64,000 bases of DNA, from contig JAQTRS010000004.1 in the NCBI GenBank assembly GCA_028711705.1, positions 9,205 to 73,204 on the forward strand. The letters are read 5' to 3'. Below are positions 1 through 64,000 of this stretch, piece after piece. A program made the position numbers and the translations under genes. Source of the stretch: Candidatus Moraniibacteriota bacterium. GTDB lineage: Bacteria; Patescibacteriota; Minisyncoccia; Moranbacterales; UBA1568. The first letter of the stretch is position 1. Each line of letters begins with the position of its first letter. The notes beneath the pieces were generated by a model. The model was not told the origin of the DNA, did no database searches, and worked only from the letters and a program-made list of their open reading frames with translations.

Positions 1-1407
1 GCCAGTCTCAAGCAAGATGGCGATAACTATCTGGTGAGCCTGGACTATCCGGAGCTCAACCCGTTCATGGAAAATGCGACCAATGCCGCCAAGAGGAAGG
101 AACTGATGGAGAAGGCTCTGCATAAGGGCGGATCGCGCAATATGGAAATCCTGAAAGAAGTGGTGCGGATGCGGGATGAGAACGCGAGAATTTTGGGGTA
201 TGAACACCATGCGGATTTCAGGCTCGAGGTCAAGATGGCCAAGGATGCCAAGACCGTTTTCGGCTTCATGTCCGAATTGATGGGGAAGATGCGGGGCGGA
301 CTTGAAAAAGAAATGAATGAGCTCAAAGCGCTCAAGCATCGGATAGCGCCGGACGAAGGGGAGGAGGTGCGATTCTACGACATCGCTTTTTTGTCCAGCG
401 AACTCAAGAAAGAGCGTCTCAATATCGATACGCAGAAGGTGGCGGAGTATTTCCCCTTGCAGAAAGTCCTGCAAGGCATGCTTGAAGTCTATGCGCATCT
501 TTTGTCGGTAAAATTCGAAGAGGTTGCCGGGTATCCGGTTTGGCATGAGGATGTGAAGGTGTATGCGGTGCGCGAACTTTCGGGGGATATCATCGCCTAT
601 TTTTTCCTCGACCTTTACCCTCGCGAAGGGAAGTATGGTCATGCCGCCGTATTCGAAGTTATCACGGGATATCGGAAGGGATTTTCAGGTGATGAGTACA
701 CGGTGCCGGTGGCCTCCATGCTGGCGAATTTTCCGAAGCCGAGCGCGCAGCACCCGTCGCTCATGACGCACTATGAGGCAGTGGTATTGTTTCATGAATT
801 CGGGCATGTGATGCATGAGACGCTCACAAAGGCGAGGTATCGGTCGCAGGCCGGATTCAATGTGGCTTGGGATTTCGCGGAGGCTCCATCGCAGATGCTG
901 GAAAACTGGATGTGGGATAAGGAAGTGCTCGCCAAGATTTCTGGCCACTATAAGACAGGAGAGAAGTTGCCTGAGGCGATGCTTGAAAGCTTGGCAGCGG
1001 CTAAGACGTTCATGGTGGCGTATTCGACGATGCGTCAAATGGTAATGGCTTCGTTTGATATGGAACTTCACACGCGAGGCATTGAGGGCGAGCTCAATGA
1101 AGAATATGCGCAGATGGTGGCGCAGACGATGGGCATACTTCTTCCGCAAGAGCAGATATTTCTCGCCGGGTGGGGACACTTGATGGGGTATGATGCCGGA
1201 TATTATGGCTATATGTGGTCGCTTGTGTATGCAGCGGATATGTTTACGCGTTTTGAAAAAGAAGGTGTGCTGAATGCCAAGACGGGAATGGAGTATAGAA
1301 AGTGGATTTTGGAAAAAGGATCGAGTCAGGATGAAATGAGTTTGGTGGAAGGATTTCTGGGACGCACGGCGAGTAACGACGCCTTTCTTCGAAGTAAGGG
1401 ATTGTGA
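1..1407 (+). CDS. M3 family zinc metallopeptidase (oligopeptidase A / thimet oligopeptidase / Dcp-like), 5' partial
   Basis: The reading frame is open from base 1 (the listed ORF starts at a GTG at 34, but no stop occurs upstream). HEFGHVMHE (HEXXH) zinc motif plus downstream E. About 469 aa of the C-terminal part of a typically 600-680 aa M3 enzyme. Confidence 0.85.
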   Translation, partial: ASLKQDGDNYLVSLDYPELNPFMENATNAAKRKELMEKALHKGGSRNMEILKEVVRMRDENARILGYEHHADFRLEVKMAKDAKTVFGFMSELMGKMRGGLEKEMNELKALKHRIAPDEGEEVRFYDIAFLSSELKKERLNIDTQKVAEYFPLQKVLQGMLEVYAHLLSVKFEEVAGYPVWHEDVKVYAVRELSGDIIAYFFLDLYPREGKYGHAAVFEVITGYRKGFSGDEYTVPVASMLANFPKPSAQHPSLMTHYEAVVLFHEFGHVMHETLTKARYRSQAGFNVAWDFAEAPSQMLENWMWDKEVLAKISGHYKTGEKLPEAMLESLAAAKTFMVAYSTMRQMVMASFDMELHTRGIEGELNEEYAQMVAQTMGILLPQEQIFLAGWGHLMGYDAGYYGYMWSLVYAADMFTRFEKEGVLNAKTGMEYRKWILEKGSSQDEMSLVEGFLGRTASNDAFLRSKGL

Positions 1408-1523
1408 TCCTTTTTTGCTTGATTGAAAAAAATGGTGTACAATACATAGCGTTGAGATATACTTACAATAGTAGCTTATATAAGCTATAAAATAGTGTAT
1501 AATTCTTATTTTGTCAGTATACA

Positions 1524-1552
1524 TTGACAAAATACAAAGAAGACATTACAAT
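1524..1552 (+). promoter_or_regulatory. sigma70-type promoter (TTGACA-N17-TACAAT) overlapped by a palindrome; a second 16-bp perfect palindrome lies just upstream
   Basis: TTGACA at 1524-1529, 17-nt spacer, TACAAT at 1547-1552. Inverted repeat TTTTGTCA-N8-TGACAAAA at 1509-1532 overlaps the -35. Perfect palindrome TAGCTTATATAAGCTA at 1472-1487 in the AT-rich intergenic region. Confidence 0.5.
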
Positions 1553-1609
1553 AGTAAGCGTCGGGTTAAAAATTCGACCTCTTTAACAACAACAAGAAGT
1601 GAGGGAAAG

Positions 1610-1909
1610 ATGATAAACAAGAAGGTAGTTTTAAAAGATGCTTGGGTGTGTCTTATGCAAGTAGCACTTCCAAATGTTGAGGGGAATGTTCCCGAAACAG
1701 AATTTGTCTCAGTTAAAGGTTTTGAATCTTTTGAATCGGTAGCGAACTTTGTTGATCACACAGTAGCTCCGCTAATGAAGATAAGTTACTCGGAAGACCA
1801 GCATATACCAAGTGTCCTACTGAACGCTTATGCGGTCAGCGAATCAATACTTTTTTCTTTGGCAAAGTATTTCAGTACGGATATCGAAAGTATCCGTATG
1901 ATGGAGTGA
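1610..1909 (+). CDS. hypothetical small protein (99 aa)
   Basis: ATG at 1610 preceded by GAGGGAAAG RBS. Located after the AT-rich promoter region. No recognisable motifs. Confidence 0.5.
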   Translation: MINKKVVLKDAWVCLMQVALPNVEGNVPETEFVSVKGFESFESVANFVDHTVAPLMKISYSEDQHIPSVLLNAYAVSESILFSLAKYFSTDIESIRMME

Positions 1910-2010
1910 AAAATTTCCGCCAAAAGCGGAGAACGGAAACGGTATAAACAGTATTCGTTTCTTATAAAGGATTAGCACATAATGCCAATCCTTTTTTAAT
2001 TTCCCCGAAC

Positions 2011-3531
2011 TTATTCTTGAAACAGGTTTTTTCCGGTCATCGCGTTAGGCTGTGCAATGCGCATTAAATGGAGCATGGTCGGCGTGACATCGGCGAGCGA
2101 TCCATTGGCAAGTATTCCTGGGGCTGTGACGATGGCAGGGACGACATTGGAAGTGTGCGCGGTGTGAGTTTCTTGCGTCTCTTGATCGATATTCAGTTCC
2201 GCGTTACCGTGATCGGCAGTAATAAAAGCAACGCCATCTTTAGCAAGAGTTGCTTCAATGACGCGTTTGAGTTGCGTGTCAATTTCTTCAATGGCTATGA
2301 TAAGTGCTTCACGATTTCCAGTATGTCCGACCATATCGGCGTTGGCAAAGTTGATAAAAATAAAGTCGGTTCCTTTTTCAATGCATTCAAGCACTTTGTC
2401 GGCGATTTCTTTGGCGCGCATTTTTGGTGCCTGATCATGCGTTTGAATATCCTTGCGACTTTCAATGAGAATGTGCTCTTCGTTTCGATGTGGAAGTTCT
2501 TGACCGCCATTGAGGAAATAGGTGGCATGAGCATATTTTTCCGTCTCAGCGACATGGGCCTGCGAGAGTCCGGCAGCGGAAACTTCCTGGGCGAGGGTGG
2601 TGGTGATGACGCTCGGCGGGAAGGCCACGAGGCTCGGGATATTCTTGTCGTATTCGGTGAGCGTGACGAAGCAGAGGTTCTTATCATCCGCGTGGGCGAC
2701 GATCTTGCTTGAAATCATGCGCGCCCGATCGGAACGGAAATTGAAAAAGAAGATGCCATCATTGTCATTGATAGTGGAACTATTGCCCTCTTCATCAAGG
2801 AAGACGACAGGTTCGATATGCTCATCGACAAAGCCTTGTGCATAGAGCGCTTCGATGACTTCCGATGGCTTGCGGGTTTTATGCGCATTCACGCTCTCAC
2901 CCTGGAAGATGGCCTTCTCGACCTTTTCGAGGCGGTCCCAGTTATTGTCGCGGTCCATGGCATAGAAACGGCCGGCGGCAGTAGCGATGAAACCGATGCC
3001 GAGGTTGTCGATCACATCCTCTAGTTCCCGCAAGAAACCGGCTGCGCTGCGCGGACTGACATCTCGTCCGTCGGTGAAGGCATGGATGGCTATCTTTTTG
3101 ATGCCGGCTTCTTTGGCGGCTTCCAAGAAGGCATATAGGTGCTGACTGTGACTGTGGACGCCGCCGGGAGAGAGGAGCCCTTTGATATGGAGGACGGAGT
3201 CATATTTTTTGACATGGTCGAACAGTGTGACGAAGGCCGGATTGGTAGCGAATTCGTTGTTGCGGATGGATTTGGCGATGCGTACCAGGTCGGTGTCGAT
3301 GATTTTTCCGGCGCCGATAGTCATGTGGCCGACTTCGCTATTGCCCATCTGTCCTTCGGGCAGCCCGACGCTTTCCGAGCTGGCATCCAAAAAAGCATGC
3401 GGATAGGTTTTCAGAAGGTGGTCGAAGAACGGTGTCTTGGCCTGTGCGATAGCATTATCTTTGACGTCTTCGCGATGCCCCCAGCCGTCGAGGATGATAA
3501 GGATGGCGGGCGTATGGTCTTTATGTGTCAT
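2011..3531 (-). CDS. gpmI: 2,3-bisphosphoglycerate-independent phosphoglycerate mutase
   Basis: N-terminus ...PAILIILDGWGHRE..., with metal-binding/phosphoserine-region motifs typical of iPGM and a length of about 507 aa. Start chosen at MTHKDH (3531); the longer ORF reaches 3603. Confidence 0.85.
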   Translation of the reverse strand: MTHKDHTPAILIILDGWGHREDVKDNAIAQAKTPFFDHLLKTYPHAFLDASSESVGLPEGQMGNSEVGHMTIGAGKIIDTDLVRIAKSIRNNEFATNPAFVTLFDHVKKYDSVLHIKGLLSPGGVHSHSQHLYAFLEAAKEAGIKKIAIHAFTDGRDVSPRSAAGFLRELEDVIDNLGIGFIATAAGRFYAMDRDNNWDRLEKVEKAIFQGESVNAHKTRKPSEVIEALYAQGFVDEHIEPVVFLDEEGNSSTINDNDGIFFFNFRSDRARMISSKIVAHADDKNLCFVTLTEYDKNIPSLVAFPPSVITTTLAQEVSAAGLSQAHVAETEKYAHATYFLNGGQELPHRNEEHILIESRKDIQTHDQAPKMRAKEIADKVLECIEKGTDFIFINFANADMVGHTGNREALIIAIEEIDTQLKRVIEATLAKDGVAFITADHGNAELNIDQETQETHTAHTSNVVPAIVTAPGILANGSLADVTPTMLHLMRIAQPNAMTGKNLFQE

Positions 3532-3625
3532 AGGGGTACGGATATACGGGTATTTATGAGGAAATAACACCTTCAGTGTAGTCCTTTTACGCGTTTTTGG
3601 CAATAAAAAGCGCTGTCATGCCATA

Positions 3626-3654
3626 TTGACAGTATGTATAAGAAATGCTATAAT
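3626..3654 (+). promoter_or_regulatory. consensus sigma70 promoter TTGACA-N17-TGCTATAAT for lipoprotein gene 1
   Basis: TTGACA at 3626-3631, 17-nt spacer, TATAAT at 3649-3654 with TGn extended -10. Preceded by the TTTTGGCAATAAAAAGCGCT block that is repeated at 4291-4310. Confidence 0.6.
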
Positions 3655-3701
3655 GGAACTTCCTAATAAATTGGTTATTGGGAATTACCGAGGATACTGA
3701 T

Positions 3702-4244
3702 GTGAAAAATAGTTATTTAAAAATATGCATGATAGTAGTCGCTTTTTTGCTGATGACCGGTTGTGCAACGAATAGATCGGATGAATACGTACCTGCCCAA
3801 TATCCTCAACAAGGATCGAATCAAAAAGGTTTCGCATCCGCGATACCGCCCTTAGGCTATGTTATGCGGAGAACGGAAACGGAGGGGCTGCAGATAGTAT
3901 TGTTTGTCGCTCCGGAAGTGACCGCTTCGGTCGGTGTGGAAATGTATCAGACACTGAAACAACGTGGCTGGTCACAGATAACGACCGCCGACGCATCCGA
4001 TAGGACAGCAGTGGATGTCGTGTGCCGAGTGGGCGCCGATGAGCGTCATGTGGCCGTTGAGTGCCGGACGGTCAGCCTTCGCGAAAAGACGCCGCTTACC
4101 GATGGTTTTACCGATGTCGATCAGACAGTAATCCGTGAGCAGGGGGCGGAACGGGTGAGGAATATGGTTGCCGATCTTGTGGAGGTGAAATACGTCGAGG
4201 TGATAAACATCGGCGTAGAGTATTTGTCTAAAAATGGGAAGTAG
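3702..4244 (+). CDS. putative lipoprotein (paralogue 1)
   Basis: GTG start aligned with the ATG of paralogue 2. Signal peptide with lipobox LMTGC. About 180 aa. Shares a Cys-containing central region with the downstream paralogue. Confidence 0.6.
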   Translation: MKNSYLKICMIVVAFLLMTGCATNRSDEYVPAQYPQQGSNQKGFASAIPPLGYVMRRTETEGLQIVLFVAPEVTASVGVEMYQTLKQRGWSQITTADASDRTAVDVVCRVGADERHVAVECRTVSLREKTPLTDGFTDVDQTVIREQGAERVRNMVADLVEVKYVEVINIGVEYLSKNGK

Positions 4245-4309
4245 TTTCTAGGATATGAAGAAAAGGGTGTTCAAAGCAATGCCCTTTTTGTTTTGGCAAT
4301 AAAAAGCGC

Positions 4310-4338
4310 TTGACAATATGGCTCTATGGTGCTATACT
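4310..4338 (+). promoter_or_regulatory. consensus sigma70 promoter TTGACA-N17-TGCTATACT for lipoprotein gene 2
   Basis: TTGACA at 4310-4315, 17-nt spacer, TATACT at 4333-4338. Same upstream TTTTGGCAATAAAAAGCGCT block and a shared TTGGTTATTGGGAAT leader segment, as for paralogue 1. Confidence 0.6.
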
Positions 4339-4391
4339 GGGCCTTCCTGATGAATTGGTTATTGGGAATGACGAAACCTTTGGGGGAGTGT

Positions 4392-4931
4392 ATGAAAAAA
4401 AGTTTTTTAAAAATAGGGATAATCGTGCTTGCATTTTTTACGTTGGTGGGCTGTGCTGAATCCAACGTAAAGAAAGGGATCGATATTCGGGTCTCTGAGC
4501 AGTCTTTCGAACAAGACATCGTCCCTAAAAAAACAGTGCTCACGATGACGGTGAGCGAGACAGTATTCGGTCTCGTAATCTCTCCGGAAACAGTCGCACT
4601 CATCGGGAACGACGCTTTGGCCGCTTTTGCAAAAAACGGCTGGAGAGAAGTAACAGACGATGATGGCGATGTGCTGGTGGATATCACGTGCTATCTTGAT
4701 TCCAAAGATAATACGGTCGCTGCACAATGCGAAACGGATGTGGATGTCAGATTCGATGGACATAACACTGTTCCGGTGTTGGCGTATGATAGCATGTCTG
4801 CCGCATCGCTTGGTTCACGTAAGTTCAGTGAGGCGATCGTAGGTCTTGTGATGGATCAGGCAGCAGCTGTCATACAGACGGCTGATGAAATAATAAAAGA
4901 CTCTATGGAACAGAAGAAGGAAAAGAAGTAA
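4392..4931 (+). CDS. putative lipoprotein (paralogue 2)
   Basis: ATG with GGGGAG RBS. MKKSFLKIGIIVLAFFTLVGC lipobox. The 5' leader and the N-terminal nucleotide sequence are similar to those of 3702-4244. Confidence 0.65.
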   Translation: MKKSFLKIGIIVLAFFTLVGCAESNVKKGIDIRVSEQSFEQDIVPKKTVLTMTVSETVFGLVISPETVALIGNDALAAFAKNGWREVTDDDGDVLVDITCYLDSKDNTVAAQCETDVDVRFDGHNTVPVLAYDSMSAASLGSRKFSEAIVGLVMDQAAAVIQTADEIIKDSMEQKKEKK

Positions 4932-5028
4932 TATACCGAAAGGGTGCGCAATGCGACACCCTTTCTTGATTTTTTGGTCAAAATGGCGTAGGGTAGAAGG
5001 AGTCTTACTAGGCTTCTTTTTGTTATAT

Positions 5029-6177
5029 ATGGCCCAAAAATACTGCATCAAAACTTTCGGTTGCGCGCAGAATGTGGCGGATTCCGAGCGGATCGCGTCG
5101 TTTTATGAGTCGCGCGGCTATGAGGAAACCAAGGACGATACGCAGGCGGATACCATCGTCATCAATACCTGCGTGATCCGCGGGCGGGCCGAGGAGAAGG
5201 TGTATGGCATGGTGCGTAATCTTCAGCCGTTGCGTGAGAAAAATCCCGACCTTTCCATCGTCATCACGGGGTGTCTGATCGGTGCGGCCTCGCGCGAGCC
5301 TTCAGGCAAGATGATGAAGGCACTCCGCAAGCGCGTGCCGCATGCGCAGCTTCTGCCGCTCGACGAAGTGGGTTTCGAATACGCCCCCAAGCGGACGCAG
5401 GGGAAGGCCGCCTTTATCCCGATTTCCAATGGGTGCAATAATTTCTGCGCCTACTGTATCGTGCCGTTTTCCCGGGGCAAGGAACGTTCCCGAACATTCG
5501 ATGAGATCGCGGGGGAGGTTTTCGAGGCGGTCGAATCCGGCTGCGAGGAAATCGTGCTCTTGGGCCAGAACGTGAATTCGTATGGGGCGGATTTTCTGCA
5601 GGAGAAAATCAAAGAAGGTGATGCTTACACATTGCCCAATGGGGAAAACGTGAAACCGGTGATGGTCAAGCATCTGAACCGCCATCGCATCCCGACTCTT
5701 TTCCCGCAGCTTCTGGAATATGTTGCGACCGTTCCCGGTGTGAAAAAAGTAACCTTCCTTTCTTCGAATCCGTGGGACTTTTCGGACGAGCTGATCGCGG
5801 TGATGGCGCGTCAAAAGAATATCGATCGCCGATTGCACCTGCCGGTGCAGGCGGGGAGCGATGCGGTGCTTAAGGCGATGAACCGCTGGTATACGCGCGA
5901 TGAATATGTGGCGCTTGTCGATCGTATCCGCAAAGCCATTCCGGAAATCGAAATCACCACCGATATCATCGTCGGTTTCCCGGGAGAGACGGATGAGCAA
6001 TTCGAGGATACGATGGATCTGGCCCGCAAAGTTGGGTTCGCGCAGGCGTATATCGCGTGGTATTCACCGCGTCCGGGAACATCCGCCGCGACCAAGATGC
6101 AAGATGACGTGCCTTTTTTGGAAAAGAAACGGCGTTTCAAACAGATCGATGATGTGGTGTGCGGAAGGCTTCCGTAA
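5029..6177 (+). CDS. miaB: radical-SAM methylthiotransferase (MiaB/RimO family), apparently lacking the C-terminal TRAM domain
   Basis: N-terminal MTTase domain (KTFGCAQN...). Radical-SAM CxxxCxxC (CNNFCAYC). Ends right after the radical-SAM domain, at a TAA embedded in the flank of the IR element. Confidence 0.8.
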   Translation: MAQKYCIKTFGCAQNVADSERIASFYESRGYEETKDDTQADTIVINTCVIRGRAEEKVYGMVRNLQPLREKNPDLSIVITGCLIGAASREPSGKMMKALRKRVPHAQLLPLDEVGFEYAPKRTQGKAAFIPISNGCNNFCAYCIVPFSRGKERSRTFDEIAGEVFEAVESGCEEIVLLGQNVNSYGADFLQEKIKEGDAYTLPNGENVKPVMVKHLNRHRIPTLFPQLLEYVATVPGVKKVTFLSSNPWDFSDELIAVMARQKNIDRRLHLPVQAGSDAVLKAMNRWYTRDEYVALVDRIRKAIPEIEITTDIIVGFPGETDEQFEDTMDLARKVGFAQAYIAWYSPRPGTSAATKMQDDVPFLEKKRRFKQIDDVVCGRLP

Positions 6178-6182
6178 TAAGG

Positions 6183-6358
6183 GAGGTAGTAGGTGAGGTG
6201 TATGTATTTTTGAGTCTGACAAGAGCGGCGCTTTCATTGAGAATCCTTTTCGAGATAGAGGGAAGATAACATCTATGCAGGTTTCGCTTTTACATACCTA
6301 TCATTCCATCGCGCCTAGATGTCAGACTCAAAAATACATACACCTCACCTATTACCTC
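6183..6358. repeat. MITE-like element: 39-bp terminal inverted repeats (1 mismatch) flanking about 98 bp, bordered by TAATAA direct repeats
   Basis: Left arm 6183-6221 GAGGTAGTAGGTGAGGTGTATGTATTTTTGAGTCTGACA. Right arm 6320-6358 is its reverse complement apart from one G/A difference. TAATAAG and TAATAAC flank the element. Confidence 0.55.
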
Positions 6359-6407
6359 TAATAACAAGAGCGTTTCTAGCAGAGTATAACACATAACACA
6401 TAAAAAT

Positions 6408-7193
6408 ATGTCACAACAGACAACGCTCATCTCCTGGAACGTCAATGGTATCCGCGCGGCGGAGCGCAAGGGGTTTTTGGATTGGTTGGATCAGGGAAAA
6501 TATACTATCGTCGGGCTTCAGGAAACGAAGATATCTCATCCTGATCAGCTTTCGCATGAGCTCAAGAATCCGGATGGGTATGAATCTTTTTTTCACTGTG
6601 CGACAGAGAAGAAGGGGTATAGCGGGGTGGTCGCCTATACGCAGCGTACGCCGCTTGCGGTCAAAACGACATTTCCCGGCGCGGTCCTTTCCGGTGAGGG
6701 GCGCGTGATAGAGCTGGAGTTTCCGGAGTTCACGTTTCTCACTATCTATTATCCCAATGGGGGGTCGGGCAAGGTGCGTTTGGCGTATAAGTTGGAATTC
6801 TATAAAGAATTTTTGGAATATGTGAAGGGTTTGGTGGCGCAAGGGAAGAAGGTTATTTTTTGCGGGGATGTGAACACAGCACACAAAGAAATCGATTTGG
6901 CCCGTCCGAAGGAGAACGAGAATGCTTCCGGATTCATGCCGATCGAGCGCGAGTGGTTGGATACGTTCGAGGCGGCAGGATTCGTGGATACATTCCGTAT
7001 GTTTCATCCGGACTTGGCAGACCAGTACACATGGTGGGATATGAAGACGCGGGCGCGCGATCGCAACATCGGTTGGCGCATCGACTATTTCTATGTGAGC
7101 GAGAATATGCGCGATGCTGTGAAAGATGCCTTTATCCTTCCGGATGTCATGGGTTCGGACCACTGTCCGGTGGGCGTGACGCTGGATATATAG
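6408..7193 (+). CDS. xth: exodeoxyribonuclease III (AP endonuclease, ExoIII/APE1 family)
   Basis: LISWNVNGIRA N-terminus, conserved catalytic D/H residues, C-terminal SDHCPV motif, length 261 aa. Confidence 0.9.
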   Translation: MSQQTTLISWNVNGIRAAERKGFLDWLDQGKYTIVGLQETKISHPDQLSHELKNPDGYESFFHCATEKKGYSGVVAYTQRTPLAVKTTFPGAVLSGEGRVIELEFPEFTFLTIYYPNGGSGKVRLAYKLEFYKEFLEYVKGLVAQGKKVIFCGDVNTAHKEIDLARPKENENASGFMPIEREWLDTFEAAGFVDTFRMFHPDLADQYTWWDMKTRARDRNIGWRIDYFYVSENMRDAVKDAFILPDVMGSDHCPVGVTLDI

Positions 7194-7281
7194 GCAGCCT
7201 CGTTTTTGGCAAAATGAAAACGCGCTTGATCTTATGATAAAGAATAAGCGCGTTTTTTATGGCAATGTTGTCCGACTTGTT

Positions 7282-7719
7282 TTATCCGGCAAGATATTTT
7301 TCGGATATGAGTAATCCGATCACATTGTGCCCGCGATTCCGCAGGCAGGCTTTGTAGGCGTTTTTGAATACGGAATCACCCTCGAAGGCTCCTTTGGCAC
7401 CTCCTCCAAATCCGCCAGCCGCCGCACCGACCGCCGCACCTGTTCCAGGGTTTCCGAGGAAGGCTCCGGCTATCGCGCCGCCGGCTGCACCGATGAGCGC
7501 ACCGCTTCCGGCTTGTAGGGCGGTTTCGGTGCCAGTGCTGCCTGCTTGACTTGCAAGCTGTCGGCACTCTGCCATATCCTGCCCAAGCCGGTAGGCATGG
7601 GGATCATTGTAGGAATCGACGGTCGGTCGCCACCCTCCCACCTGAGCGCAGCCGGAAATCAATACAGCAGCGATCGAAAGGATAAAGAGGTTGCGTTTTT
7701 TAAAAGTACTATTTTTCAT
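7282..7719 (-). CDS. glycine-zipper (SlyB/17-kDa antigen-like) outer-membrane lipoprotein
   Basis: Signal peptide with lipobox ISGC. Long GxxxG/A glycine-zipper run (GALIGAAGGAIAGAFLGNPGTGAAVGAAAGGFGGGAKG). AAAGGGGA RBS on the minus strand. Confidence 0.7.
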   Translation of the reverse strand: MKNSTFKKRNLFILSIAAVLISGCAQVGGWRPTVDSYNDPHAYRLGQDMAECRQLASQAGSTGTETALQAGSGALIGAAGGAIAGAFLGNPGTGAAVGAAAGGFGGGAKGAFEGDSVFKNAYKACLRNRGHNVIGLLISEKYLAG

Positions 7720-8030
7720 GGGGTATCCCCTTTGCGTGGTGTGTTTTAAAATGGTTTATGTCTCTCGGATGCGCCGCAGCGCGGCAGAGGACTTGGCACT
7801 ATAGCATATATACCATAGATATGTCAATACCGGGGCATTGCGCCTCTGGACAAGTGTGCGATTATCTGGTATGCTGGCTTTTTGGCATGGTTCTTTGACA
7901 ATTAGGTTGGCGACGGAAAAGCCTATGCTTTTGAAAAGCGCAGGCGCGGTGAAAATCCTTCATAATGCTTGCGCTTTTCAAAATTTGAAAGCCATATAAC
8001 TATCGCCACCACAATCAAGAGGAAAAAATC

Positions 8031-8582
8031 ATGGAGACCATCCAATCAAATCAACCGATTCAACCGATCAAACCAACTACGATCCTAGATCTTCCGATAC
8101 AGCCGATCGAAGGATCATACAATAAAGGAGTCGTTTGCAGCGACGGGGTCTGGATCGAGACTGAAGGTATGCATCAGCGCTTTTTCGGGCCGTATCCCAC
8201 ACCTGAGGAGGCGAACCGAAAAAATATCAGCATAGACGATGGCATCGCGGCAAGAAAAGGATACTACATTATCTTGCCGGTAGGCACGAAAGCGGAGACC
8301 ATCTGCAAGTGCATGGGGGAATTCGAGCCGTGTTATTTTTATCTGAAAAAAGATATCACGCAAGCCGATGTCGCGGATCAATCGAGATTTTCGCATGGAG
8401 GAACGCATGAAAAACGCCATGTAGTAAAAGTAGCGAATAAGAAGAACAGTCTTATCGTCGGGTACTGCTGCAAATCGGCCTGCCATATATCCTTGGACAA
8501 TCAATATGTCCAATATGTGGATACGCTGAATGACAGATGGTCGTTCGAGTACACCTCTGTGCTTCTCAACAAGTCTTTATAG
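8031..8582 (+). CDS. hypothetical protein
   Basis: GAGGA RBS, 183 aa, several Cys residues, no recognisable family motif. Confidence 0.5.
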   Translation: METIQSNQPIQPIKPTTILDLPIQPIEGSYNKGVVCSDGVWIETEGMHQRFFGPYPTPEEANRKNISIDDGIAARKGYYIILPVGTKAETICKCMGEFEPCYFYLKKDITQADVADQSRFSHGGTHEKRHVVKVANKKNSLIVGYCCKSACHISLDNQYVQYVDTLNDRWSFEYTSVLLNKSL

Positions 8583-8708
8583 CATAAGGACAACCTACAC
8601 GCGGAGGTTTCGAAGGAATACACTGTATTTCGGAGAAACCCCCGTTTTTTTATACCTCTTGTATCCTGTGCTATACTCTGAGAACCAAGTATCGCTCAGT
8701 TTACGCAT

Positions 8709-9929
8709 ATGCACACAATGCAACCATTGGCGGATCGGATGCGCCCCAGGAACCTGGAGGCTTTTTTGGGGCAGCGGGAACTGATCGGGGAAGGGACATT
8801 CCTGAGGCACGCTATCGCGCACGATAGCGTGCCGTCCTTGATTTTGTGGGGGACACCGGGATCCGGCAAGACGACGCTCGCGCATATCATCGCCGCCGAA
8901 ACCAAGTCGCATTTCATAGCGCTGCCGGCGGTCGGAAGCGGGGTGAAGGAATTGCGGAAAGTCATCGAGCAGGCCAGAGGCAGCAAGGCGCTCGGAGAAA
9001 AAACAATCCTCTTTATCGACGAGATCCATCGCTGGAACAAATCACAGCAAGACGCCCTGCTCCCGCATGTCGAGTCGGGACTGGTGACACTCATCGGCGC
9101 CACGACCGAGAACCCGAGCTTCGAGGTCAACGCCGCTTTGCTTTCACGCGCCCGCGTCTTTATCCTGCAGGCCCTGTCCGAGGACGACGTGGTGGCGATA
9201 TTGAAAAACGCCCTGAAGGATAAGGAATACGGATTGGGAAAACAATCCGTCACGGCCGATGATGATGCTCTTTTATTGATCGCGCGTTTCGCGAATGGTG
9301 ATGGACGGACGGCGCTCAATACCCTGGAAGCGTGCGTGACGCATAACCCTCTTGTGACACTGGAAACGGTCAAGCTTATCCTGCAGAAACCGCACCTTCT
9401 GTACGACAAGGACGGCGAGCAGCATTACAATATTATTTCCGCTCTGCACAAATCGATGCGCGGAGGTGATGCGGACGCGGCGCTGTATTGGCTGGGGCGT
9501 ATGCTTGAGGCAGGTGAGGACCCGCTGTATATCGCGAGGCGATTGGTGCGATTTGCTTCGGAGGATATCGGGGTGGCCAATTCGTTCGCGTTGCCACAGG
9601 CAGTGGCGGTCTATCAGGCGTGCCATATGATCGGGATGCCGGAGTGTAGCGTCAATCTCGCGCAAGCGGTCGTGTATTTGGCGAAGTCTAAAAAAAGCAA
9701 TGCTCTGTATGTCGCCTACCAGGCAGTGCAGCAAGATATCCGCGACCTTCCCAATGAACCCGTGCCGATACATCTGCGCAATGCCCCGACCAAACTGATG
9801 AAGGATATCGGCTATGGCAAGGGATACAAGTATACCCCGGATTATAAGGACGAGACAGATGCCAAGCAGGACTATCTCCCGGAGCGCTTGCAAGGGAAGC
9901 GGTACATCAAGTTCGATGGTGAGAAATGA
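8709..9929 (+). CDS. rarA: replication-associated recombination protein A (AAA+ ATPase RarA/MgsA)
   Basis: Walker A GTPGSGKTTLA. Walker B ILFIDEIHRWNK. Sensor and MgsA C-terminal helical domain. Length 406 aa. Confidence 0.9.
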   Translation: MHTMQPLADRMRPRNLEAFLGQRELIGEGTFLRHAIAHDSVPSLILWGTPGSGKTTLAHIIAAETKSHFIALPAVGSGVKELRKVIEQARGSKALGEKTILFIDEIHRWNKSQQDALLPHVESGLVTLIGATTENPSFEVNAALLSRARVFILQALSEDDVVAILKNALKDKEYGLGKQSVTADDDALLLIARFANGDGRTALNTLEACVTHNPLVTLETVKLILQKPHLLYDKDGEQHYNIISALHKSMRGGDADAALYWLGRMLEAGEDPLYIARRLVRFASEDIGVANSFALPQAVAVYQACHMIGMPECSVNLAQAVVYLAKSKKSNALYVAYQAVQQDIRDLPNEPVPIHLRNAPTKLMKDIGYGKGYKYTPDYKDETDAKQDYLPERLQGKRYIKFDGEK

Positions 9930-10083
9930 GCTTTTTGACCTAACTTGAGGGAATGTCTATAAAGGTACAATGTACATATACTTTATAGGCACCCCCCGTT
10001 TTTTATACCTATTTCTACCCTCAGATTGAAATATTTTTCCTTTAGATATGCTATACTGAGGTATAAGTTGTAAATCCAAGCCT

Positions 10084-10551
10084 ATGTTGCCAAAAGTCGG
10101 ACGAAAGGCGCCGCCATTTGCGCTGCCGGACCAGAATGGAACCGAGCACACGCTTTCGCAGTATCTGGGGAAGTGGGTGGTGTTGTATTTTTACCCCAAG
10201 GATGACACGCCGGGCTGCACCAAGGAGGCCTGCAGTTTCCGGGATAATTTTTCCGTGTTTAAGAAAGCGGGCATCACGGTTTTGGGCGTGAGTGTCGACC
10301 CGGTGAAAAAGCATGCCAAGTTTGCGGAGAAATACACTTTGCCGTTCACCCTGCTCTCGGATGAGCAGAAACAGGTGGTGGAGCAATACGGTGTTTGGGG
10401 TAAGAAGAAATTCATGGGGCGCGAGTATATGGGAACCTACCGCACCACCTTCCTTATCGACCCGAAAGGCACCGTTGCCAAGGTGTATGAAAACGTGAAA
10501 CCGGACAATCATGCCGAAGAGATTATCGCGGATGCAAAGACGCTCGCTTGA
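10084..10551 (+). CDS. bcp: thiol peroxidase / peroxiredoxin Bcp
   Basis: KAPxFxLPDQNG...LYFYPKDDTPGCTKEAC peroxidatic-Cys motif. Length 155 aa. Confidence 0.9.
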   Translation: MLPKVGRKAPPFALPDQNGTEHTLSQYLGKWVVLYFYPKDDTPGCTKEACSFRDNFSVFKKAGITVLGVSVDPVKKHAKFAEKYTLPFTLLSDEQKQVVEQYGVWGKKKFMGREYMGTYRTTFLIDPKGTVAKVYENVKPDNHAEEIIADAKTLA

Positions 10552-10625
10552 TAAGAGTCATCTTTTGTGGTACAGTAAAAAATGCTCAAGTTAGGGCATT
10601 TTTACTTTTATAATCGCGTTTACTC

Positions 10626-12410
10626 ATGGATAAGCAGCAAAAACCGGAAACGAAGCAATTCGACTCGAGCCTCTTTTGGGGGCGGCTGTGGCAGCTTGTC
10701 GCGCCGTCGCACAAGCAGATCAGGCAATTGGTCGTTTTGATCGTGGTCGTTGAAGTGACGCGTATGGCCGGGCCATATCTTCTGAAGCTGGTTATCGATA
10801 CGATCACGCACTTGCAGGCCGACTCTTTCGGATGGCTCTTTCTGCTTTTGATGGCCATGTTTGCCTCGAACCAGGCGGTGGCGTTGCTTAATTTTTTCGC
10901 GGATAAAAAGATCTTCGCAATCCTTGGGGATGTTTTGGTCTATCTTTCGCAGAACGCTCACCGGAACATGGTGTTTTTGGATCTAAGCTATCACGAGAAA
11001 GAGGATACCGGCAATAAGATCACCAAGATCCAGCGCGGGGTGGACAAAATCGAGGGACTTATCGGAAGCCTGTTTTGGGAAGTGGTGCCAACACTCTTTC
11101 AGGCGGTATTTTCGACCATCGTGCTCTTCGCTATCGATTGGCGATTCGGGGTCTTGTTTCTGATTTTCGTCCCCCTGTTCGTGATCATGACCTTCAAGCT
11201 CAACAAGAATGTCTTCGAGCCGAGGAAAAAACGCTATACGCTCGAGGAAGAAGCCTCGGGACTGATGACGCAGTCGATCATCAATATCAACACCGTGAAA
11301 TCGTTCGTGCAGGAAAAGCCGGAGAACAGCCGGTTCAGAAAGAAGGTCAATACGGCTCGCGAGATGCTCTTGCTCGAGTTTAGCAAGGTGCGCCGGTATA
11401 ATCTGGGGCGCTTCTTCATCATCGATTCCGGGAGAATCACGCTCCTGATGACAGGCGTGTACCTGGTGTGGCACGGCAGCATCACGGTCGGAAGCTTAGT
11501 GTTCGTCTATACCATTTCAGAAAAGGCATTGCTTTCTTTGTTCCGTATTTCCCGATTGTATGACCAGATCATGCAGAGCAGCGAGGCAGTCAATCGTTTG
11601 CATGAGCTCTCTTCTGTCAAGTCGGAAATCATCAACCCGAAGGCCGGTGTGAATCCGAAGTCCTTGGAAGGATTGATCGAATTTCGCGATATGAGCTTCC
11701 AGTACAGCGGAAGCAAGCGCATGGCGCTTAAGGCTGTGAGTGTCAAGATTCCGGCAGGGAGCATGACGGCGCTTGTGGGCCCCTCCGGCGGCGGCAAAAC
11801 GACGCTCGCGCGCATGGTCTATCGGCACTATGACCCGACCCGAGGGGAGGTGTTATTGGATAATGTGGATCTGAAAAGTTATGACCTCTACGCTTTTCGT
11901 CGGCATATGGCGATCGTGCCGCAGGAAGTGGAAGTCTTCAATACGAGCGTGCGGGACAATATCGGCTATGCCAAAGAGGACGCGACGCTTGAGGAAATTC
12001 AAGCGGCGGCCAAGATCGCCAATGCGGATGAATTTATTACGGGGTTATCCGGCGGTTATGACACCTTGGTGGGTGAGCGCGGTATCAAACTTTCCGGCGG
12101 GCAGCGCCAGCGCCTGGGTATCGCCCGGGCCATTTTGGCCAATCCGAAGGTACTGATCTTCGATGAGGCGACGAGCAGCCTGGATTCGCAAAGCGAGCGA
12201 TTGATCCAGGAGGCGATGGATAAGATCAGCAAGAACCGCACCGTCATCGTCATCGCGCACCGTTTGAGTACGATCAAGAAGGCGGACAAGATCATCGTGC
12301 TCGAGAAGGGGCAAGTGGTTGAGGAAGGCAATCACCGAGAGCTTTCATCGGTCGAGGGCGGTCTTTATCAGAAGCTTCTGAAGTTGCAGGCTATGGGCGA
12401 TGTGGATTAG
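10626..12410 (+). CDS. ABC transporter, fused permease/ATP-binding exporter (MsbA-like)
   Basis: N-terminal six-helix TMD. Walker A GPSGGGKTT. ABC signature LSGGQRQR. Walker B LIFDEATSSLD. H-loop. Length 594 aa. Confidence 0.9.
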   Translation: MDKQQKPETKQFDSSLFWGRLWQLVAPSHKQIRQLVVLIVVVEVTRMAGPYLLKLVIDTITHLQADSFGWLFLLLMAMFASNQAVALLNFFADKKIFAILGDVLVYLSQNAHRNMVFLDLSYHEKEDTGNKITKIQRGVDKIEGLIGSLFWEVVPTLFQAVFSTIVLFAIDWRFGVLFLIFVPLFVIMTFKLNKNVFEPRKKRYTLEEEASGLMTQSIININTVKSFVQEKPENSRFRKKVNTAREMLLLEFSKVRRYNLGRFFIIDSGRITLLMTGVYLVWHGSITVGSLVFVYTISEKALLSLFRISRLYDQIMQSSEAVNRLHELSSVKSEIINPKAGVNPKSLEGLIEFRDMSFQYSGSKRMALKAVSVKIPAGSMTALVGPSGGGKTTLARMVYRHYDPTRGEVLLDNVDLKSYDLYAFRRHMAIVPQEVEVFNTSVRDNIGYAKEDATLEEIQAAAKIANADEFITGLSGGYDTLVGERGIKLSGGQRQRLGIARAILANPKVLIFDEATSSLDSQSERLIQEAMDKISKNRTVIVIAHRLSTIKKADKIIVLEKGQVVEEGNHRELSSVEGGLYQKLLKLQAMGDVD

Positions 12411-12564
12411 GGTCAGTTAGCAATCAACAATCAACAATTAATAGCTAGCAATTAACAGTCAACGATAAGCAATGAGCAATCAGCAGTTAACGGGAATAGT
12501 TATAAGAAGGCAGTCAATGAAAGTGGCTGCTTTCTTTGTATGGCACCTGAACGGATCGCCTTTT

Positions 12565-12615
12565 TTGACAATGTTTGCAGAAGCGTTATACTTAAGTATG
12601 TAAACAGTGTAAACA
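12565..12615 (+). promoter_or_regulatory. lexA promoter (TTGACA-N16-TATACT) with a 10-bp palindrome TACTTAAGTA over the -10 and a tandem GTAAACA direct repeat; candidate SOS operator
   Basis: TTGACA at 12565-12570. TATACT at 12587-12592. Perfect palindrome TACTTAAGTA at 12589-12598. TGTAAACAGTGTAAACA at 12599-12615, with a TGTTTGCA half-site upstream giving an imperfect inverted repeat. Confidence 0.45.
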
Positions 12616-12631
12616 AATTAAGTGAAGCTCT

Positions 12632-13276
12632 ATGCAAATGCTCACCCCGAAACAAAAGATCGTCTTGCAGGCCATCAAGCAGTACCTTATGGAAAAGGGG
12701 CAGTCGCCGACCGTGCGTGAATTGCGTCAGGAGACGACCAAGCTCGGGCTCAGCCTGAAAAGTTTGCGCAGCTTCTTTATCTATCTGAACGCGCTGGAAA
12801 AGAAGGGATATATCCAAAGGACGGCCGGTGAGCGTGGCATCACGCTTCGCGGTATCACGCGCAACAACTTCGTGGACGTGCCGGTTCTGGGTATGGCTAA
12901 TGCCGGGACGGCGCTTATGTTTGCGGACGAGTATGTGGAGGGGTTCCTGAAGGTTTCCAAACGCATCGTGCGCGATCTGGAAGTTTTTGCCGTGCAGGTA
13001 TCGGGAACGTCCATGAACCTTGCCACGGTGAACAGCAAGAATATCGAGGACGGCGATTTTATTTTGGTGGACAAGAACGCCGAATGCAGCAATGGCGATA
13101 AGGTCTTGGTGGTGATCGACGGTTTGGCGACGGTCAAGACCTTCCGTACGGTGGATGGCCACAATATCGCGCTCACCCCGGAGTCGAGCGACCCGCATCA
13201 CAAACCGATTTTCCTGACCGACGAGGACAACTTCGTCATCAACGGCAAAGTGATCGATGTTTTGAAACTAGGATAA
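12632..13276 (+). CDS. lexA: LexA repressor (wHTH plus S24 peptidase)
   Basis: N-terminal winged-HTH. Cleavage-region AG. Ser-Lys dyad (VSGTSM ... K). Length 214 aa. Confidence 0.85.
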   Translation: MQMLTPKQKIVLQAIKQYLMEKGQSPTVRELRQETTKLGLSLKSLRSFFIYLNALEKKGYIQRTAGERGITLRGITRNNFVDVPVLGMANAGTALMFADEYVEGFLKVSKRIVRDLEVFAVQVSGTSMNLATVNSKNIEDGDFILVDKNAECSNGDKVLVVIDGLATVKTFRTVDGHNIALTPESSDPHHKPIFLTDEDNFVINGKVIDVLKLG

Positions 13277-13300
13277 TAGGAATATATAATTATCTATCAT

Positions 13301-13693
13301 ATGAAGAAGATCGCTATCGGTTCAAGTATGCGATTTAGGGATGTGGTCAAAGAGACCATTGCAGCACTTGAATCTTTCGGATTGCAGCCACTTTTTCCAA
13401 ATATTGACTATAGCTTTGACAATAGGGATGTGGCCGAAAGTTTGGAAGAGAAATCCAAACTCGCATGGGATCATTATAAAGCTATAGAAGAATGTGATGC
13501 CGTATATTTTATCCTTCCCGACGGTTATATGGGGACGAGTTGTAAGATTGAGCTAGGATATGCGCTCGCATTCAGGAAGCCGGTGTATTTTTCAGAATCG
13601 ACCGGTGACATAGGGTTGGATTGTTATCCGAAAGCGATTATTCCTTTGGATAAACTGGAATTACTCAATGAGGTTTATGGAAAAAATCAATAA
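13301..13693 (+). CDS. nucleoside 2-deoxyribosyltransferase-like protein (NDT/DNPH1/LOG-fold)
   Basis: KIAIGSS N-terminal Rossmann-like start and MGTSCKIELGYA, matching the DSGTxFExGYA catalytic-Glu motif of the NDT family. 130 aa. Confidence 0.55.
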   Translation: MKKIAIGSSMRFRDVVKETIAALESFGLQPLFPNIDYSFDNRDVAESLEEKSKLAWDHYKAIEECDAVYFILPDGYMGTSCKIELGYALAFRKPVYFSESTGDIGLDCYPKAIIPLDKLELLNEVYGKNQ

Positions 13694-14264
13694 AAACAAG
13701 AAAGAAAGCTTGATTCCGTTGGAACGTATCGCGAGCAAGATTTTTTGGATACGTGGGAAAAAGGTGATGCTTGATCGCGATTTGGCAGAATTGTATGGCG
13801 TTGAGATAAGGGTTTTAAATCAGGCTGTCAAAAGGAATAAAGAACGCTTTCCGGAGGATTTTATGTTTCAACTGACTAATGAAGAAGTAGGAGGTCTAAG
13901 ATCACAATTTGTGACCTTAGACGAAACAATGGCTTCAAGATTCGATGAGAATGAATCTTTGAAGTCACAAATCGTGACTTCAAAGAGAGGTCGTCATCGA
14001 AAATATCTCCCCTATGTCTTCACTGAGCAAGGCGTTGCAATGCTCTCGAGCGTACTTAAGAGTAAAAAATCGATTGAGGTGAATATTTATATCATCCGAA
14101 GTTTCGTGCGGTTGCGTGAAATGCTTGCGACGCATAAGGAGCTATCTGAGAAGATCGAGAAGATGGAACGAAAATCCGATCGGCAATTTAAGCTGGTGTT
14201 CGATGTGATGCAAAGGCTTTTGGATGATGGCAAGAAACCGAAAAAACTGATCGGGTTTGAATAA
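13668..14264 (+). CDS. ORF6N domain protein (KilA-N-like DNA-binding)
   Basis: IRGKKVMLDRDLAELYGVEIRVLNQAVKRNKERFPEDFMFQLT is the canonical ORF6N signature. Overlaps the upstream gene's stop. Confidence 0.8.
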   Translation: MRFMEKINKNKKESLIPLERIASKIFWIRGKKVMLDRDLAELYGVEIRVLNQAVKRNKERFPEDFMFQLTNEEVGGLRSQFVTLDETMASRFDENESLKSQIVTSKRGRHRKYLPYVFTEQGVAMLSSVLKSKKSIEVNIYIIRSFVRLREMLATHKELSEKIEKMERKSDRQFKLVFDVMQRLLDDGKKPKKLIGFE

Positions 14265-14716
14265 TGCATACAAAATATATGAGAAAAGAACATTTCAAGA
14301 TTTTTTCCGCAGTACATCTATTTCTTTTGAAAGACGGGAACGTTTTGTTGTCCCGGCGTTTCAATACCGGTTATCGTGACGGAGAATACAGCGTGCCAGC
14401 CGGACATTTGGACGGAGGGGAAACGGCGATAGTGGTGATGATCCGCGAGGCAGAGGAAGAGATAGGAGTGATTTTGCAGAGAGCGAATCTGAAGATGGCT
14501 CATATCATGCATACATTGGATGGAAGAGAAACAGTGAGTTTCTTCGTGGTGGCGGAGAAATGGGCTGGAGACATCGTGAACAATGAACCAGAAAAATGCT
14601 CGGATCTCAGTTGGTTTCCGATCGATGCGCTTCCGGAAAATACCATTCCGTACATCCGGCATGCTTTGGAGTGCACCCAAAAAGGTATCGCGTATTCCGA
14701 ATTCGGCTGGGAATAG
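14264..14716 (+). CDS. NUDIX hydrolase
   Basis: Nudix box GHLDGGETAIVVMIREAEEEIGV (GX5EX7REUXEEXGU). Start overlaps the upstream stop. Confidence 0.85.
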   Translation: MHTKYMRKEHFKIFSAVHLFLLKDGNVLLSRRFNTGYRDGEYSVPAGHLDGGETAIVVMIREAEEEIGVILQRANLKMAHIMHTLDGRETVSFFVVAEKWAGDIVNNEPEKCSDLSWFPIDALPENTIPYIRHALECTQKGIAYSEFGWE

Positions 14717-14748
14717 GGTTTGTATTCCTTGAATAAATTTCTATAATT

Positions 14749-15768
14749 ATGGCTATAGATAGGGAATTTCTACGGATGCTCTCGGAAAGGTATCGCTTTT
14801 CAGGGGAGCTTCGTTTCGTGGAAAAGGTGAAGCAAGGGTATCTTTCCCATAATTTTATTCTCGAGGATAGCGAGAAGAAATATTTTTTGAAGCAGTATCG
14901 CTTCGATGATGCTTATCGTGTTACCGAGGTACAGGAGGCGAAAAAGTTTTTCCATGAGCGCGATATTCCTGTTGTGATGCCGATACTATCGTTGGATGGA
15001 TCGAGTTTTTTCGTGCATGACCATACATTCTACACGCTGTTCCCGTATGTTACAGGGTATCAGTTCGGGCATACGAGGCTGAGCGAAAATGCCTTGCGAT
15101 CCGCAGGGGAAATGCTGGCAAAAATACATACGCTTGGTAAAAATAAGTGCCCGCTCAGTATCGATCCGAGGAGTTTTGCCTGGAACCATGATGATTTCAT
15201 GCTGCGAGCGGATGCTTTAAAAACGATCATTCATACGCAATCACAGCAAACTGAATACGACACATCGGCGCTTCAATGCCTCGACATGAAAGCCGATCTT
15301 ATTGGACACAATACGAAACGATACGAGGATTTTTCCTTGCTTCAAGATGATGCACATATCCTGCACGGAGATTTCCATGATGAAAATCTTTTTTTCGATG
15401 AATATGGAAAGGTGATAGCCGTGTTCGATTGGGAGAAGGTGAATTGCGGTCCGAGGGGGATGGATGTCGCTCGCTCGCTACTACTGATCTGTTTTTGGGA
15501 TGGCTTTGAGGAGAGTCATTTTCACGATGCCAGTGTGTACTTGAAGGCGTATTGCCTGACATACCCGCTTACGAAAGAATACCTGAAGGAAGCCATTATG
15601 GCGTGGAATATGGTTCAGATGCACTCGTTGTGGGTTCTGGAAGGGCATTATTTGCGACATGATACGAGGATGGATGATCTTCTTGTGTCGCATATGCGCG
15701 GTATACGGTATTTTGCTGCGAATGAGGATGCGTATATAAAGAGATTGACCGGATCCTTACCGTCTTGA
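14749..15768 (+). CDS. phosphotransferase enzyme family protein (APH/ChoK/homoserine-kinase-II fold)
   Basis: Brenner/catalytic motif ILHGDFHDENLFFD and downstream DWE, typical of the aminoglycoside-phosphotransferase-like kinase family. Substrate unknown. Confidence 0.7.
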   Translation: MAIDREFLRMLSERYRFSGELRFVEKVKQGYLSHNFILEDSEKKYFLKQYRFDDAYRVTEVQEAKKFFHERDIPVVMPILSLDGSSFFVHDHTFYTLFPYVTGYQFGHTRLSENALRSAGEMLAKIHTLGKNKCPLSIDPRSFAWNHDDFMLRADALKTIIHTQSQQTEYDTSALQCLDMKADLIGHNTKRYEDFSLLQDDAHILHGDFHDENLFFDEYGKVIAVFDWEKVNCGPRGMDVARSLLLICFWDGFEESHFHDASVYLKAYCLTYPLTKEYLKEAIMAWNMVQMHSLWVLEGHYLRHDTRMDDLLVSHMRGIRYFAANEDAYIKRLTGSLPS

Positions 15769-15845
15769 TGTGTTTATGTAAGATAAGACCCGAGGGCGCT
15801 CTCAGGTCTTATCTTTTAATTTCTCGGTGTGAGATCTGCAGTCTT

Positions 15846-16184
15846 TTAGTGGGTCGATCGTTTTTCCGCTTCAAGCGCTATCGCTACCGCGAGAACCGCC
15901 GGACCCTCATCAAAGTGACTCGGATGCTCTTCTGCGAATTTGTCGCATTTTTCATCCGTAAGGAATTTAAGATCACCGACTTCGCGTAAAAGACCATGGA
16001 CAAGTATCGCTGTTCTCGTATCGTGCGCGATTTTTTCTGCATATGCTTTCAATTTCCCTGCTCGTTCAAGGTATGACTGATTATTTTCTCCTTCAGCCGC
16101 TCTTTCTCCTGCAGTTAAACCGGTTTTATGAATTTCTGCAAGTCCATTCCCTCTGTATGGATTTTCAAACAGATTTTTGCTCAT
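15846..16184 (-). CDS. hypothetical protein
   Basis: ORF on the minus strand between the operon end and the DUF2130 gene. No motifs. Start uncertain (16184 or 16238). Confidence 0.35.
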   Translation of the reverse strand: MSKNLFENPYRGNGLAEIHKTGLTAGERAAEGENNQSYLERAGKLKAYAEKIAHDTRTAILVHGLLREVGDLKFLTDEKCDKFAEEHPSHFDEGPAVLAVAIALEAEKRSTH

Positions 16185-16314
16185 ATTGCGTGTCTTTAAC
16201 GGATAATCACCTTCTCTGCTATAATACCAGTATAGCACAGCGGCCCGGAGGAAAGGAAAGAAACGTCCGTATGAGGCTTAGCTATCATATAACTTACCGT
16301 AATCATATACTCCT

Positions 16315-17718
16315 ATGACCGAGCAATCCATTAGCTGTCCGAAATGCGCGACCAATATCCCTTTGACCGAAGCGCTGTCACAGCAGATTACCGAGCAGTT
16401 GCGGGGCGAATTCGAAAGGGAGGAAGAGAAACGGCAGCAGGCGTTTTCGGAACAGCAGAAGCGACTCGAGATGGAGAAGAAGATGCTCGAGCAGAAATCC
16501 GCATCGATGGATGAGTTGGTGGCCAAAGAAATCTCTCAGAAGTTGTCGGTAGAGAAAGAGGTCTTATGGAAAAAGGCGGAAGTTCAGGCGCAGGAAAGAT
16601 TGTCGGTGGAGATGGCGGACCTGAAATCGCAGAACGAGGAGCGTGCGCGCGAGCTTGAAGAGGCGCGAAAGAATGAGATCGAGCTTCGTCGCAAGACGCG
16701 GGAAATCGAGGACAGGGAAAAGAATTTGGAACTTGAAATGGAACGAAAGATGGACGAGGAAAAGGAGAAGCTCGGACAGAGTATCCGCAAGGCGGCGGAA
16801 GAGGAATTCCGCATGAAGATGCTCGAGAAAGACAAGCAATTGGAACAGGCTCAGCGCCAGGCGGATGATCTGAAACGCAAACTCGATCAGGGATCGATGC
16901 AGATCCAGGGCGATGTGCAGGAGAATGACCTGCGCGATACGCTGCGATCGACCTTCTTGAGCGATATTATCGAGGATGTGGCGACGGGTATCCGGGGTGC
17001 GGATCTTATCCAGACCGTGCAGACGCAATTCGGGCAGAAGTGCGGGGTGCTTTTGTGGGAATCGAAGAATACCAAGGCGTGGAGCGGGGATTGGATCAAG
17101 AAGCTCAAAAGCGATCAGGGCATCGCCAAGGCGGACGTGTGCATCCTGGTATCCAAGACGCTGCCCGAAGGCATCGCCTCTTTCGGGCTGATGGATGGCG
17201 TGTGGGTGTGCGAGTATGCCTCGGCCCTCCCTTTGGCGGAGGCGCTCCGTGTGACCTTGCAGGAAGTCCACAAAATAAAGCAGGCATCCGTGGGTAAGGG
17301 CGAGAAGATGGAGGCCTTGTATGAATACCTGACGGGCAATCAGTTCAAGAATCGCGTGGAGAATATCGTGATGGCATTCACGAGCATGAAAAACGATCTG
17401 GATATCGAGAAGCGTTCCTTCCAGAAGATGTGGAGCAAGCGGGAGAAGGAAATCGAGCGCGTGACGCTCAATACGGTCGGGATGTATGGCGATCTGCAGG
17501 GCATTGCCGGTGCCAATGCCCTGCCTCGCGTGGAGAGCTTGGAGCTTCCCGAAGAGACCTTGGATGAGCCTCCTGAAGAAATAGAAAAAATAGACGTACC
17601 AATAGAGGCGGCGGCCATTCCGGAAGCTCCAGCGAAAACAGGAAAGAAGAAAGAGTCTTCGATCAAGACGGCAGAGGAAGAGCTTTCGGCTACGAGGATT
17701 GCCGGTGCGCTTTTTTAA
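16315..17718 (+). CDS. DUF2130-like protein: N-terminal Cys pair, long coiled-coil, C-terminal PD-(D/E)xK-like domain
   Basis: CPKC near the N-terminus. About 250 aa of E/K/R-rich heptad repeats. C-terminal region with GADL...LLWESKNTK (D...E-x-K). Acidic tail. Confidence 0.55.
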   Translation: MTEQSISCPKCATNIPLTEALSQQITEQLRGEFEREEEKRQQAFSEQQKRLEMEKKMLEQKSASMDELVAKEISQKLSVEKEVLWKKAEVQAQERLSVEMADLKSQNEERARELEEARKNEIELRRKTREIEDREKNLELEMERKMDEEKEKLGQSIRKAAEEEFRMKMLEKDKQLEQAQRQADDLKRKLDQGSMQIQGDVQENDLRDTLRSTFLSDIIEDVATGIRGADLIQTVQTQFGQKCGVLLWESKNTKAWSGDWIKKLKSDQGIAKADVCILVSKTLPEGIASFGLMDGVWVCEYASALPLAEALRVTLQEVHKIKQASVGKGEKMEALYEYLTGNQFKNRVENIVMAFTSMKNDLDIEKRSFQKMWSKREKEIERVTLNTVGMYGDLQGIAGANALPRVESLELPEETLDEPPEEIEKIDVPIEAAAIPEAPAKTGKKKESSIKTAEEELSATRIAGALF

Positions 17719-17731
17719 GAGGGTTTTCGTT

Positions 17732-18562
17732 ATGCGATACATACTACATGGAGCAATAGCCGCGTTTGCGATCGGCGTTATCATTGCCGGAGGCGTTTTT
17801 TGGTACCGATACGCGAATCGTGCAATGCCAAGCGATGCGCCAGCGCTGGTCACCGGCCCGAGCATTACCGATATTGCCGCGCCGCAGGAAACGAAGGATG
17901 CGCCTCAAGACGCATCGCCCGGCGCTTTTCCGTTATCCGAAGGAGATGCGACGGAGGAAGACGAAGCGTTTCCGCCGCGTGTTTTGTATCAGGTGCCGTT
18001 CACTTCCCAGGCGCCGTTCGGCGAATGGGACGATTTGACATTCCAGGATGGCTGCGAGGAGGCCTCGATGATCATGGCGATGGCCTGGGTGCGAGGGACG
18101 ACGCTCTCGCCGGAGGGAAGCAAGCGATCCATCGAGGACATCACCCGGTTCGTGACCGAGAAATTCGGGGCATTCACGGCGGATACTTCGGCGGAGGAGA
18201 CGGCGCAGGTGATGCGGGATTATTACCAGTATGCCGGTGTCGATGTCGTGCATAATGCCTCGATTAAGGCTATACAGCAGCTCTTGGCCAAAGGTTTTCT
18301 TGTGATCGCACCGATGAATGGGCAGAAGCTCCATAATCCGCATTTCACACAGCCTGGGCCATTGCATCATATGCTGGTGATTATCGGCTATGACAGGACG
18401 ACGCAAGAATTCATCACCAATGATCCCGGAACCAAGGAGGGGAAGTCGTATCGGTACGATGAGGAGATTCTCTATCAGGCGCTTCGCGATTATCCGACTG
18501 GCAACGACGCGCCATTGACAGCAGACGACCAGAAAACGATTATCGTCGTGAGGAAGGAATAA
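17732..18562 (+). CDS. C39-like (papain-fold) cysteine peptidase domain protein, membrane-anchored (paralogue 1)
   Basis: N-terminal TM. QAPFGEWDDLTFQDGCEEASMIMAMAW (Gln...Cys). HMLVIIGYD (His), as in Peptidase_C39_2-type domains. AGAGGG RBS. Confidence 0.5.
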   Translation: MRYILHGAIAAFAIGVIIAGGVFWYRYANRAMPSDAPALVTGPSITDIAAPQETKDAPQDASPGAFPLSEGDATEEDEAFPPRVLYQVPFTSQAPFGEWDDLTFQDGCEEASMIMAMAWVRGTTLSPEGSKRSIEDITRFVTEKFGAFTADTSAEETAQVMRDYYQYAGVDVVHNASIKAIQQLLAKGFLVIAPMNGQKLHNPHFTQPGPLHHMLVIIGYDRTTQEFITNDPGTKEGKSYRYDEEILYQALRDYPTGNDAPLTADDQKTIIVVRKE

Positions 18563-18605
18563 AACCATCTTGCAAAAAAAGTTTTAGAGAGTAGAATAGG
18601 GGCAT

Positions 18606-19502
18606 ATGAACGCGCTCAAAACAAGGTATAGCATTATTATCGCATTCAATGTCCTATTGGTAGGATTGTGGTTTGGGGTACGTGGGAATTATGGCGGTAT
18701 TCATTTCGCAAAAAATACCAGTAGTGAATCGCTGTCAAAACAAAATACTGCGCTTAAGTCGGATGCCGCAGAGCAGGATAACTCGCAAGAAGCCGTCGAT
18801 ATTCCGGCGAAGAGCGCGATAGAGATAACGCGCACAGACACCTTGGTTCGTGATACTGAAAAGACAGTTTCGTCTATTGTGCCGATAAAGCAGGATCAAC
18901 CCATGCTTTCCTTGCAGAACACTTTGGTGGTGCAGGAAGTGCCATTTCTTGTTCAGGCCCCCTTCGGAGAATGGAACAAAGCCGCGTTTCAGCATGCCTG
19001 CGAGGAAGCAGCGATGACTATGGCCATGGCTTGGGTGAAGGGAGAATCGCTTTCGCCGCAACAAGGAAAACAGACGATAGAATCTATTACGAAATTTGAA
19101 ACGAAGAAGTTTGGAAAGTTCGTGTTCGATACATCATTGCAGGATACGATGGAAGTGATGAAAGAATATTTCCAGTATGATACTGTCGAGATGAAGCAAA
19201 ATATCCGGATAACGGATATCCGAAGCGCGCTTGAGATCGGGGCGATCGTTATCGTACCGGCAAACGGACGAGCGTTGCACAACCCATATTTCACGGCTCC
19301 CGGACCCGCAGAGCATATGCTCGTGATTTCCGGTTATGATCCGGAGGCGAAGGCGTTCATCGTTCATGACCCAGGTACGAAGAATGGCGCAGGCTACCGA
19401 TATGATGAGAGCGTTCTCTACGAAGCGATCCGTGACTATATGACGGGTAATCATGTGCCGGTAAAGGATATTCGAAAATCGATGATCGTGGTGAGGAAAT
19501 AA
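18606..19502 (+). CDS. C39-like (papain-fold) cysteine peptidase domain protein, membrane-anchored (paralogue 2)
   Basis: Same architecture and conserved blocks as paralogue 1 (QAPFGEWNKAAFQHACEEAAMTMAMAW, HMLVISGYD). Confidence 0.5.
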   Translation: MNALKTRYSIIIAFNVLLVGLWFGVRGNYGGIHFAKNTSSESLSKQNTALKSDAAEQDNSQEAVDIPAKSAIEITRTDTLVRDTEKTVSSIVPIKQDQPMLSLQNTLVVQEVPFLVQAPFGEWNKAAFQHACEEAAMTMAMAWVKGESLSPQQGKQTIESITKFETKKFGKFVFDTSLQDTMEVMKEYFQYDTVEMKQNIRITDIRSALEIGAIVIVPANGRALHNPYFTAPGPAEHMLVISGYDPEAKAFIVHDPGTKNGAGYRYDESVLYEAIRDYMTGNHVPVKDIRKSMIVVRK

Positions 19503-19548
19503 AACGTATTGGATTTCTTGACTTCCAGACGCTATCGAGGTAGTATAT

Positions 19549-20595
19549 GTGCTTATGCTACTCACCCGAAAACAACAATTCCAAGCGCTGTTCCCGGACA
19601 TGCAGAAGTTTCGTCTCAAGCAGATTGACGAGGCTGTTTTTCATGCCGGGTGGACAGGCTGGAATGATGTGAGCAATCTTTCGCTCCCTATGCGCGAGCA
19701 GGCGATCAAGGAGATCCCGTGGATGTCGGTCAAGGAAGTCTTCACCTTCGAGTCCAAGCATAAGGATACATTCAAAGCGGTCCTTGAAGTGGAAGGCAGC
19801 AAACGTATCGAGACCGTGCTGATGCGCAATGCGCGCGAGCAGTGGACGGTGTGCGTTTCTTCTCAGATCGGTTGCGCGATGCGCTGCACGTTCTGTGCGA
19901 CGGGCACCATGGGCTTGACCCGCAACCTGACATCGGACGAGATCGTCGATCAGGTACGGTTTTGGAATAGCTTCCTGACCAAGCGCCCGGACCTTGCGCA
20001 GCGCATCAGCAACGTTGTCTTCATGGGCATGGGGGAGCCTTTGGCCAATTACGACAGTGTCCGGGAAACCCTCCAGCTGCTTTTGAAGCATACCGATATC
20101 GGGCCGACCCGCATCACGGTCTCGACGGTGGGCCTTATCCCGATGCTCGAGAAGCTTTTGATCGATCCGGAATGGCCGCCGGTCCGTTTGGCTGTTTCGC
20201 TCCACAGTGCCGACTCGGAAACGCGCAAGACTATCATGCCATCCTCGTATGACGGATTTTTGGATAAGCTTGCAGAGTGGGCGGAAAGGTACTTCGAGAA
20301 ATTCGATAGCAAGCGGAGGCATATCACGTTCGAATACGTGATGCTTGCCAATGTCAATGACACGCCGATGCATGCGAAGGCCTTGGCGTCTTTTGCGGAG
20401 CGCGTGGGCAAGGTGCGCATCAACCTGATCCCGTATAACTTCACCGGAAGCGAATACTTCAATAGCGAAGGGGATAAGGCGGATGAATTTTTGGAATACC
20501 TCAAGTCGCGCAACGTCGACGCCACCAAGCGCCGCACGATGGGCGACGACATCGCCGCCGCCTGCGGGCAGCTGGTGGTGGAGGGGAATACATAA
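19549..20595 (+). CDS. rlmN: 23S rRNA / tRNA adenine-C2 methyltransferase, radical SAM (RlmN/Cfr family)
   Basis: CVSSQIGCAMRCTFCATG radical-SAM cluster motif. MGMGEPLAN. C-terminal conserved Cys (AAACGQL). GTG start as listed in the ORF track. Confidence 0.85.
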   Translation: MLMLLTRKQQFQALFPDMQKFRLKQIDEAVFHAGWTGWNDVSNLSLPMREQAIKEIPWMSVKEVFTFESKHKDTFKAVLEVEGSKRIETVLMRNAREQWTVCVSSQIGCAMRCTFCATGTMGLTRNLTSDEIVDQVRFWNSFLTKRPDLAQRISNVVFMGMGEPLANYDSVRETLQLLLKHTDIGPTRITVSTVGLIPMLEKLLIDPEWPPVRLAVSLHSADSETRKTIMPSSYDGFLDKLAEWAERYFEKFDSKRRHITFEYVMLANVNDTPMHAKALASFAERVGKVRINLIPYNFTGSEYFNSEGDKADEFLEYLKSRNVDATKRRTMGDDIAAACGQLVVEGNT

Positions 20596-20685
20596 ATATC
20601 CCGCCTATTGACTTAAAACAAGCTTTGTGCTAGGCTTTAGTTGTAATTTTTTACGAAACAATTTCAAACCAACCGGAGAAAGACG

Positions 20686-20958
20686 ATGACTTTATCAAGA
20701 GAACAGCTGGGAAATCTTTATGATCTTACCCCAGACGAAAACAAACAAACAACAATAAAATTGCCTGAAAAATATCATGGCGGAATAGAAAACAGTGTAG
20801 CTGCCACGGGCAAATGCGTTAACTGTGGGCTGGAATTGGATACGGGAACTCGCTGCCCCTATGACCCTGGAGTAAATCCAGGCGCATGCGGCTACAAAGA
20901 ACCTCAATTGAGTAATTCGGGAGTTATTTGGGATCCAGAGCATACATCAAAAGTATAA
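20686..20958 (+). CDS. hypothetical small Cys-rich protein (90 aa)
   Basis: GGAGAAAGACG RBS. CVNCG...CPYDPG...CGYK Cys pattern. Followed by a hairpin terminator. Confidence 0.45.
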   Translation: MTLSREQLGNLYDLTPDENKQTTIKLPEKYHGGIENSVAATGKCVNCGLELDTGTRCPYDPGVNPGACGYKEPQLSNSGVIWDPEHTSKV

Positions 20959-20987
20959 AGCAGGTAATATCTGCTGCTAAATGCGTA

Positions 20988-21028
20988 GGCACTCATGAAA
21001 TCTTTCATGAGTGCCTTCTATTTTATAC
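20988..21028 (+). terminator. rho-independent terminator (13-bp stem GGCACTCATGAAA/TTCATGAGTGCC followed by a T-rich tract)
   Basis: Perfect inverted repeat at 20988-21015, then TTCTATTTTATA. Confidence 0.55.
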
Positions 21029-21044
21029 GAATCTTTTCGTACGA

Positions 21045-21077
21045 CAAAAAACAGCCCCCGAAAGGGCTGTTTTTTTG
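21045..21077. terminator. bidirectional rho-independent terminator (AAAAAACAGCCCCCGAAAGGGCTGTTTTTTT)
   Basis: GC-rich 8-bp stem flanked by an A-tract and a T-tract. Sits 15 nt downstream of the minus-strand rbp stop. Confidence 0.7.
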
Positions 21078-21092
21078 CACATGCAGGTTGGA

Positions 21093-21425
21093 TTACCAAC
21101 GGCTGTTGCTTCCGCCTTGGAAATCACGATTTCCGCCGCGGTTACCGCCATTGAAATCACGTCGTGGAGGACGAGCTTCGAGAGGACGAGCCTCGTTGAC
21201 GGTCAATGTACGACCGTTGAACTCTTTTTCGTTCCACAATTCGATGGCTGCTTGCGCCTCCGCATCATTCGACATCTCCACGAAACCGAAGCCTTTCGAG
21301 CGTCCGGAAGCGCGGTCGATGATGATGGTAGCAGATGTTACGGTACCGGCCTGAGCGAAAGCGTCTTTCAACTCCTCGTCAGTGGTAGCGTATGGCAAAC
21401 CGCCTACGTATAACTTGAGAGCCAT
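21093..21425 (-). CDS. rbp: RNA-binding protein with a single RRM and an RGG/Gly-rich tail
   Basis: RNP-2 LYVGGL and RNP-1 KGFGFVEM motifs. C-terminal RRDFNGGNRGGNRDFQGG. Confidence 0.9.
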   Translation of the reverse strand: MALKLYVGGLPYATTDEELKDAFAQAGTVTSATIIIDRASGRSKGFGFVEMSNDAEAQAAIELWNEKEFNGRTLTVNEARPLEARPPRRDFNGGNRGGNRDFQGGSNSRW

Positions 21426-21728
21426 AATATATGAATATAAAATTGGCTGATTACTGTGTAAGCCGACCCTTCTCCTCGTACTCCCACCTTTTTCAAGGCC
21501 AAAGCCTTTGCTTACGACTCAAGTTAACCTGAGAACCTAAGGGTAAAGAAACCTGCTGAGAAAACTTACAACAATCGCAGTATATATCAAATCGGGAAAA
21601 AAAGCAAGCCCTGAGGCTGCAGAGAGGGAAAATGACCGGTTTTTATCCCGACGCGGGCCGATTTTTTGATCCGGTATCGGTGCGTGTAAAAAAGGCGCCG
21701 AATTGCTTCGAGCGCCCTTAAGGTGAGT

Positions 21729-22154
21729 TCACCAGGTGAATATGAGTTTCATTTGTCCTATTATATTGATTTGATGCAGGTAAACACGAGCTGCTCCAAA
21801 GCCTTCGCATAAAAAAGTTATTTGTTCGCTGGTCGGATCATACGTGATGTTATCGATAAGCCGACGGGCGGTTACTTTTAACTGCTTGTTGGCTTGTTTT
21901 CCGCAATCACCGATGCATGCAGACTGCATGGATTCGATGACGAAATGCGCTTCACCGAAATCTTGGTCATCAGATGAATACACATGTGATTGCATGGAAG
22001 TGTCAACGGCGAACTCTTGTTTTTGAAAGCTTGTACAAGTACAATGCGCAAACACGGCTGATTGTATGACAGTGCCTATTGTAAGTCCGGGCGCCTTTTT
22101 TGTGGGATCCGGGGTATTAACCGGAATATTTTCGAGGGTGAGTTGTTCGGCCAT
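21729..22154 (-). CDS. hypothetical protein
   Basis: 141-aa ORF with multiple Cys and no recognisable motif. Confidence 0.4.
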   Translation of the reverse strand: MAEQLTLENIPVNTPDPTKKAPGLTIGTVIQSAVFAHCTCTSFQKQEFAVDTSMQSHVYSSDDQDFGEAHFVIESMQSACIGDCGKQANKQLKVTARRLIDNITYDPTSEQITFLCEGFGAARVYLHQINIIGQMKLIFTW

Positions 22155-22354
22155 AACGACCTCCTGATGTGTGGATTGTTAATATGCTGATGTTTATCCA
22201 TAACGTTAGTACGAAAAGGCGCTTTCGTCAAGGTTTTTATGCTTGGCAGGCTTGATTCTTTCAAAAGATGATGATAGGCTATATATCAGTTAGCAATAAT
22301 CAATCAACAGTGAAGGAGCCCGTTTCTTGTTGATTGTTAACTGTTAATTGACAA

Positions 22355-22443
22355 GGAGAGGTGCCTGAGAGGCCGAAAGGGGCACACTGCTAATGTGTTA
22401 GCTGGGTAAAACCGGCTCGAGGGTTCGAATCCCTCCCTCTCCG
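22355..22443 (+). tRNA. tRNA-Ser (anticodon GCU), class II with long variable arm
   Basis: Acceptor GGAGAGG/CCTCTCC. D-arm. Anticodon stem GCACA/TGTGT with loop CTGCTAA. Long variable arm. T-arm GAGGG-TTCGAAT-CCCTC. Discriminator G. CCA not encoded. Confidence 0.85.
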
Positions 22444-22530
22444 CCTTCGCTACGCTGAAGCGTAGCTACGGCGTGACGCAGTCCGCCAGTAGCTTCGCGA
22501 AAGCGAGATAAAACAAAATACAAGTCTGAT

Positions 22531-22761
22531 ATGTATTATGTCTATAGCTTGAAATGCAAAGACGGGTATTATGTAGGATGTACGAATGACCTCAAGGAAA
22601 GGGTGGAACGACATAAAAACGGATATGTGCCGGCGACAGTAAGAAGACTTCCGATTTCATTGGAATTTTATTGCGCTATCGCAGATAAACATAAAGCCTT
22701 TGAATTCGAAAAGTATTTGAAGTCAGGTTCCGGAAGAGCTTTCGCAAGTAAGCATTTTTAG
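22531..22761 (+). CDS. GIY-YIG nuclease domain protein (small, YhbQ-like)
   Basis: YYVYSLKC...GYYVGCTNDLKERVERH is a GIY-YIG motif with the conserved Arg/Glu. 76 aa. Immediately 3' of tRNA-Ser. Confidence 0.7.
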   Translation: MYYVYSLKCKDGYYVGCTNDLKERVERHKNGYVPATVRRLPISLEFYCAIADKHKAFEFEKYLKSGSGRAFASKHF

Positions 22762-22874
22762 TGACAACCGAATCCCTTCCTTGTGATAGAATGAGAAAAA
22801 CAAAATAGAGAGTATTTGGTTTTCACGAGGGATTCGAAGGGCAATTCGGAAAGAAATAGCGCCCACCCATGAGT

Positions 22875-23243
22875 TTACCGAATAATTTCAGAAGTGAAGA
22901 ATTGTTCCTGGAAGTAAGTGGCTTTTCGAATTTCATCATCGTTTATGTTTTCGAGTAATGTTGGAATAATCACCAATTTATCATCATTATCATTCAGACG
23001 ATGAATGACAGCAATGCATTTTCCTTTGTAGGTTTCAACGGGCTCATTGACGCCGATGAGATAAGCATCGATTTCTTCATTATCAGGAGCTTTCGTGTCT
23101 GGTACGAAACCATAGTTTACTTCGTAAATGAAGCCATGTTTCGGATGTTTCGAATGAAGCGGTCGATCGATTTTTATTCCTATTTCTTTCCCGATAAATA
23201 AGGTGGCATAATCGTTTGTACGTTCAGCGCTCTCCTGTTTCAT
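22875..23243 (-). CDS. inorganic-pyrophosphatase-fold protein, divergent and short
   Basis: NYGFVPDTKAPDNEEIDAYLIG aligns with the family I PPase NYGFIPxTxxEDGDPLDVLV block, but with a degenerate Asp triad (DNEEID). 122 aa. Confidence 0.35.
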   Translation of the reverse strand: MKQESAERTNDYATLFIGKEIGIKIDRPLHSKHPKHGFIYEVNYGFVPDTKAPDNEEIDAYLIGVNEPVETYKGKCIAVIHRLNDNDDKLVIIPTLLENINDDEIRKATYFQEQFFTSEIIR

Positions 23244-23523
23244 AAGATTTTCTTTATTGTTTACTATCTTTGTATCATAAACACAAAAAACAGGCCAGGC
23301 AACACTAGTATGGAAATATGCTTGTGTTCGGAATAGGCAAGGCGAGGTCTTTATTTATCGATACCGTGTCGATGCGTATGCAGGCCAACCTTGCGGTATC
23401 GATGGATTCGATTCGAAAATACTTTGATCATGACAAAAAATGATCCGAACGAGCGTATGCATAGGTAGGTTCTTTCAAGACTTTGAGGGCTGGATCATTT
23501 GACTCGTAGAATAGAAAAAATAT

Positions 23524-23865
23524 ATGAAAAAATATCTTGGCGGATGCCATTGCGGTTTGGTGAGGTATGAGGTTGAAACCGAGCTTACGGACGCGCTTTC
23601 GTGCAATTGTTCGCACTGTAGCAAGAAGGGGTTGGTGCTCGTGTTTGTCGATAAGGAGAAATTCAAGCTTTTGTCCGGCAGGGAAAACCTTACCGAGTAT
23701 TTCTTCAATAAAAAAGCCATACGGCATCTGTTCTGCGATGTGTGCGGCACGGAATCGTTCGCGGAGGGGGTGACCTTCCCGAAGGTGGCGATCAATGTCC
23801 GTTGCCTTGACGGTATCGATATGAAGACGGTACAAACGAAGGATTTCAATGGAAAGGACTATTAG
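23524..23865 (+). CDS. GFA/CENP-V family zinc-binding protein (glutathione-dependent formaldehyde-activating-like)
   Basis: GGCHCGLVRYE...CNCSHC...C..C Cys pattern characteristic of the GFA domain. Confidence 0.75.
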   Translation: MKKYLGGCHCGLVRYEVETELTDALSCNCSHCSKKGLVLVFVDKEKFKLLSGRENLTEYFFNKKAIRHLFCDVCGTESFAEGVTFPKVAINVRCLDGIDMKTVQTKDFNGKDY

Positions 23866-24156
23866 CATGAACCGCTTGTTTTGTTTGCCGTACAGGCTTA
23901 AATCAGGAATATGGACATGCCGTTCAGATTGCTGGAAAAATTCACAGGACCAATACGTGAAACCCTCTCCGCTAGCGAAAAAATGAAAGAAAATAATACT
24001 CTTTCTAGTATATTCCAGTATGGTAGTGGAGCAGTCGTGATACGAGGAATGCTGTTAGGGCGTTGAAACTATGAGTATGTTACCGCTAGAGGCTTGGTTC
24101 GATAGGTATGGAGTTATCAAAGTAAAAGGTTGGGATTAATCAGTAAGTGAAACAGT

Positions 24157-24519
24157 ATGAACAAGAAAATGGAGGTACAATATTTTACTTCCCCGGATGA
24201 AGTGAGAACATTCGAGAAGGGAAGGGTGGAGTTGGTTAATATCGGAGGCGCGGTGGTTGGCAAAGCAACCTTTGAGCCGGGGTGGAAGTGGTCTTCTCAT
24301 GTCAAACCGCTTGCTAAGACTGAGTGGTGCGAGGCTCCCCATTTCCAGTACATTGTATCAGGAACGCTGCACGTGGTGATGACCGATGGTACGGAAGCAG
24401 ACCTTAAACCGGGCAGCGTGTCCTCATTGCCATCGGGTCATGATGCATGGGTGGTCGGAAACGAACCGGTGGTCGGCGTCGATTTTCAGGGAATGGTTGA
24501 CTATGCTAAGAAAGTGTAA
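24157..24519 (+). CDS. cupin domain protein
   Basis: 120 aa with two-His/Glu cupin-like blocks (HF.YIVSG.LHV, GHDAWVVG). Confidence 0.5.
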   Translation: MNKKMEVQYFTSPDEVRTFEKGRVELVNIGGAVVGKATFEPGWKWSSHVKPLAKTEWCEAPHFQYIVSGTLHVVMTDGTEADLKPGSVSSLPSGHDAWVVGNEPVVGVDFQGMVDYAKKV

Positions 24520-24907
24520 GCGGTTTTGGCTTTTACCGATACGGTCTTTTGTCCTCAAAAACACAGGCCCTAAAGAAGGAGTTTGTGTTTTTGTTTATGA
24601 GGTGGAAAAAAAGACGCCGCCGTGGTATACTGAAGACCGAGCAATAAAACAGAGAAGTCCTGGCGGTTAATGAGTCCTTGCAAACAGCAGGCATTAACAT
24701 TTCCGGTATATGCGTGATCTGGCGCCAGTTAATCCTTGATTGATGCGTATGGATCTATCACCCTTCCACATCCTCGTACCGATCGCCTCGGTCTTTGCGC
24801 TGCAATCCATATCGCCCCATAAGTCCTCAATTTTTTGGTAGGGCTTTTTTTGTCGTTTATTGCGTCGAAGAGTGGCGGAACAAGATTATTCATAAGGCAA
24901 CATCATT

Positions 24908-26410
24908 ATGGTTACGAAACATCAGAAAAGCATGCCCAAGCTCCGTGTTGCCCATATCGCGTCGGAAGTCGAGCCGTTTTCCAAAACCGGGGGACTGGCC
25001 AGTGTGCTCGGGGCGCTTCCGCGGGCGCAAGTGGAGCTCGGCGTGGATGCGATAATCGTCACGCCCTACTATGATCATCTGATTGACACGAGCGAATATG
25101 CGCTCGATCCGCTTGAGGAGGCATCGGAGCAAATCGAGATAGAGCCGGGAGTGTTTGAGGAAGTGGCGTATCGGAGGGGTGTGCTCGGGGAGGAAAACAT
25201 ACCGGTCTATTTCGTCGAGAGCAGGAAATTTTTCGGGTCACGGGAAAAGCTGTACGGCGCGAAAAACGATAATGCCCGATTCCTTTTCTTCAATATCGCC
25301 GCACTCTTCCTTTTGAAGAAAATAGATTTCAGGCCATCCATCGTCCACTGCCATGATTGGCACGCGGGACTCATCCCATACCTTCTCAAGACACGGCATA
25401 GAAAGGATCCGTTCTGGAACGGCACGGCGACTCTTTTCACCATCCATAACCTCTCCTTCCAGCTCGGCCATGATTGGCACAAGATTCCCTCGGGCGAAAG
25501 CGACGACGGCCGATCCAAGCTACCCTCGTTTTCGGATCGAAGGAGGATGGAGAAGGTGAATTTCGCGAAGCGAGCCATCATCCATGCCGATGCTATCAAT
25601 ACCGTCTCGGAAACCTATCGCGAGGAAATCCTCACGGAAGCCTTCGGTGAGGCGCTTCATAGGCTTCTGAAGCGCAAGCAGCGGGTCGTGTTCGGTATCG
25701 TGAACGGTATCGACTACGACGATTTCAATCCGATGACGGATGAGGGATTGGCGTGTCATTACAATAGCAAATCGGTGCGGTTGAAGAAATATAACAAGAA
25801 GGCGCTGCAGAAACGCTACGGGCTTACTGTCGATCTGAATGTGCCACTTTTATGCACTACCTCGCGTATTACTGAGCAGAAGGGATTCAAGCTCGTCCTG
25901 CAGATTGTCCGCATCGTGCTTCGGCAAGGGACGCAGATTATCGTGATGGGGGATGGCGATGAGCAGACCATCCAGTCCCTGAAGGCGTTGCAGCGGGAGT
26001 TTCCGAAGCAATTCGCCTATACCCCGTTCGATCCGGAGAGCGAGACGCTTTTGTATGCCGGTTCGGAGATATTCCTTATGCCGTCGCGCTTCGAGCCATG
26101 CGGCATCAACCAGATGATCGCGCTTCGATACGGATGCATCCCGGTGGTGCGCCATATCGGGGGATTGGCGGATACGATACAAGACTATGATCCGCGCACC
26201 AAGACCGGCAACGGCTTCACCTTCAAGCGCTACAATTCGACGCACCTGCTCATCGCCATTATCCGCGCGCTCGAAAACTTCAAGCATGCCCGCTCCTGGA
26301 AGGAACTCAGCATTTCCGGACTCAAGGCGGCGAACTCATGGGAATTGCCGGCCCAAAAATATATCAACCTCTACGTGTCGACGCTTCGTCTTAAAAAGAA
26401 ACCCTTATGA
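24908..26410 (+). CDS. glgA: glycogen/starch synthase (GT5, ADP-glucose type)
   Basis: N-terminal EVEPFSKTGGLASV (KTGGL motif). C-terminal GT-B domain. 500 aa. Confidence 0.9.
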   Translation: MVTKHQKSMPKLRVAHIASEVEPFSKTGGLASVLGALPRAQVELGVDAIIVTPYYDHLIDTSEYALDPLEEASEQIEIEPGVFEEVAYRRGVLGEENIPVYFVESRKFFGSREKLYGAKNDNARFLFFNIAALFLLKKIDFRPSIVHCHDWHAGLIPYLLKTRHRKDPFWNGTATLFTIHNLSFQLGHDWHKIPSGESDDGRSKLPSFSDRRRMEKVNFAKRAIIHADAINTVSETYREEILTEAFGEALHRLLKRKQRVVFGIVNGIDYDDFNPMTDEGLACHYNSKSVRLKKYNKKALQKRYGLTVDLNVPLLCTTSRITEQKGFKLVLQIVRIVLRQGTQIIVMGDGDEQTIQSLKALQREFPKQFAYTPFDPESETLLYAGSEIFLMPSRFEPCGINQMIALRYGCIPVVRHIGGLADTIQDYDPRTKTGNGFTFKRYNSTHLLIAIIRALENFKHARSWKELSISGLKAANSWELPAQKYINLYVSTLRLKKKPL

Positions 26411-27561
26411 TTACTTGGATAAATTTTTTGCATCTCTATCAGCCACCGACCCAATCCAAGGAAGTGCTCGATCAGGTGACTCAGGAATCCTATGCGCTCC
26501 TGCCGGAATTGATGCGACGGTATCCGCGCATGCGTTTCACAATCAACTTTTCGGGCTCATTGCTTGAGTTATTGGAGACGCACGGCTATCATGCCTTGCT
26601 CGAAGAATACCGCGAGCTTGCTGCGGATGGGAGGATCGAGCTTGTCGGAAGCGCCATGTATCACCCGATTCTCGCGCTGTTTCCCGAAGATGAGATACGT
26701 CGGCAGATCATTATGCATACGGAAATGAACCGGAAGATTTTCGGTGACGCCTACAGGCCGAAGGGGTTTTATATCCCGGAAATGACGTATAGTAAGAAAG
26801 TGGCGGATGTGGTGCATGCCCTCGGGTTCGAGTGGCTCATCCTCGACGAATTTCACTTTCCGAAAGGCAAGCCGCGAAGCGATACGCGATACGTCATCAA
26901 GGACAATGGGCTGCGCGTCTTGTTTCGCAATCGTTCGTTTTCCAAGACCTTTCCACCGGAATTTATCCTCACGCATCGTCACGAGATCGAAGACCAGGCC
27001 ATTATCATCGCGCATGATGGCGAACTCTATGGGCACTGGCATAAGGATGATAAAGGCTATTACGAGAAGGCCTTTACCGATTCGGGGATAACGATGCCGA
27101 CCGTCTCGGAATATCTGGATACTTTGAAGAAGGAAAAGGAAGTGACGCCCCGCGAATCGAGTTGGGAATCGCTTGAAGAGGAGCTGGCGGCTAATAATCC
27201 GTTCATACTGTGGAACGCGAGCGACAACGCTATCCATCAGGCACTGTGGCGATTCGCCCGCTTCGTTATCAAAACCGTGAATGCGCATCGGATCGATATC
27301 AACTACGCCCTCGCGCGCAGACACGCCGATCGGGGGATGGCGAGCTGCGCGTGGTGGTGGGCGACGAGGGCGCAATTGGTCGCCACCTCCCCGGTGTGCT
27401 GGAGCCCGAGCGAAATCGAGAAGGGTGCGCGGGAGCTTGTGGTGGCTGTCCGCACGATCGATCATCTCCCGCTTGCGACACGCCTGAAGGCGGAGGCTTC
27501 GTATGCCCGGCTGACCAAGCGTATCTGGGAAACGCATTGGAAAATACATGCCGGATCGTGA
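26407..27561 (+). CDS. glycoside hydrolase family 57 protein (alpha-glucan branching/processing enzyme type)
   Basis: FLHLYQP... GH57 N-terminal (beta/alpha)7 signature, conserved E/D catalytic region. ATGA overlap with glgA. Confidence 0.7.
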   Translation: MITWINFLHLYQPPTQSKEVLDQVTQESYALLPELMRRYPRMRFTINFSGSLLELLETHGYHALLEEYRELAADGRIELVGSAMYHPILALFPEDEIRRQIIMHTEMNRKIFGDAYRPKGFYIPEMTYSKKVADVVHALGFEWLILDEFHFPKGKPRSDTRYVIKDNGLRVLFRNRSFSKTFPPEFILTHRHEIEDQAIIIAHDGELYGHWHKDDKGYYEKAFTDSGITMPTVSEYLDTLKKEKEVTPRESSWESLEEELAANNPFILWNASDNAIHQALWRFARFVIKTVNAHRIDINYALARRHADRGMASCAWWWATRAQLVATSPVCWSPSEIEKGARELVVAVRTIDHLPLATRLKAEASYARLTKRIWETHWKIHAGS

Positions 27562-27667
27562 TAAGGCTGATTCTTTCTTTTTAGAAAACAGGCCGCAGCC
27601 TGGCGGGAAAGATGTGCGGAAATAAAAACAACGGGCGGATCGCGATGGATGCGCTCGTTGCGTATGC

Positions 27668-27919
27668 TTACCTGAGCAATATATCCGTGTCATGAAATTC
27701 GTGCAAATCGAAATCGTTATCGGGATGCACGAGGATGCAGTGATGGATATCTGTGCCGCAAAGGTCTCTGCAATCGGGAAGGTTGCACAACGACCCTCTT
27801 GTTGCTGGTGATCTATTGAGTACGCAGTGCGGGGGAAGGTTGCTGTTGTAGGTGCTTTTCGGGGGCGTTGCCATGAAGTTTTCATCCATCGCATCGTCCT
27901 CATCATAGAGGGTGTTCAT
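27668..27919 (-). CDS. hypothetical small acidic Cys/His-rich protein
   Basis: AGGAG RBS 8 nt upstream of the ATG on the minus strand. 83 aa. HCILVHPDNDFDLHEFHD. Confidence 0.35.
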   Translation of the reverse strand: MNTLYDEDDAMDENFMATPPKSTYNSNLPPHCVLNRSPATRGSLCNLPDCRDLCGTDIHHCILVHPDNDFDLHEFHDTDILLR

Positions 27920-28133
27920 GGAAATGACTCCTATGTTTGATGCGCGGTGATTTTCTGTTTTGTAAAGGGACTGCTTTTGATTACAGGCTAACAGGAATCG
28001 ATTGCTTGGTCAATGAGCTGCGGACAGTGGCGTTCCCTTGACTTTTTCCCTTTACTATGCTATCCTAAAGTTTAGTTTTTTAAAAACTGAAACCGATGTT
28101 CCCACGGTTCGTTTGGGAAAGCAGGAGGTAGTT

Positions 28134-29597
28134 ATGTTGGTAGAAGATATCTTTCCTCAAGAAGAAGAGCGAGAACTTTCTTTTGAGGAAATAGTGAAAT
28201 GGTGTAAAGAATGGTGGTGGAATTGGGGAGACCTCATATCGATCGGGGTTGTTGTTTCCATTTTTTTCATTTTGGTGGTGGTGCCTCTTTTTTCTCTTTC
28301 AGAAACGAAGTTGAGAGAAGGGGTGCAAATCATGAGCGAGGAACAGATTGCTCGTGAAGCGGATCAATTAGTGCTGCTGATTAAGCGGCACGATATTGAT
28401 GATACTCAATACCTGGATATCGTATACAAGCAGCAAAAGCTTAATCAAGAGTGTCAAGCTGCGCGAATGGTGATTCAAGCACAGATGGGCAATGCCAGCG
28501 GCTACTATGATGCAGCACATTATAATAGTCCGTGTATGCGGATGCAGGCTGGTGATATACGATTCATGTATGATTCGTTTGTAAATAATTATTTGGAACA
28601 ACTGCGTCGTGATGTTTGGAAGGAAGCGGGAAGCGATTCTGAAAAGAAGCGTGCCGAGATTTTTCAAAACAAAGCGAAGCGAGAAGATACTAAAGAGTCT
28701 TTGATAGTTTCGGTCTGGCATCCTGAAATGCTTTTACGTTCGTATGTTGGCGGCATAATCTGGTTTGCTTGTTGGTTTATCTACCGTATACGGCAGAAGG
28801 AATTGAACATGAAGTGGGAGTCAATCAGACTTCCATGGATGATCATCTTGTGGCCGGTAACCTTTTGGTACTATCCCGGAAGCGCTATCGAACAGGCAAA
28901 AGAAATTAAGCGATGGATCGGTTATGCTTTTTCAACCTTTATTTCTTTTTGCGGTTTCGGAATCGCGAGTGCCGGAAGTCTGCCGAAAGTGTCCGCAGGC
29001 GCAAGCGTCGTTTCCAGTTATGTCTATGGTAATGCTAAGAAGGCTGGTGGATCATCATTGCAACCGTGGGCTGAAGTGAGCTATGCTGTGAATGATAAGT
29101 ACACCTTGTATGGCGGAACGTGGGCATCGATCGGTTTGGAGAATACGCATGGCAATGAGCTTGATTATTCCGTCGGGGTCCGTACGAGCGTATTCGATAC
29201 GGTGAGCATAGATGCCTCGTATAACTTCTACCATTTCATGACGAATGGATGGCGAGATGGCATGCATGCTCCGAAAGTGGTAGCCTGTTACAAAGAGTAC
29301 TCTTTGTGTGGCAAGGCTCAGCTCAGCATTCCGACGGATGGCGCGAGGTATGGATCGCAGGTAAGCGTGTGGTGGACTCACGAGTGGACATCGCTTAAGA
29401 TCGGGACGAATATCGGGTTGACCTATGATTGCTGCGTTTATGAGCGCAAACCGGTAACGGTGCTCAAAATGGAATTCTCGGTGCCACTCGGGAAGAGCCC
29501 TTTTCAGGTTTTCAGCCGGGTGTTGATTCCGATATTCGGAGGGCAAAGCGATAACCAGGATACTCAGGTGGTAACAGGACTTTCGGTGGTTTGGTAA
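28134..29597 (+). CDS. hypothetical membrane protein with a C-terminal beta-rich domain ending in an aromatic residue
   Basis: AGGAGG RBS. Several N-terminal TM segments. C-terminal about 220 aa with alternating hydrophobic pattern, terminal ...GLSVVW. Confidence 0.5.
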   Translation: MLVEDIFPQEEERELSFEEIVKWCKEWWWNWGDLISIGVVVSIFFILVVVPLFSLSETKLREGVQIMSEEQIAREADQLVLLIKRHDIDDTQYLDIVYKQQKLNQECQAARMVIQAQMGNASGYYDAAHYNSPCMRMQAGDIRFMYDSFVNNYLEQLRRDVWKEAGSDSEKKRAEIFQNKAKREDTKESLIVSVWHPEMLLRSYVGGIIWFACWFIYRIRQKELNMKWESIRLPWMIILWPVTFWYYPGSAIEQAKEIKRWIGYAFSTFISFCGFGIASAGSLPKVSAGASVVSSYVYGNAKKAGGSSLQPWAEVSYAVNDKYTLYGGTWASIGLENTHGNELDYSVGVRTSVFDTVSIDASYNFYHFMTNGWRDGMHAPKVVACYKEYSLCGKAQLSIPTDGARYGSQVSVWWTHEWTSLKIGTNIGLTYDCCVYERKPVTVLKMEFSVPLGKSPFQVFSRVLIPIFGGQSDNQDTQVVTGLSVVW

Positions 29598-29735
29598 ATC
29601 AGAACTTCTGATGAAAGAAATAGTGGCGCGCGACGTATAGCTTGTCTATATGCTGCGCGCCTTTTTTTATTCCTTTTTTGCAGACAAGAACGGATGGAAA
29701 TGGTATGATGGAAGAACGAAGTTTTTGTTTTGCTT

Positions 29736-30416
29736 ATGGCGAGTTTTCGCGCACATTTTTCTCTTGGCATACTTTTGGGCGTTGCGGCGGTGGCTACTAT
29801 AGTCAGTTTCACTTTGGCGGACGAGGCGAGTTTCTATGTGGCGGTATTCGTGGCAGCGGTGATCGGCGGCATCATGCCGGATATGGATAGTGATTCGGGC
29901 ATCCCATTCCATGTGACGTTCGGGGTGCTCAGCTGCATTGCCGGAAGTCTTGCCTTGCTTCATGTGATGCGGACTGCTCCGCATGATTGCCAATTGCTTA
30001 TCGGTTGGCCGATCGGGGCGATGTTTTTGGTGTGGGTGGTGGGCGGTTCGATATTCAAGCAGCTCACGCATCATCGCGGTATGGTGCATTCGATTCCGGC
30101 GGCGCTGCTTTCCGGATTGGTGACCTTCATGTTGGCGCAGAAGTATGGTTTTATCGAAGGCGATGCTTTTCTTTTGGCGGTAGCGCTGACGATCGGGTTT
30201 ATCGGACACTTAGTTTTGGATGAGATATGGGCGGCGGTCAATTTTCACGGCGTGCCATTCATCCCCAACAAGGCTTTCGGGAGCGCCCTGAAACTAGCGT
30301 CGCACAGCAAATTGACCAATGTCATCGTCTACGGGCTCATACTTTTTTTCTTGGCAGGGAATTGGGAGAGTCTGACCCATTTGTCGGAAACGCTGTTTGC
30401 GACGGTGCGGCCATAG
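29736..30416 (+). CDS. membrane-bound metal-dependent hydrolase (YdjM/DUF457 family)
   Basis: Multi-TM protein with HHRGMVHS and HLVLDE His/Asp motifs typical of YdjM. Confidence 0.55.
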   Translation: MASFRAHFSLGILLGVAAVATIVSFTLADEASFYVAVFVAAVIGGIMPDMDSDSGIPFHVTFGVLSCIAGSLALLHVMRTAPHDCQLLIGWPIGAMFLVWVVGGSIFKQLTHHRGMVHSIPAALLSGLVTFMLAQKYGFIEGDAFLLAVALTIGFIGHLVLDEIWAAVNFHGVPFIPNKAFGSALKLASHSKLTNVIVYGLILFFLAGNWESLTHLSETLFATVRP

Positions 30417-30629
30417 CCAGGTTGCAAAAACTGCCCTAAGCTCCACTCTTCATTTTATTTGAGCCATTTTAAGAAAATCTTGCGGATGTGTCATTGACAA
30501 AATCCGTCAAGAGGTATATACTATTCAGTCGGTTCATTGACAATCTACAAGTACATAAGTATAAACAAGCGTTGGTTACGTCAAAAAACCGCCTGTTTAC
30601 GATTTTCACAAAAACAAACCTGGAGAAGA

Positions 30630-31064
30630 ATGATGAAAAAGTTTATTTTATGGGCAATCAATTTTGTTCTTAAGCAACAATGGGTTTCGATGCAAGAGAT
30701 TGAAAATTTATCAAAACCAATAGTGACAACAACTGTCGAGGTGTCAACACCAAAGATAGAGACGGAATATCTTCATCAACTCTTTGTTAATGAGACTATC
30801 GCTATCAACTCAACGGATGGAATGAGAACAATCGCTGAAGCGAACGCTGTCTTTACGGGCTACATTGATCCGGAGTTCGTTAAATGGGGTCTTAATAAAC
30901 CAAGCAAATCAACGAAAAAAACCAAAGCAATTGTTTGCGAGATGACGAAGGATGGTATATTTTCGAAAATTTTCGGAAGCCTCGGGAGATCTCTCGATGA
31001 CATGTGCTTTACTCAAAGTCAGATTATCGATTTTTCAGAGAATCATAAGGATAAGTTACGCTAG
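30630..31064 (+). CDS. hypothetical secreted/membrane protein
   Basis: GGAGAAG RBS. N-terminal hydrophobic segment. TTGACA-N17-TATACT promoter at about 30495-30523. Confidence 0.45.
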   Translation: MMKKFILWAINFVLKQQWVSMQEIENLSKPIVTTTVEVSTPKIETEYLHQLFVNETIAINSTDGMRTIAEANAVFTGYIDPEFVKWGLNKPSKSTKKTKAIVCEMTKDGIFSKIFGSLGRSLDDMCFTQSQIIDFSENHKDKLR

Positions 31065-31509
31065 GATGGATATGGAACATTTTTCTTGTTCAAGAAAGAC
31101 GACAACATCCTTTCAAAGGACGATCCTGACAATGAAAACCTTTTTGTCGCGGACGTCTATGGTAACTCCGATGGCCGTCTCTATGCGAACGTCTACCGAT
31201 TTTCGAATGACGACGTGTGGAATGCCGGCTCCTCTCATCGCTTCGTGGTTCCGCAACTGACCGCTTGAGTCTGAGTTTTTGACACTTAGACTCTTAGTCC
31301 CTTGGACAATTTGTCATTTTGGTAAACCAATTTGGCAAGTCCGGGAGATTTTTATATACTTCGATGTCCCGAAACGCATTGTTTCTCCCTCCTGTCTGGT
31401 GATTGCGATTCAGAATGAAATGTAAGGAAAATTATTGACGTGGTTGAGTATTTTTGGTACGATACGCTTTCAATATCAGGGAGTGTGTCTATGCGTAACA
31501 AGGAGAAAT

Positions 31510-32685
31510 ATGGATGAGCATATCGGGAAATTCACCGGGGAGCTGAAATGGGCGTTTGGTTCAGGATTTTTCATCAAACTGACTCTCGGCAAACCGGTCT
31601 CGGATGACGAGGACGGAGTGCAAAGAGTCGTGATCCGCGCCGTGGAGATACGGGAGGAAAAGAAGCTGTCTTTCGTGTATAAGTATCCGACCAAGCATAT
31701 CACCAAGAACTATTCGCTTCAGGAGGCTGTGGCGGAACTGACCGCTTTGCTTGGAGACGTGTTTTTAAATGCGGTCCTGTTCACGGCGGCCAAGGATATG
31801 CGCCTGAGCTTCAATAGGAAAAAGAAAGCCAATATCCGTTATGGCAAGCCGACCTGCACGCTTCCGGATACGGCGGCACACGATGCCCGCAAGGAGCGCT
31901 TCATCAGCATCGACGATAATCAGTACCTGAAGGATCTGGGCGTGGTGATCGAAGGCGGGCAGTTGTCATATGCTATGCGCAGCAAGTTCAAGCAGATCAA
32001 TCGCTATATCGAAACGATCGATGCGCTCATCACATCCTCCGGTCTGAAGGAGAAAGAGAAACTTGAAATAGCGGACATGGGTTCCGGGAAGGGATATCTG
32101 ACATTCGCTCTCTATGACTATCTGACCCATACGCTCAAAAAAGAAGCGCATGTGACCGGCGTCGAGATGCGCGAGGAATTAGTGATCATCTGCAGCGGCA
32201 TCGCGACGAAATGCGGTTTTGAAAACCTTGACTTCCATCAGGGTGATATCGCGAGCTATCCGAAGGGGAAGATGGATATGCTGATAGCCCTGCATGCCTG
32301 CGATACGGCGACCGATGACGCGATCTATCAAGGCATCACCTCCGATGCCGATGTCATCATCACAGCGCCATGCTGCCATCGTCAGATCAGGAAGGAGCTG
32401 AACGTGACCGATGGGCTTGCAAGTATCGTGGCTCATGGCATTTTGGAGGAGCGTCAGGCGGAGTTGGTGACGGACACCCTGCGCGGGCTTGTGCTTGAGG
32501 CGCATGGCTACAAGACGCGGATCTTCGAATTCATCACCGATGAGCACACGCACAAAAACGTGATGATAGTCGGCGTCAAAAATGCCGCCAAAAAAGATGC
32601 TGTGGCCAGTCTTGAAAAGATCGCTGCTGTGAAAAAACTGTTCGGTATAGAAAATTTTTATCTAGAGAGCTTGTTTGTGCGGTAG
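31510..32685 (+). CDS. class I SAM-dependent methyltransferase (Methyltransf_32-like)
   Basis: AGGAG RBS. DMGSGKGYLTFALY SAM-binding motif I. LHACDTATD and APCCHRQ blocks. Confidence 0.6.
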   Translation: MDEHIGKFTGELKWAFGSGFFIKLTLGKPVSDDEDGVQRVVIRAVEIREEKKLSFVYKYPTKHITKNYSLQEAVAELTALLGDVFLNAVLFTAAKDMRLSFNRKKKANIRYGKPTCTLPDTAAHDARKERFISIDDNQYLKDLGVVIEGGQLSYAMRSKFKQINRYIETIDALITSSGLKEKEKLEIADMGSGKGYLTFALYDYLTHTLKKEAHVTGVEMREELVIICSGIATKCGFENLDFHQGDIASYPKGKMDMLIALHACDTATDDAIYQGITSDADVIITAPCCHRQIRKELNVTDGLASIVAHGILEERQAELVTDTLRGLVLEAHGYKTRIFEFITDEHTHKNVMIVGVKNAAKKDAVASLEKIAAVKKLFGIENFYLESLFVR

Positions 32686-32688
32686 GAA

Positions 32689-32768
32689 GGAAAAGGGTTT
32701 CAGGACTTACTCCGCGGCCGGTGCGAGTACGGAGTGGCCACTACATAAGTCCTGAAACCCTTTTTTCT
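32689..32768 (+). terminator. rho-independent terminator: 17-bp stem (AAGGGTTTCAGGACTTA/TAAGTCCTGAAACCCTT) with an internal sub-hairpin, followed by TTTTTTCT
   Basis: Seen directly in the sequence, immediately after the methyltransferase stop. Confidence 0.7.
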
Positions 32769-33015
32769 GTGGGATATAGAGGTGCATATGGCCCATATCA
32801 AACCGATGCTGGTATATCCAGCGTTTTTTTGACGGTCTTGCGACGCTTTATGGCGCGCCTGGATGAGGGAAATGCGCTTTTATTCGCATAGGCTATGAAA
32901 ATTATCGAGGTGAAAGGAGTAGTACTGTGTAGAGGACGCTTAATTCTTGTATAACGGGTTTACTCCTAGTGCGTGGGCTCTTCTCATCCGTTAGGGGTGG
33001 TGCCTGTGCGATCAT

Positions 33016-34026
33016 ATGAAAACGATAGCGATTATCGGGAGCGGCGTGGTCGGAAGCGCCACCGGTAAGGGATTCATTGCGAGGGGAGCGGAGGTGGTGT
33101 TTTATGATGTCAGGGATGAGGCTATAGCCAACCTGAGGGGGCAGGGTCTTGAGGCGAGGCATATGGATGATTTGGATGTGAACGGGAGTGACACCTTCTT
33201 TTTCGTCGTTTCGACACCGACGCAGCGGGGAAAAATCAACCTCAAGTACCTGCGATCGGCAGTAAGGACATTCGGAAAAAAACTCAGGTATCGGGAGGGG
33301 TATTGCATGGTGGTGATACGCAGCACGGTGCCTCCGAAAACGACGGAAGATATCCTCATCCCCCTTCTGGAGAAAGCATCCAAGAAGCGGGCCGGGAAGG
33401 ACTTCGGGGTGGCGATGAACCCGGAGTATCTGAGGGAGCGAAGCGCTGAGTATGATTTTAGAAATCCGTGGGTCGTGACCGTGGGCTCGCTCGATCAGCG
33501 GTCGCGTCAGCGTATGGAGGATATCTTTTCCGATTATACGTGCAAGATCCACTATGTTTCCGTGCGTGAGGCCGAGATGCAGAAGTATGTCCACAATCTT
33601 TACAATGCCGTCAAGATCGCATTCTTCAATGAGATCAGGGTGGTGGCGGATCGGGTCGATATCATGCCCGAGAGGGTGTTCGATATCACAACCCAGAGCG
33701 CGGAGGGTTTCTGGAATCAGGAGTACGGATTGAAAAATAAGGGTCCTTTCGAGGGCACGTGCCTGCCTAAGGATACCCAGGCGTTTTTCGATTGGGCCTC
33801 GAAGGAGCTGCGCATCCATATGGATGTGTTGGAGGGCGCTATCAATGCCAATAAAAAATACGGGAAAATCTGGTATAAGACGCATGAAATACGCAAGGAG
33901 AAGTCGTTGCCCTCTGCGAAAGCGTTTTCGGTGCTGCAGGTCGCTCCTTTTGCCGAGCATGCGCCCGCGTTAAGCAAGGTCGCGCAGAGACATGCGTTTC
34001 AGAAAAACCGGAAGGCTCAGGATTAA
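33016..34026 (+). CDS. UDP-glucose/GDP-mannose dehydrogenase family protein, short form lacking the usual C-terminal nucleotide-sugar-binding domain
   Basis: GSGVVGSATG NAD-binding. NPEYLRERSAEYDF (NPEFLREGxA-like). EGTCLPKD catalytic-Cys block. Only 336 aa, versus about 390-440 for a typical member. Confidence 0.7.
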   Translation: MKTIAIIGSGVVGSATGKGFIARGAEVVFYDVRDEAIANLRGQGLEARHMDDLDVNGSDTFFFVVSTPTQRGKINLKYLRSAVRTFGKKLRYREGYCMVVIRSTVPPKTTEDILIPLLEKASKKRAGKDFGVAMNPEYLRERSAEYDFRNPWVVTVGSLDQRSRQRMEDIFSDYTCKIHYVSVREAEMQKYVHNLYNAVKIAFFNEIRVVADRVDIMPERVFDITTQSAEGFWNQEYGLKNKGPFEGTCLPKDTQAFFDWASKELRIHMDVLEGAINANKKYGKIWYKTHEIRKEKSLPSAKAFSVLQVAPFAEHAPALSKVAQRHAFQKNRKAQD

Positions 34027-34035
34027 GAGCGGCGT

Positions 34036-36849
34036 ATGGAAACATTTTTTACCACCGTTGCGAATAGCGAATTTTTCCGCACCCATGCGGCGGTATGGTG
34101 GGGATATTTTCCGTTGGGTGTTATCGGTTTGTGGCGTTGGTCGGTGTGGGGTTTCAAAAAAATAACTTCGTTTTTTTACCGTCTCCCGGTCGGGGAATAT
34201 GGCGCGAGCGTTTCCATCGTGACCCCGGTGTATAATGAGAATCCGGAAATGTTTCGCGCGGCGCTCGTATCGTGGAAAGGGAATCATCCCAAGGAGATCA
34301 TCGCGGTCATCGACCATACCGACACGCGGTGCATCGAGGTGTTCGAGGTATTCAGCGAGAGCTGTCCGGAAGCGAGGATGATCATAACGCGCGTTCCAGG
34401 GAAAAGGGAGGCGCTCGCCACGGGCATCGGCGCTTCGACGGGCGAAATCGTGGCGCTGGTGGACAGTGATACCATTTGGACGGAAGGCCTGAAAGAAAAA
34501 GTAACGGGACCTTTTTCCGATGCGCGGGTGGGCGGCGTGGCTCCCCGTCAGGACGTATTGTTCGCCGATACGATCGCGCGGAAATTATTCCGCATCCATA
34601 TTTTCAATCGCTACGGCAATGATCTGGTATATCAGGCGGCGTTCGGCAATGCGCTCAGCTGCATATCGGGGCGCACGGGCGTGTATCGCCGCAGTGCCAT
34701 AGCGCATCTGACCAAGGAACTTGTCACCGAGCGATTCTTCGGCAAGAAGTGTATCAGCGGCGATGACAAACGGTTGACCAGCCTTGTCCAGCGCGATGGC
34801 TGGGATGTGAAGTATGTGAGGACCGCGCTGGTCTATACGCCCGGTTCGCGCGATATGCGGACGTATACCAAGCAGCAGATCCGTTGGACGAGAAACAGCT
34901 GGCGCTCCGACATGAAAGCGCTCTTTTCCGGGTGGCTTTGGAAAAACCCCTTCTTGGCATTCCATACGATCGATCGGTTTATCCAACCGTTCACGCTGCT
35001 TTTAGGGCCGATATTTTTCGGTATCGCGCTGTACCGGGGCGATTTCATCATCGCGTGGATCCTCGTATGCTGGTGGATGATAAGCCGCGCCCTGAAGGTC
35101 CTGCCGCACTTCATGAAACATCCCGCGGATGTCGCCATCCTGCCGATCCATGTGGCGTACGGTTTTTTTCTCGCGCTCATAAAAATATATACGCTGGTGA
35201 CGGTGGACGAGCAGACATGGATCACCCGCTGGGACAGGAGCCGGTTGAATCGGTTGGGTTTTTTGAGGAGGGCGTCCGCATATACGGTAACGGTGTCGAT
35301 CGTCGTTCTTTTGTCTTTCGTCGGTTATCAATCCAGTGACCGTCTCTCTTCGCGCGCCCAGGCCGAGCAGAGAAAGGCGTTTGCGGCACAAGAGAAGGAA
35401 ATGAAAAGGCTGTTTCGGGTCGAGGATCAGAGCCATTTGGTGCTCACGAACGATCAGGAGAGCGGGATGCGCAGAGAAAGCCTTTCTCAGAAATTGGATA
35501 CGGATTCATTCGGGTATTACAGGCTCAAGCAAGGTGAAACGTATGCCGATGTGAGAAGGAGATTTTTTCTTCATCCGGACAGTACTCTCCTTCCCGTCGA
35601 AGGGCCTACCTATGGTCCCATAGGCGGTGTGAATCTTGGGGAGCGGGTCGCGATCGCGGTGAATGATTTGCGAAACCCGGATATGGAGCGGTACCGCCGC
35701 AACAGCACGGTAGGTTTTGTGGTGGTCAATTATCCCAAGCAAAATGCGATACGGATAAGCGGAAAAGGTTCCTTCGTGACCATTGATGATTTGGCGGCAA
35801 GGATCCATAATAAAGCGATTCTCGAAAATCTCGGCAATAAACAGTTCATACTCAGGAAGAACGTGTTTATCGATGATGGTGTCACCTTGATTATCGATGG
35901 CGCTTCCGTGGGGTGGCTCAAGCTCAAAAGCGATGCTAACGGTTTCGTGTGGCTGAAATCCGAAAATGGGAATATCGTTATCAGAAATACGAAAGTCACC
36001 TCGTGGGATGAGGGGGCGGTGAATTATGACATGAATTGGAATGACGGCCGGAGCTATATTCTGCAGAAGTTGAGCGGACGGATGGATATCGATGGGAGCG
36101 AACTCGCCTATCTGGGATATTTCGGGTCGCCGAACCGGGGCAATCCCTATGGCGGACCATACGGCGTTTCGTGGAAATTGTCGGACGGGACATTCCGAGA
36201 CGACCTTTCTACGGGACGGTTGACGCACAGCAATATTCACCATAACCTGTTCGGCATGTACACCTTCGGCGCCACCGGAATCGTGCTTTCGGACAATGAT
36301 GTGCATGACAATGTCGAATACGGCCTGGATCCTCATGATGATTCCAATCATCTGCTCATAGAGGGTAATCGGGTATTCCGTAATGGGAATCATGGTATCA
36401 TCCTTTCCAGGAGATGTTTTTCCAATATTATCCGGGGCAATTTTTCGCAGGATAATCGTCTGCACGGCATAATGCTCGATCGCGATTCGAATAATAATCT
36501 GGTGGAAAACAACTATATCTCCGGAAATGTGAACGGCATCGTGATGTATCACTCATTCGAAAATATGGCGATGAACAATGTTTTGAGCAATAACGGTTTC
36601 GGTATCCGTATAAATAATGAGTCCGGGAATAATTTCTTCGGGGAGAACGTTATCGTCAGCAATCGGAAGGGAATATATTTTTACCAGAATTCATCGGATA
36701 ATTACGTGTTCAGGAATACGTTTTTGCAAAATGCTATCAATGTGCATCTGAAGCAGGAATCAGGCGCTTTCTTTGTGCAGTCGTCGGGTCAGGAGGTCCT
36801 GCAGAAACAAGAGGTTAGTCCGGATGCTGCGCGCGGTGCGGTGCTGTGA
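34036..36849 (+). CDS. processive GT2 polysaccharide synthase (HAS/NodC/chitin-synthase type) fused to a LysM-like segment and a C-terminal PbH1 right-handed beta-helix domain
   Basis: VSIVTPVYNE, VDSDT (DxD), SGDDKRLT (G[DE]DRxLT) and QQIRWTRNSW (QxxRW). Then 4-5 TM helices and a YYRLKQGETYADVRRRF LysM-like stretch. At least 7 PbH1 repeats (NGNHGIIL, NNYISGNVNGIVM, NNGFGIRI...). 937 aa. Confidence 0.8.
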   Translation: METFFTTVANSEFFRTHAAVWWGYFPLGVIGLWRWSVWGFKKITSFFYRLPVGEYGASVSIVTPVYNENPEMFRAALVSWKGNHPKEIIAVIDHTDTRCIEVFEVFSESCPEARMIITRVPGKREALATGIGASTGEIVALVDSDTIWTEGLKEKVTGPFSDARVGGVAPRQDVLFADTIARKLFRIHIFNRYGNDLVYQAAFGNALSCISGRTGVYRRSAIAHLTKELVTERFFGKKCISGDDKRLTSLVQRDGWDVKYVRTALVYTPGSRDMRTYTKQQIRWTRNSWRSDMKALFSGWLWKNPFLAFHTIDRFIQPFTLLLGPIFFGIALYRGDFIIAWILVCWWMISRALKVLPHFMKHPADVAILPIHVAYGFFLALIKIYTLVTVDEQTWITRWDRSRLNRLGFLRRASAYTVTVSIVVLLSFVGYQSSDRLSSRAQAEQRKAFAAQEKEMKRLFRVEDQSHLVLTNDQESGMRRESLSQKLDTDSFGYYRLKQGETYADVRRRFFLHPDSTLLPVEGPTYGPIGGVNLGERVAIAVNDLRNPDMERYRRNSTVGFVVVNYPKQNAIRISGKGSFVTIDDLAARIHNKAILENLGNKQFILRKNVFIDDGVTLIIDGASVGWLKLKSDANGFVWLKSENGNIVIRNTKVTSWDEGAVNYDMNWNDGRSYILQKLSGRMDIDGSELAYLGYFGSPNRGNPYGGPYGVSWKLSDGTFRDDLSTGRLTHSNIHHNLFGMYTFGATGIVLSDNDVHDNVEYGLDPHDDSNHLLIEGNRVFRNGNHGIILSRRCFSNIIRGNFSQDNRLHGIMLDRDSNNNLVENNYISGNVNGIVMYHSFENMAMNNVLSNNGFGIRINNESGNNFFGENVIVSNRKGIYFYQNSSDNYVFRNTFLQNAINVHLKQESGAFFVQSSGQEVLQKQEVSPDAARGAVL

Positions 36850-36918
36850 TGACCAATCGGGGGAAGGGGAGTGGTGAGCACGGTAATGTTTCACAGGGGG
36901 ATATAAACCTATAAGAGC

Positions 36919-38082
36919 ATGGGTATGAGGAGATCGATTTATTACCTTGTTATCGGCATTCTTATCGCGAGCGGCATCGCCATTTTGATGGTTGTGAAGA
37001 AGGGAGGCGAGGCCCCTCCTTCATCCCCGCAATACATCGCTCCCTCAAAGCAGGAGAGGCCCAAGATAGTGATACGGGGCACCACGTATTTCGTTTCTCC
37101 TTCCGGCGATGACGGAAGGGATGGTCTTTCTCAGGCGTCCGCCTTTTCGACTATCCAGAAAGGAATCGAGACAATGCTGCCCGGAGACGGACTTATATTG
37201 GCCGATGGCACGTATTTTCAGGATTTCATGTCGGTACGTGATGGCACGAAAGAGAGGCCGATCATTATCAAGGGATCAGAGAAGGCGGTGGTGCATGGTT
37301 CCGGGGAAAGGGATAAGATAGCGGAAATTCATCATAGCTATATCGTGCTGAACGGTTTTTCGATAGACGGGCGCGGAGGGGATGGCAGCAAGGAGAAGCA
37401 GTACCGGGATAAGCTGATATATGCCGAAGGGTTCGAAGCGGATCACGGTATCACGGGGCTGAGGATCCTGGATATGCATCTTATGAATGCAGGAGGGGAG
37501 TGCGTGCGGATAAAACATTTTGCCAAGCAGAATGAAATCGCCTACAATACCATCACTCGTTGCGGAGCCTATGATTTCCTGTTCGATGCGGGCGGAAAAA
37601 ACGGCGAGGGTATCTATATCGGGACCGCTCCCGAACAGGTGCAGAAGGGTAAGGATGGCAGCCGCAGCGTCGATGCCTCCGATGACAATTGGATCCATGA
37701 CAATACCATCGATACGCAGGGGAACGAGTGCGTCGATATCAAGGAAGGGTCTTCCGGAAATCTGGTGGAGAACAATTCCTGCACCGGACAAAAAGACAAG
37801 GAGTCCGGCGGGCTGGATAGCCGTGGAAACGGGAATACCTTCAGGAAGAACGAGGTGTTCGGCAGCGCGGGTGCCGGCATACGCCTGGGCGGTGACGGTG
37901 AGGGTGACGGCATGGACAATAGTGTGATCGAGAATTACCTGCATCACAATAGGAATGGCGGCATCAAGATACAGAGCCACCCCCAAAGACAGATCTGCGG
38001 CAATATAATCACGGATAATAAAAAGGATGCCTTGGTCGGCGAATACAGCGAGGATAACGAGAATAAAGCGTCATGCTTATGA
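36919..38082 (+). CDS. membrane-anchored right-handed beta-helix protein (pectate-lyase/PbH1 fold)
   Basis: N-terminal signal-anchor IYYLVIGILIASGIAILMVV. Beta-helix-type repeats with Asn/Gly ladders (NNSCTG, GNGNTFRKNEVFGSAGAGIRLGGDG, NNSVIENYLHHNRNGGIKI). Confidence 0.55.
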   Translation: MGMRRSIYYLVIGILIASGIAILMVVKKGGEAPPSSPQYIAPSKQERPKIVIRGTTYFVSPSGDDGRDGLSQASAFSTIQKGIETMLPGDGLILADGTYFQDFMSVRDGTKERPIIIKGSEKAVVHGSGERDKIAEIHHSYIVLNGFSIDGRGGDGSKEKQYRDKLIYAEGFEADHGITGLRILDMHLMNAGGECVRIKHFAKQNEIAYNTITRCGAYDFLFDAGGKNGEGIYIGTAPEQVQKGKDGSRSVDASDDNWIHDNTIDTQGNECVDIKEGSSGNLVENNSCTGQKDKESGGLDSRGNGNTFRKNEVFGSAGAGIRLGGDGEGDGMDNSVIENYLHHNRNGGIKIQSHPQRQICGNIITDNKKDALVGEYSEDNENKASCL

Positions 38083-38090
38083 GTGTTAAT

Positions 38091-38393
38091 ATGAAAATGA
38101 AAGGACGGTCTTTTGCGGAAAATGTGCGCGATGTCGTGCGGCGTATTCCGCGCGGCCACGTGCTGACCTATGGGCAGGTGGCTAAACTTTCAGGCGCTCC
38201 CGGGGCGGCGCGGGCAGTGGGGACGGTGATGCGGCATAATTTCGATAGGGCGGTGCCCTGCCACCGGGTGGTCAGATCAAGCGGTGAGGTGGGCGAATAT
38301 AATCGGGGTGGAAGCGCGGTAAAAATAAGGATACTGAAGGAAGAAGGTGTTCAATTTGTGACTAAGACAAGGGTAATTGTGGATAAGTCCTAA
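38091..38393 (+). CDS. ogt: methylated-DNA--protein-cysteine methyltransferase DNA-binding domain protein (MGMT/Ogt C-domain only)
   Basis: PCHRVV active-site motif, YGQVA and RAVG helix-turn-helix blocks. About 100 aa. Confidence 0.75.
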   Translation: MKMKGRSFAENVRDVVRRIPRGHVLTYGQVAKLSGAPGAARAVGTVMRHNFDRAVPCHRVVRSSGEVGEYNRGGSAVKIRILKEEGVQFVTKTRVIVDKS

Positions 38394-38474
38394 GCTATTT
38401 GTAAAAGGAGGCACGCTTGATAAGGGTGTGTTTTTGGTGTATGCTCAGGGGACGTAGCGGGCGGATGCGCCCGG

Positions 38475-39677
38475 ATGTTTCAGGCGTCGGTACATGAAAT
38501 AATGATTACAGCTATGAAAAATGATATCCAAAAAGAATCGTTGGCGATACACAAGAAGTTGCGCGGGAAAATCGAAATCACACCGAAGGCGAAACTGACC
38601 AAAAAAAGCCTTGGACTGTTCTATACGCCCGGCGTTGGCGCGGTTTCGACCCACATAGCGGAGCATCCGGAAGCGGCGATGAAGATGACGTTGCGCGGTA
38701 ATACGGTGGCGGTGGTTTCGGATGGATCAGCCGTGCTGGGTTTGGGGAATATCGGGCCGCTGGCTGCGCTCCCGGTCATGGAAGGCAAGGCGATGCTGTT
38801 CAAAACGCTTGCCGGTGTGGACGCTTTTCCGATCGTGCTGAATACGCAGGATCCGGATGCGATCGTGGAGATAGTCAAGGCCCTCGAACCATCTTTCGGT
38901 GCGATCAATCTTGAAGATATCGCCGCCCCGCAGTGTTTTGAGATCGAGCGCCGTTTGCGGGAAGCCCTGAAGATTCCGGTGATGCACGATGATCAGCATG
39001 GCACCGCGATGGTGGTACTTTCAGGGCTTATCAATGCGCTTTTAGTGCGCGGCAGCAAGAAAAATGAGGTGCGCGTCGTAGTCAATGGTGCAGGCGCTGC
39101 CGGAACGGCCATCGTGCAGCTGCTTTTGATGTATGGTTTCGAGCACATCGTGATGGTGGATAGCCAGGGGGCGATTCATAACGGACGAAAAGGCATGAGT
39201 GATGAGAAAAAGCATCTCGCTACGATCACAAATCGATTCTGTCACATAGATGAGGAGCATGTTTTGTGCACGAAGGGGGATTTGCGCGCCGCGTTGTTCG
39301 GTGCGGACGTGTTTATCGGCGTGAGCAAGGGAGGTATTTTGAAGGAGGATATGGTGCGCGCCATGAATCCTGATCCGATCATTTTCGCGCTGGCCAATCC
39401 GGTGCCGGAAATCTATCCGGATGAAGCCAAGAAGGCCGGCGCATTGGTGGTAGCGACCGGGCGATCGGATTTTCCGAATCAGATCAATAATGCGCTCGGT
39501 TTTCCGGGTATTTTCCGTGGGGCGCTTGACCATGGCGTGACCGAAATCACCGATACGATGCTCGTGAGGGCGGCGGAAAAATTAGCCGGCATCATCAAGA
39601 AGCCGACACCGACGATGATTATCCCGAGTCCGTTCGACAAGTCGGTCGTCAAAGCGGTCTCTTCTGCGATACGATAA
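38475..39677 (+). CDS. NAD(P)-dependent malic enzyme (short MaeB/SfcA-type)
   Basis: LGLFYTPGVG, VVSDGSAVLGLGNIGP, GAGAAG NAD(P)-binding motifs. Start may be the internal Met at 38514. Confidence 0.85.
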   Translation: MFQASVHEIMITAMKNDIQKESLAIHKKLRGKIEITPKAKLTKKSLGLFYTPGVGAVSTHIAEHPEAAMKMTLRGNTVAVVSDGSAVLGLGNIGPLAALPVMEGKAMLFKTLAGVDAFPIVLNTQDPDAIVEIVKALEPSFGAINLEDIAAPQCFEIERRLREALKIPVMHDDQHGTAMVVLSGLINALLVRGSKKNEVRVVVNGAGAAGTAIVQLLLMYGFEHIVMVDSQGAIHNGRKGMSDEKKHLATITNRFCHIDEEHVLCTKGDLRAALFGADVFIGVSKGGILKEDMVRAMNPDPIIFALANPVPEIYPDEAKKAGALVVATGRSDFPNQINNALGFPGIFRGALDHGVTEITDTMLVRAAEKLAGIIKKPTPTMIIPSPFDKSVVKAVSSAIR

Positions 39678-39731
39678 ACGAAGCGAAGGTAGTGGGCGGA
39701 TATTGAGTTCGGAATTTTTAAGAATATCGAT

Positions 39732-41060
39732 ATGAAAAAAGAATTCATTCTTTTCGGGGCGAGCGGGGATCTGGCACGGCAAAAACTCTATCCGGCACTG
39801 TTTCACCTGTTCGGTATGGGCGAGTCGATGCGGTATGTCGGCTTCGCTCGGAGCGAACTGACCGCGGTGCAGTTTTACGATATCGTGAGAGCATCCGTTC
39901 TGGCGACGGATGTGGAGGTGAGCCCTGCCAAACTCGATGCGTTCGTGTCGGCCTGGACCTATGTTTCGGGCACCTATGACGCTTCGGGTATCGGGCAGAT
40001 CGCGCAGGTCGAAGGGGATGCCGATTCGATCGAGCGGTTTTTCTATCTTTCCATCCCGTCCGGTGTCGGGCTCATTATGTCTGTCGTACGCGGGCTCAAG
40101 GAGCACAATCTTATCAATGCGCGGTCGGCGATCGTTTTGGAAAAGCCGTTCGGCCTCGATTATGCGTCGGCGAAAAATATCAACAGCTTCTTATTGGAAC
40201 ACTTCACCGAGGAACAGATATTCCGTATCGATCACTATCTGGCCAAGGATCTGGTGCAGGATCTTTTGGCGCTGCGTTTTGCCAATCCGATCTTCGAGCC
40301 CGTATGGAACGGCAAGTACATCGACCGCATGACGATCGAGATCAAGGAAACGGAAGGCATCCGCAATCGCGGACAGTACTATGATCAGTCGGGAGCGATG
40401 CGTGATATGATACAAAACCATGCTTTGCAATTGCTGGCGTTTTCGGTGATGAATCAGCCGAAAAATATTTCCGCGGAAAGCATCCACAGGGAAAAGATAG
40501 CCGTCTTGGAAAAGATACGATTGTGGGATGACGGGAAAAATGCCATATCGATCGGCCAGTATGTAGGGTATCGGAACGAGCCGTATGTCGCCCCGTTATC
40601 GCAGACGGAAACGAAGGCATCGCTGACGGTGTGCATCGATACGCCTGCGTGGCGCACGGTACCGATTACGATCACATCGGGAAAGAAGATGGACAAGAAG
40701 ACGACCGACATCACGATCTATTTTAAAAAACGTCCGCACAGCATGTGGGACGAAAGCGGTTGCTCTTTGGATCAGAACGTTATCCGGGTCAATGTGGCGC
40801 CGGACAATGACATCCGTCTCACGCTCAATTCCGAGTTCGATTTGCAGAAAAAATGCGCTTTCCCGACCGAGCTCCGTTTCGGATTCCGAGATAATGCATT
40901 CATTCTCAATGAGCCGTATGAGAATGCGCTGCGGGATCTATTCGCCAAAGACCAATCCATTTTTATCAACTCCAAAGAGATCGCGCTGTCATGGAAATTC
41001 ATCGACAATGTTCTCGAGCGTATCGCCCTGCTTCGGGCGGAGATACTGGAGACATATTGA
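39732..41060 (+). CDS. zwf: glucose-6-phosphate 1-dehydrogenase
   Basis: N-terminal GASGDLARQKL NADP-binding. RIDHYLAKDLVQD active-site motif. 442 aa. Confidence 0.9.
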   Translation: MKKEFILFGASGDLARQKLYPALFHLFGMGESMRYVGFARSELTAVQFYDIVRASVLATDVEVSPAKLDAFVSAWTYVSGTYDASGIGQIAQVEGDADSIERFFYLSIPSGVGLIMSVVRGLKEHNLINARSAIVLEKPFGLDYASAKNINSFLLEHFTEEQIFRIDHYLAKDLVQDLLALRFANPIFEPVWNGKYIDRMTIEIKETEGIRNRGQYYDQSGAMRDMIQNHALQLLAFSVMNQPKNISAESIHREKIAVLEKIRLWDDGKNAISIGQYVGYRNEPYVAPLSQTETKASLTVCIDTPAWRTVPITITSGKKMDKKTTDITIYFKKRPHSMWDESGCSLDQNVIRVNVAPDNDIRLTLNSEFDLQKKCAFPTELRFGFRDNAFILNEPYENALRDLFAKDQSIFINSKEIALSWKFIDNVLERIALLRAEILETY

Positions 41061-41075
41061 AACGGATACTGATTT

Positions 41076-41849
41076 TTATCGTGCCAAGACGACGCCGAAG
41101 ACTTTTTTGGCGCCGTTTTGTTTGAGAATGCGAGCGCATTCATTGAGGGTGGAGGCGGTGGTGGCGACATCGTCGATAAGCCAGATATATTTATTTTGGA
41201 TATCTTGATCTGTTTCGGATAAGGATGATTTCCATGCGAAGGCATCGAGGATATTCTGATTCCGTTCACGCGTATCGCGGATGCTCATCTGCGGCATTGT
41301 AAACCGAGAGCGGACCAATCCGTTCGTAAGAGGGATGGGAATCTGTGGGACGAGTTTTTCGCTCAGTTCTTGTGCGAGCAGTTCGGATTGGTTGAAGCCT
41401 CGCCACCTGAGGCGCAAGGGATGGAGCGGAACGGGACAGAGCATATCAGGGAGGGGGATTTCCGATGCCGTGACGGATTGCAACAGAAGCCTTCCAAGCG
41501 GATGGCTCAGCGTGGGAATGAAGCGATATTTATAGAGGTGTATGGCCTTGGAAAGGAGCAGGTGCTTATATGAGGACGCGACCAGGAGTCCATCGAGCGA
41601 GGATCGCCCGAGACATTCCAGACACACCTGGCCTTGCAAGGTGTTGCGCTTTTCGCAGACGGGACAGACCTGATCGATGCGGATCGGAATATGCGCCAGG
41701 CAGGTATCGCACAGGAATGTTTTCGGCTGTTTGCAACCGACGCATGCGATAGGGAAGACGATATCGAGAATCGTGGTTTTGATTGTGGCAGAGAGGCTCA
41801 TGAAACCATTGTACCCGATTGATAGGAATGTGCCAGGGAAGGGCAGCAC
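41076..41849 (-). CDS. comF: ComF family protein (phosphoribosyltransferase domain with N-terminal zinc ribbon)
   Basis: CxxC...CxxC N-terminal. C-terminal PRTase motif YIWLIDDVATTASTL. Confidence 0.75.
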   Translation of the reverse strand: MLPFPGTFLSIGYNGFMSLSATIKTTILDIVFPIACVGCKQPKTFLCDTCLAHIPIRIDQVCPVCEKRNTLQGQVCLECLGRSSLDGLLVASSYKHLLLSKAIHLYKYRFIPTLSHPLGRLLLQSVTASEIPLPDMLCPVPLHPLRLRWRGFNQSELLAQELSEKLVPQIPIPLTNGLVRSRFTMPQMSIRDTRERNQNILDAFAWKSSLSETDQDIQNKYIWLIDDVATTASTLNECARILKQNGAKKVFGVVLAR

Positions 41850-41873
41850 CTTTTTGTTCAGGCGACAGACGCT

Positions 41874-44378
41874 CTATTTCACCACAACACTCCCTTTCAC
41901 GACAGCGAGCGTGATAATTTTCGCAGCAGGATCGGAAAGTAATGTTTCAGCGATGATATTTTCGATAAGGTCCTGGATATTCCTGCGAACCAAACGGGCA
42001 CCCTGTTCCGGGGTGAAGCTTTTTTCGGTGATGAAGTCGATGAGATCTTTTTTGTAGCGGAGCGCGACGGATTGCTGGGCAAGGCGGACTTTGAGGGCAT
42101 GCAGCTCGAGCTCGACGATCTTTTTCATGCTCGCCTTATCGAGCGGCTGAAAGACAATGACGTGATCGAGGCGATTGAGGAGTTCGGGACGTATTTGGCG
42201 CTTGAGTTCTCCCAGGACATCTTTTCGTATGGTTTCGAATTGCGCCTGTATCGCTTGCTGCGGCAGGTGGTCATGGAATCCGATGCGGGCCGTCTGTGTG
42301 AAAGCCTGCGTGCCGATATTGGATGTCAGGATGATGATGGTATTGCGGAAACTCACCTTCCGCCCTTCAGCATCGGTAAGCATGCCCTCGTCGAGGATTT
42401 GGAGGAGGATATTGAAGACGTCTGGATGCGCCTTCTCGATCTCATCGAAGAGGATGACGCTGTACGGTTTACGGCGCACTTTCTCGGTAAGCTTGCCGCC
42501 CTCGCCATAGCCGATATAGCCGGCGGGCGCGCCGATGATCTGCGCGATGCTGTGGCGTTCGACGAACTCGCTCATATCCAGGCGGATGAGGGACTGTTTG
42601 TCCTCGAAGAGCGTTTCGGAAAGTATCTTGGCCGCCAAGGTCTTGCCGACGCCGCTCGGGCCGAGGAAGAGGAAGGAACCGAGCGGTCGGTCAGGATGGC
42701 TCACGCCGCTGAAGGAGCGCAGCAGCGTCTTGGAAAGTTTCTGCACGACTTCAGGTTGGCCGACGATGTTCTCGCGCAGGCCCTTTTCCAGATTGGCGAT
42801 CTTTTCCTGCTGTTGCGAGAGGATCTTGTTGAGTGGGATATGCGTTATCTGAGCGACGATCTTGGCGACGTCGGCGGCCTGTACGACGATAGCGGATTGT
42901 TTTTCTATCTTCCTATGCTTCGCCTTGAGTTGTTTGATTTTCTCGCCCAGCTTCTTTATGGAAATCTGCAGATCGACCGCTTCCTCGAATTTATCGTGAC
43001 GGACAAGCTCTTCTTTGAGCTCCATCCGGTCCCGTTTATCCTGCTCCAACTGATGGATGGTTTTCAGTAGCGGGCTGATCGGTTTTTTCTGACGGAGGGC
43101 CGATGCGGTTTCGTCGATCAGATCGAAGGCTTTGTCGGGGAGGAAACGGTCGGGTATGAAGCGGATGGAAAAGTCCACCGCAGCCGCGATGGCTTCGGGT
43201 GTGATGATGGTATTATGATAGCGCTCATACATCGATTTGCTTTCCTCTAGGATATGCTTGGCTTCCTGCGCGGTCGGTTCGGCGATGACGATGGACTGAA
43301 AACGCCGTTCGAAGGCCGGGTCTTTTTCGATATGCTTCTTGTATTCGGCGAAGGTGGTCGCTCCGATGCATTGGATATCGCCGCGCGAGAGGGCGGGCTT
43401 GAGGATATTGGCCGCATCGAGTCCGCCGGAGGTGTTGCCCGCACCGACGATCATATGGATCTCATCGATGAAGAGGATAATTTCGGGATTTTCCGTCGCT
43501 TCATAGAGGATTTCTTTGAGGCGTGCTTCGAATTCGCCCCGGAAGCTGGTACCGGCGACGATGAGCGGAAGATCGATGGCGATGATGCGCTTATGGAGGA
43601 ATTGATTGCCCGCATTACCGGAGAGCATCTTTTTGGCGAGGGCGCTGACAAGCGTGGTCTTGCCGACGCCGGGCTCGCCGATGAGGATGGGATTGTTCTT
43701 GTTGCGGCGTCCGAGCACCTGTATCATGCGCTCGATTTCGGTTGTCCTTCCGGTGATGATGTCGGGACTGTGCATGGCTTCCTTGGTGAGGTCGATGCCG
43801 TATTGGTCGAGGAAGGGGGTTTCCGAGGATTGCTTGGTCTGCTTGGTCGTTTTGGCAAGGCCGATGCTGGGCAGGTTGAAAATCTTGGAAAGATTGGGGA
43901 TGTCCGAAGTGTTGACATGGGACTTGAGCATCGATTGCATGTCTTTTTTCTTGGTTTCCATGGAGGCCAAAAGCTCCAAGATATCCGGATCGGTCGATTC
44001 GATGATGGCATAGACAAGGTGCTCGCTTCCGACATACGGATAGGCGAATTGACTGGCGATGGCATAGGCCCTCGTGATGATATTTTTGGTCGCCTCAGAA
44101 AAAGTAATTTCTTTCGCTGGCGCCACTTTTTTGGATGTTTTGGCCGGTGCGGTCTTCGCTCTTTTTTTGGGCAGGCAGAACTTGGTGAGTATCTTGTTCG
44201 TGAATCCCATATTTTCCAAAAGAACGCTCCCGAGACTGCCTTTTTCGCTGTGCACCGAAAAGAGCAGGTGCTTGGGCTTGATTGTGCTGTCACCGCAAAA
44301 CGAAGCGATATCGCCGGCTTCCTTGATGCTGTGCCGGGCATGGAAGGTGAGTTTTCGAGATATTTTTGATTCGAGCAT
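41874..44378 (-). CDS. clpC: ATP-dependent Clp protease ATP-binding subunit (ClpC-type AAA+ chaperone with two NBDs)
   Basis: Clp_N repeats. NBD1 Walker A GEPGVGKT. Middle coiled-coil region. NBD2 Walker A GPSGVGKT. Sensor-2 GAR. 834 aa. Confidence 0.9.
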   Translation of the reverse strand: MLESKISRKLTFHARHSIKEAGDIASFCGDSTIKPKHLLFSVHSEKGSLGSVLLENMGFTNKILTKFCLPKKRAKTAPAKTSKKVAPAKEITFSEATKNIITRAYAIASQFAYPYVGSEHLVYAIIESTDPDILELLASMETKKKDMQSMLKSHVNTSDIPNLSKIFNLPSIGLAKTTKQTKQSSETPFLDQYGIDLTKEAMHSPDIITGRTTEIERMIQVLGRRNKNNPILIGEPGVGKTTLVSALAKKMLSGNAGNQFLHKRIIAIDLPLIVAGTSFRGEFEARLKEILYEATENPEIILFIDEIHMIVGAGNTSGGLDAANILKPALSRGDIQCIGATTFAEYKKHIEKDPAFERRFQSIVIAEPTAQEAKHILEESKSMYERYHNTIITPEAIAAAVDFSIRFIPDRFLPDKAFDLIDETASALRQKKPISPLLKTIHQLEQDKRDRMELKEELVRHDKFEEAVDLQISIKKLGEKIKQLKAKHRKIEKQSAIVVQAADVAKIVAQITHIPLNKILSQQQEKIANLEKGLRENIVGQPEVVQKLSKTLLRSFSGVSHPDRPLGSFLFLGPSGVGKTLAAKILSETLFEDKQSLIRLDMSEFVERHSIAQIIGAPAGYIGYGEGGKLTEKVRRKPYSVILFDEIEKAHPDVFNILLQILDEGMLTDAEGRKVSFRNTIIILTSNIGTQAFTQTARIGFHDHLPQQAIQAQFETIRKDVLGELKRQIRPELLNRLDHVIVFQPLDKASMKKIVELELHALKVRLAQQSVALRYKKDLIDFITEKSFTPEQGARLVRRNIQDLIENIIAETLLSDPAAKIITLAVVKGSVVVK

Positions 44379-44638
44379 ACAATTGCGGATAGATCATATT
44401 GAGTATCCTCTATTGTATTTTTAAAGCGGTAAAATGTCAATTTTTGAGGGAGGGCATCGAAGAGGAATTTCCCTCGAAAGAGGCGGTAAAACAAGATTAT
44501 CGATTGACAGGCTTGTGAGTTTCAGCTAGAATAGGTAAGTCAGTTTGGGGATAGGAACGGGCCTAATTCACTCGCGAGAAATGCTTTTGAGAGAGGTCGC
44601 TCTGGAAAAAGTATCCCTTGTTGATGTATACTACCTCT

Positions 44639-44866
44639 ATGAAACATATTGTCGTTTTTCAAGTTATCGTCGCTATTTTATTAACCGTGTCCATTCTCCT
44701 GCAGAGCAGGGGGACAGGGCTTGGGGCCGGCTTTGGCGGTGATGGCGGAAGCTATTATTCCAAGCGCGGTTTCGAAAGGTTCCTTCTGTGGGGCTCGGTG
44801 GTTTTGACAGTGCTTTTCATCGTCTTGTCAGGAATCAATGTCTTCGTGGCGCAGGGTATGCAGTAA
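44639..44866 (+). CDS. secG: preprotein translocase subunit SecG
   Basis: Two TM helices separated by a GxGxGFGG Gly-rich loop (GTGLGAGFGGDGGS). About 75 aa. TTGACA-N17-TAGAAT promoter upstream. Confidence 0.8.
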   Translation: MKHIVVFQVIVAILLTVSILLQSRGTGLGAGFGGDGGSYYSKRGFERFLLWGSVVLTVLFIVLSGINVFVAQGMQ

Positions 44867-45032
44867 TGCTTCATTCTTCGCCTGTGACCGCCTTTCGCGA
44901 AGTCATAGACTCTATTATGCATAACCGCGCAGAAGTGGCGGAAGAGATACGGGTTATGCCTATGATAATTTGTAATGCAAACATATTTTTACTCAAGAAC
45001 GATTTCAATGGCTTTCGTATAGGAAATGGGTA

Positions 45033-46688
45033 TTGTTCGTCCATACGCTCGGCTTCAAGGAAAAACTGTTGGTGTTCGCACTGACCGCGTTCGGCGTCGG
45101 TGCCTTGCTGTTTTGGCTGGGTGCTATCTATATGTCTGTCACAAAACCTCTGCCGGCTTCTGGCGGCACCTATACCGAAGGTGTCGTGGGTCAGCCATCC
45201 TATATAAACCCCTTGCTGTCGCAGACGAGCGAGGCGGATGCTGATATCGCGAATATCATCTATAGCGGTCTTTTTTCGTATGATACGCAGGGCCAATTGA
45301 AGCCCAATCTTGCCGATCATTACGAGGTTTCCGAAGATGGTATGACCTATACGGTCACGCTGAAGGACAATGTGAAATGGCATGATGGACAGACGCTGAA
45401 CGCGGAGGATGTCGCCTTCACCTTCAATATCGTGAAGGACCCGGCATACAAGAGCCCGCTTCGCCAGAATTGGCAGGGCGTGGATGTGGTGGCTGATGGC
45501 GATAAGACGCTGGTATTTACCCTCAAAAAACCATACTTCGGATTTTTGGAGAATCTAACCGTGGGTATCTTGCCCAAGCATATCTGGGAAAATATCGCGC
45601 CGGAGAAATTCCCGTTGGCGGAATACAATCTTTCGCCGGTCGGATCCGGGCCGTATCAGTTCTATGATTTCAAAAAAGATTCCAATGGGAATATCCTGAC
45701 CTATGAGGTCCGCGCCTTTCCCGAGTATTTCGACAAGGTCCCCTATATTTCGAAAGTCATTTTTCATTTCTATATAGACGGGGATGAGATGGTGGACGCG
45801 TATAATCGCCGGGAGGTGATGGGCGTAAGCAATGTCGTCGCGGAACAGGAAGCCCGCCTGCAGGATCGCAAGAGCACGCGTATCGCGGAGCTGCATCAGC
45901 CGCGTCTCTTCGCCGTGTTTTTCAACGGCATAAAGAGCGTCGCCTTGGCGCACAAGGAAGTCCGTCAGGCGCTCGCCTATGGCACCAATCGTCAGGAAAT
46001 CATCGATCAGGTTCTGGCCGGCTACGGCGATCCGCTCTCGTCACCGTTCCTCGCTCAGATGAAGGGCTTCTCTTCCGATGAAAGCGTGGATATATTTGAC
46101 AAGGACAGGGCCGCATCCATCTTGGAGAATAATGGTTGGGTGATGAAGGATGGCGTGCGCGAGAAAGGCGGGTCGCAGTTGTCCTTTACCCTGACAACGC
46201 CCGATTGGCCCGAATTGGTCAAGACAGCAGATATACTGCGCAAGCAATGGGAGGACTTGGGGGCCAAGGTGGATGTAAGGGTCTTGAGCGTTTCCGATCT
46301 TCAGCAAAACGTCTTGCGTCCGCGCGAATACGACGCACTGCTTTTCGGTGAGGCGACCAGCTTCAATTCTGATCCGTATTCTTTCTGGCACTCCAGTCAG
46401 AAGCATGATCCGGGGCTCAACCTCTCCTTGTTTGATAACAAGGACGCGGATGACCTTCTGGCAACCGCCCGCGAAACGCTGGGCGACGACGAGCGCCTGC
46501 AGAAGTATAAGCAGTTCCGTGATATTTTGACAGAAGAAATGCCCGCCGTTTTCCTATACAGCCCATCCTATCTGTATGTCGTGAATTCGCAGGTGCAGGG
46601 TATCGACGTGGAAAGCATCAATATGCCCAGCGCCCGCCTTCAGAATATGCCGCAGTGGTTCATCAAGACCGACCGGGTCTTGAAATAG
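45033..46688 (+). CDS. ABC transporter substrate-binding protein, family 5 (peptide/nickel OppA/DppA-like), membrane-anchored
   Basis: N-terminal TM anchor. SBP_bac_5 hallmark blocks (TYTVTLKDNVKWHDGQTLNAEDVAFTF). 551 aa. No cognate permease genes in the window. Confidence 0.8.
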   Translation: MFVHTLGFKEKLLVFALTAFGVGALLFWLGAIYMSVTKPLPASGGTYTEGVVGQPSYINPLLSQTSEADADIANIIYSGLFSYDTQGQLKPNLADHYEVSEDGMTYTVTLKDNVKWHDGQTLNAEDVAFTFNIVKDPAYKSPLRQNWQGVDVVADGDKTLVFTLKKPYFGFLENLTVGILPKHIWENIAPEKFPLAEYNLSPVGSGPYQFYDFKKDSNGNILTYEVRAFPEYFDKVPYISKVIFHFYIDGDEMVDAYNRREVMGVSNVVAEQEARLQDRKSTRIAELHQPRLFAVFFNGIKSVALAHKEVRQALAYGTNRQEIIDQVLAGYGDPLSSPFLAQMKGFSSDESVDIFDKDRAASILENNGWVMKDGVREKGGSQLSFTLTTPDWPELVKTADILRKQWEDLGAKVDVRVLSVSDLQQNVLRPREYDALLFGEATSFNSDPYSFWHSSQKHDPGLNLSLFDNKDADDLLATARETLGDDERLQKYKQFRDILTEEMPAVFLYSPSYLYVVNSQVQGIDVESINMPSARLQNMPQWFIKTDRVLK

Positions 46689-46744
46689 GAGCCTGTATTG
46701 CAAAAAAACGTCCCGAAACCTCGGGACGTTTTTTGATAGCGGAT

Positions 46745-47662
46745 TTAGTTTCCGGGAACGATGACATCGAATGCTTCCGTTTTCCCATAAGCCTTCGGGC
46801 CGTAATCAAGGCAGTAGTTTTCGATATTATCCTTGAAATAGGGCGGTTTGGACGCCTGAATCTTGCCGGTGATGAAGTAGGTGAGGGCGAGCACGAAGCC
46901 GAAGCTTGCATCCTCGGGCACCTCGATGATAAGGCGGTGATCCGGATGCCCGAAATGCTCGAGAGCCGTTCCGACGCCGATGATAAGCTCTCGCTCCGAC
47001 GGGATGACGAACTTGGCATGCCGAGCGTGACCTTCCGGGAAAGCGCGTAACAAGGAGAACGGTCCGAAAAGCTCATTATTTTTGATATCGAGCATCGGGC
47101 AGATGCTGCCGAATCGGTCGGGCAGGATGAATGAATAGTCATCGTATGCGGAAAAGTTTTCCGGAAGCGTGAGACTCTCGATGAATCGTCTTATCCTTTC
47201 TGTCGACTCCTGGGTGGATGAAAGTACCATGCCTAAGTAGGTGGAGGTGTTGTAGGTATAGGGCTCGGCGATTTTTCGGTAGGCGAATGTCTGATCGGCA
47301 ACCTTGGCGGCGGATGAATCGGCGTTGCAGGTCAGGAGCGTGGTTTTGAGTCCGTACTTCTTGGCAAGCTCCACTTCCCAAACGGAATCCTTTTCGCCGG
47401 AAGCGGAGATGACGATGGCTTGGGTGATGAGGCCTTTGTCGATAGCCGGCCTGTAGGCTTCTATCATCGTGCGGAAATTGCTCTCATCGGCAAAGATGGC
47501 CGCTCTTCCTGAAAAAAGGATGGTGCCGGTATTGTACGCGTTGCCGGATCCGATCACGAAAGGGAAGCTATAGGAATCGAGATCGATTTTCGGCGGTCGA
47601 TTCTGATTGAAGAAGTCAATCGTCTGCAAAACGATTTCGTCTAGGTTGGCGATGGTATTCAT
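46745..47662 (-). CDS. SIS-domain phosphosugar isomerase candidate (archaeal-type bifunctional PGI/PMI-like)
   Basis: VIGSGNAYN and VISASGEKDS resemble the two SIS motifs (GxGxS and SxSGxT/E). 305 aa. Convergent with manC. Confidence 0.4.
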   Translation of the reverse strand: MNTIANLDEIVLQTIDFFNQNRPPKIDLDSYSFPFVIGSGNAYNTGTILFSGRAAIFADESNFRTMIEAYRPAIDKGLITQAIVISASGEKDSVWEVELAKKYGLKTTLLTCNADSSAAKVADQTFAYRKIAEPYTYNTSTYLGMVLSSTQESTERIRRFIESLTLPENFSAYDDYSFILPDRFGSICPMLDIKNNELFGPFSLLRAFPEGHARHAKFVIPSERELIIGVGTALEHFGHPDHRLIIEVPEDASFGFVLALTYFITGKIQASKPPYFKDNIENYCLDYGPKAYGKTEAFDVIVPGN

Positions 47663-47811
47663 ATGAGGTTACTTTAGCGGTTTATGGGCGCATTGTAGCA
47701 CGATAAGGGAAAGCTTGCCACGCGATGTCCATCGGTTGACAGGAGAGGGGCATTCAGATACATTAAGTGTACTAAGAATCGGTAAGGTAAAAAATAACAT
47801 TTTAAAAACAA

Positions 47812-49197
47812 TTGCCTATGTATGCTGTTATCTTGTGCGGCGGTTCCGGAACACGCCTTTGGCCGCTGAGTAGAAAGAACTTCCCGAAGCAATTTTTGAG
47901 CCTCTATAGCGATAAATCCCTTCTTCAGGAGACATACCTGCGTGTCCGCCAGATCATGCCGAGCAATCATATTTTCTTCGTGACCAATAACGAGAATCTT
48001 TTCAATGTGGTCAATCAGATACGCGATATCGATGAGGGCTTCGAGCAGAGCCATGTCCTGATCGAGCCGACCAGCCTCAATACGGCCCCGGCCATCCTCT
48101 ATGCCATGAAGCACCTGATCGACGAGGCGGGCATTTCCGAGGATGTGCCGGTCGCCTTCCTTCCGGCAGACCACTATATCGGGAACAAGGAGGCTTTCGT
48201 GAGCGTACTGCAAAAGGCGGCCGAGAAAGTGGGTGATGCTATCGGGACTATCGGCGTCGTGGCCTCGAAACCGGAAACCGGGTATGGCTATATCAAGCGG
48301 GGCAAGGTGGTGGACGGTTATGCCAAGGCGGATGCATTCAAGGAAAAGCCGGACCGCAAGATTGCGGAAGAGTATGTCGCTTCGGGCAAGTATGACTGGA
48401 ATTCCGGCATGTACATTTTCAATGCCAAGACATTTTTTAGCGAAATCGCGAAACATGCTCCGGAACTTTCTGCTGCCGCAGCCCTGAAGACGGCCGAGTT
48501 TTTGGAAGCATTCAGCACACTTCCGGCACTTTCTATCGATAATGCCCTGTCGGAGAAGTCCGATAAGGTGGTGGTCTTCGAGGGAAGCTTCGATTGGAAC
48601 GATATCGGATCTTTCGACAGTTTGGCGGAAATCGCGGAAACCAATGACTCGATCGAGACGCGCCACATCGAGGTCGATTCCAAGAATGTCTTCGTGCACA
48701 GCACCAGCAATCGCTTGGTGGCGACGCTGGGTGTTGAGGATATCATCGTCATCGAGAATAATGACAGTATCCTGATCCAGAAGCGCGGGCGCAGCGAGGA
48801 CGTGAAGAAATTGGTCGAGAAGATGAAGGCGGATAAGGCGAAAGAACTTGATCACCAGCTGGTCGGTTATCGCCCATGGGGAAGGTATGAGGTGCTTTTG
48901 GACACCCCGACGCATAAGGTGAAAAAGATCATCGTCTATCCCGGCGCGAAGCTTTCCTTGCAGTCGCATTTCCATCGCGCGGAGCACTGGGTAGTGGTGA
49001 GAGGTACCGCCAAGATCGTCAACGGGGAGAAGGAGACCTATCTGAGCGAATCCGAGAGCACCTATGTCCCCAAGACGCACAAGCACCGTTTGGAGAACCC
49101 GGGAAAGGAAATTCTCGAGATTATCGAGGTGCAGACGGGTACGTATCTGGAGGAGGACGATATCGTCCGCTATGATGACCAGTACAATAGGAAATAG
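47812..49197 (+). CDS. manC: mannose-1-phosphate guanylyltransferase / mannose-6-phosphate isomerase (type II PMI-GMP)
   Basis: N-terminal ILCGGSGTRLWPLSR nucleotidyltransferase motif. C-terminal cupin (GAKLSLQSHFHRAEHWVVV). 461 aa. Confidence 0.9.
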   Translation: MPMYAVILCGGSGTRLWPLSRKNFPKQFLSLYSDKSLLQETYLRVRQIMPSNHIFFVTNNENLFNVVNQIRDIDEGFEQSHVLIEPTSLNTAPAILYAMKHLIDEAGISEDVPVAFLPADHYIGNKEAFVSVLQKAAEKVGDAIGTIGVVASKPETGYGYIKRGKVVDGYAKADAFKEKPDRKIAEEYVASGKYDWNSGMYIFNAKTFFSEIAKHAPELSAAAALKTAEFLEAFSTLPALSIDNALSEKSDKVVVFEGSFDWNDIGSFDSLAEIAETNDSIETRHIEVDSKNVFVHSTSNRLVATLGVEDIIVIENNDSILIQKRGRSEDVKKLVEKMKADKAKELDHQLVGYRPWGRYEVLLDTPTHKVKKIIVYPGAKLSLQSHFHRAEHWVVVRGTAKIVNGEKETYLSESESTYVPKTHKHRLENPGKEILEIIEVQTGTYLEEDDIVRYDDQYNRK

Positions 49198-49225
49198 GCG
49201 TTTTTTGGCTTAAATAAGTAACCCG

Positions 49226-49254
49226 TTGACTTTTATAGGAGGCTGTGCTATACT
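49226..49254 (+). promoter_or_regulatory. sigma70 promoter TTGACT-N17-TGCTATACT for tRNA-Leu
   Basis: TTGACT at 49226-49231. TATACT at 49249-49254 with TGn. A GGAGAGGCG/CGCCTCTCC hairpin lies between promoter and tRNA. Confidence 0.55.
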
Positions 49255-49325
49255 CCTATAAAGTGTTTTCTTGTCTTCTCGGAGAGGCGGTTCGTTCAGA
49301 CGTTCGCCTCTCCGGGAGAGGATTT

Positions 49326-49409
49326 GCCTTGATGGCGGAATTGGTATACGCGCTCGCTTCAGGTGCGAGTTCTCGAAAGGGATTGGGAGTTCGAGTCTCC
49401 CTCAAGGCA
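49326..49409 (+). tRNA. tRNA-Leu (anticodon CAG), class II
   Basis: Acceptor GCCTTGA/TCAAGGC. Anticodon stem CTCGC/GCGAG with loop TTCAGGT. Long variable arm. T-arm GGGAG-TTCGAGT-CTCCC. Discriminator A. Confidence 0.85.
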
Positions 49410-49414
49410 CTTTG

Positions 49415-49451
49415 GAAACAGGGATTGAGAGCCTGTTTGTGATCTTTTTTC
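49415..49451 (+). terminator. rho-independent terminator after tRNA-Leu (AAACAGG...CCTGTTT plus T-tract)
   Basis: 7-bp stem with 8-nt loop, followed by GATCTTTTTTC. Confidence 0.55.
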
Positions 49452-49819
49452 TCATGGAAAGTCTGAGTCCTAGCGCTCAAGTATTCAAATCTTGGTAGGT
49501 TATTGTGGAGTAACCTTTCTCAATTTGTATGTTTTTCGTTCAGGATTCACGCTTCGTTTCAAGCAAAAGAGGTTATGAACAGTTTCTCACTGTGAATAGC
49601 AGTGCAAGAAGATCGTTTTTCGTATCGGGGGGTCGACATGCTTCGAGGGGAAAGGACCTATCTTCAGTTGTTCACGTGTTAACCAAACCTGTTGGATGGA
49701 ATCTTTTGTAGGTTCCCCTCAACGGTAATTAAGTAAGTATAAGTAAAATAGTTTCATTCCGATGACGCAGCCCGCTTTGTGCGTGATGCGCAGAGGATTG
49801 AAAATAGAGAAGAAAATAT

Positions 49820-51997
49820 ATGTTTAGAAGTACACATCGGAACGATAATCGTTCTTTTAGAAAGAACGATGCATCCGTTCCAAAGCCAAATAACGGAAGG
49901 GATTCGAGCGAAGCGTTTTTTGACAATCTCATTTCCAAGCGTGCCGAGGCGTTTCCTCGCGCCAATCAGTCGGATGCGAAGACAGTATCACATGGGCCAG
50001 CTCCTGCCTCGCCGCAATCTCAGGGGCGAAGCGGTTTTAATGGTGCTCCGCGTAGCCGCTTCCAGGGAAGGGGTCCGCAGCATCCGGCAACTCCTGCAGC
50101 GAACCATGCTCCGCAGTCAGCGCAGCCACGAAGCGCGGCAGCGATAGTACAGAGCCTCAAGTCGCTCAATAAGACGAAGTACGAGGATATCCCGGCGCTT
50201 TCATTTGAGCCGGACAAAAAGTTCTCTTCACCGCGCACCCCTCAGCATGCTCCTCGTCCAGCGCGTCCGGAAGGCTATAGCGCTCCGCAGGTCATCTCAT
50301 CCAGGAAACCGATGACGCTCGGCACCGGCAAGAAGAAGTTGCGCATTATCCCTGTCGGAGGACAGGAGGAGGTGGGTCGCAATATGACTATCTTCGAATA
50401 TGAAAACGATATTGTCATCGTGGATATGGGGCTTCAGTTCGGAGAAGAAGATATGCCGGGTATCGATTACATCGTGCCGAATGTGAGCTATCTGCGCGGC
50501 AAAGAGCATTTGATCCGCGGCGTTATCTTTACGCACGGACACCTCGATCATATCGGTGCCGCACCGATTCTGTTACGCCAGCTCAACTATCCGACCATCA
50601 TCGGTCGCGATTTCACCCTGGCTTTGATCAAGCACAAGGTGGATGATCAGGAACGGGGAGCCGCTTCCCGCTTGAAGATGATCCGTGTCAAGACGCTCGA
50701 TGACGTCATGAAGCTCGGTATCTTTACCGTCAAGTTCTTCGAGGTTGAGCACTCCATCATGGATGCTATCGGTATCACGCTCGAGACGCCGGTCGGAACC
50801 GTTATCCACATGGGTGACTGGACCATCAGCAATGAGCCGATCGATCCGCATCCGCTCAGCTACGAGCATTTGGCGCTTTTGCCGAAGCCGACTTTCCTCA
50901 TGCTGGAGAGCTTGGGCGCCATCAAGTCGGGGCTTCCGCCATCTGAGACGAAGGTGCATGAGAATTTCCAGAAGCTCTTGAAAGATGCTCCGGGACGTCT
51001 CATTATCGCGACGTTCGCCTCGCAGGTGCGCCGTATCAGTTACATCCTGGAATATGCCGAACAGCTCGGAAAGAAAGTGGCCCTTGAAGGATACAGCATG
51101 AAGAATAATATCGAAATCGCCAAAGAGCTCGGGTATATCAAGGTCAAGCCGGACACCTTCATCACCACCAATGAGATCCACAAGTATCCGGATAAACAGG
51201 TGGTCGTCATCTGTACGGGCGCGCAAGGCGAGCTCAATGCCGCCCTGTCCCGCATCGTGACGGACAATCATCGCTTCATCAAATTGCAGCGCACCGACAC
51301 GGTCGTCTTCTCATCTTCGGCTATCCCGGGCAATGAGCGCAGCGTACAGCGTTTGAAGGACAATCTCTATCGAAAGTGCGAGAACGTGATTCACAGCGAT
51401 GTGATGGATATCCATATCAGCGGACACAGCACCGCTTCCGGTATCGTCGAGATGCTCCGTCAGGTCAAGCCGACCTATTTCTTGCCGGTCTATGGCAATC
51501 ACTTCTTCCTCAAAGAAGCTGCCAAGCTCGCGTATAAGAACGGCTATTCCCCGAACAATGTTTTCGTTTTGGATAACGGACATGTCTTGGAATGCGATGG
51601 ACAGACGGCCAAGATTTTGCCGAAGAAGATCGACTCGAGCTATGTCTTTGTGGATGGGCTCGGCATCGGCGATATCGGGCACGTGGTGCTTCGCGATCGT
51701 CAGATGCTTTCCCAGGACGGCATGATCGCTATCACCGTACTCGTCGATCATAAGTCGAAAAAGGTGATCGGCAATGTGCAGATTACGTCCCGCGGATTCA
51801 TCCACGTCAAGGAAAACTTCGATCTCGTCAATGAGACCAAGCGCAAGGTGCTCAAGGTGGTGAAAGACAACACCTCCAAGGACACCTCTATAGACTGGAG
51901 AACCGTCGAAAACGCCATCCGCGAAGTCGTCGGACAATTCCTCTTCACCAAGACCGAGCGCCGCCCTATGGTGCTGCCAGTCGTGATCGAGGTGTAA
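49820..51997 (+). CDS. rnj: ribonuclease J (metallo-beta-lactamase/beta-CASP) with a roughly 170-aa low-complexity N-terminal extension
   Basis: HGHLDHIG motif. Beta-CASP and C-terminal domains. 725 aa, of which the first ~170 are R/S/P/Q/A-rich without hydrophobic core. Confidence 0.9.
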   Translation: MFRSTHRNDNRSFRKNDASVPKPNNGRDSSEAFFDNLISKRAEAFPRANQSDAKTVSHGPAPASPQSQGRSGFNGAPRSRFQGRGPQHPATPAANHAPQSAQPRSAAAIVQSLKSLNKTKYEDIPALSFEPDKKFSSPRTPQHAPRPARPEGYSAPQVISSRKPMTLGTGKKKLRIIPVGGQEEVGRNMTIFEYENDIVIVDMGLQFGEEDMPGIDYIVPNVSYLRGKEHLIRGVIFTHGHLDHIGAAPILLRQLNYPTIIGRDFTLALIKHKVDDQERGAASRLKMIRVKTLDDVMKLGIFTVKFFEVEHSIMDAIGITLETPVGTVIHMGDWTISNEPIDPHPLSYEHLALLPKPTFLMLESLGAIKSGLPPSETKVHENFQKLLKDAPGRLIIATFASQVRRISYILEYAEQLGKKVALEGYSMKNNIEIAKELGYIKVKPDTFITTNEIHKYPDKQVVVICTGAQGELNAALSRIVTDNHRFIKLQRTDTVVFSSSAIPGNERSVQRLKDNLYRKCENVIHSDVMDIHISGHSTASGIVEMLRQVKPTYFLPVYGNHFFLKEAAKLAYKNGYSPNNVFVLDNGHVLECDGQTAKILPKKIDSSYVFVDGLGIGDIGHVVLRDRQMLSQDGMIAITVLVDHKSKKVIGNVQITSRGFIHVKENFDLVNETKRKVLKVVKDNTSKDTSIDWRTVENAIREVVGQFLFTKTERRPMVLPVVIEV

Positions 51998-52058
51998 GTC
52001 CCGCTTCTCTCGAAAATGCCCCGGCTTCAGCTGGGGCATTTTGTGTTATGATACAACT

Positions 52059-52385
52059 ATGAAAAATATATCAGCAGAGGAGTTTAAGGAAGTCCTCTGC
52101 AAAGAACATGGCAACAGACCGCTGGTGGTCGATGTGCGGACGGCGGAGGAGTATCGGGAGATGCGTATTCCGCATGCGGTCAATATGCCGTTGGATGAGA
52201 TGGAAAAATATGCCGAAACGCTGCGCCCGTACGATATCGTGTATGTGCATTGCCGAAGCGGACACCGGAGCGTGCGAGCATGCGAGGTATTGGAATTTTT
52301 AGGCCTTGCCAATCTCGCGAATGTCTTAGGCGGTATCGAGGCATGGGAGCGTATCGGAGGGGATATCGTTTACGGCGAGGCATGA
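52059..52385 (+). CDS. rhodanese-like domain protein
   Basis: Active-site loop CRSGHRS. About 110 aa. Confidence 0.8.
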   Translation: MKNISAEEFKEVLCKEHGNRPLVVDVRTAEEYREMRIPHAVNMPLDEMEKYAETLRPYDIVYVHCRSGHRSVRACEVLEFLGLANLANVLGGIEAWERIGGDIVYGEA

Positions 52386-52617
52386 TAGCAGCGTATAAAA
52401 AATACCTACCGAGAGGCAGGTATTTTTGAAGATTTCTTGCAATTGAAAGCCCTCAATGCGAGAGAGACGTATGATTCCCAGAAAATATATCAACGGAAAA
52501 AATAATTTTCCCTGAGCTACAGGTGGGATTCAACTTTTCGAATCTCTTTTCTGAAGGCTTCCACATACAGTATAGCACAAGTGTATTTGCGTGCAATATG
52601 CGTGCGGGATATTTGAG

Positions 52618-53955
52618 CTATCCGCGGATGATCGCGAGCAGCTCGTCGCGCTTTGCTTTCATAAGTTCTTTAGTGTCGGCTTCCATATTGAGGCGCAAGA
52701 GCGGCTCGGTGTTAGAGGGGCGGACATTGAACCACCACGTCGGGTATTCGACTTTCAGGCCGTCGAGCTCATGTATCTTGCCGTCGGCGTATTTTTCCTT
52801 GAGTGTTGCGAGAATAGCGTCTTTATCCTGCACGTCGCTGTTGATTTCGCCCGAGTGGAAATAGCGCTTGAGGTCTTGTGAGAGTTCGGACATTTTCTTT
52901 CCGGTTTCCGTCATGAGGTTGAGGAGGATGAGGGATGCGAGCGATCCGGCTTCCGCGAAGGAATTTTCTTGGAAGTAATAGTGCCCGGAGAGCTCACCGG
53001 CAAACAGGGCGCCGTCTTCACGCATCTGCTTTTTGATATTGGAGTGACCCACCTTGCACTCGCGCGCGATACCGCCGTTTTCTTCGATGACTTCCTTGAC
53101 GGCCTTAGAGGAACGCAAATCGTAGAGGATAGTTGCGCCGGCATTCTTGCGGAGCAGTTCCTTGGCGAGCATGCCGGTCGCGAAATCCATGGGGATGATC
53201 TCACCTTTCTCATCGACGAAACCGACACGGTCGGCGTCACCGTCATAGGCGATGCCCAGGTCGGCGCCGATCTCGACGACTTTTTTCTGGAGTTCTTCGA
53301 GGGTGTCCAATCGGAGCGGGTTGGCTTCGTGCGCGGAGAACGGGTGCTCCAGATCGTCATAGAGCGTTACGAGTTTGAGATTGCTCGGGAAGCGCTTATA
53401 GACTTCGAGCTCGAGTACACCCATGGCGTTGGCGGTGTCGACGACGATGGTGAACTGTTTGTCCTCAAGGTGCGCGAAGGATGCGAAGTAGTCGTAGTAC
53501 TCTGGCTTGATGTCCTGTGCGGAAAGGGTGCCTTTTTCGGCAACTTCTTCGAATTCCCCCTTGAGCGCGAGGTCTCGGATATCGTTGAGGCCGCTGTTCT
53601 CTCCGACTGGCACCGCGTTTTTGAGTGCGAATTTCATCCCGTTGTATTGCGGGGGATTGTGGGAAGCGGTGACGGAAATGACCATGTCCGCTTCTGCTAC
53701 TTTCCAGGCAGCGAAATAGACCATAGGGGTCGTGAGGACACCCAGGTCGATAACATTGCAGCCGGCGTCCATAATGCCTCGCGACAATTCAGCGAACAGC
53801 GCCGGGCTGGATTCTCGCGCATCTCTCCCGATAGCGATGGTCTTGGTATTGAAAGCAGCGACCGCCGCACGGCCGATAGCATAGACAGTCTCTTCGTCGA
53901 TCTCGCTCGGATAGACACCCCGGATATCATAGGCCTTGAAAATGGATGCGTTCAT
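52618..53955 (-). CDS. phosphomannomutase/phosphoglucomutase (alpha-D-phosphohexomutase family)
   Basis: FKAYDIRGV N-terminus (PMM/PGM type rather than GlmM). TASHNP phosphoserine loop. Metal-binding DGDADR. GEESG-like sugar-binding loop. 445 aa. Confidence 0.85.
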   Translation of the reverse strand: MNASIFKAYDIRGVYPSEIDEETVYAIGRAAVAAFNTKTIAIGRDARESSPALFAELSRGIMDAGCNVIDLGVLTTPMVYFAAWKVAEADMVISVTASHNPPQYNGMKFALKNAVPVGENSGLNDIRDLALKGEFEEVAEKGTLSAQDIKPEYYDYFASFAHLEDKQFTIVVDTANAMGVLELEVYKRFPSNLKLVTLYDDLEHPFSAHEANPLRLDTLEELQKKVVEIGADLGIAYDGDADRVGFVDEKGEIIPMDFATGMLAKELLRKNAGATILYDLRSSKAVKEVIEENGGIARECKVGHSNIKKQMREDGALFAGELSGHYYFQENSFAEAGSLASLILLNLMTETGKKMSELSQDLKRYFHSGEINSDVQDKDAILATLKEKYADGKIHELDGLKVEYPTWWFNVRPSNTEPLLRLNMEADTKELMKAKRDELLAIIRG

Positions 53956-54187
53956 AGTGGTTTTCCTACGGATTGAATTATGCTTCTATGCGAATTGTAG
54001 CAAAAAGTCCTTCTTTCGGGTAGTTTGCTTTTCGCTAGAGTATGGCATAGTATGGTTCTACGGTCCTGAAATCATTGACGGGTAGCAGCATATATGCCAT
54101 TATGTCGTTTCGGGCAGCATCAGGGTTTTGCTCGAAAAAACGGTCATCTGTTCATTGTAAAACGAGAGGAGTCTTTTGGAGGCTATT

Positions 54188-54400
54188 ATGAACAAAAAAC
54201 AAAGAAGGGATAATGCCTGTGCCCCCTGTATTTTTGCGGCAGCGGTGTTGTTGATCGCCTGTGTCGGATTTTCCATCGCGTCGGTGGTGAAGAATGAGAG
54301 TGTGATTGATCTTATGCCATTGATACGGAGCTATATTCGATATCAGCACGAAGGAGCGATTCATAAGGCACAGGTTTTGTTACCAAGCTCAACGAGGTGA
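54188..54400 (+). CDS. hypothetical small membrane protein
   Basis: GGAGG RBS. Single TM (CIFAAAVLLIACVGFSIA). 70 aa. Confidence 0.35.
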   Translation: MNKKQRRDNACAPCIFAAAVLLIACVGFSIASVVKNESVIDLMPLIRSYIRYQHEGAIHKAQVLLPSSTR

Positions 54401-54595
54401 TGCGAAAAATTTTTGCGAATAAATGAAAGAGGAGCCTTTTTCATGTATCAAAAAGGCTCTGGAGAGGGAATAAAAACGACGAAGAATACATAAGAACCGG
54501 GAAGTATGAAGTATGCGACTCGGTTTTTGATTGGACGAAATGTTGCTTTTCCGCTAGGATGGAGTGTAATCGGAATATATATTAATACTACTTCT

Positions 54596-55648
54596 ATGGC
54601 TTTGAAAGTTGGAATCGTGGGGTTGCCGAATGTGGGGAAATCGACCCTGTTTAAGGTGTTGACACGGAAAGCTGTGGATATTAACAACTATCCGTTCTGT
54701 ACCATCGAGCCCAATGTGGGTATCGTCGAGGTGCCGGATGCCCGTCTGCAGAAGCTTTCGGATATGTCGCAGACGAAGAAGATCGTGCCGGCCGTGGTGG
54801 AATTCGTGGATATCGCCGGATTGGTGAAGGGGGCTAGCCAGGGCGAAGGATTGGGGAATAAGTTTTTGGCTAATATCCGCGAGGTGGATGCGATCGTACA
54901 GGTGGTGCGCTTGTTTGAGAATCCCAATATCATCCATGTGCACAATAAGGTGGATGGCGAGCATGATATCGAAATTATCAATACCGAGCTTATTTTGGCG
55001 GATATGGAGACGATCGCGAAGCGCAAAGTCCGCAGTATCAAGGAGGTGCGGGCCGGCAACAAGGAGGCGATCGCACAGTTTGCGGTGCTTGAGGCATTGG
55101 AGTCCGGATTGGAGAAGGGGATGCTGGCCAATACGGTTGAGGTGAATATGCAGGATGAGGCCGTCAAAAAACTCATGATCGAATTATCGCTTTTGACCGC
55201 GAAGCCGTTCTTGTATGTCTATAATATGTCGGACCTTGAGGCGACGCTCCCGACGCACCTTGAGGAGAAGCCGTGTGTGCGGCTGGATATCAAGATCGAG
55301 GAGGAGCTGATGGACATGAGCGAGGAGGACAAGCAGGAATTGGAACTGGTCTCTCATATCGATGATTTGATCCGCAAGGCCTATTCCTTGCTTGGACTCA
55401 TGACATTTTTTACGACGGGCGTGCAGGAGACGCGTGCCTGGACGATTCATCAGGGATCGACGGCGCCGCAGGCGGGGGCTGCCATTCACAGCGACTTCGA
55501 GGATAAGTTCATCCGGGCCGAGGTAATCCATTGGGAGGAATTGCTTGAGGCCGGTTCCTGGGCCAAGGCCCGCGAAATAGGCAAGCTCCGCCTTGAGGGC
55601 AAGGACTATATCGTCAAGGATGGCGATGTGATGATCTTCAAAGTGTAG
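54596..55648 (+). CDS. ychF: ribosome-binding ATPase YchF (Obg-family GTPase)
   Basis: G1 GLPNVGKST. Coiled-coil insert. C-terminal TGS domain (TFFTTGVQETRAWT...). Confidence 0.9.
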   Translation: MALKVGIVGLPNVGKSTLFKVLTRKAVDINNYPFCTIEPNVGIVEVPDARLQKLSDMSQTKKIVPAVVEFVDIAGLVKGASQGEGLGNKFLANIREVDAIVQVVRLFENPNIIHVHNKVDGEHDIEIINTELILADMETIAKRKVRSIKEVRAGNKEAIAQFAVLEALESGLEKGMLANTVEVNMQDEAVKKLMIELSLLTAKPFLYVYNMSDLEATLPTHLEEKPCVRLDIKIEEELMDMSEEDKQELELVSHIDDLIRKAYSLLGLMTFFTTGVQETRAWTIHQGSTAPQAGAAIHSDFEDKFIRAEVIHWEELLEAGSWAKAREIGKLRLEGKDYIVKDGDVMIFKV

Positions 55649-55854
55649 ACGACAGCAGGGTAAAAGGCACATCAAACATTTTTCACGACCTTCTCGAGTA
55701 CTCCAACGGTCGTAAAAAATGTTTGATGTGCCTTTTATGTGGGGAAAGGTGAGGGAGCTGCTGTGAGGAAAATTTTTTCTCCTGGTTGCATGACGGCTTG
55801 TTTATGGTATGCTTGAGGCAGAAAGGGTGCATTAATTCGTTATTCTCATATGGT

Positions 55855-56376
55855 ATGGACATAAAAAAGGATTGGTCCTTGCGATTGGCGATTGCGTTGC
55901 CTTTGGCGATGATCGTTTTCGTGGCGGCGAGTATCTATATCCCGAGGTTCTTCGCGCCCAAGCCCGCGTATGGGTTCGTGTATGTGGCCAACGATACGAG
56001 CAAGGGCTATTTCATACCGGAGTATGCCTTACGCATTGTCGATGGTCAGCTGGTAAAGGAGCCGACACAGCGGGATGAATCGGTACCGACGAATATGAAG
56101 CAGCAGTATGCCGAGCCTCATCTGTACCGATACGATAGCGCGACCGAAGAAAGCACGAGCATCACTTTCGAGGAAGCGGCGCAATTGAAGCTTGATGATC
56201 GATCGAAGTCCCCTGATGGGTTCGAGGTTTCCCAAGGCGGCGGATATGACGGCCCGTTCGGTGGAAGCTCTGAACCGGCCTTGTATCTGGTGGGGCATTT
56301 TGTGAGTCAGAAGCTCGATCTGCGCGGAGCTACCAATGTCTATGACTTCGAATTTATCGGCTGGGTCATCGAATAA
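55855..56376 (+). CDS. hypothetical membrane-anchored protein
   Basis: N-terminal TM (LAIALPLAMIVFVAASIYIP). About 173 aa. Confidence 0.45.
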   Translation: MDIKKDWSLRLAIALPLAMIVFVAASIYIPRFFAPKPAYGFVYVANDTSKGYFIPEYALRIVDGQLVKEPTQRDESVPTNMKQQYAEPHLYRYDSATEESTSITFEEAAQLKLDDRSKSPDGFEVSQGGGYDGPFGGSSEPALYLVGHFVSQKLDLRGATNVYDFEFIGWVIE

Positions 56377-56386
56377 CTATACATCT

Positions 56387-57376
56387 ATGAACAAAGAAGA
56401 ATTATTACAGGGAATCACCTTGCTCTCGCAGGAGAAAAGAGTGACTCGCGATGAGGTATTGCGGGCGTATGATGAGGGTTCCGAAAAGGAAAAGGCTTCG
56501 CAGCATGGCGCTGCAGCGTTCGATATGGCGGATATCATGTATTATCTTGGCGGCGGCATCGTGGCTATCGGTATCGCCATTTTCTTGTCGCAGAATTGGG
56601 ATGCGCTCAACACCTTCGCGCGTATTCTCTCGACGCTCGGTTCGGGCGTGCTGGCGTATAATATCGGTGTCACTCTTTCCAAACAAGCGAAGCGGTCCAC
56701 CATGGGGCAGGCCTTCCATCTGATCGCCGCTATCGCATTGCCGATCGGACTCTTCGTGACGCTGGATGAACTCGATGTGGATGTGGCCAGTTTCGGGGTG
56801 ATGAGCGTGATATATGCCGCGCTGTTCGGAACCTACCTGTTTTCCTACCGCGTGTTCGGAGGGGTTTTATTCTCGCTTGCGAGTACTGTTTTCGGGACAG
56901 TCCTTTTTTGGAGTGTGACGAGCTGGCTCGTATCCGGAACCGCCATCTTTTCGGAGGGGGATTTCGCTTCGTATCAGTTTCTGATCATCGGCTTGGCGTA
57001 TGCGCTGCTCGGCCATCATTTCGTGATGACCCGTGTGGCTCCGCTCACGAAATACCTCTACACCTTCGGGCTGCTTTTCTTTTTCGGAGCGGCGCTCGCT
57101 TTGGGCGGCTATGCGCCCGATCAGCAGTATTTCTGGGAGCTTATCTATCCGGGGCTGGCGCTTGCGAGCGTTTTCCTGAGTTTGCCTTTGCGCAGCCGGG
57201 CCTTTTTGATTATCGGGACCGGGGCGCTGGTGGTATATATCTTCAAGATAACGGGGGAATATTTCGCGGATAGCCTGGGTTGGCCGCTGGCGCTTATCGT
57301 GGCGGGTTTCGGCATGATCGCGGTCGGTTCTTTGTTTGTGCGATTGAACAGAAAGTATAAGGCGCTGAAGTCATAA
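56387..57376 (+). CDS. hypothetical polytopic membrane protein
   Basis: About 8 predicted TM helices. No motif. Confidence 0.5.
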   Translation: MNKEELLQGITLLSQEKRVTRDEVLRAYDEGSEKEKASQHGAAAFDMADIMYYLGGGIVAIGIAIFLSQNWDALNTFARILSTLGSGVLAYNIGVTLSKQAKRSTMGQAFHLIAAIALPIGLFVTLDELDVDVASFGVMSVIYAALFGTYLFSYRVFGGVLFSLASTVFGTVLFWSVTSWLVSGTAIFSEGDFASYQFLIIGLAYALLGHHFVMTRVAPLTKYLYTFGLLFFFGAALALGGYAPDQQYFWELIYPGLALASVFLSLPLRSRAFLIIGTGALVVYIFKITGEYFADSLGWPLALIVAGFGMIAVGSLFVRLNRKYKALKS

Positions 57377-57421
57377 TCTTATCGGTGCGAAAAATAAGAA
57401 GACTGTCCAAGAAAGGTATTC

Positions 57422-57481
57422 TTGACAGTCTTTTTTTGTTTGCCTACAATGGTATTAGCAGTCTATGCTAAAGAGTGCTAA
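57422..57481 (+). promoter_or_regulatory. groEL promoter (TTGACA-N17-TACAAT) followed by a CIRCE element (HrcA operator)
   Basis: TTGACA at 57422-57427. TACAAT at 57445-57450. TTAGCAGTC-N9-GAGTGCTAA at 57455-57481, one mismatch from the CIRCE consensus TTAGCACTC-N9-GAGTGCTAA. Confidence 0.75.
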
Positions 57482-57527
57482 TATGAAAGGGTCAATCTTA
57501 AATAAATTAAGGATTTGAGAGAAATAA

Positions 57528-59216
<1,689 letters not shown>

Positions 59217-59366
59217 ACATCTCATAGGCGGATTGTCTGACCGATGGACTGTGACAGTGTTACGGTACGAAAACAGGATGTTGCTTCGCGCATCCTGTTT
59301 TTTGTCACTCGTGACGACAGAAAAAATATGCTATACTGGAAGCAACAAATAAAATAAAAGGGAGCT

Positions 59367-61115
59367 ATGCGAATAGGCAATACGCAATTGAAGGAATTCT
59401 TGATCGATGCCGGTCTTATCGGAAAGGATGTGATCGAATCCGCCTATCAGGAGTCTATCCAAAGCGGCAAGCAGATGGGGGATTTGCTATTGGAGAAAAA
59501 ACTCCTCAGCGAAATGGAGATTCAGAAGATGTATGCATATATTCTCGGTATCCCTTTCGTCGATCTGCATAAGAGCGTCATTCCTCCGGAAGTATTGCAG
59601 CTCGTTCCGGAGCCGATCGCTAAGAAGTACCGTATTGTCGCCTTTGAAAAGACCGGCACCAACCTTAAGGTGGCTATGCTCAATCCTGATGATCTGCAGA
59701 CTATCGATTTCATCAAGAAAAAGACGGGTGTCAAGATTATCCCCTGCCTTACGACACAGGAAAATATCCAGGAAATCCTCAAGCAGTACGAGAAGAGTTT
59801 GAAGGCGGATTTCGGTGAACTGATCAGCGGTGAAGTAGAAAAATTGACCGCGGAGGATCCCGAGGAAAATCTGGAAAAGGTGGCTCAGGGAATGCCAGTG
59901 ATCCGCGTGGTGGATACGCTCCTGAAACATGCCATCTTGCAATCCGCAAGCGATATCCACATCGAGCCTTCGGAAAAGGAGGTGCATGTTCGCTATCGTA
60001 TCGATGGTATCTTGCATGATGCCATGACACTCCCTCGAGATGTCGCCTCCGGTTTGGTGGCCCGTATTAAGGTGTTGTCCAATCTGAAATTGGATGAGCA
60101 TCGCTTACCTCAGGACGGCCGTTTTAAGCTCCAGAGCGAGGAATACAAAATATCTTTTCGCGTGAGTATCCTGCCGGTTTTCGATGGGGAAAAGATCGTG
60201 ATGCGCCTCCTTGACGAGGGATCGCATGGATTGACGCTCGAGAAAATGGGATTCGCGGGCGAGCCTTTGGAAATCATCCACCGGGAAATCCGCAAGCCCA
60301 ATGGCATGGTGCTGGTGACCGGCCCGACCGGAAGCGGAAAGACCACGACCTTGTACACGACGCTGGATATCCTCAATACTCCCGAAGTCAATATCAGCAC
60401 GGTCGAGGATCCGGTCGAGTACCGCATGGCCCGGGTCAATCAGACGCAGGTGAGCCCGAAAATTGGGATGACGTTCGCGGCCGCGCTCCGTTCTTTGCTC
60501 CGTCAGGATCCGGATATTATCATGGTGGGAGAAATTCGCGACGAAGAAACCCTCGAAATCGCGCTCCATGCCGCCATGACCGGACACCTCGTGCTCTCGA
60601 CGCTTCACACCAACAGCGCCGCAGCCACACTGCCCCGCATGCTCGATATGGGCGCCGAGCCGTTCCTGATCGCTTCTACCGTCAATGTGATCATCGCGCA
60701 GCGCCTCACGCGCCGCCTGTGCCAGGAATGCCGGGAAGAATACCATCTCGACGCCAAGGAAATCGAGACGCTCGGCAAGACATTCGATATGAAGGAACTG
60801 ATGGAATTTTTGGTGAAGCAGGAAACCTTGCAAGAGAAGGTCAATATCAAGAAGGGTTGGGAAAGCATCGGTTTTTACCGTGCGAAGGGCTGCGATCAGT
60901 GCGGCGGGGAAGGGTATCATGGGCGTATGGGCATCTATGAGGTGCTTGAGATGAATGATGAGATCAAAAAGCTCGTGACGCAATCCGCGACCACGGAAGC
61001 GATCGATACCCAGGCCAAGAAATCCGGCATGGCCACCATGGTGCAGGACGGTTTTATGAAGGCTGCCCAGGGCATCACTTCGCTTGAAGAGATTCTGCGT
61101 GTCACGAAGGAATAG
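59367..61115 (+). CDS. type II secretion / type IV pilus assembly ATPase (GspE/PilB family)
   Basis: N-terminal GSPII-type domain. Walker A VTGPTGSGKTTTLY. Asp box. Walker B. His box. Tetracysteine CQEC...CDQC. Confidence 0.9.
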   Translation: MRIGNTQLKEFLIDAGLIGKDVIESAYQESIQSGKQMGDLLLEKKLLSEMEIQKMYAYILGIPFVDLHKSVIPPEVLQLVPEPIAKKYRIVAFEKTGTNLKVAMLNPDDLQTIDFIKKKTGVKIIPCLTTQENIQEILKQYEKSLKADFGELISGEVEKLTAEDPEENLEKVAQGMPVIRVVDTLLKHAILQSASDIHIEPSEKEVHVRYRIDGILHDAMTLPRDVASGLVARIKVLSNLKLDEHRLPQDGRFKLQSEEYKISFRVSILPVFDGEKIVMRLLDEGSHGLTLEKMGFAGEPLEIIHREIRKPNGMVLVTGPTGSGKTTTLYTTLDILNTPEVNISTVEDPVEYRMARVNQTQVSPKIGMTFAAALRSLLRQDPDIIMVGEIRDEETLEIALHAAMTGHLVLSTLHTNSAAATLPRMLDMGAEPFLIASTVNVIIAQRLTRRLCQECREEYHLDAKEIETLGKTFDMKELMEFLVKQETLQEKVNIKKGWESIGFYRAKGCDQCGGEGYHGRMGIYEVLEMNDEIKKLVTQSATTEAIDTQAKKSGMATMVQDGFMKAAQGITSLEEILRVTKE

Positions 61116-61215
61116 ATCGTGACAAATTGTGTATTTTTCGGAGGTGTGGATGGTCGATGTAGAATATGCTATACTGAAGGCAATGAGAGTCAACTACCAA
61201 AATAAAATCAGGTGT

Positions 61216-62928
61216 ATGTGGAAGAATTCTGTGTTTCTGTTCAGCATCCTCTTCGTATTATTCGGCATGGCAGAGGAGGCGAGAGCGGCTGATCACTATG
61301 TCCGTACCGGTGCCACCGGATCGGCGAACGGGAACGACTGGACGAATGCCTATGCCGATTTGCCCCAAACGCTGGTGCGTGGGGATGTTTATTATATCGC
61401 TGACGGAACGTATCAGGACCGTCTCTTCGGAACCGCTCTGAATGGCACGAAGACCATCACTATCAAGAAGGCTATCGCATCGGACCATGGAGCGGCCGCC
61501 GATTGGCAGGCTCAGTATGGTGATGGGCAGGCCAATTTTGGAAATCTGGAGTTTTCAACCGGGTATTGGGTATTCGATGGCCAAACGGGAGGTGGACCGG
61601 GCAGCTGGAACAGCGGTTTCGGCTTCCGTCTCAATCACACTTCCGAGCATGGTGTTGTGCTGGGGAATAATGCTGACAATGTCACCATGCGCCATGTCGA
61701 GGTCATCGGCAATCTGACGGATGGCGTGCAGGGGTTTCGTCTCACTGGAGCGGATAACTTCACCCTCTCGTATTATTCCATGAATCAGATCGGCAATTGC
61801 CCGTTCTTTCTTGTTCCGGTGAGCAATTTTGTTGCGGAATACGGATACGTCGGAAAATTCTCAGGCTCCGGCGCGAACCATTCAGAAATCGCTTCGATCT
61901 GGGGCGGAGTCACCGGATCGATGACGTTCCGGTACAACGTATTCACGTCAGTGACCAGTACCGGGGGCATCATGTGGGATAATAACAATGATCACAATGC
62001 CCGCCTGAATGTCTATGGCAATGTCTTCGCCAATCTCCCCTCATCGGGCGTGTGGGACAATGGCGCGAACGGTCTTATCGGTGGCTGGACGGGCGGAAAC
62101 GGTGAAGATTTTTATAACGCCAAAATCTATAATAATTCCTTCATCAATACCTCGGGAAGGATTTTCACCGATTTCATCACGCGCTCCGGCGATAATGTCG
62201 CTGCCAATAATCTGTTCTACAATTCGAGCGCCCCGGGCTATGCGGACATCCAGACCCATAATTACAATCACTACATCAACTCCGGAGGATCCCAAGGCGA
62301 AGCTAATGGCACCAGTTCATCAGGCGGAGACCCGTTCGTAGATTATGTGAATCTCAATTTCGCGCTCAAGGCAGCGACGGCTGCAGGACAGACCCTCGGT
62401 TCACCCTATACCCTGGATGCGCTCGGCATTACCCGCGGCGCTGATGGCACTTGGGATCGCGGTGCTTTCGAATTCGGTTCAGAGGGTTTGTCCGATACTG
62501 TCGCCCCGATCATCACCCAGGTTGCTGCCATCCAGAGCATTACCCGCGACAATACCCCCAACTACACCTTCTCTTCCACCGAGGCGGGAGTCATTTCCTA
62601 TGTGGGAGATTGCTCCGTAACGAATATCTCCGCTGCAAACGCTAACAATGCCATCACGCTCAATGCCCTGAAGCGTGGCACTCATTCCGACTGCTCGATC
62701 AAAGTGACCGATGCCGCAAATAATCAAAGCGCATCCCTCTCCATACCGCCCTTTACCATTACCTTTCGAAGCGACCTGAACCTCGACCGATCGGTCAATG
62801 TTTCAGACTTCGGCCTTCTGAATACCTATTACGGAACCGGCAATAGCGCCGGGGATATCAATCTCGACGGCAAAGTCGATATGATAGATTTCGGCATAAT
62901 GCGGACGGAGTATGGGGGAACGATGTAG
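61216..62928 (+). CDS. secreted right-handed beta-helix protein with Big-like segment and C-terminal dockerin-like module
   Basis: Signal peptide MWKNSVFLFSILFVLFGMAEEARA. Asn/Gly-rich beta-helix-like repeats. Two Ca-binding dockerin-type segments (DLNLDRSVNVSDFGLL, DINLDGKVDMIDFGIM). Confidence 0.6.
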   Translation: MWKNSVFLFSILFVLFGMAEEARAADHYVRTGATGSANGNDWTNAYADLPQTLVRGDVYYIADGTYQDRLFGTALNGTKTITIKKAIASDHGAAADWQAQYGDGQANFGNLEFSTGYWVFDGQTGGGPGSWNSGFGFRLNHTSEHGVVLGNNADNVTMRHVEVIGNLTDGVQGFRLTGADNFTLSYYSMNQIGNCPFFLVPVSNFVAEYGYVGKFSGSGANHSEIASIWGGVTGSMTFRYNVFTSVTSTGGIMWDNNNDHNARLNVYGNVFANLPSSGVWDNGANGLIGGWTGGNGEDFYNAKIYNNSFINTSGRIFTDFITRSGDNVAANNLFYNSSAPGYADIQTHNYNHYINSGGSQGEANGTSSSGGDPFVDYVNLNFALKAATAAGQTLGSPYTLDALGITRGADGTWDRGAFEFGSEGLSDTVAPIITQVAAIQSITRDNTPNYTFSSTEAGVISYVGDCSVTNISAANANNAITLNALKRGTHSDCSIKVTDAANNQSASLSIPPFTITFRSDLNLDRSVNVSDFGLLNTYYGTGNSAGDINLDGKVDMIDFGIMRTEYGGTM

Positions 62929-62975
62929 GAGATGGTATACTGAAAAAAATAAAAGGGGGTTATTAAAATAAACCT

Positions 62976-64000
62976 ATGACTATGTGGAAGAAATTTTTGT
63001 ATCTGTTCGGAATCCCCTTCGTATTATTCGGCGTGGTAGGGGAGGCAAGAGCGGCCTGTGATCAGACGCTGAGTACCGGCGCCAATATCGCAAGCGCGGT
63101 ATCAAGCGCCGCCGCCGGATCCACCATCTGTCTTAACTCTGGCAGCTATGGAACTATTTCTCTTTCCGGTATCAATAAATCGAGCGATGTGACAATCATG
63201 TCTACTTCAGGAAAGACCGCCACCATCGCTTTCAATTTCGGGAACCTCAACCACATAAAATTTCAGAACCTTACCATCACCCGCATGGAAAATGGTGGAG
63301 GGAGCTCGAATACTTCCATTGTAAACAATGTATTTACCGGACAATTAAAACTTGTCGGTATCGGTTCAAATGTGCTGGTTGACGGCAATACGTTTGATGG
63401 AATATCCGTCGGCCCCAATGACTCTGAAGGACGCGTTCAGCTTTACGATGTGGCTGGACTTACTCTCTCCAATAATCACTTCGGAAGCGCAGGAGAATCT
63501 GATGGCATTCAGGCTGGCGGTCATGGAGGCATGATTGGTCCGGGTAATGTATTTGTCGGTATTATTCAAGGTACTTATGGTCGCCATGTGGACTCGATAC
63601 AGCTGTATGGCGAAGTCAACGGATATTCCATTGTTGGGAACTATTTCTCCGACGACACTATTTATTTGGGTGTCTATGACGGTGGCGCTAATTTGGTTGT
63701 GAAGAACAATATATTCGACAAGGATCACCAAGGAGGCAGCACTCTCCAGCTGGGTGGAATCAATGGTATGCTTTTTGAACACAATACATTTAATCGAACC
63801 TCAGGCGGTGCCGGTACTAAATTCGCAAACACTCCTAACACCAATTGGATTGTTCAGAACAACATTTTTAATGCCGCTTCTTGGACTGCGGGCGGTGATC
63901 AGCCTGGCTGTGGCACAAATTGCATCATGCGATACAACCTGAAAAGTAACGGGGGTTCATCGGACCCGGTAGGTACCAACAACATCACGGCCAATGCTAT
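62976..64000 (+). CDS. secreted beta-helix protein, paralogue of 61216-62928 (3' partial, runs off the window)
   Basis: Signal peptide MTMWKKFLYLFGIPFVLFGVVGEARA is near-identical at the nucleotide level to the upstream paralogue. PbH1-like repeats (NNIFDKDHQGG, NNHFGSAGESDGIQ). No stop before 64000. Confidence 0.6.
   Translation, partial: MTMWKKFLYLFGIPFVLFGVVGEARAACDQTLSTGANIASAVSSAAAGSTICLNSGSYGTISLSGINKSSDVTIMSTSGKTATIAFNFGNLNHIKFQNLTITRMENGGGSSNTSIVNNVFTGQLKLVGIGSNVLVDGNTFDGISVGPNDSEGRVQLYDVAGLTLSNNHFGSAGESDGIQAGGHGGMIGPGNVFVGIIQGTYGRHVDSIQLYGEVNGYSIVGNYFSDDTIYLGVYDGGANLVVKNNIFDKDHQGGSTLQLGGINGMLFEHNTFNRTSGGAGTKFANTPNTNWIVQNNIFNAASWTAGGDQPGCGTNCIMRYNLKSNGGSSDPVGTNNITANA

Follow-up and report, generated by a model that had tools for sequence, protein, structure and literature searches.

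Between the miaB and xth genes of a Candidatus Moranbacteria genome, a member of the CPR/Patescibacteria assembled from a metagenome, lies a long inverted repeat that begins just past the miaB stop codon, and the locus raises the question of what this element is and whether its arrival cost miaB its 3′ end. A preliminary description of the same DNA had proposed that an insertion/deletion event at a MITE-like element removed the part of the gene that encodes the TRAM domain. The analysis covered a 64,000-nt stretch of this DNA (the window), together with 89 related loci fetched for comparison, and the features of the region are collected in Table 1.

Table 1. Features of the miaB-xth region, with positions numbered from the first nucleotide of the window
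Feature	Position	Strand	Size and basis
miaB, gene for a MiaB/RimO-family radical-SAM methylthiotransferase without TRAM	5029-6177	+	382 aa; Pfam, TIGR00089
Left TAATAA, candidate target-site duplication	6175-6180	.	Sequence; contains the miaB stop codon TAA (6175-6177)
Left inverted-repeat arm	6183-6221	.	39 nt; inverted-repeat and arm-pattern searches
Element centre, non-palindromic	6222-6319	.	98 nt; fold; six-frame peptides without homologues
Right inverted-repeat arm	6320-6358	.	39 nt; inverted-repeat and arm-pattern searches, folds
Right TAATAA	6359-6364	.	Sequence; abuts the right arm
Lineage-specific stretch of ~20 nt, CAAGAGCGTTTCTAGCAGAG	6365-6384	.	Alignment; absent from relatives, outside the inverted repeat
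A-rich xth leader	6385-6407	+	Similar to the full spacer (10-12 nt) of relatives
xth-like gene, exonuclease III family	6408-7193	+	261 aa; Pfam Exo_endo_phos; synteny with L001, L003 and L007

There is indeed a small inverted-repeat element here, flanked by a repeated 6-mer and exceptional on statistical grounds. The inverted-repeat search confirmed the dimensions given in the preliminary description, namely 176 nt in total with 39-bp inverted ends and one mismatch: the arms, which are 98 nt apart, are complementary at 38 of 39 positions (97%), and at the remaining position T6352 stands opposite G6189, giving a G-U pair in RNA of the + strand and a C-A mismatch on the - strand. The stem is lengthened across an internal loop by GGCGC (6228-6232) and GCGCC (6311-6315). 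Within the 64-kb window this is the longest inverted repeat, and a search with the arm pattern at up to three mismatches found two sites only, both being the arms of the element itself, while 0 of 100 shuffled sequences gave a match. A census of 943 kb, consisting of the window and the 89 fetched loci and counting arms of at least 24 nt with at most 10% mismatches, returned six inverted repeats, of which the element is the longest and the sole one with a large centre. The predicted RNA fold has a free energy of -90.5 kcal/mol on the + strand and -88.1 kcal/mol on the - strand as compared to approximately -42 kcal/mol for shuffled sequences, corresponding to a z-score of about -12 on both strands. 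The GC content of the element (42%) equals that of the intergenic DNA of the window (42%); composition is therefore uninformative as to origin, and low GC was dropped as a mark of foreign DNA. The element has no evident coding capacity, its longest internal frames being 54 aa or less and its six-frame peptides being unmatched among 5.8 billion proteins at E values of up to 10.

Two sequence resemblances in or beside the arms were also recorded. In the stretch 6183-6204, the first 12 nt of the left arm (GAGGTAGTAGGT) match the core of the animal let-7 microRNA exactly, with TGTAT coming after a 4-nt insertion; the Rfam let-7 model is not among the matches of a permissive scan of the element (E up to 10), and the resemblance is taken as coincidence. 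In addition, ACAAGAGCG(GCGC)TTTC (6219-6236), inside the left arm, resembles ACAAGAGCGTTTC (6364-6378), outside the right arm, with 13 matching bases and a 4-nt gap, a likeness which is statistically marginal.

Comparison with relatives addressed how the element came to lie where it does. In the lineages represented by L001, L003 and L007, in which miaB is likewise followed by xth, only 10-12 nt separate the stop codon of miaB from the ATG of xth and the element is absent, and a multiple alignment opens a 218-nt gap in all three relative to the window. The proposal that the element arose by insertion is borne out by these empty junctions, and the window spacer carries a lineage-specific insertion of ~218 nt containing the element. 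Some 20-30 nt of this insertion fall outside the inverted repeat and are unaccounted for by the element. The MiaB proteins compared are 88% (L001), 84% (L003, L004 and L005) and 81% (L007 and L008) identical to that of the window, and as even the nearest available relatives reach no more than 88% MiaB identity, both the date and the precise limits of the insertion are uncertain. Other relatives differ at the same junction. In L009 (MiaB 75% identical) the miaB-xth spacer measures 521 nt (2500-3017), has no inverted repeat and contains a reading frame of 90 aa that is unrelated, runs on the opposite strand and gives no Pfam match; this junction has therefore been disturbed more than once. In L002 (MiaB 88% identical) xth has given way to a gene of at least 451 aa that is unrelated to it and for which no Pfam annotation is recorded. 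The junction after miaB thus seems prone to rearrangement. A 13-mer similar to the one described above opens this L002 gene (4283-4295), again at marginal significance, and a 13-nt match between the right flank of the element and the start of the same gene (AACAAGAGCGTTT) was set aside as chance, since blastn gave an E of ~1 and the gene has no relative in the window.

The flanks of the element were examined at the level of single bases. The left arm begins 6 nt past the last base of the miaB stop codon (6183 against 6177, with 5 nt between), as had been described. Both copies of TAATAA, which had been regarded as a possible target-site duplication, are present, and chance would place such a repeated 6-mer at the flanks, if up to 2 nt of slack are allowed, at 0.3-0.5% of positions; the fit is imperfect on the left, where GG (6181-6182) sits between TAATAA and the arm and produces a 2-nt offset. 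The right flank, TAATAACA, resembles the ancestral stop codon and spacer (TAGTAACA in L007, TAATATAACA in L001), which fits an insertion just past the stop codon with duplication of TAATAA. Between the element and xth there are 49 nt (6359-6407), and the last ~23 nt before the xth ATG (TATAACACATAACACATAAAAAT) are similar to the full spacer found in the relatives (TATAACAAAAAT, TAACACAAAAGT). Two further peculiarities of this region are the 7-mer ATAACAC, which stands twice in tandem in the xth leader (6386-6399) where relatives have a single TAACA(C) and which the element does not account for, and a short DNA palindrome, CGGAAG G CTTCCG (6163-6175), formed by the last miaB codons just 5′ of the stop; the latter is absent from relatives, whose C-terminal residues are RIK or RIQ as compared to RLP in the window.

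The product of miaB matches UPF0004 (PF00919, E = 5.6e-23) and Radical_SAM (PF04055, E = 1.9e-30), retains the three conserved N-terminal cysteines and carries the CxxxCxxC motif as CNNFCAYC. It scores above the subfamily cut-off of TIGR00089 (347.9 against 251 bits) and just under the MiaB equivalog cut-off (348.0 against 355.3 bits), and a database entry under the name Candidatus Moranbacteria MiaB/RimO, from a contig of 73,456 nt, has the same sequence (100% identity). To our knowledge, TRAM is an RNA-binding domain that is present in all characterised members of the MiaB/RimO/MtaB family. The absence of TRAM from the window protein, as noted in the preliminary description, was upheld: there is no Pfam TRAM match, and the TIGR00089 match stops at position 357 of 429, having begun at position 1. 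It was also correct that no TRAM remnant lies before xth, although the stretch in question is 49 nt rather than the 55 bp given; an HMM built from 104 TRAM tails found neither a remnant nor a standalone TRAM protein in any window frame of at least 30 aa, and no standalone TRAM protein was seen beside miaB in relatives.

The further claim, that the event at the element removed the TRAM-encoding end of miaB, did not survive comparison with orthologues and is almost certainly wrong. In its favour are the missing domain and the position of the element right after the stop codon; against it, the orthologues of L001, L003 and L007, which have no element, stop at the same residue position. Alignment to orthologues, which had been suggested as a check, revealed no truncation, the C-termini aligning without length difference (…DDVVCGRLP* in the window, …DDLVFGRIK* or …DDLVFGRIQ* in L001, L003 and L007). 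All of the 120 best homologues (66-100% identity; 366-423 aa) contain PF00919 and PF04055 alone, with no TRAM, and all fetched relatives of at least 57% identity are TRAM-less and end 1-33 residues past the alignment end, whereas most fetched relatives of approximately 40% identity run on for 70-80 residues, which constitute the TRAM domain. Among 140 representatives obtained by clustering at 50% and having a match that reaches the C-terminus of the query, the tail is 51-100 aa long in 104 and 15 aa or shorter in 25. The TRAM-less clade thus delimited comprises all Moranbacteria-like relatives of at least 57% identity and some at 40-47% (the window, L001-L024, L027, L036, L045, L046, L052, L070 and L072). 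The window miaB is intact and not truncated, its product being 81-88% identical to the nearest orthologues, as expected for a working gene, and the absence of TRAM is an older, lineage-wide trait unrelated to the element. TRAM-less MiaB represents a conserved architecture in Moranbacteria and some other lineages, and not a damaged gene; it is an ordinary pattern of domain loss and not an anomaly of this locus. A literature search on TRAM-less MiaB found nothing relevant.

Further copies of the element, and a parent from which it could derive, were sought at several levels. The BLASTN search for additional copies that had been recommended was carried out and yielded none, neither in the 64-kb window (arm patterns with up to three mismatches; blastn with word size 7) nor in 879 kb from the 89 related loci (blastn and nhmmer). 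Exact scans with 20-30-mers of the element (a 30-mer and a 22-mer in genome contigs, a 22-mer in metagenome contigs and three patterns in viral contigs) gave no genuine match in these collections, the one 22-mer match, in genome contigs, falling within a coding region of Aggregatimonas that has no inverted repeat and being ascribed to chance. Plasmid and phage collections searched with blastn in distant mode gave no match either. The six-frame composite peptide query against the 5.8 billion predicted proteins can expose MITE copies through spurious gene calls. The single-copy result covers 64 kb of the host genome plus the relatives, and the exact scans did not recover the window itself. No parent insertion sequence with matching ends was found in the window, the related loci or the collections searched, and the ends can therefore not be assigned to a transposase family. 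Two other inverted repeats of the window were considered as sister elements and rejected: in that at 59214/59437 the right arm falls within a coding region and the repeat encloses an ordinary terminator, while the hairpin at 55661-55737 is terminator-like, carries A and T tracts and shows no sequence relationship to the element. The latter has arms of 30-32 nt (97% complementary) and a loop of 13-17 nt, lies 13 nt past the stop codon of the frame at 54506-55648, is flanked by TAAAAGG and CCTTTTA, and looks like a bidirectional intrinsic terminator. The preliminary description had named a single-copy element combined with TRAM-less orthologues in relatives lacking the element as the outcome that would count against it, and this combination is what was found across the window, the relatives and the collections.

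We favour, with moderate confidence, an origin of the element from a small non-autonomous transposon with terminal inverted repeats, of which it would be an orphan, MITE-like relic. This reading is based on the 39-nt arms, the TAATAA flanks, the empty orthologous sites and the absence of coding capacity, and also on the lack of an Rfam family, the lack of a T-run and the unchanged reading frame and C-terminus of miaB; the genes on either side are both intact. Of the features by which MITEs are recognised, a length below about 600 bp, no coding capacity, terminal inverted repeats and absence at the orthologous site of relatives are seen, while several genome copies (in the window, the relatives and the collections searched) and a related autonomous insertion sequence with matching ends are not. 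Against the MITE-like reading stand the missing second copy and parent, the 2-nt offset on the left, the ~20-30 nt of extra sequence and the ordinary GC content, and since neither a second copy nor a parent element was found in anything searched, MITE status is unproven.

On the MITE-like reading, the element would have inserted into the very short spacer from miaB stop to xth start in the ancestry of this Moranbacteria genome, the 39-bp ends presumably being bound by a transposase supplied in trans; neither a transposase gene for such ends nor a sister copy is visible. The insertion would have duplicated TAATAA, stop codon included, in which case the pre-insertion site would have read CCGTAATAACA.... 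The ancestral spacing of 10-12 nt suggests that miaB and xth are co-transcribed, and in such a transcript the arms would be expected to pair into a stem of ~40 bp (-90 kcal/mol) that starts 6 nt past the miaB stop codon. Owing to the absence of a U-tract this stem should not work as an intrinsic terminator; the duplex could plausibly be cut by RNase III or stabilise the 3′ end of miaB mRNA, and xth may be translated from the retained ancestral A-rich leader with its close coupling to miaB lost. It is a good deal more speculative, and in our estimation improbable, that we have here the founding copy of a MITE family within the CPR, or else a stem-loop for RNA processing that is specific to this lineage of the CPR, and that the element has been co-opted such that RNase III cutting of the 40-bp duplex uncouples xth from miaB.

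Of the other explanations, two place the function of the hairpin in RNA and had been offered as alternatives in the preliminary description. An unusually long intrinsic terminator of miaB would account for a very stable stem directly 3′ of the miaB stop codon, but there is no T-run after the stem on either strand (it is followed by TAATAACAAG on + and CCTTATTACG on -), the terminator scan did not call the element, and in the relatives miaB and xth lie 10-12 nt apart without a terminator, implying co-transcription. Genuine terminators of the window, such as that at 59272-59305, consist of a short GC stem and a T-run. The element is thus not a canonical intrinsic terminator, and a terminator role is highly unlikely. 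Similarly, we regard as very unlikely that the element is an independent small RNA gene with its own promoter and a discrete structured product of ~176 nt, an alternative that gained no support despite the strong structure predicted for both strands and a weak sigma-70-like site, CTGACA-17-GAGAAT (6216-6244, +). Promoter-like sites in the region are no commoner than in shuffled sequences (4 found against 2.9 expected), no terminator is present, and no homologue was found in the relatives or the collections searched; a perfect 39-bp duplex is atypical for bacterial small RNAs. The Rfam scan of the element returned nothing at gathering scores, and the permissive scan matched only plant-miRNA hairpin models far under threshold, the best being MIR2646 (36 against 245 bits), a match that reflects a generic long hairpin.

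The remaining explanations concern the origin of the palindrome. It may have arisen by another route, such as template-switching, fold-back duplication in repair or replication, or capture of foreign DNA, and have been kept for a stem-loop role in the miaB-xth transcript, whether as an RNase III processing site, as a 3′ stabiliser of miaB mRNA or as an uncoupler of xth from miaB. The very stable fold (z = -12) is consistent with this, as is the stem that starts 6 nt past the stop codon, and the lone arm mismatch still pairs, as G-U, in RNA of the + (mRNA) strand but gives C against A on the - strand, although a single G-U pair is weak evidence as to strand, at about even odds. Likewise, no further copy occurs in anything searched, and the additional sequence beyond the inverted repeat hints at an event of greater complexity. 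However, a fold-back duplication would copy local sequence, and blastn matched neither arm elsewhere in the window; no such route predicts the flanking TAATAA, a repeat of the kind that transposition would leave; and the hairpin is not conserved, the three nearest lineages keeping a spacer of 10-12 nt, from which it follows that it is not needed for operon function. A palindrome of other origin, with any of these stem-loop roles, is therefore rather unlikely in our judgement. An error of assembly or sequencing, confined to one metagenome-assembled genome, has in its favour that a single assembly carries the element; the syntenic flanks, with miaB and then xth as in the relatives, argue against a chimeric join, the arms are not copies of local sequence, unlike those of fold-back artefacts, and the element lies in the middle of a 73-kb contig, all of which make an artefact exceedingly improbable.

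If the element is a true MITE with sister copies in the rest of the genome, it would document that DNA transposition is ongoing, or was so recently, in a CPR genome of streamlined type, and it would serve as a strain-level marker too; otherwise it represents a neutral one-off insertion. The more useful outcome is the negative one, in that the TRAM-less MiaB is not damaged, which raises the matter of substrate recognition without an RNA-binding domain. The window protein resembles MiaB, RimO and MtaB in its N-terminal UPF0004 domain with three conserved cysteines and in its radical-SAM core with CNNFCAYC, and differs from them in having no C-terminal TRAM, a difference common to the whole Moranbacteria clade sampled.

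Small palindromic insertions beside genes are well known in bacteria, and the present one is an element without known relatives whose family is not assignable; no description of MITEs in CPR bacteria was found in the literature searched. With intrinsic (Rho-independent) terminators it shares a stem-loop directly past a stop codon, whereas it differs from them in the lack of a U-tract, in a stem of ~40 bp, in a centre of 98 nt and in a downstream gene that is the ancestral operon partner. TIMEs, which are derived from Tn3, are comparable in their terminal repeats of ~38-39 bp and total length of a few hundred bp. Tn3-family ends are 38 bp long, start with GGGG, end with TAAG and are accompanied by 5-bp duplications; identity with a TIME was rejected by inspection, the element having ends of the form GAGGTAG...CTGACA (GAGGTAG...GTCTGACA) and a 6-bp flanking repeat. 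An integron attC site was dismissed in the same manner, as the ends do not fit the core sites. Bacterial MITEs suited to comparison are the Correia elements of Neisseria, RUP and BOX of Streptococcus, ERIC of enterobacteria and the Rickettsia palindromic elements. Those families are recognised by tens to hundreds of copies in a genome, in many cases together with a known partner transposase, whereas the present element is known from one copy, without a partner and without sequence similarity in the collections searched; its ends measure 39 bp as compared to 26 bp for Correia, and the flanking repeat that may be its duplication has 6 bp, is offset by 2 nt and is not TA. What it shares with them is a length in the range of ~100-300 bp without coding capacity, long inverted repeats at the ends with a short direct repeat flanking them, a place between genes and right beside them, and presence or absence at orthologous sites. 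Correia elements are RNase III substrates, and here, as with those MITEs, co-transcription with the neighbouring genes would give a long RNA hairpin.

Follow-up and report, generated by a model that had tools for sequence, protein, structure and literature searches.

Among the SOS operons headed by lexA are E. coli lexA-dinF and the lexA2-imuA-imuB-dnaE2 mutagenesis cassette. Nucleotide pools can be sanitised in two steps, a MutT/MTH1-type Nudix hydrolase or a MazG/DCTPP1 pyrophosphohydrolase acting first and the dNMP N-glycosidase DNPH1 second. The locus analysed here lies in a 64,000-nucleotide stretch of a Candidatus Moraniibacteriota genome (contig JAQTRS010000004.1), hereafter the window. 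Like the lexA-headed operons, it has lexA first and further same-strand genes behind it, between which no terminator was found, and we predict that the whole unit is under LexA acting at its own promoter. Unlike them, its cargo consists of Nudix, NDT/DNPH1-like, APH or MazG, and ORF6N genes, instead of an efflux protein or translesion polymerases; this cargo also varies between sister species and differs from lexA in base composition. The reading that we prefer, with a probability of about 0.5, is a genus-level, lexA-proximal cluster for nucleotide or metabolite damage control, for which the lexA promoter would drive at least part of the transcription. If this is true, nucleotide-pool cleaning in this genus of Moranbacteria, which are candidate-phyla-radiation (CPR) bacteria, would be coupled to the DNA-damage response.

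Five open reading frames of the window occupy positions 12632-15768 of the forward strand, in the order and with the spacings given in the preliminary description: lexA and NDT lie 24 nt apart, NDT and ORF6N overlap by 26 nt, ORF6N and Nudix by 1 nt, and 32 nt separate Nudix from APH. One amendment concerns the Nudix gene (14264..14716, 150 aa), whose start in public gene calls is at 14279 (145 aa), which replaces the 1-nt overlap with the ORF6N gene by a 14-nt gap. A terminator scan found none between lexA and the APH gene. One is present after the latter, on the same strand (15780..15824), and consists of a hairpin (15780-15815; 11-bp outer stem, inner 4-bp stem, −19.1 kcal/mol, z = −2.4) and the U-rich tail UUUUAAUUU; the pattern scan had missed it because the hairpin exceeds the 3-8-nt loop limit used. 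As no terminator was found before this hairpin, transcription of the four genes should rise with that of lexA when LexA cleaves itself after DNA damage. A convergent gene on the reverse strand (15846..16238, 112-130 aa, from the ORF list and public gene calls) lies outside the unit and forms its downstream boundary. It had no match in Pfam, NCBIfam, PADLOC or PHROG; homologs with 32% identity occupy the same position in two related genomes (L023 and L197).

All five protein assignments of the preliminary description held, with Pfam matches above gathering scores for every product and confident structure models for two of them (NDT-like and APH). The lexA product (12632..13276, 214 aa) matches LexA_DNA_bind and Peptidase_S24, and passes the NCBIfam equivalog TIGR00498 (121 bits, cutoff 110.95). 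Its translation was read to contain an Ala-Gly site in MANAGT, a Ser in GTSM and a Lys in ATVKTF, and with these motifs the protein is apparently able to cleave itself. An SOS network of Patescibacteria is the subject of Sanchez-Osuna, Barbe and Erill 2017 (Environ Microbiol 19:3465), as cited in PMC8565304. The window belongs to the same superphylum, and its LexA is a canonical two-domain protein that is probably self-regulating.

The 130-aa protein encoded next (13301..13693, forward strand) had been proposed to be NDT- or DNPH1-like with a catalytic Glu. The Nuc_deoxyrib_tr profile (PF05014) indeed recognises it at 32.1 bits, for a cutoff of 28.8, and E84, unchanged across 30 homologs, is aligned with E88, the nucleophile of the solved NDT 8pqp. 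A Foldseek search with its AlphaFold model (pLDDT 91) returned only NDT, BcmB, DNPH1 and YtoQ, solved DNPH1 and BcmB structures being among the matches, at 13-21% identity to characterised members. Judging from the fold, the protein is a member of the NDT/DNPH1/CMP N-glycosidase superfamily, and either a transferase or a hydrolase activity would fit. The Nudix protein (58.4 bits with Pfam NUDIX) carries an intact Nudix box, GHLDGGETAIVVMIREAEEEIGV, read from its translation. The last product (14749..15768, forward strand, 339 aa) scores 91.6 bits with Pfam APH, its HGDFHDEN and DWE motifs are invariant in 24 homologs, and its model (pLDDT 92) is closest in Foldseek to homoserine kinase II, APH(9), YtaA, NahK, AmiN and YihE, at 12-16% identity; it is predicted to be a small-molecule kinase. 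The Nudix and NDT/DNPH1 classes match those of two-step sanitising, with the Nudix box and the nucleophilic Glu kept and a MazG gene in one sister lineage. Resemblance to the characterised enzymes is low, however, as the NDT-like protein is at 13-21% identity and the Nudix protein is below every NCBIfam equivalog cutoff.

Comparison with three sister lineages showed that the five genes are one variant of a changeable locus, and not a fixed unit. The four lineages are roughly equidistant (85-88% identity for the DUF2130 protein, 94-98% for LexA), and synonymous sites have largely diverged, lexA DNA being 79-83% identical at 97-98% protein identity. The window lineage has lexA-NDT-ORF6N-Nudix-APH. 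This order recurs in lineage B (L103-L106, L199), with a Bro-N gene added between ORF6N and Nudix, an 11-nt gap between lexA and NDT, and identities of 75% for NDT, 71% for ORF6N, 75-77% for Nudix and 54% for APH. The two others lack NDT and APH, and their ORF6N is reduced to a remnant of 53-57 aa: lineage C (L023, L197) has lexA, a short ORF, Nudix (88%) and MazG, the latter in the APH slot, and lineage D (L024) has lexA, a short ORF and Nudix. The nucleotide house-cleaning theme put forward earlier thus recurs, as a Nudix ortholog follows lexA in all four. In this small Moranbacteria group, lexA has changeable nucleotide house-cleaning genes directly behind it, always with a Nudix gene, which suggests that pool cleaning is wired to the DNA-damage response.

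Such variation can also be read in another way, namely that these genes are neighbours by history only, the stretch from lexA to DUF2130 being an indel hotspot where accessory genes with their own promoters settle and where position means nothing for regulation or function. We hold this to be rather unlikely. In its favour, the four lineages differ in gene content although otherwise syntenic, and phage-type ORF6N and Bro-N genes sit inside the cluster. The cargo GC3 is 0.40-0.52 (0.40 for the NDT-like gene) versus 0.70-0.74 for lexA and the flanking genes (0.735 for lexA itself, as in a core gene), and it is low in both GC-rich lineages. In three independent assemblies the sequence is interrupted within lexA or where it ends, which suggested co-existing variants. 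Tight co-directional packing is moreover the background state in these genomes, where same-strand genes with gaps of 10-40 nt are the rule and all 15 genes of L103 lie on one strand; in lineages B and D the array continues into DUF2130 with no terminator found. On the other hand, whatever occupies the slot belongs every time to one functional class, with Nudix in all 4 lineages, plus NDT/DNPH1-like and APH, or MazG, and the gap between lexA and the next gene is kept at 11-25 nt, with no terminator found.

Genomes outside the genus speak on both sides of this question. Of the 80 lexA loci fetched, the 75 from outside the genus had no cargo homolog, and the NDT-like gene had no conserved neighbour in 21 other genomes. 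Against a purely historical association, pairs of cargo genes are found side by side again in unrelated genomes: of 6 independent clades, 4 have the APH subfamily beside a Nudix gene, which in one of them is a 50%-identical ortholog of our Nudix, and in L013 a 53%-identical Nudix ortholog lies directly upstream of the NDT-like gene. In another clade the APH subfamily adjoins an HD_3/YfbR-like nucleotidase.

Returning to the damage-control cluster, its transcription from the lexA promoter was considered. A −35 box TTGACA (12565-12570), a 16-nt spacer and a −10 box TATACT (12587-12592) make up a site with 11 of 12 matches (12565..12592, forward strand), which by its sequence is a strong sigma-70-type promoter. 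When eight orthologous lexA upstream regions were aligned, the −35 core TTTGAC did not vary, and a −10-like box is seen in seven (it is not evident in L029), with only two invariant −10 columns. The palindrome overlapping TATACT and the GTAAACA tandem repeat that had been noted are both present in the sequence.

The preliminary description makes the 10-bp palindrome TACTTAAGTA a candidate operator of an SOS-inducible module; in its strict form this would mean a fixed five-gene SOS operon with the palindrome as LexA operator. The palindrome is real (12589-12598, single copy in the window), although the full perfect palindrome is the 12-bp ATACTTAAGTAT (12588..12599). It does overlap the −10 box, and a second promoter of the window (30552) has a near-copy (TACATAAGTA), as has a distant lexA promoter (L030). 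Its role as operator was not supported: none of the three sister lineages has it at the lexA promoter despite their 94-98% identical LexA, L103 having ATACGTAT and L023 and L024 TAATGAGTAT. The spacing of the arms differs as well, ATAC-TTAA-GTAT in the window and ATAC-GTAT in L103. Perfect palindromes of such size are no rarer than expected by chance, with 81 10-mers and 14 12-mers in the window compared to about 60 and 15 in shuffled sequences. Unconserved and occurring at chance rate, ATACTTAAGTAT was unconvincing as an operator, and with a five-gene set that varies, this version of the locus is very improbable.

The conserved element is the direct repeat located right after the −10 box. TGTAAACA is found twice, at 12599-12606 and 12608-12615, forming TGTAAACA-G-TGTAAACA on the forward strand (12599..12615), of which TGTAAAC-N2-TGTAAACA, 17 bp, is conserved. 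L103 and L199 share the 17-mer without a change, the lexA promoters of L023, L197, L024, L025 and L029 carry GTAA-N5-GTAAAC, and GTAAACA does not vary in any of the eight aligned promoters. The window contained no further copy, even with up to 3 mismatches allowed, and in the other fetched DNA GTAA-N5-GTAAACA gave two chance matches only (L023/L197 and L082). A search for the palindrome motif upstream of other SOS genes had been proposed as a check; no second SOS gene that could define the LexA box was detected in the window, as covered by motif searches and, for part of the ORFs, by Pfam on 10 of the larger genes, and the repeat is confined there to the lexA promoter. From the position of the −10 box, we estimate that the repeat spans about +1 to +17. 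We infer that it, rather than the palindrome, is the candidate LexA operator, the stretch putatively bound by LexA in this region being TGTAAACAGTGTAAACA. Alternatively, it could be a 5′-UTR or start-site element.

Internal promoters also bear on the link with lexA. A strong promoter-like site, TTGAAA-17-TATAAT (13262..13290, forward strand, 11 of 12 matches), runs from the last bases of lexA into the 24 nt ahead of NDT, and L023 and L197 have a similar one there, TTGAAA-18-TATAAA, as read by eye. Such sites could free the cargo from LexA, as expected if the genes were neighbours by history only. In L103, however, no promoter-like site was found between lexA and NDT, a similar one preceding Nudix there. 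Probably, the internal site provides basal expression in addition.

Under the preferred damage-control reading, LexA would cleave itself upon DNA damage, leading to more lexA transcription and to read-through into the four co-transcribed genes downstream. The Nudix hydrolase would convert non-canonical or damaged (d)NTPs into monophosphates, and the NDT/DNPH1-like enzyme would remove or exchange the base on the deoxynucleotide or deoxynucleoside so produced. A small molecule, which might be a substrate of salvage or detoxification, may be phosphorylated by the APH-fold kinase, and in one sister lineage a MazG NTP pyrophosphohydrolase takes the slot of the kinase. ORF6N, and Bro-N in lineage B, would be phage-type DNA-binding genes lodged in the cluster.

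The ORF6N (KilA-N-like) protein (13668..14264, forward strand) suggested still another possibility, that ORF6N, Nudix and kinase form a defence or abortive-infection cassette, or an SOS-controlled anti-repressor switch. It scores 129.5 bits with Pfam ORF6N, ends in a C-terminal helical tail, matches anti-repressor families of PHROG and is related to at least 100 proteins from viral contigs; by these matches it belongs to an 'anti-repressor' family and, like the adjoining Bro-N of lineage B, is a phage-type gene. Like LexA-controlled anti-repressors of temperate phages, it lies downstream of a putatively LexA-controlled promoter. Here, unlike in those phages, the repressor is the host lexA, with its core-like GC3 and its equivalog match, and no prophage context was found. 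A defence role is possible through weak leads to two PADLOC candidates, PDC-S05 for ORF6N (E = 3e-61) and PDC-S07 for Nudix (2e-07), and would agree with the variable content and low GC3 of the locus. One PDC-S05 representative, which bore a Virulence_RhuM domain, reduced T7 and T5 plating about 1000-fold in E. coli (bioRxiv 10.1101/2024.09.26.614923). This domain is missing from the window protein, where Pfam finds ORF6N and a sub-threshold Phage_pRha match only, and the gene is shortened in two lineages while Nudix persists. PADLOC gave no match for NDT, APH or LexA, and no multi-gene system. Altogether, we consider a defence or mobile-element module improbable: the NDT-like family is a cellular one that hardly occurs in viral contigs and is kept as a lone gene throughout CPR and DPANN, and the Nudix subfamily, with about 2900 members, is widely spread.

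The lexA gene (12632-13276, + strand, LexA_DNA_bind plus Peptidase_S24) is followed on the same strand by four genes, referred to below as the cargo: an NDT-like gene (13301-13693, Nuc_deoxyrib_tr, 130 aa), an ORF6N gene (13668-14264, Pfam ORF6N), a Nudix gene (14264-14716, Pfam NUDIX, with a start at 14279 in public gene calls) and an APH gene (14749-15768, Pfam APH). The five ORFs were recovered with exactly the spacings of the preliminary description. ORF calls, a terminator scan and folding place the whole lexA-to-APH unit on one strand, with short gaps and no terminator until its end, where a hairpin (15780-15815, + strand, −19.1 kcal/mol) followed by a U-rich tail lies 3′ of APH. A promoter scan located the lexA promoter, TTGACA-16-TATACT, at 12565-12592 (+ strand), and a second strong promoter-like site, TTGAAA-17-TATAAT, precedes the NDT-like gene (13262-13290, + strand). 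The same-strand packing is weak evidence for an operon, as the genomic background is identical: contigs of this group run in one direction throughout, with genes 10-40 nt apart, so that tight spacing carries little weight. An Rfam scan of 12000-16600 returned no RNA family.

Two further elements border the unit. A convergent gene of 112-130 aa (ORF call, 15846-16238, − strand) had no match in any profile library, and 32%-identical homologs occupy the same position in a sister lineage, C. Between the stop codon of the ABC-transporter gene and the lexA promoter, about 11 degenerate heptamers (CAATCAA, CAATTAA, CAGTCAA, CAATGAG and similar) are found at 12415-12491, a run in which TRF scores just 2.6 perfect copies (12421-12438). 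Heptamer repeats were not visible in the 140 nt read upstream of lexA in L024, the locus representing sister lineage D.

The LexA protein passes the NCBIfam equivalog cutoff of TIGR00498 (121 bits vs 110.95) and carries both expected domains, LexA_DNA_bind (PF01726, 45.7 bits) and Peptidase_S24 (PF00717, 75 bits). Its translation contains MANAGT, with the Ala-Gly self-cleavage site, as well as GTSMN (Ser) and LATVKTF (Lys) of the S24 dyad, these positions being assigned by visual comparison with the known E. coli motifs rather than by formal alignment. Exact look-up of the protein, with either of its possible starts, yielded no record.

The promoter, a palindrome overlapping its −10 box and a TGTAAACA duplication had all been described, and all are found in the sequence; the perfect palindrome is 12 bp long (ATACTTAAGTAT, 12588-12599). 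The palindrome had been proposed as the LexA operator, a proposal that the alignment of eight orthologous lexA upstream regions does not support. The palindrome columns vary, reading ATACGTAT in lineage B and TAATGAGTAT in lineages C and D, and perfect palindromes occur at about chance level in the window (81 observed vs 60 expected for 10 bp, 14 vs 15 for 12 bp). Invariant in the eight regions are the −35 core TTTGAC and a GTAAACA block just 3′ of the −10 position. The −10 hexamer itself keeps just two invariant columns, and one locus at greater distance, L029, has no clear box. As the palindrome columns are not conserved and GTAAACA is, we moved the operator hypothesis to the direct repeat. 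A TGTAA half-copy stands upstream of GTAAACA in the aligned promoters, the full 17-mer TGTAAACAGTGTAAACA is identical between lineages A (that of the window) and B, and GTAA-N5-GTAAAC is present at the lexA promoter of five further loci; elsewhere in the fetched DNA it has two chance matches only (L023/L197, L082). We therefore propose the direct repeat TGTAAAC-N2-TGTAAACA as candidate LexA operator, spanning about +1 to +17 as estimated from the −10 position.

It had also been suggested to define the LexA box by searching for the motif upstream of other SOS genes. No such gene turned up in the window: motif searches for RecA, UvrA, UvrB, UvrD, RuvB, DinB and RNR gave nothing there, and 10 of its larger genes were assigned only housekeeping functions by Pfam, with no recA, uvr, dinB or nrd gene among them. 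The 17-mer has no other copy in the window, and the palindrome has one-mismatch copies only at 30552, in the promoter of a gene for a 144-aa protein, and at 49726, upstream of RNase J. The region upstream of a YdjM-family gene (29730-30416) contains neither a palindrome- nor a repeat-type motif. Just 3′ of that gene, and upstream of the gene for the 144-aa protein (no Pfam match), a second sigma-70-like promoter, TTGACA-17-TATAAA (30537-30567), carries TACATAAGTATAAACA, which resembles TACTTAAGTATGTAAACA of the lexA promoter. TACATAAGTA is also found at the lexA promoter of a distant locus, L030. A LexA motif and regulon of Patescibacteria were reportedly described by Sanchez-Osuna et al. in 2017.

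Profile searches upheld the proposed assignments of all four cargo proteins. The NDT-like protein matches PF05014 at 32.1 bits (gathering threshold 28.8). Its model, built with 30 homologs, reaches a pLDDT of 91.1, and its top Foldseek matches in the PDB are exclusively nucleoside 2′-deoxyribosyltransferases, the CMP N-glycosidase BcmB, DNPH1/RCL and YtoQ (TM 0.55-0.73), so that the protein is predicted to adopt the flavodoxin-like NDT fold. The catalytic glutamate was correctly recognised: E84 in CKIELGYA (ELG motif) is invariant in the 30 homologs and aligns with the E88 nucleophile of Chroococcidiopsis NDT, the residue mutated in structures 8pqs and 8pqq. By analogy with DNPH1, the invariant S9, S80 and K82 and the near-invariant R13 could bind phosphate. 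The enzyme may be either a base transferase acting on nucleosides or a DNPH1-like N-glycosidase acting on 5′-monophosphates.

The NDT-like family is tight (128-130 aa), with 138 homologs at 55-75% identity that carry PF05014 in precomputed annotation and come from Patescibacteria, Clostridiales MAGs and DPANN archaea (Woesearchaeota, Pacearchaeota). Conservation at this level between domains suggests that the family is under strong constraint or has been transferred among organisms with reduced genomes. A viral origin was rejected, since the family is near-absent from viral contigs (one weak match). Conservation of its neighbourhood was not observed: across 21 genome loci (L002-L022) no Pfam family adjoins it in more than two, the gene standing alone, and the idea that it carries a fixed operon along was therefore rejected. 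At one of these loci, L013, a 53%-identical ortholog of the window Nudix lies directly upstream of it.

The Nudix protein (Pfam NUDIX, 58.4 bits) has an intact Nudix box, GX5EX7REUXEEXGU, reading GHLDGGETAIVVMIREAEEEIGV. Its subfamily is very large (about 2900 matches), its matches among PDB sequences are weak and of mixed specificity, and all 12 of its NCBIfam matches fall under cutoff, including the best, TIGR00586 (41.1 vs 97.9 bits), leaving it below the MutT equivalog. The APH protein (PF01636, 91.6 bits) keeps the HGDxxxxN and DWE motifs, with H206, G207, D208, N213 and D227 invariant in 24 homologs. Foldseek with its model (pLDDT 91.9) returned only APH-fold kinases, at 12-16% identity: homoserine kinase II, APH(9), YtaA, N-acetylhexosamine kinase, amicoumacin kinase and YihE. 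It lies under every NCBIfam equivalog cutoff (APH(3′) 15.6 vs 205, the Ser/Thr kinase PRK11768 50 vs 194, homoserine kinase 41.6 vs 271). It is an active-looking small-molecule kinase.

The APH subfamily adjoins a Nudix gene in 4 of 6 independent clades (this genus, L107/L108, L109-L111 and L112/L113), and the Nudix-kinase pair is thus independently supported as a functional unit. The Nudix gene at L112/L113, an ortholog with 50% identity, shares 4 nt with APH; the neighbour in a fifth clade is an HD_3/YfbR-like nucleotidase. With its order of glyoxalase, Nudix, APH, two Ser_hydrolase genes and HAD phosphatase, L112 (4224-7769) has the look of a cluster for metabolite damage control, and at L107 (5383-7380) the APH-subfamily gene lies beside a Nudix gene.

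Conservation of the locus was followed through lexA loci, 80 of them from a metagenome scan with LexA and more added via APH and Nudix homologs. Four sister lineages of one genus were distinguished, about equidistant from each other (DUF2130 85-88%, LexA 94-98% identical); lexA DNA is only 79-83% identical between them, meaning that synonymous sites are well diverged. In lineage A (the window and L001) the order is lexA, NDT, ORF6N, Nudix, APH, the convergent gene and the downstream flank DUF2130. Lineage B (L103-L106, L199) has lexA, NDT (75% identity), ORF6N (71%), BroN, Nudix (75-77%), APH (54%) and DUF2130, with a lexA-NDT gap of 11 nt and no promoter-like site at this junction. Lineage C (L023, L197, L198) has lexA, a 53-aa ORF, Nudix (88%), MazG, the convergent gene and DUF2130, and lineage D (L024) lexA, a 57-aa ORF, Nudix (58-61%) and DUF2130. 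The view of the five genes as a fixed set had to be given up: Nudix follows lexA in 4 of 4 sister lineages, while the full set is complete in 2 of 4. Partners vary and stay within one theme, namely NDT/DNPH1-like, MazG and small-molecule kinase. None of 75 lexA loci outside the genus has a homolog of the cargo; where lexA is 67-72% identical, other genes adjoin it (DAHP synthase, TfoX and, on the upstream side in L029, a different Nudix).

The small ORF that separates lexA from Nudix in lineages C and D (L023 2232-2393; L197 6825-6986; L024 about 5680-5856) shares homology with the C-terminal tail of the window ORF6N protein, so these lineages look like deletion derivatives. A recent island insertion into the window genome alone was rejected in view of this remnant and of the same gene order in lineage B. 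The small ORF is 87% identical between L197 and L024, where the adjacent Nudix genes are just 66% identical; it may be a small protein that has been maintained, or else a remnant that was exchanged recently.

The main rival explanation is that the slot is a variable hotspot and that its place beside lexA is merely historical, a possible but rather doubtful account. The low GC3 (third-codon-position GC) of the cargo speaks for it: lexA and its flanks (peroxiredoxin, ABC transporter, DUF2130) have values of 0.69-0.74, the four cargo genes 0.40-0.52. This contrast is repeated in the sister genome, the cargo being lower by about 0.2 in the GC-rich lineages A and B (window 13280-16250; L103 4976-8259). 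The hotspot account also draws on the phage-type passenger genes in the slot, on the co-directional contigs with 10-40 nt gaps as a rule, which leave tight spacing with little weight, and on the assemblies breaking inside lexA. There are three such independent assemblies (starts of L001, L105 and L106), interrupted within lexA or at its end, immediately ahead of the cargo; breaks of this kind are to be expected if the samples hold a mixture of strains that differ in cargo and have near-identical lexA. In L024, which is GC-poorer, GC3 is 0.36 for the Nudix gene and 0.49-0.59 for its neighbours. The missing amelioration of the cargo is unexplained if the cluster was already present in the ancestor of the four lineages. 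Should the adjacency be only historical, the locus would be a clear small variable hotspot beside a highly conserved regulator.

The reading we favour, to which we give a probability of about one half, is SOS-linked damage control, in which read-through from the lexA promoter is combined with nucleotide clean-up. From the anatomy, folds, motifs and conservation pattern observed at the locus, we infer LexA binding, co-transcription, induction and the chemistry as follows. DNA damage would cause LexA to cleave itself and so derepress the lexA promoter, and read-through would proceed via NDT, ORF6N, Nudix and APH to the terminator, internal promoter-like sites probably adding basal expression. 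Aberrant (d)NTPs would be hydrolysed to monophosphates by the Nudix enzyme, or in lineage C by MazG, and the DNPH1/NDT-like enzyme would then remove or swap the base. The APH-fold kinase would act on a small-molecule substrate.

CPR bacteria are not known to make nucleotides de novo and depend on scavenged, possibly damaged, precursors. Operons headed by lexA are well known (lexA-dinF; lexA2-imuA-imuB-dnaE2), as are the Nudix, MazG and DNPH1 house-cleaning enzymes; pool sanitation is not known to be a feature of classical SOS regulons. We found neither the combination of a lexA-headed operon with nucleotide house-cleaning nor the candidate direct-repeat operator described, in a comparison that stopped short of the published Patescibacteria LexA motif. 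More tentatively, and with the odds against it, the SOS response of this Moranbacteria genus, and perhaps of other salvage-dependent reduced-genome CPR, might co-express Nudix, a DNPH1-like N-glycosidase and/or MazG with LexA through this operator. If so, dNTP-pool hygiene would join the core SOS outputs, with one more LexA-binding motif, and if the Nudix, DNPH1-like or MazG genes are LexA-driven, the CPR DNA-damage response would include sanitation of the nucleotide pool. The analysis yields a candidate LexA operator for the lineage, a very conserved NDT/DNPH1-like family common to CPR bacteria and DPANN archaea, and a recurrent Nudix-APH kinase gene pair.

A role in defence, or as an anti-repressor, was also considered for the ORF6N protein (Pfam 129.5 bits vs 27.8). 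The protein is phage-type: it matches PHROG ‘anti-repressor’ families, and at least 100 of its relatives are found in viral contigs. PADLOC yielded candidate single-gene matches only, and a known defence system at the locus was rejected. The protein matches three HMMs of the PADLOC candidate PDC-S05 (best E = 3e-61), covering only positions 5-174 in the case of the 306-position model PDLC04869. One PDC-S05 representative, with a Virulence_RhuM domain, was shown to be active (bioRxiv 10.1101/2024.09.26.614923), but it differs in architecture from the window ORF6N protein, which has no RhuM match at Pfam E <= 0.01. Such a role, proposed from candidate HMM matches, appears quite improbable. Two palindromes lie inside the ORF6N gene, at 13897-13921 (CTAAGATCACAATTTGTGACCTTAG) and at 13956-13986 (14-pair stem, TCTTTGAAGTCACGATTTGTGACTTCAAAGA, reported on the minus strand). 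Both map to a peptide motif present in duplicate, LRSQFVT / LKSQIVTS, whose S-Q-F-V-T codons are themselves palindromic, and are probably a coding by-product of this internal duplication.
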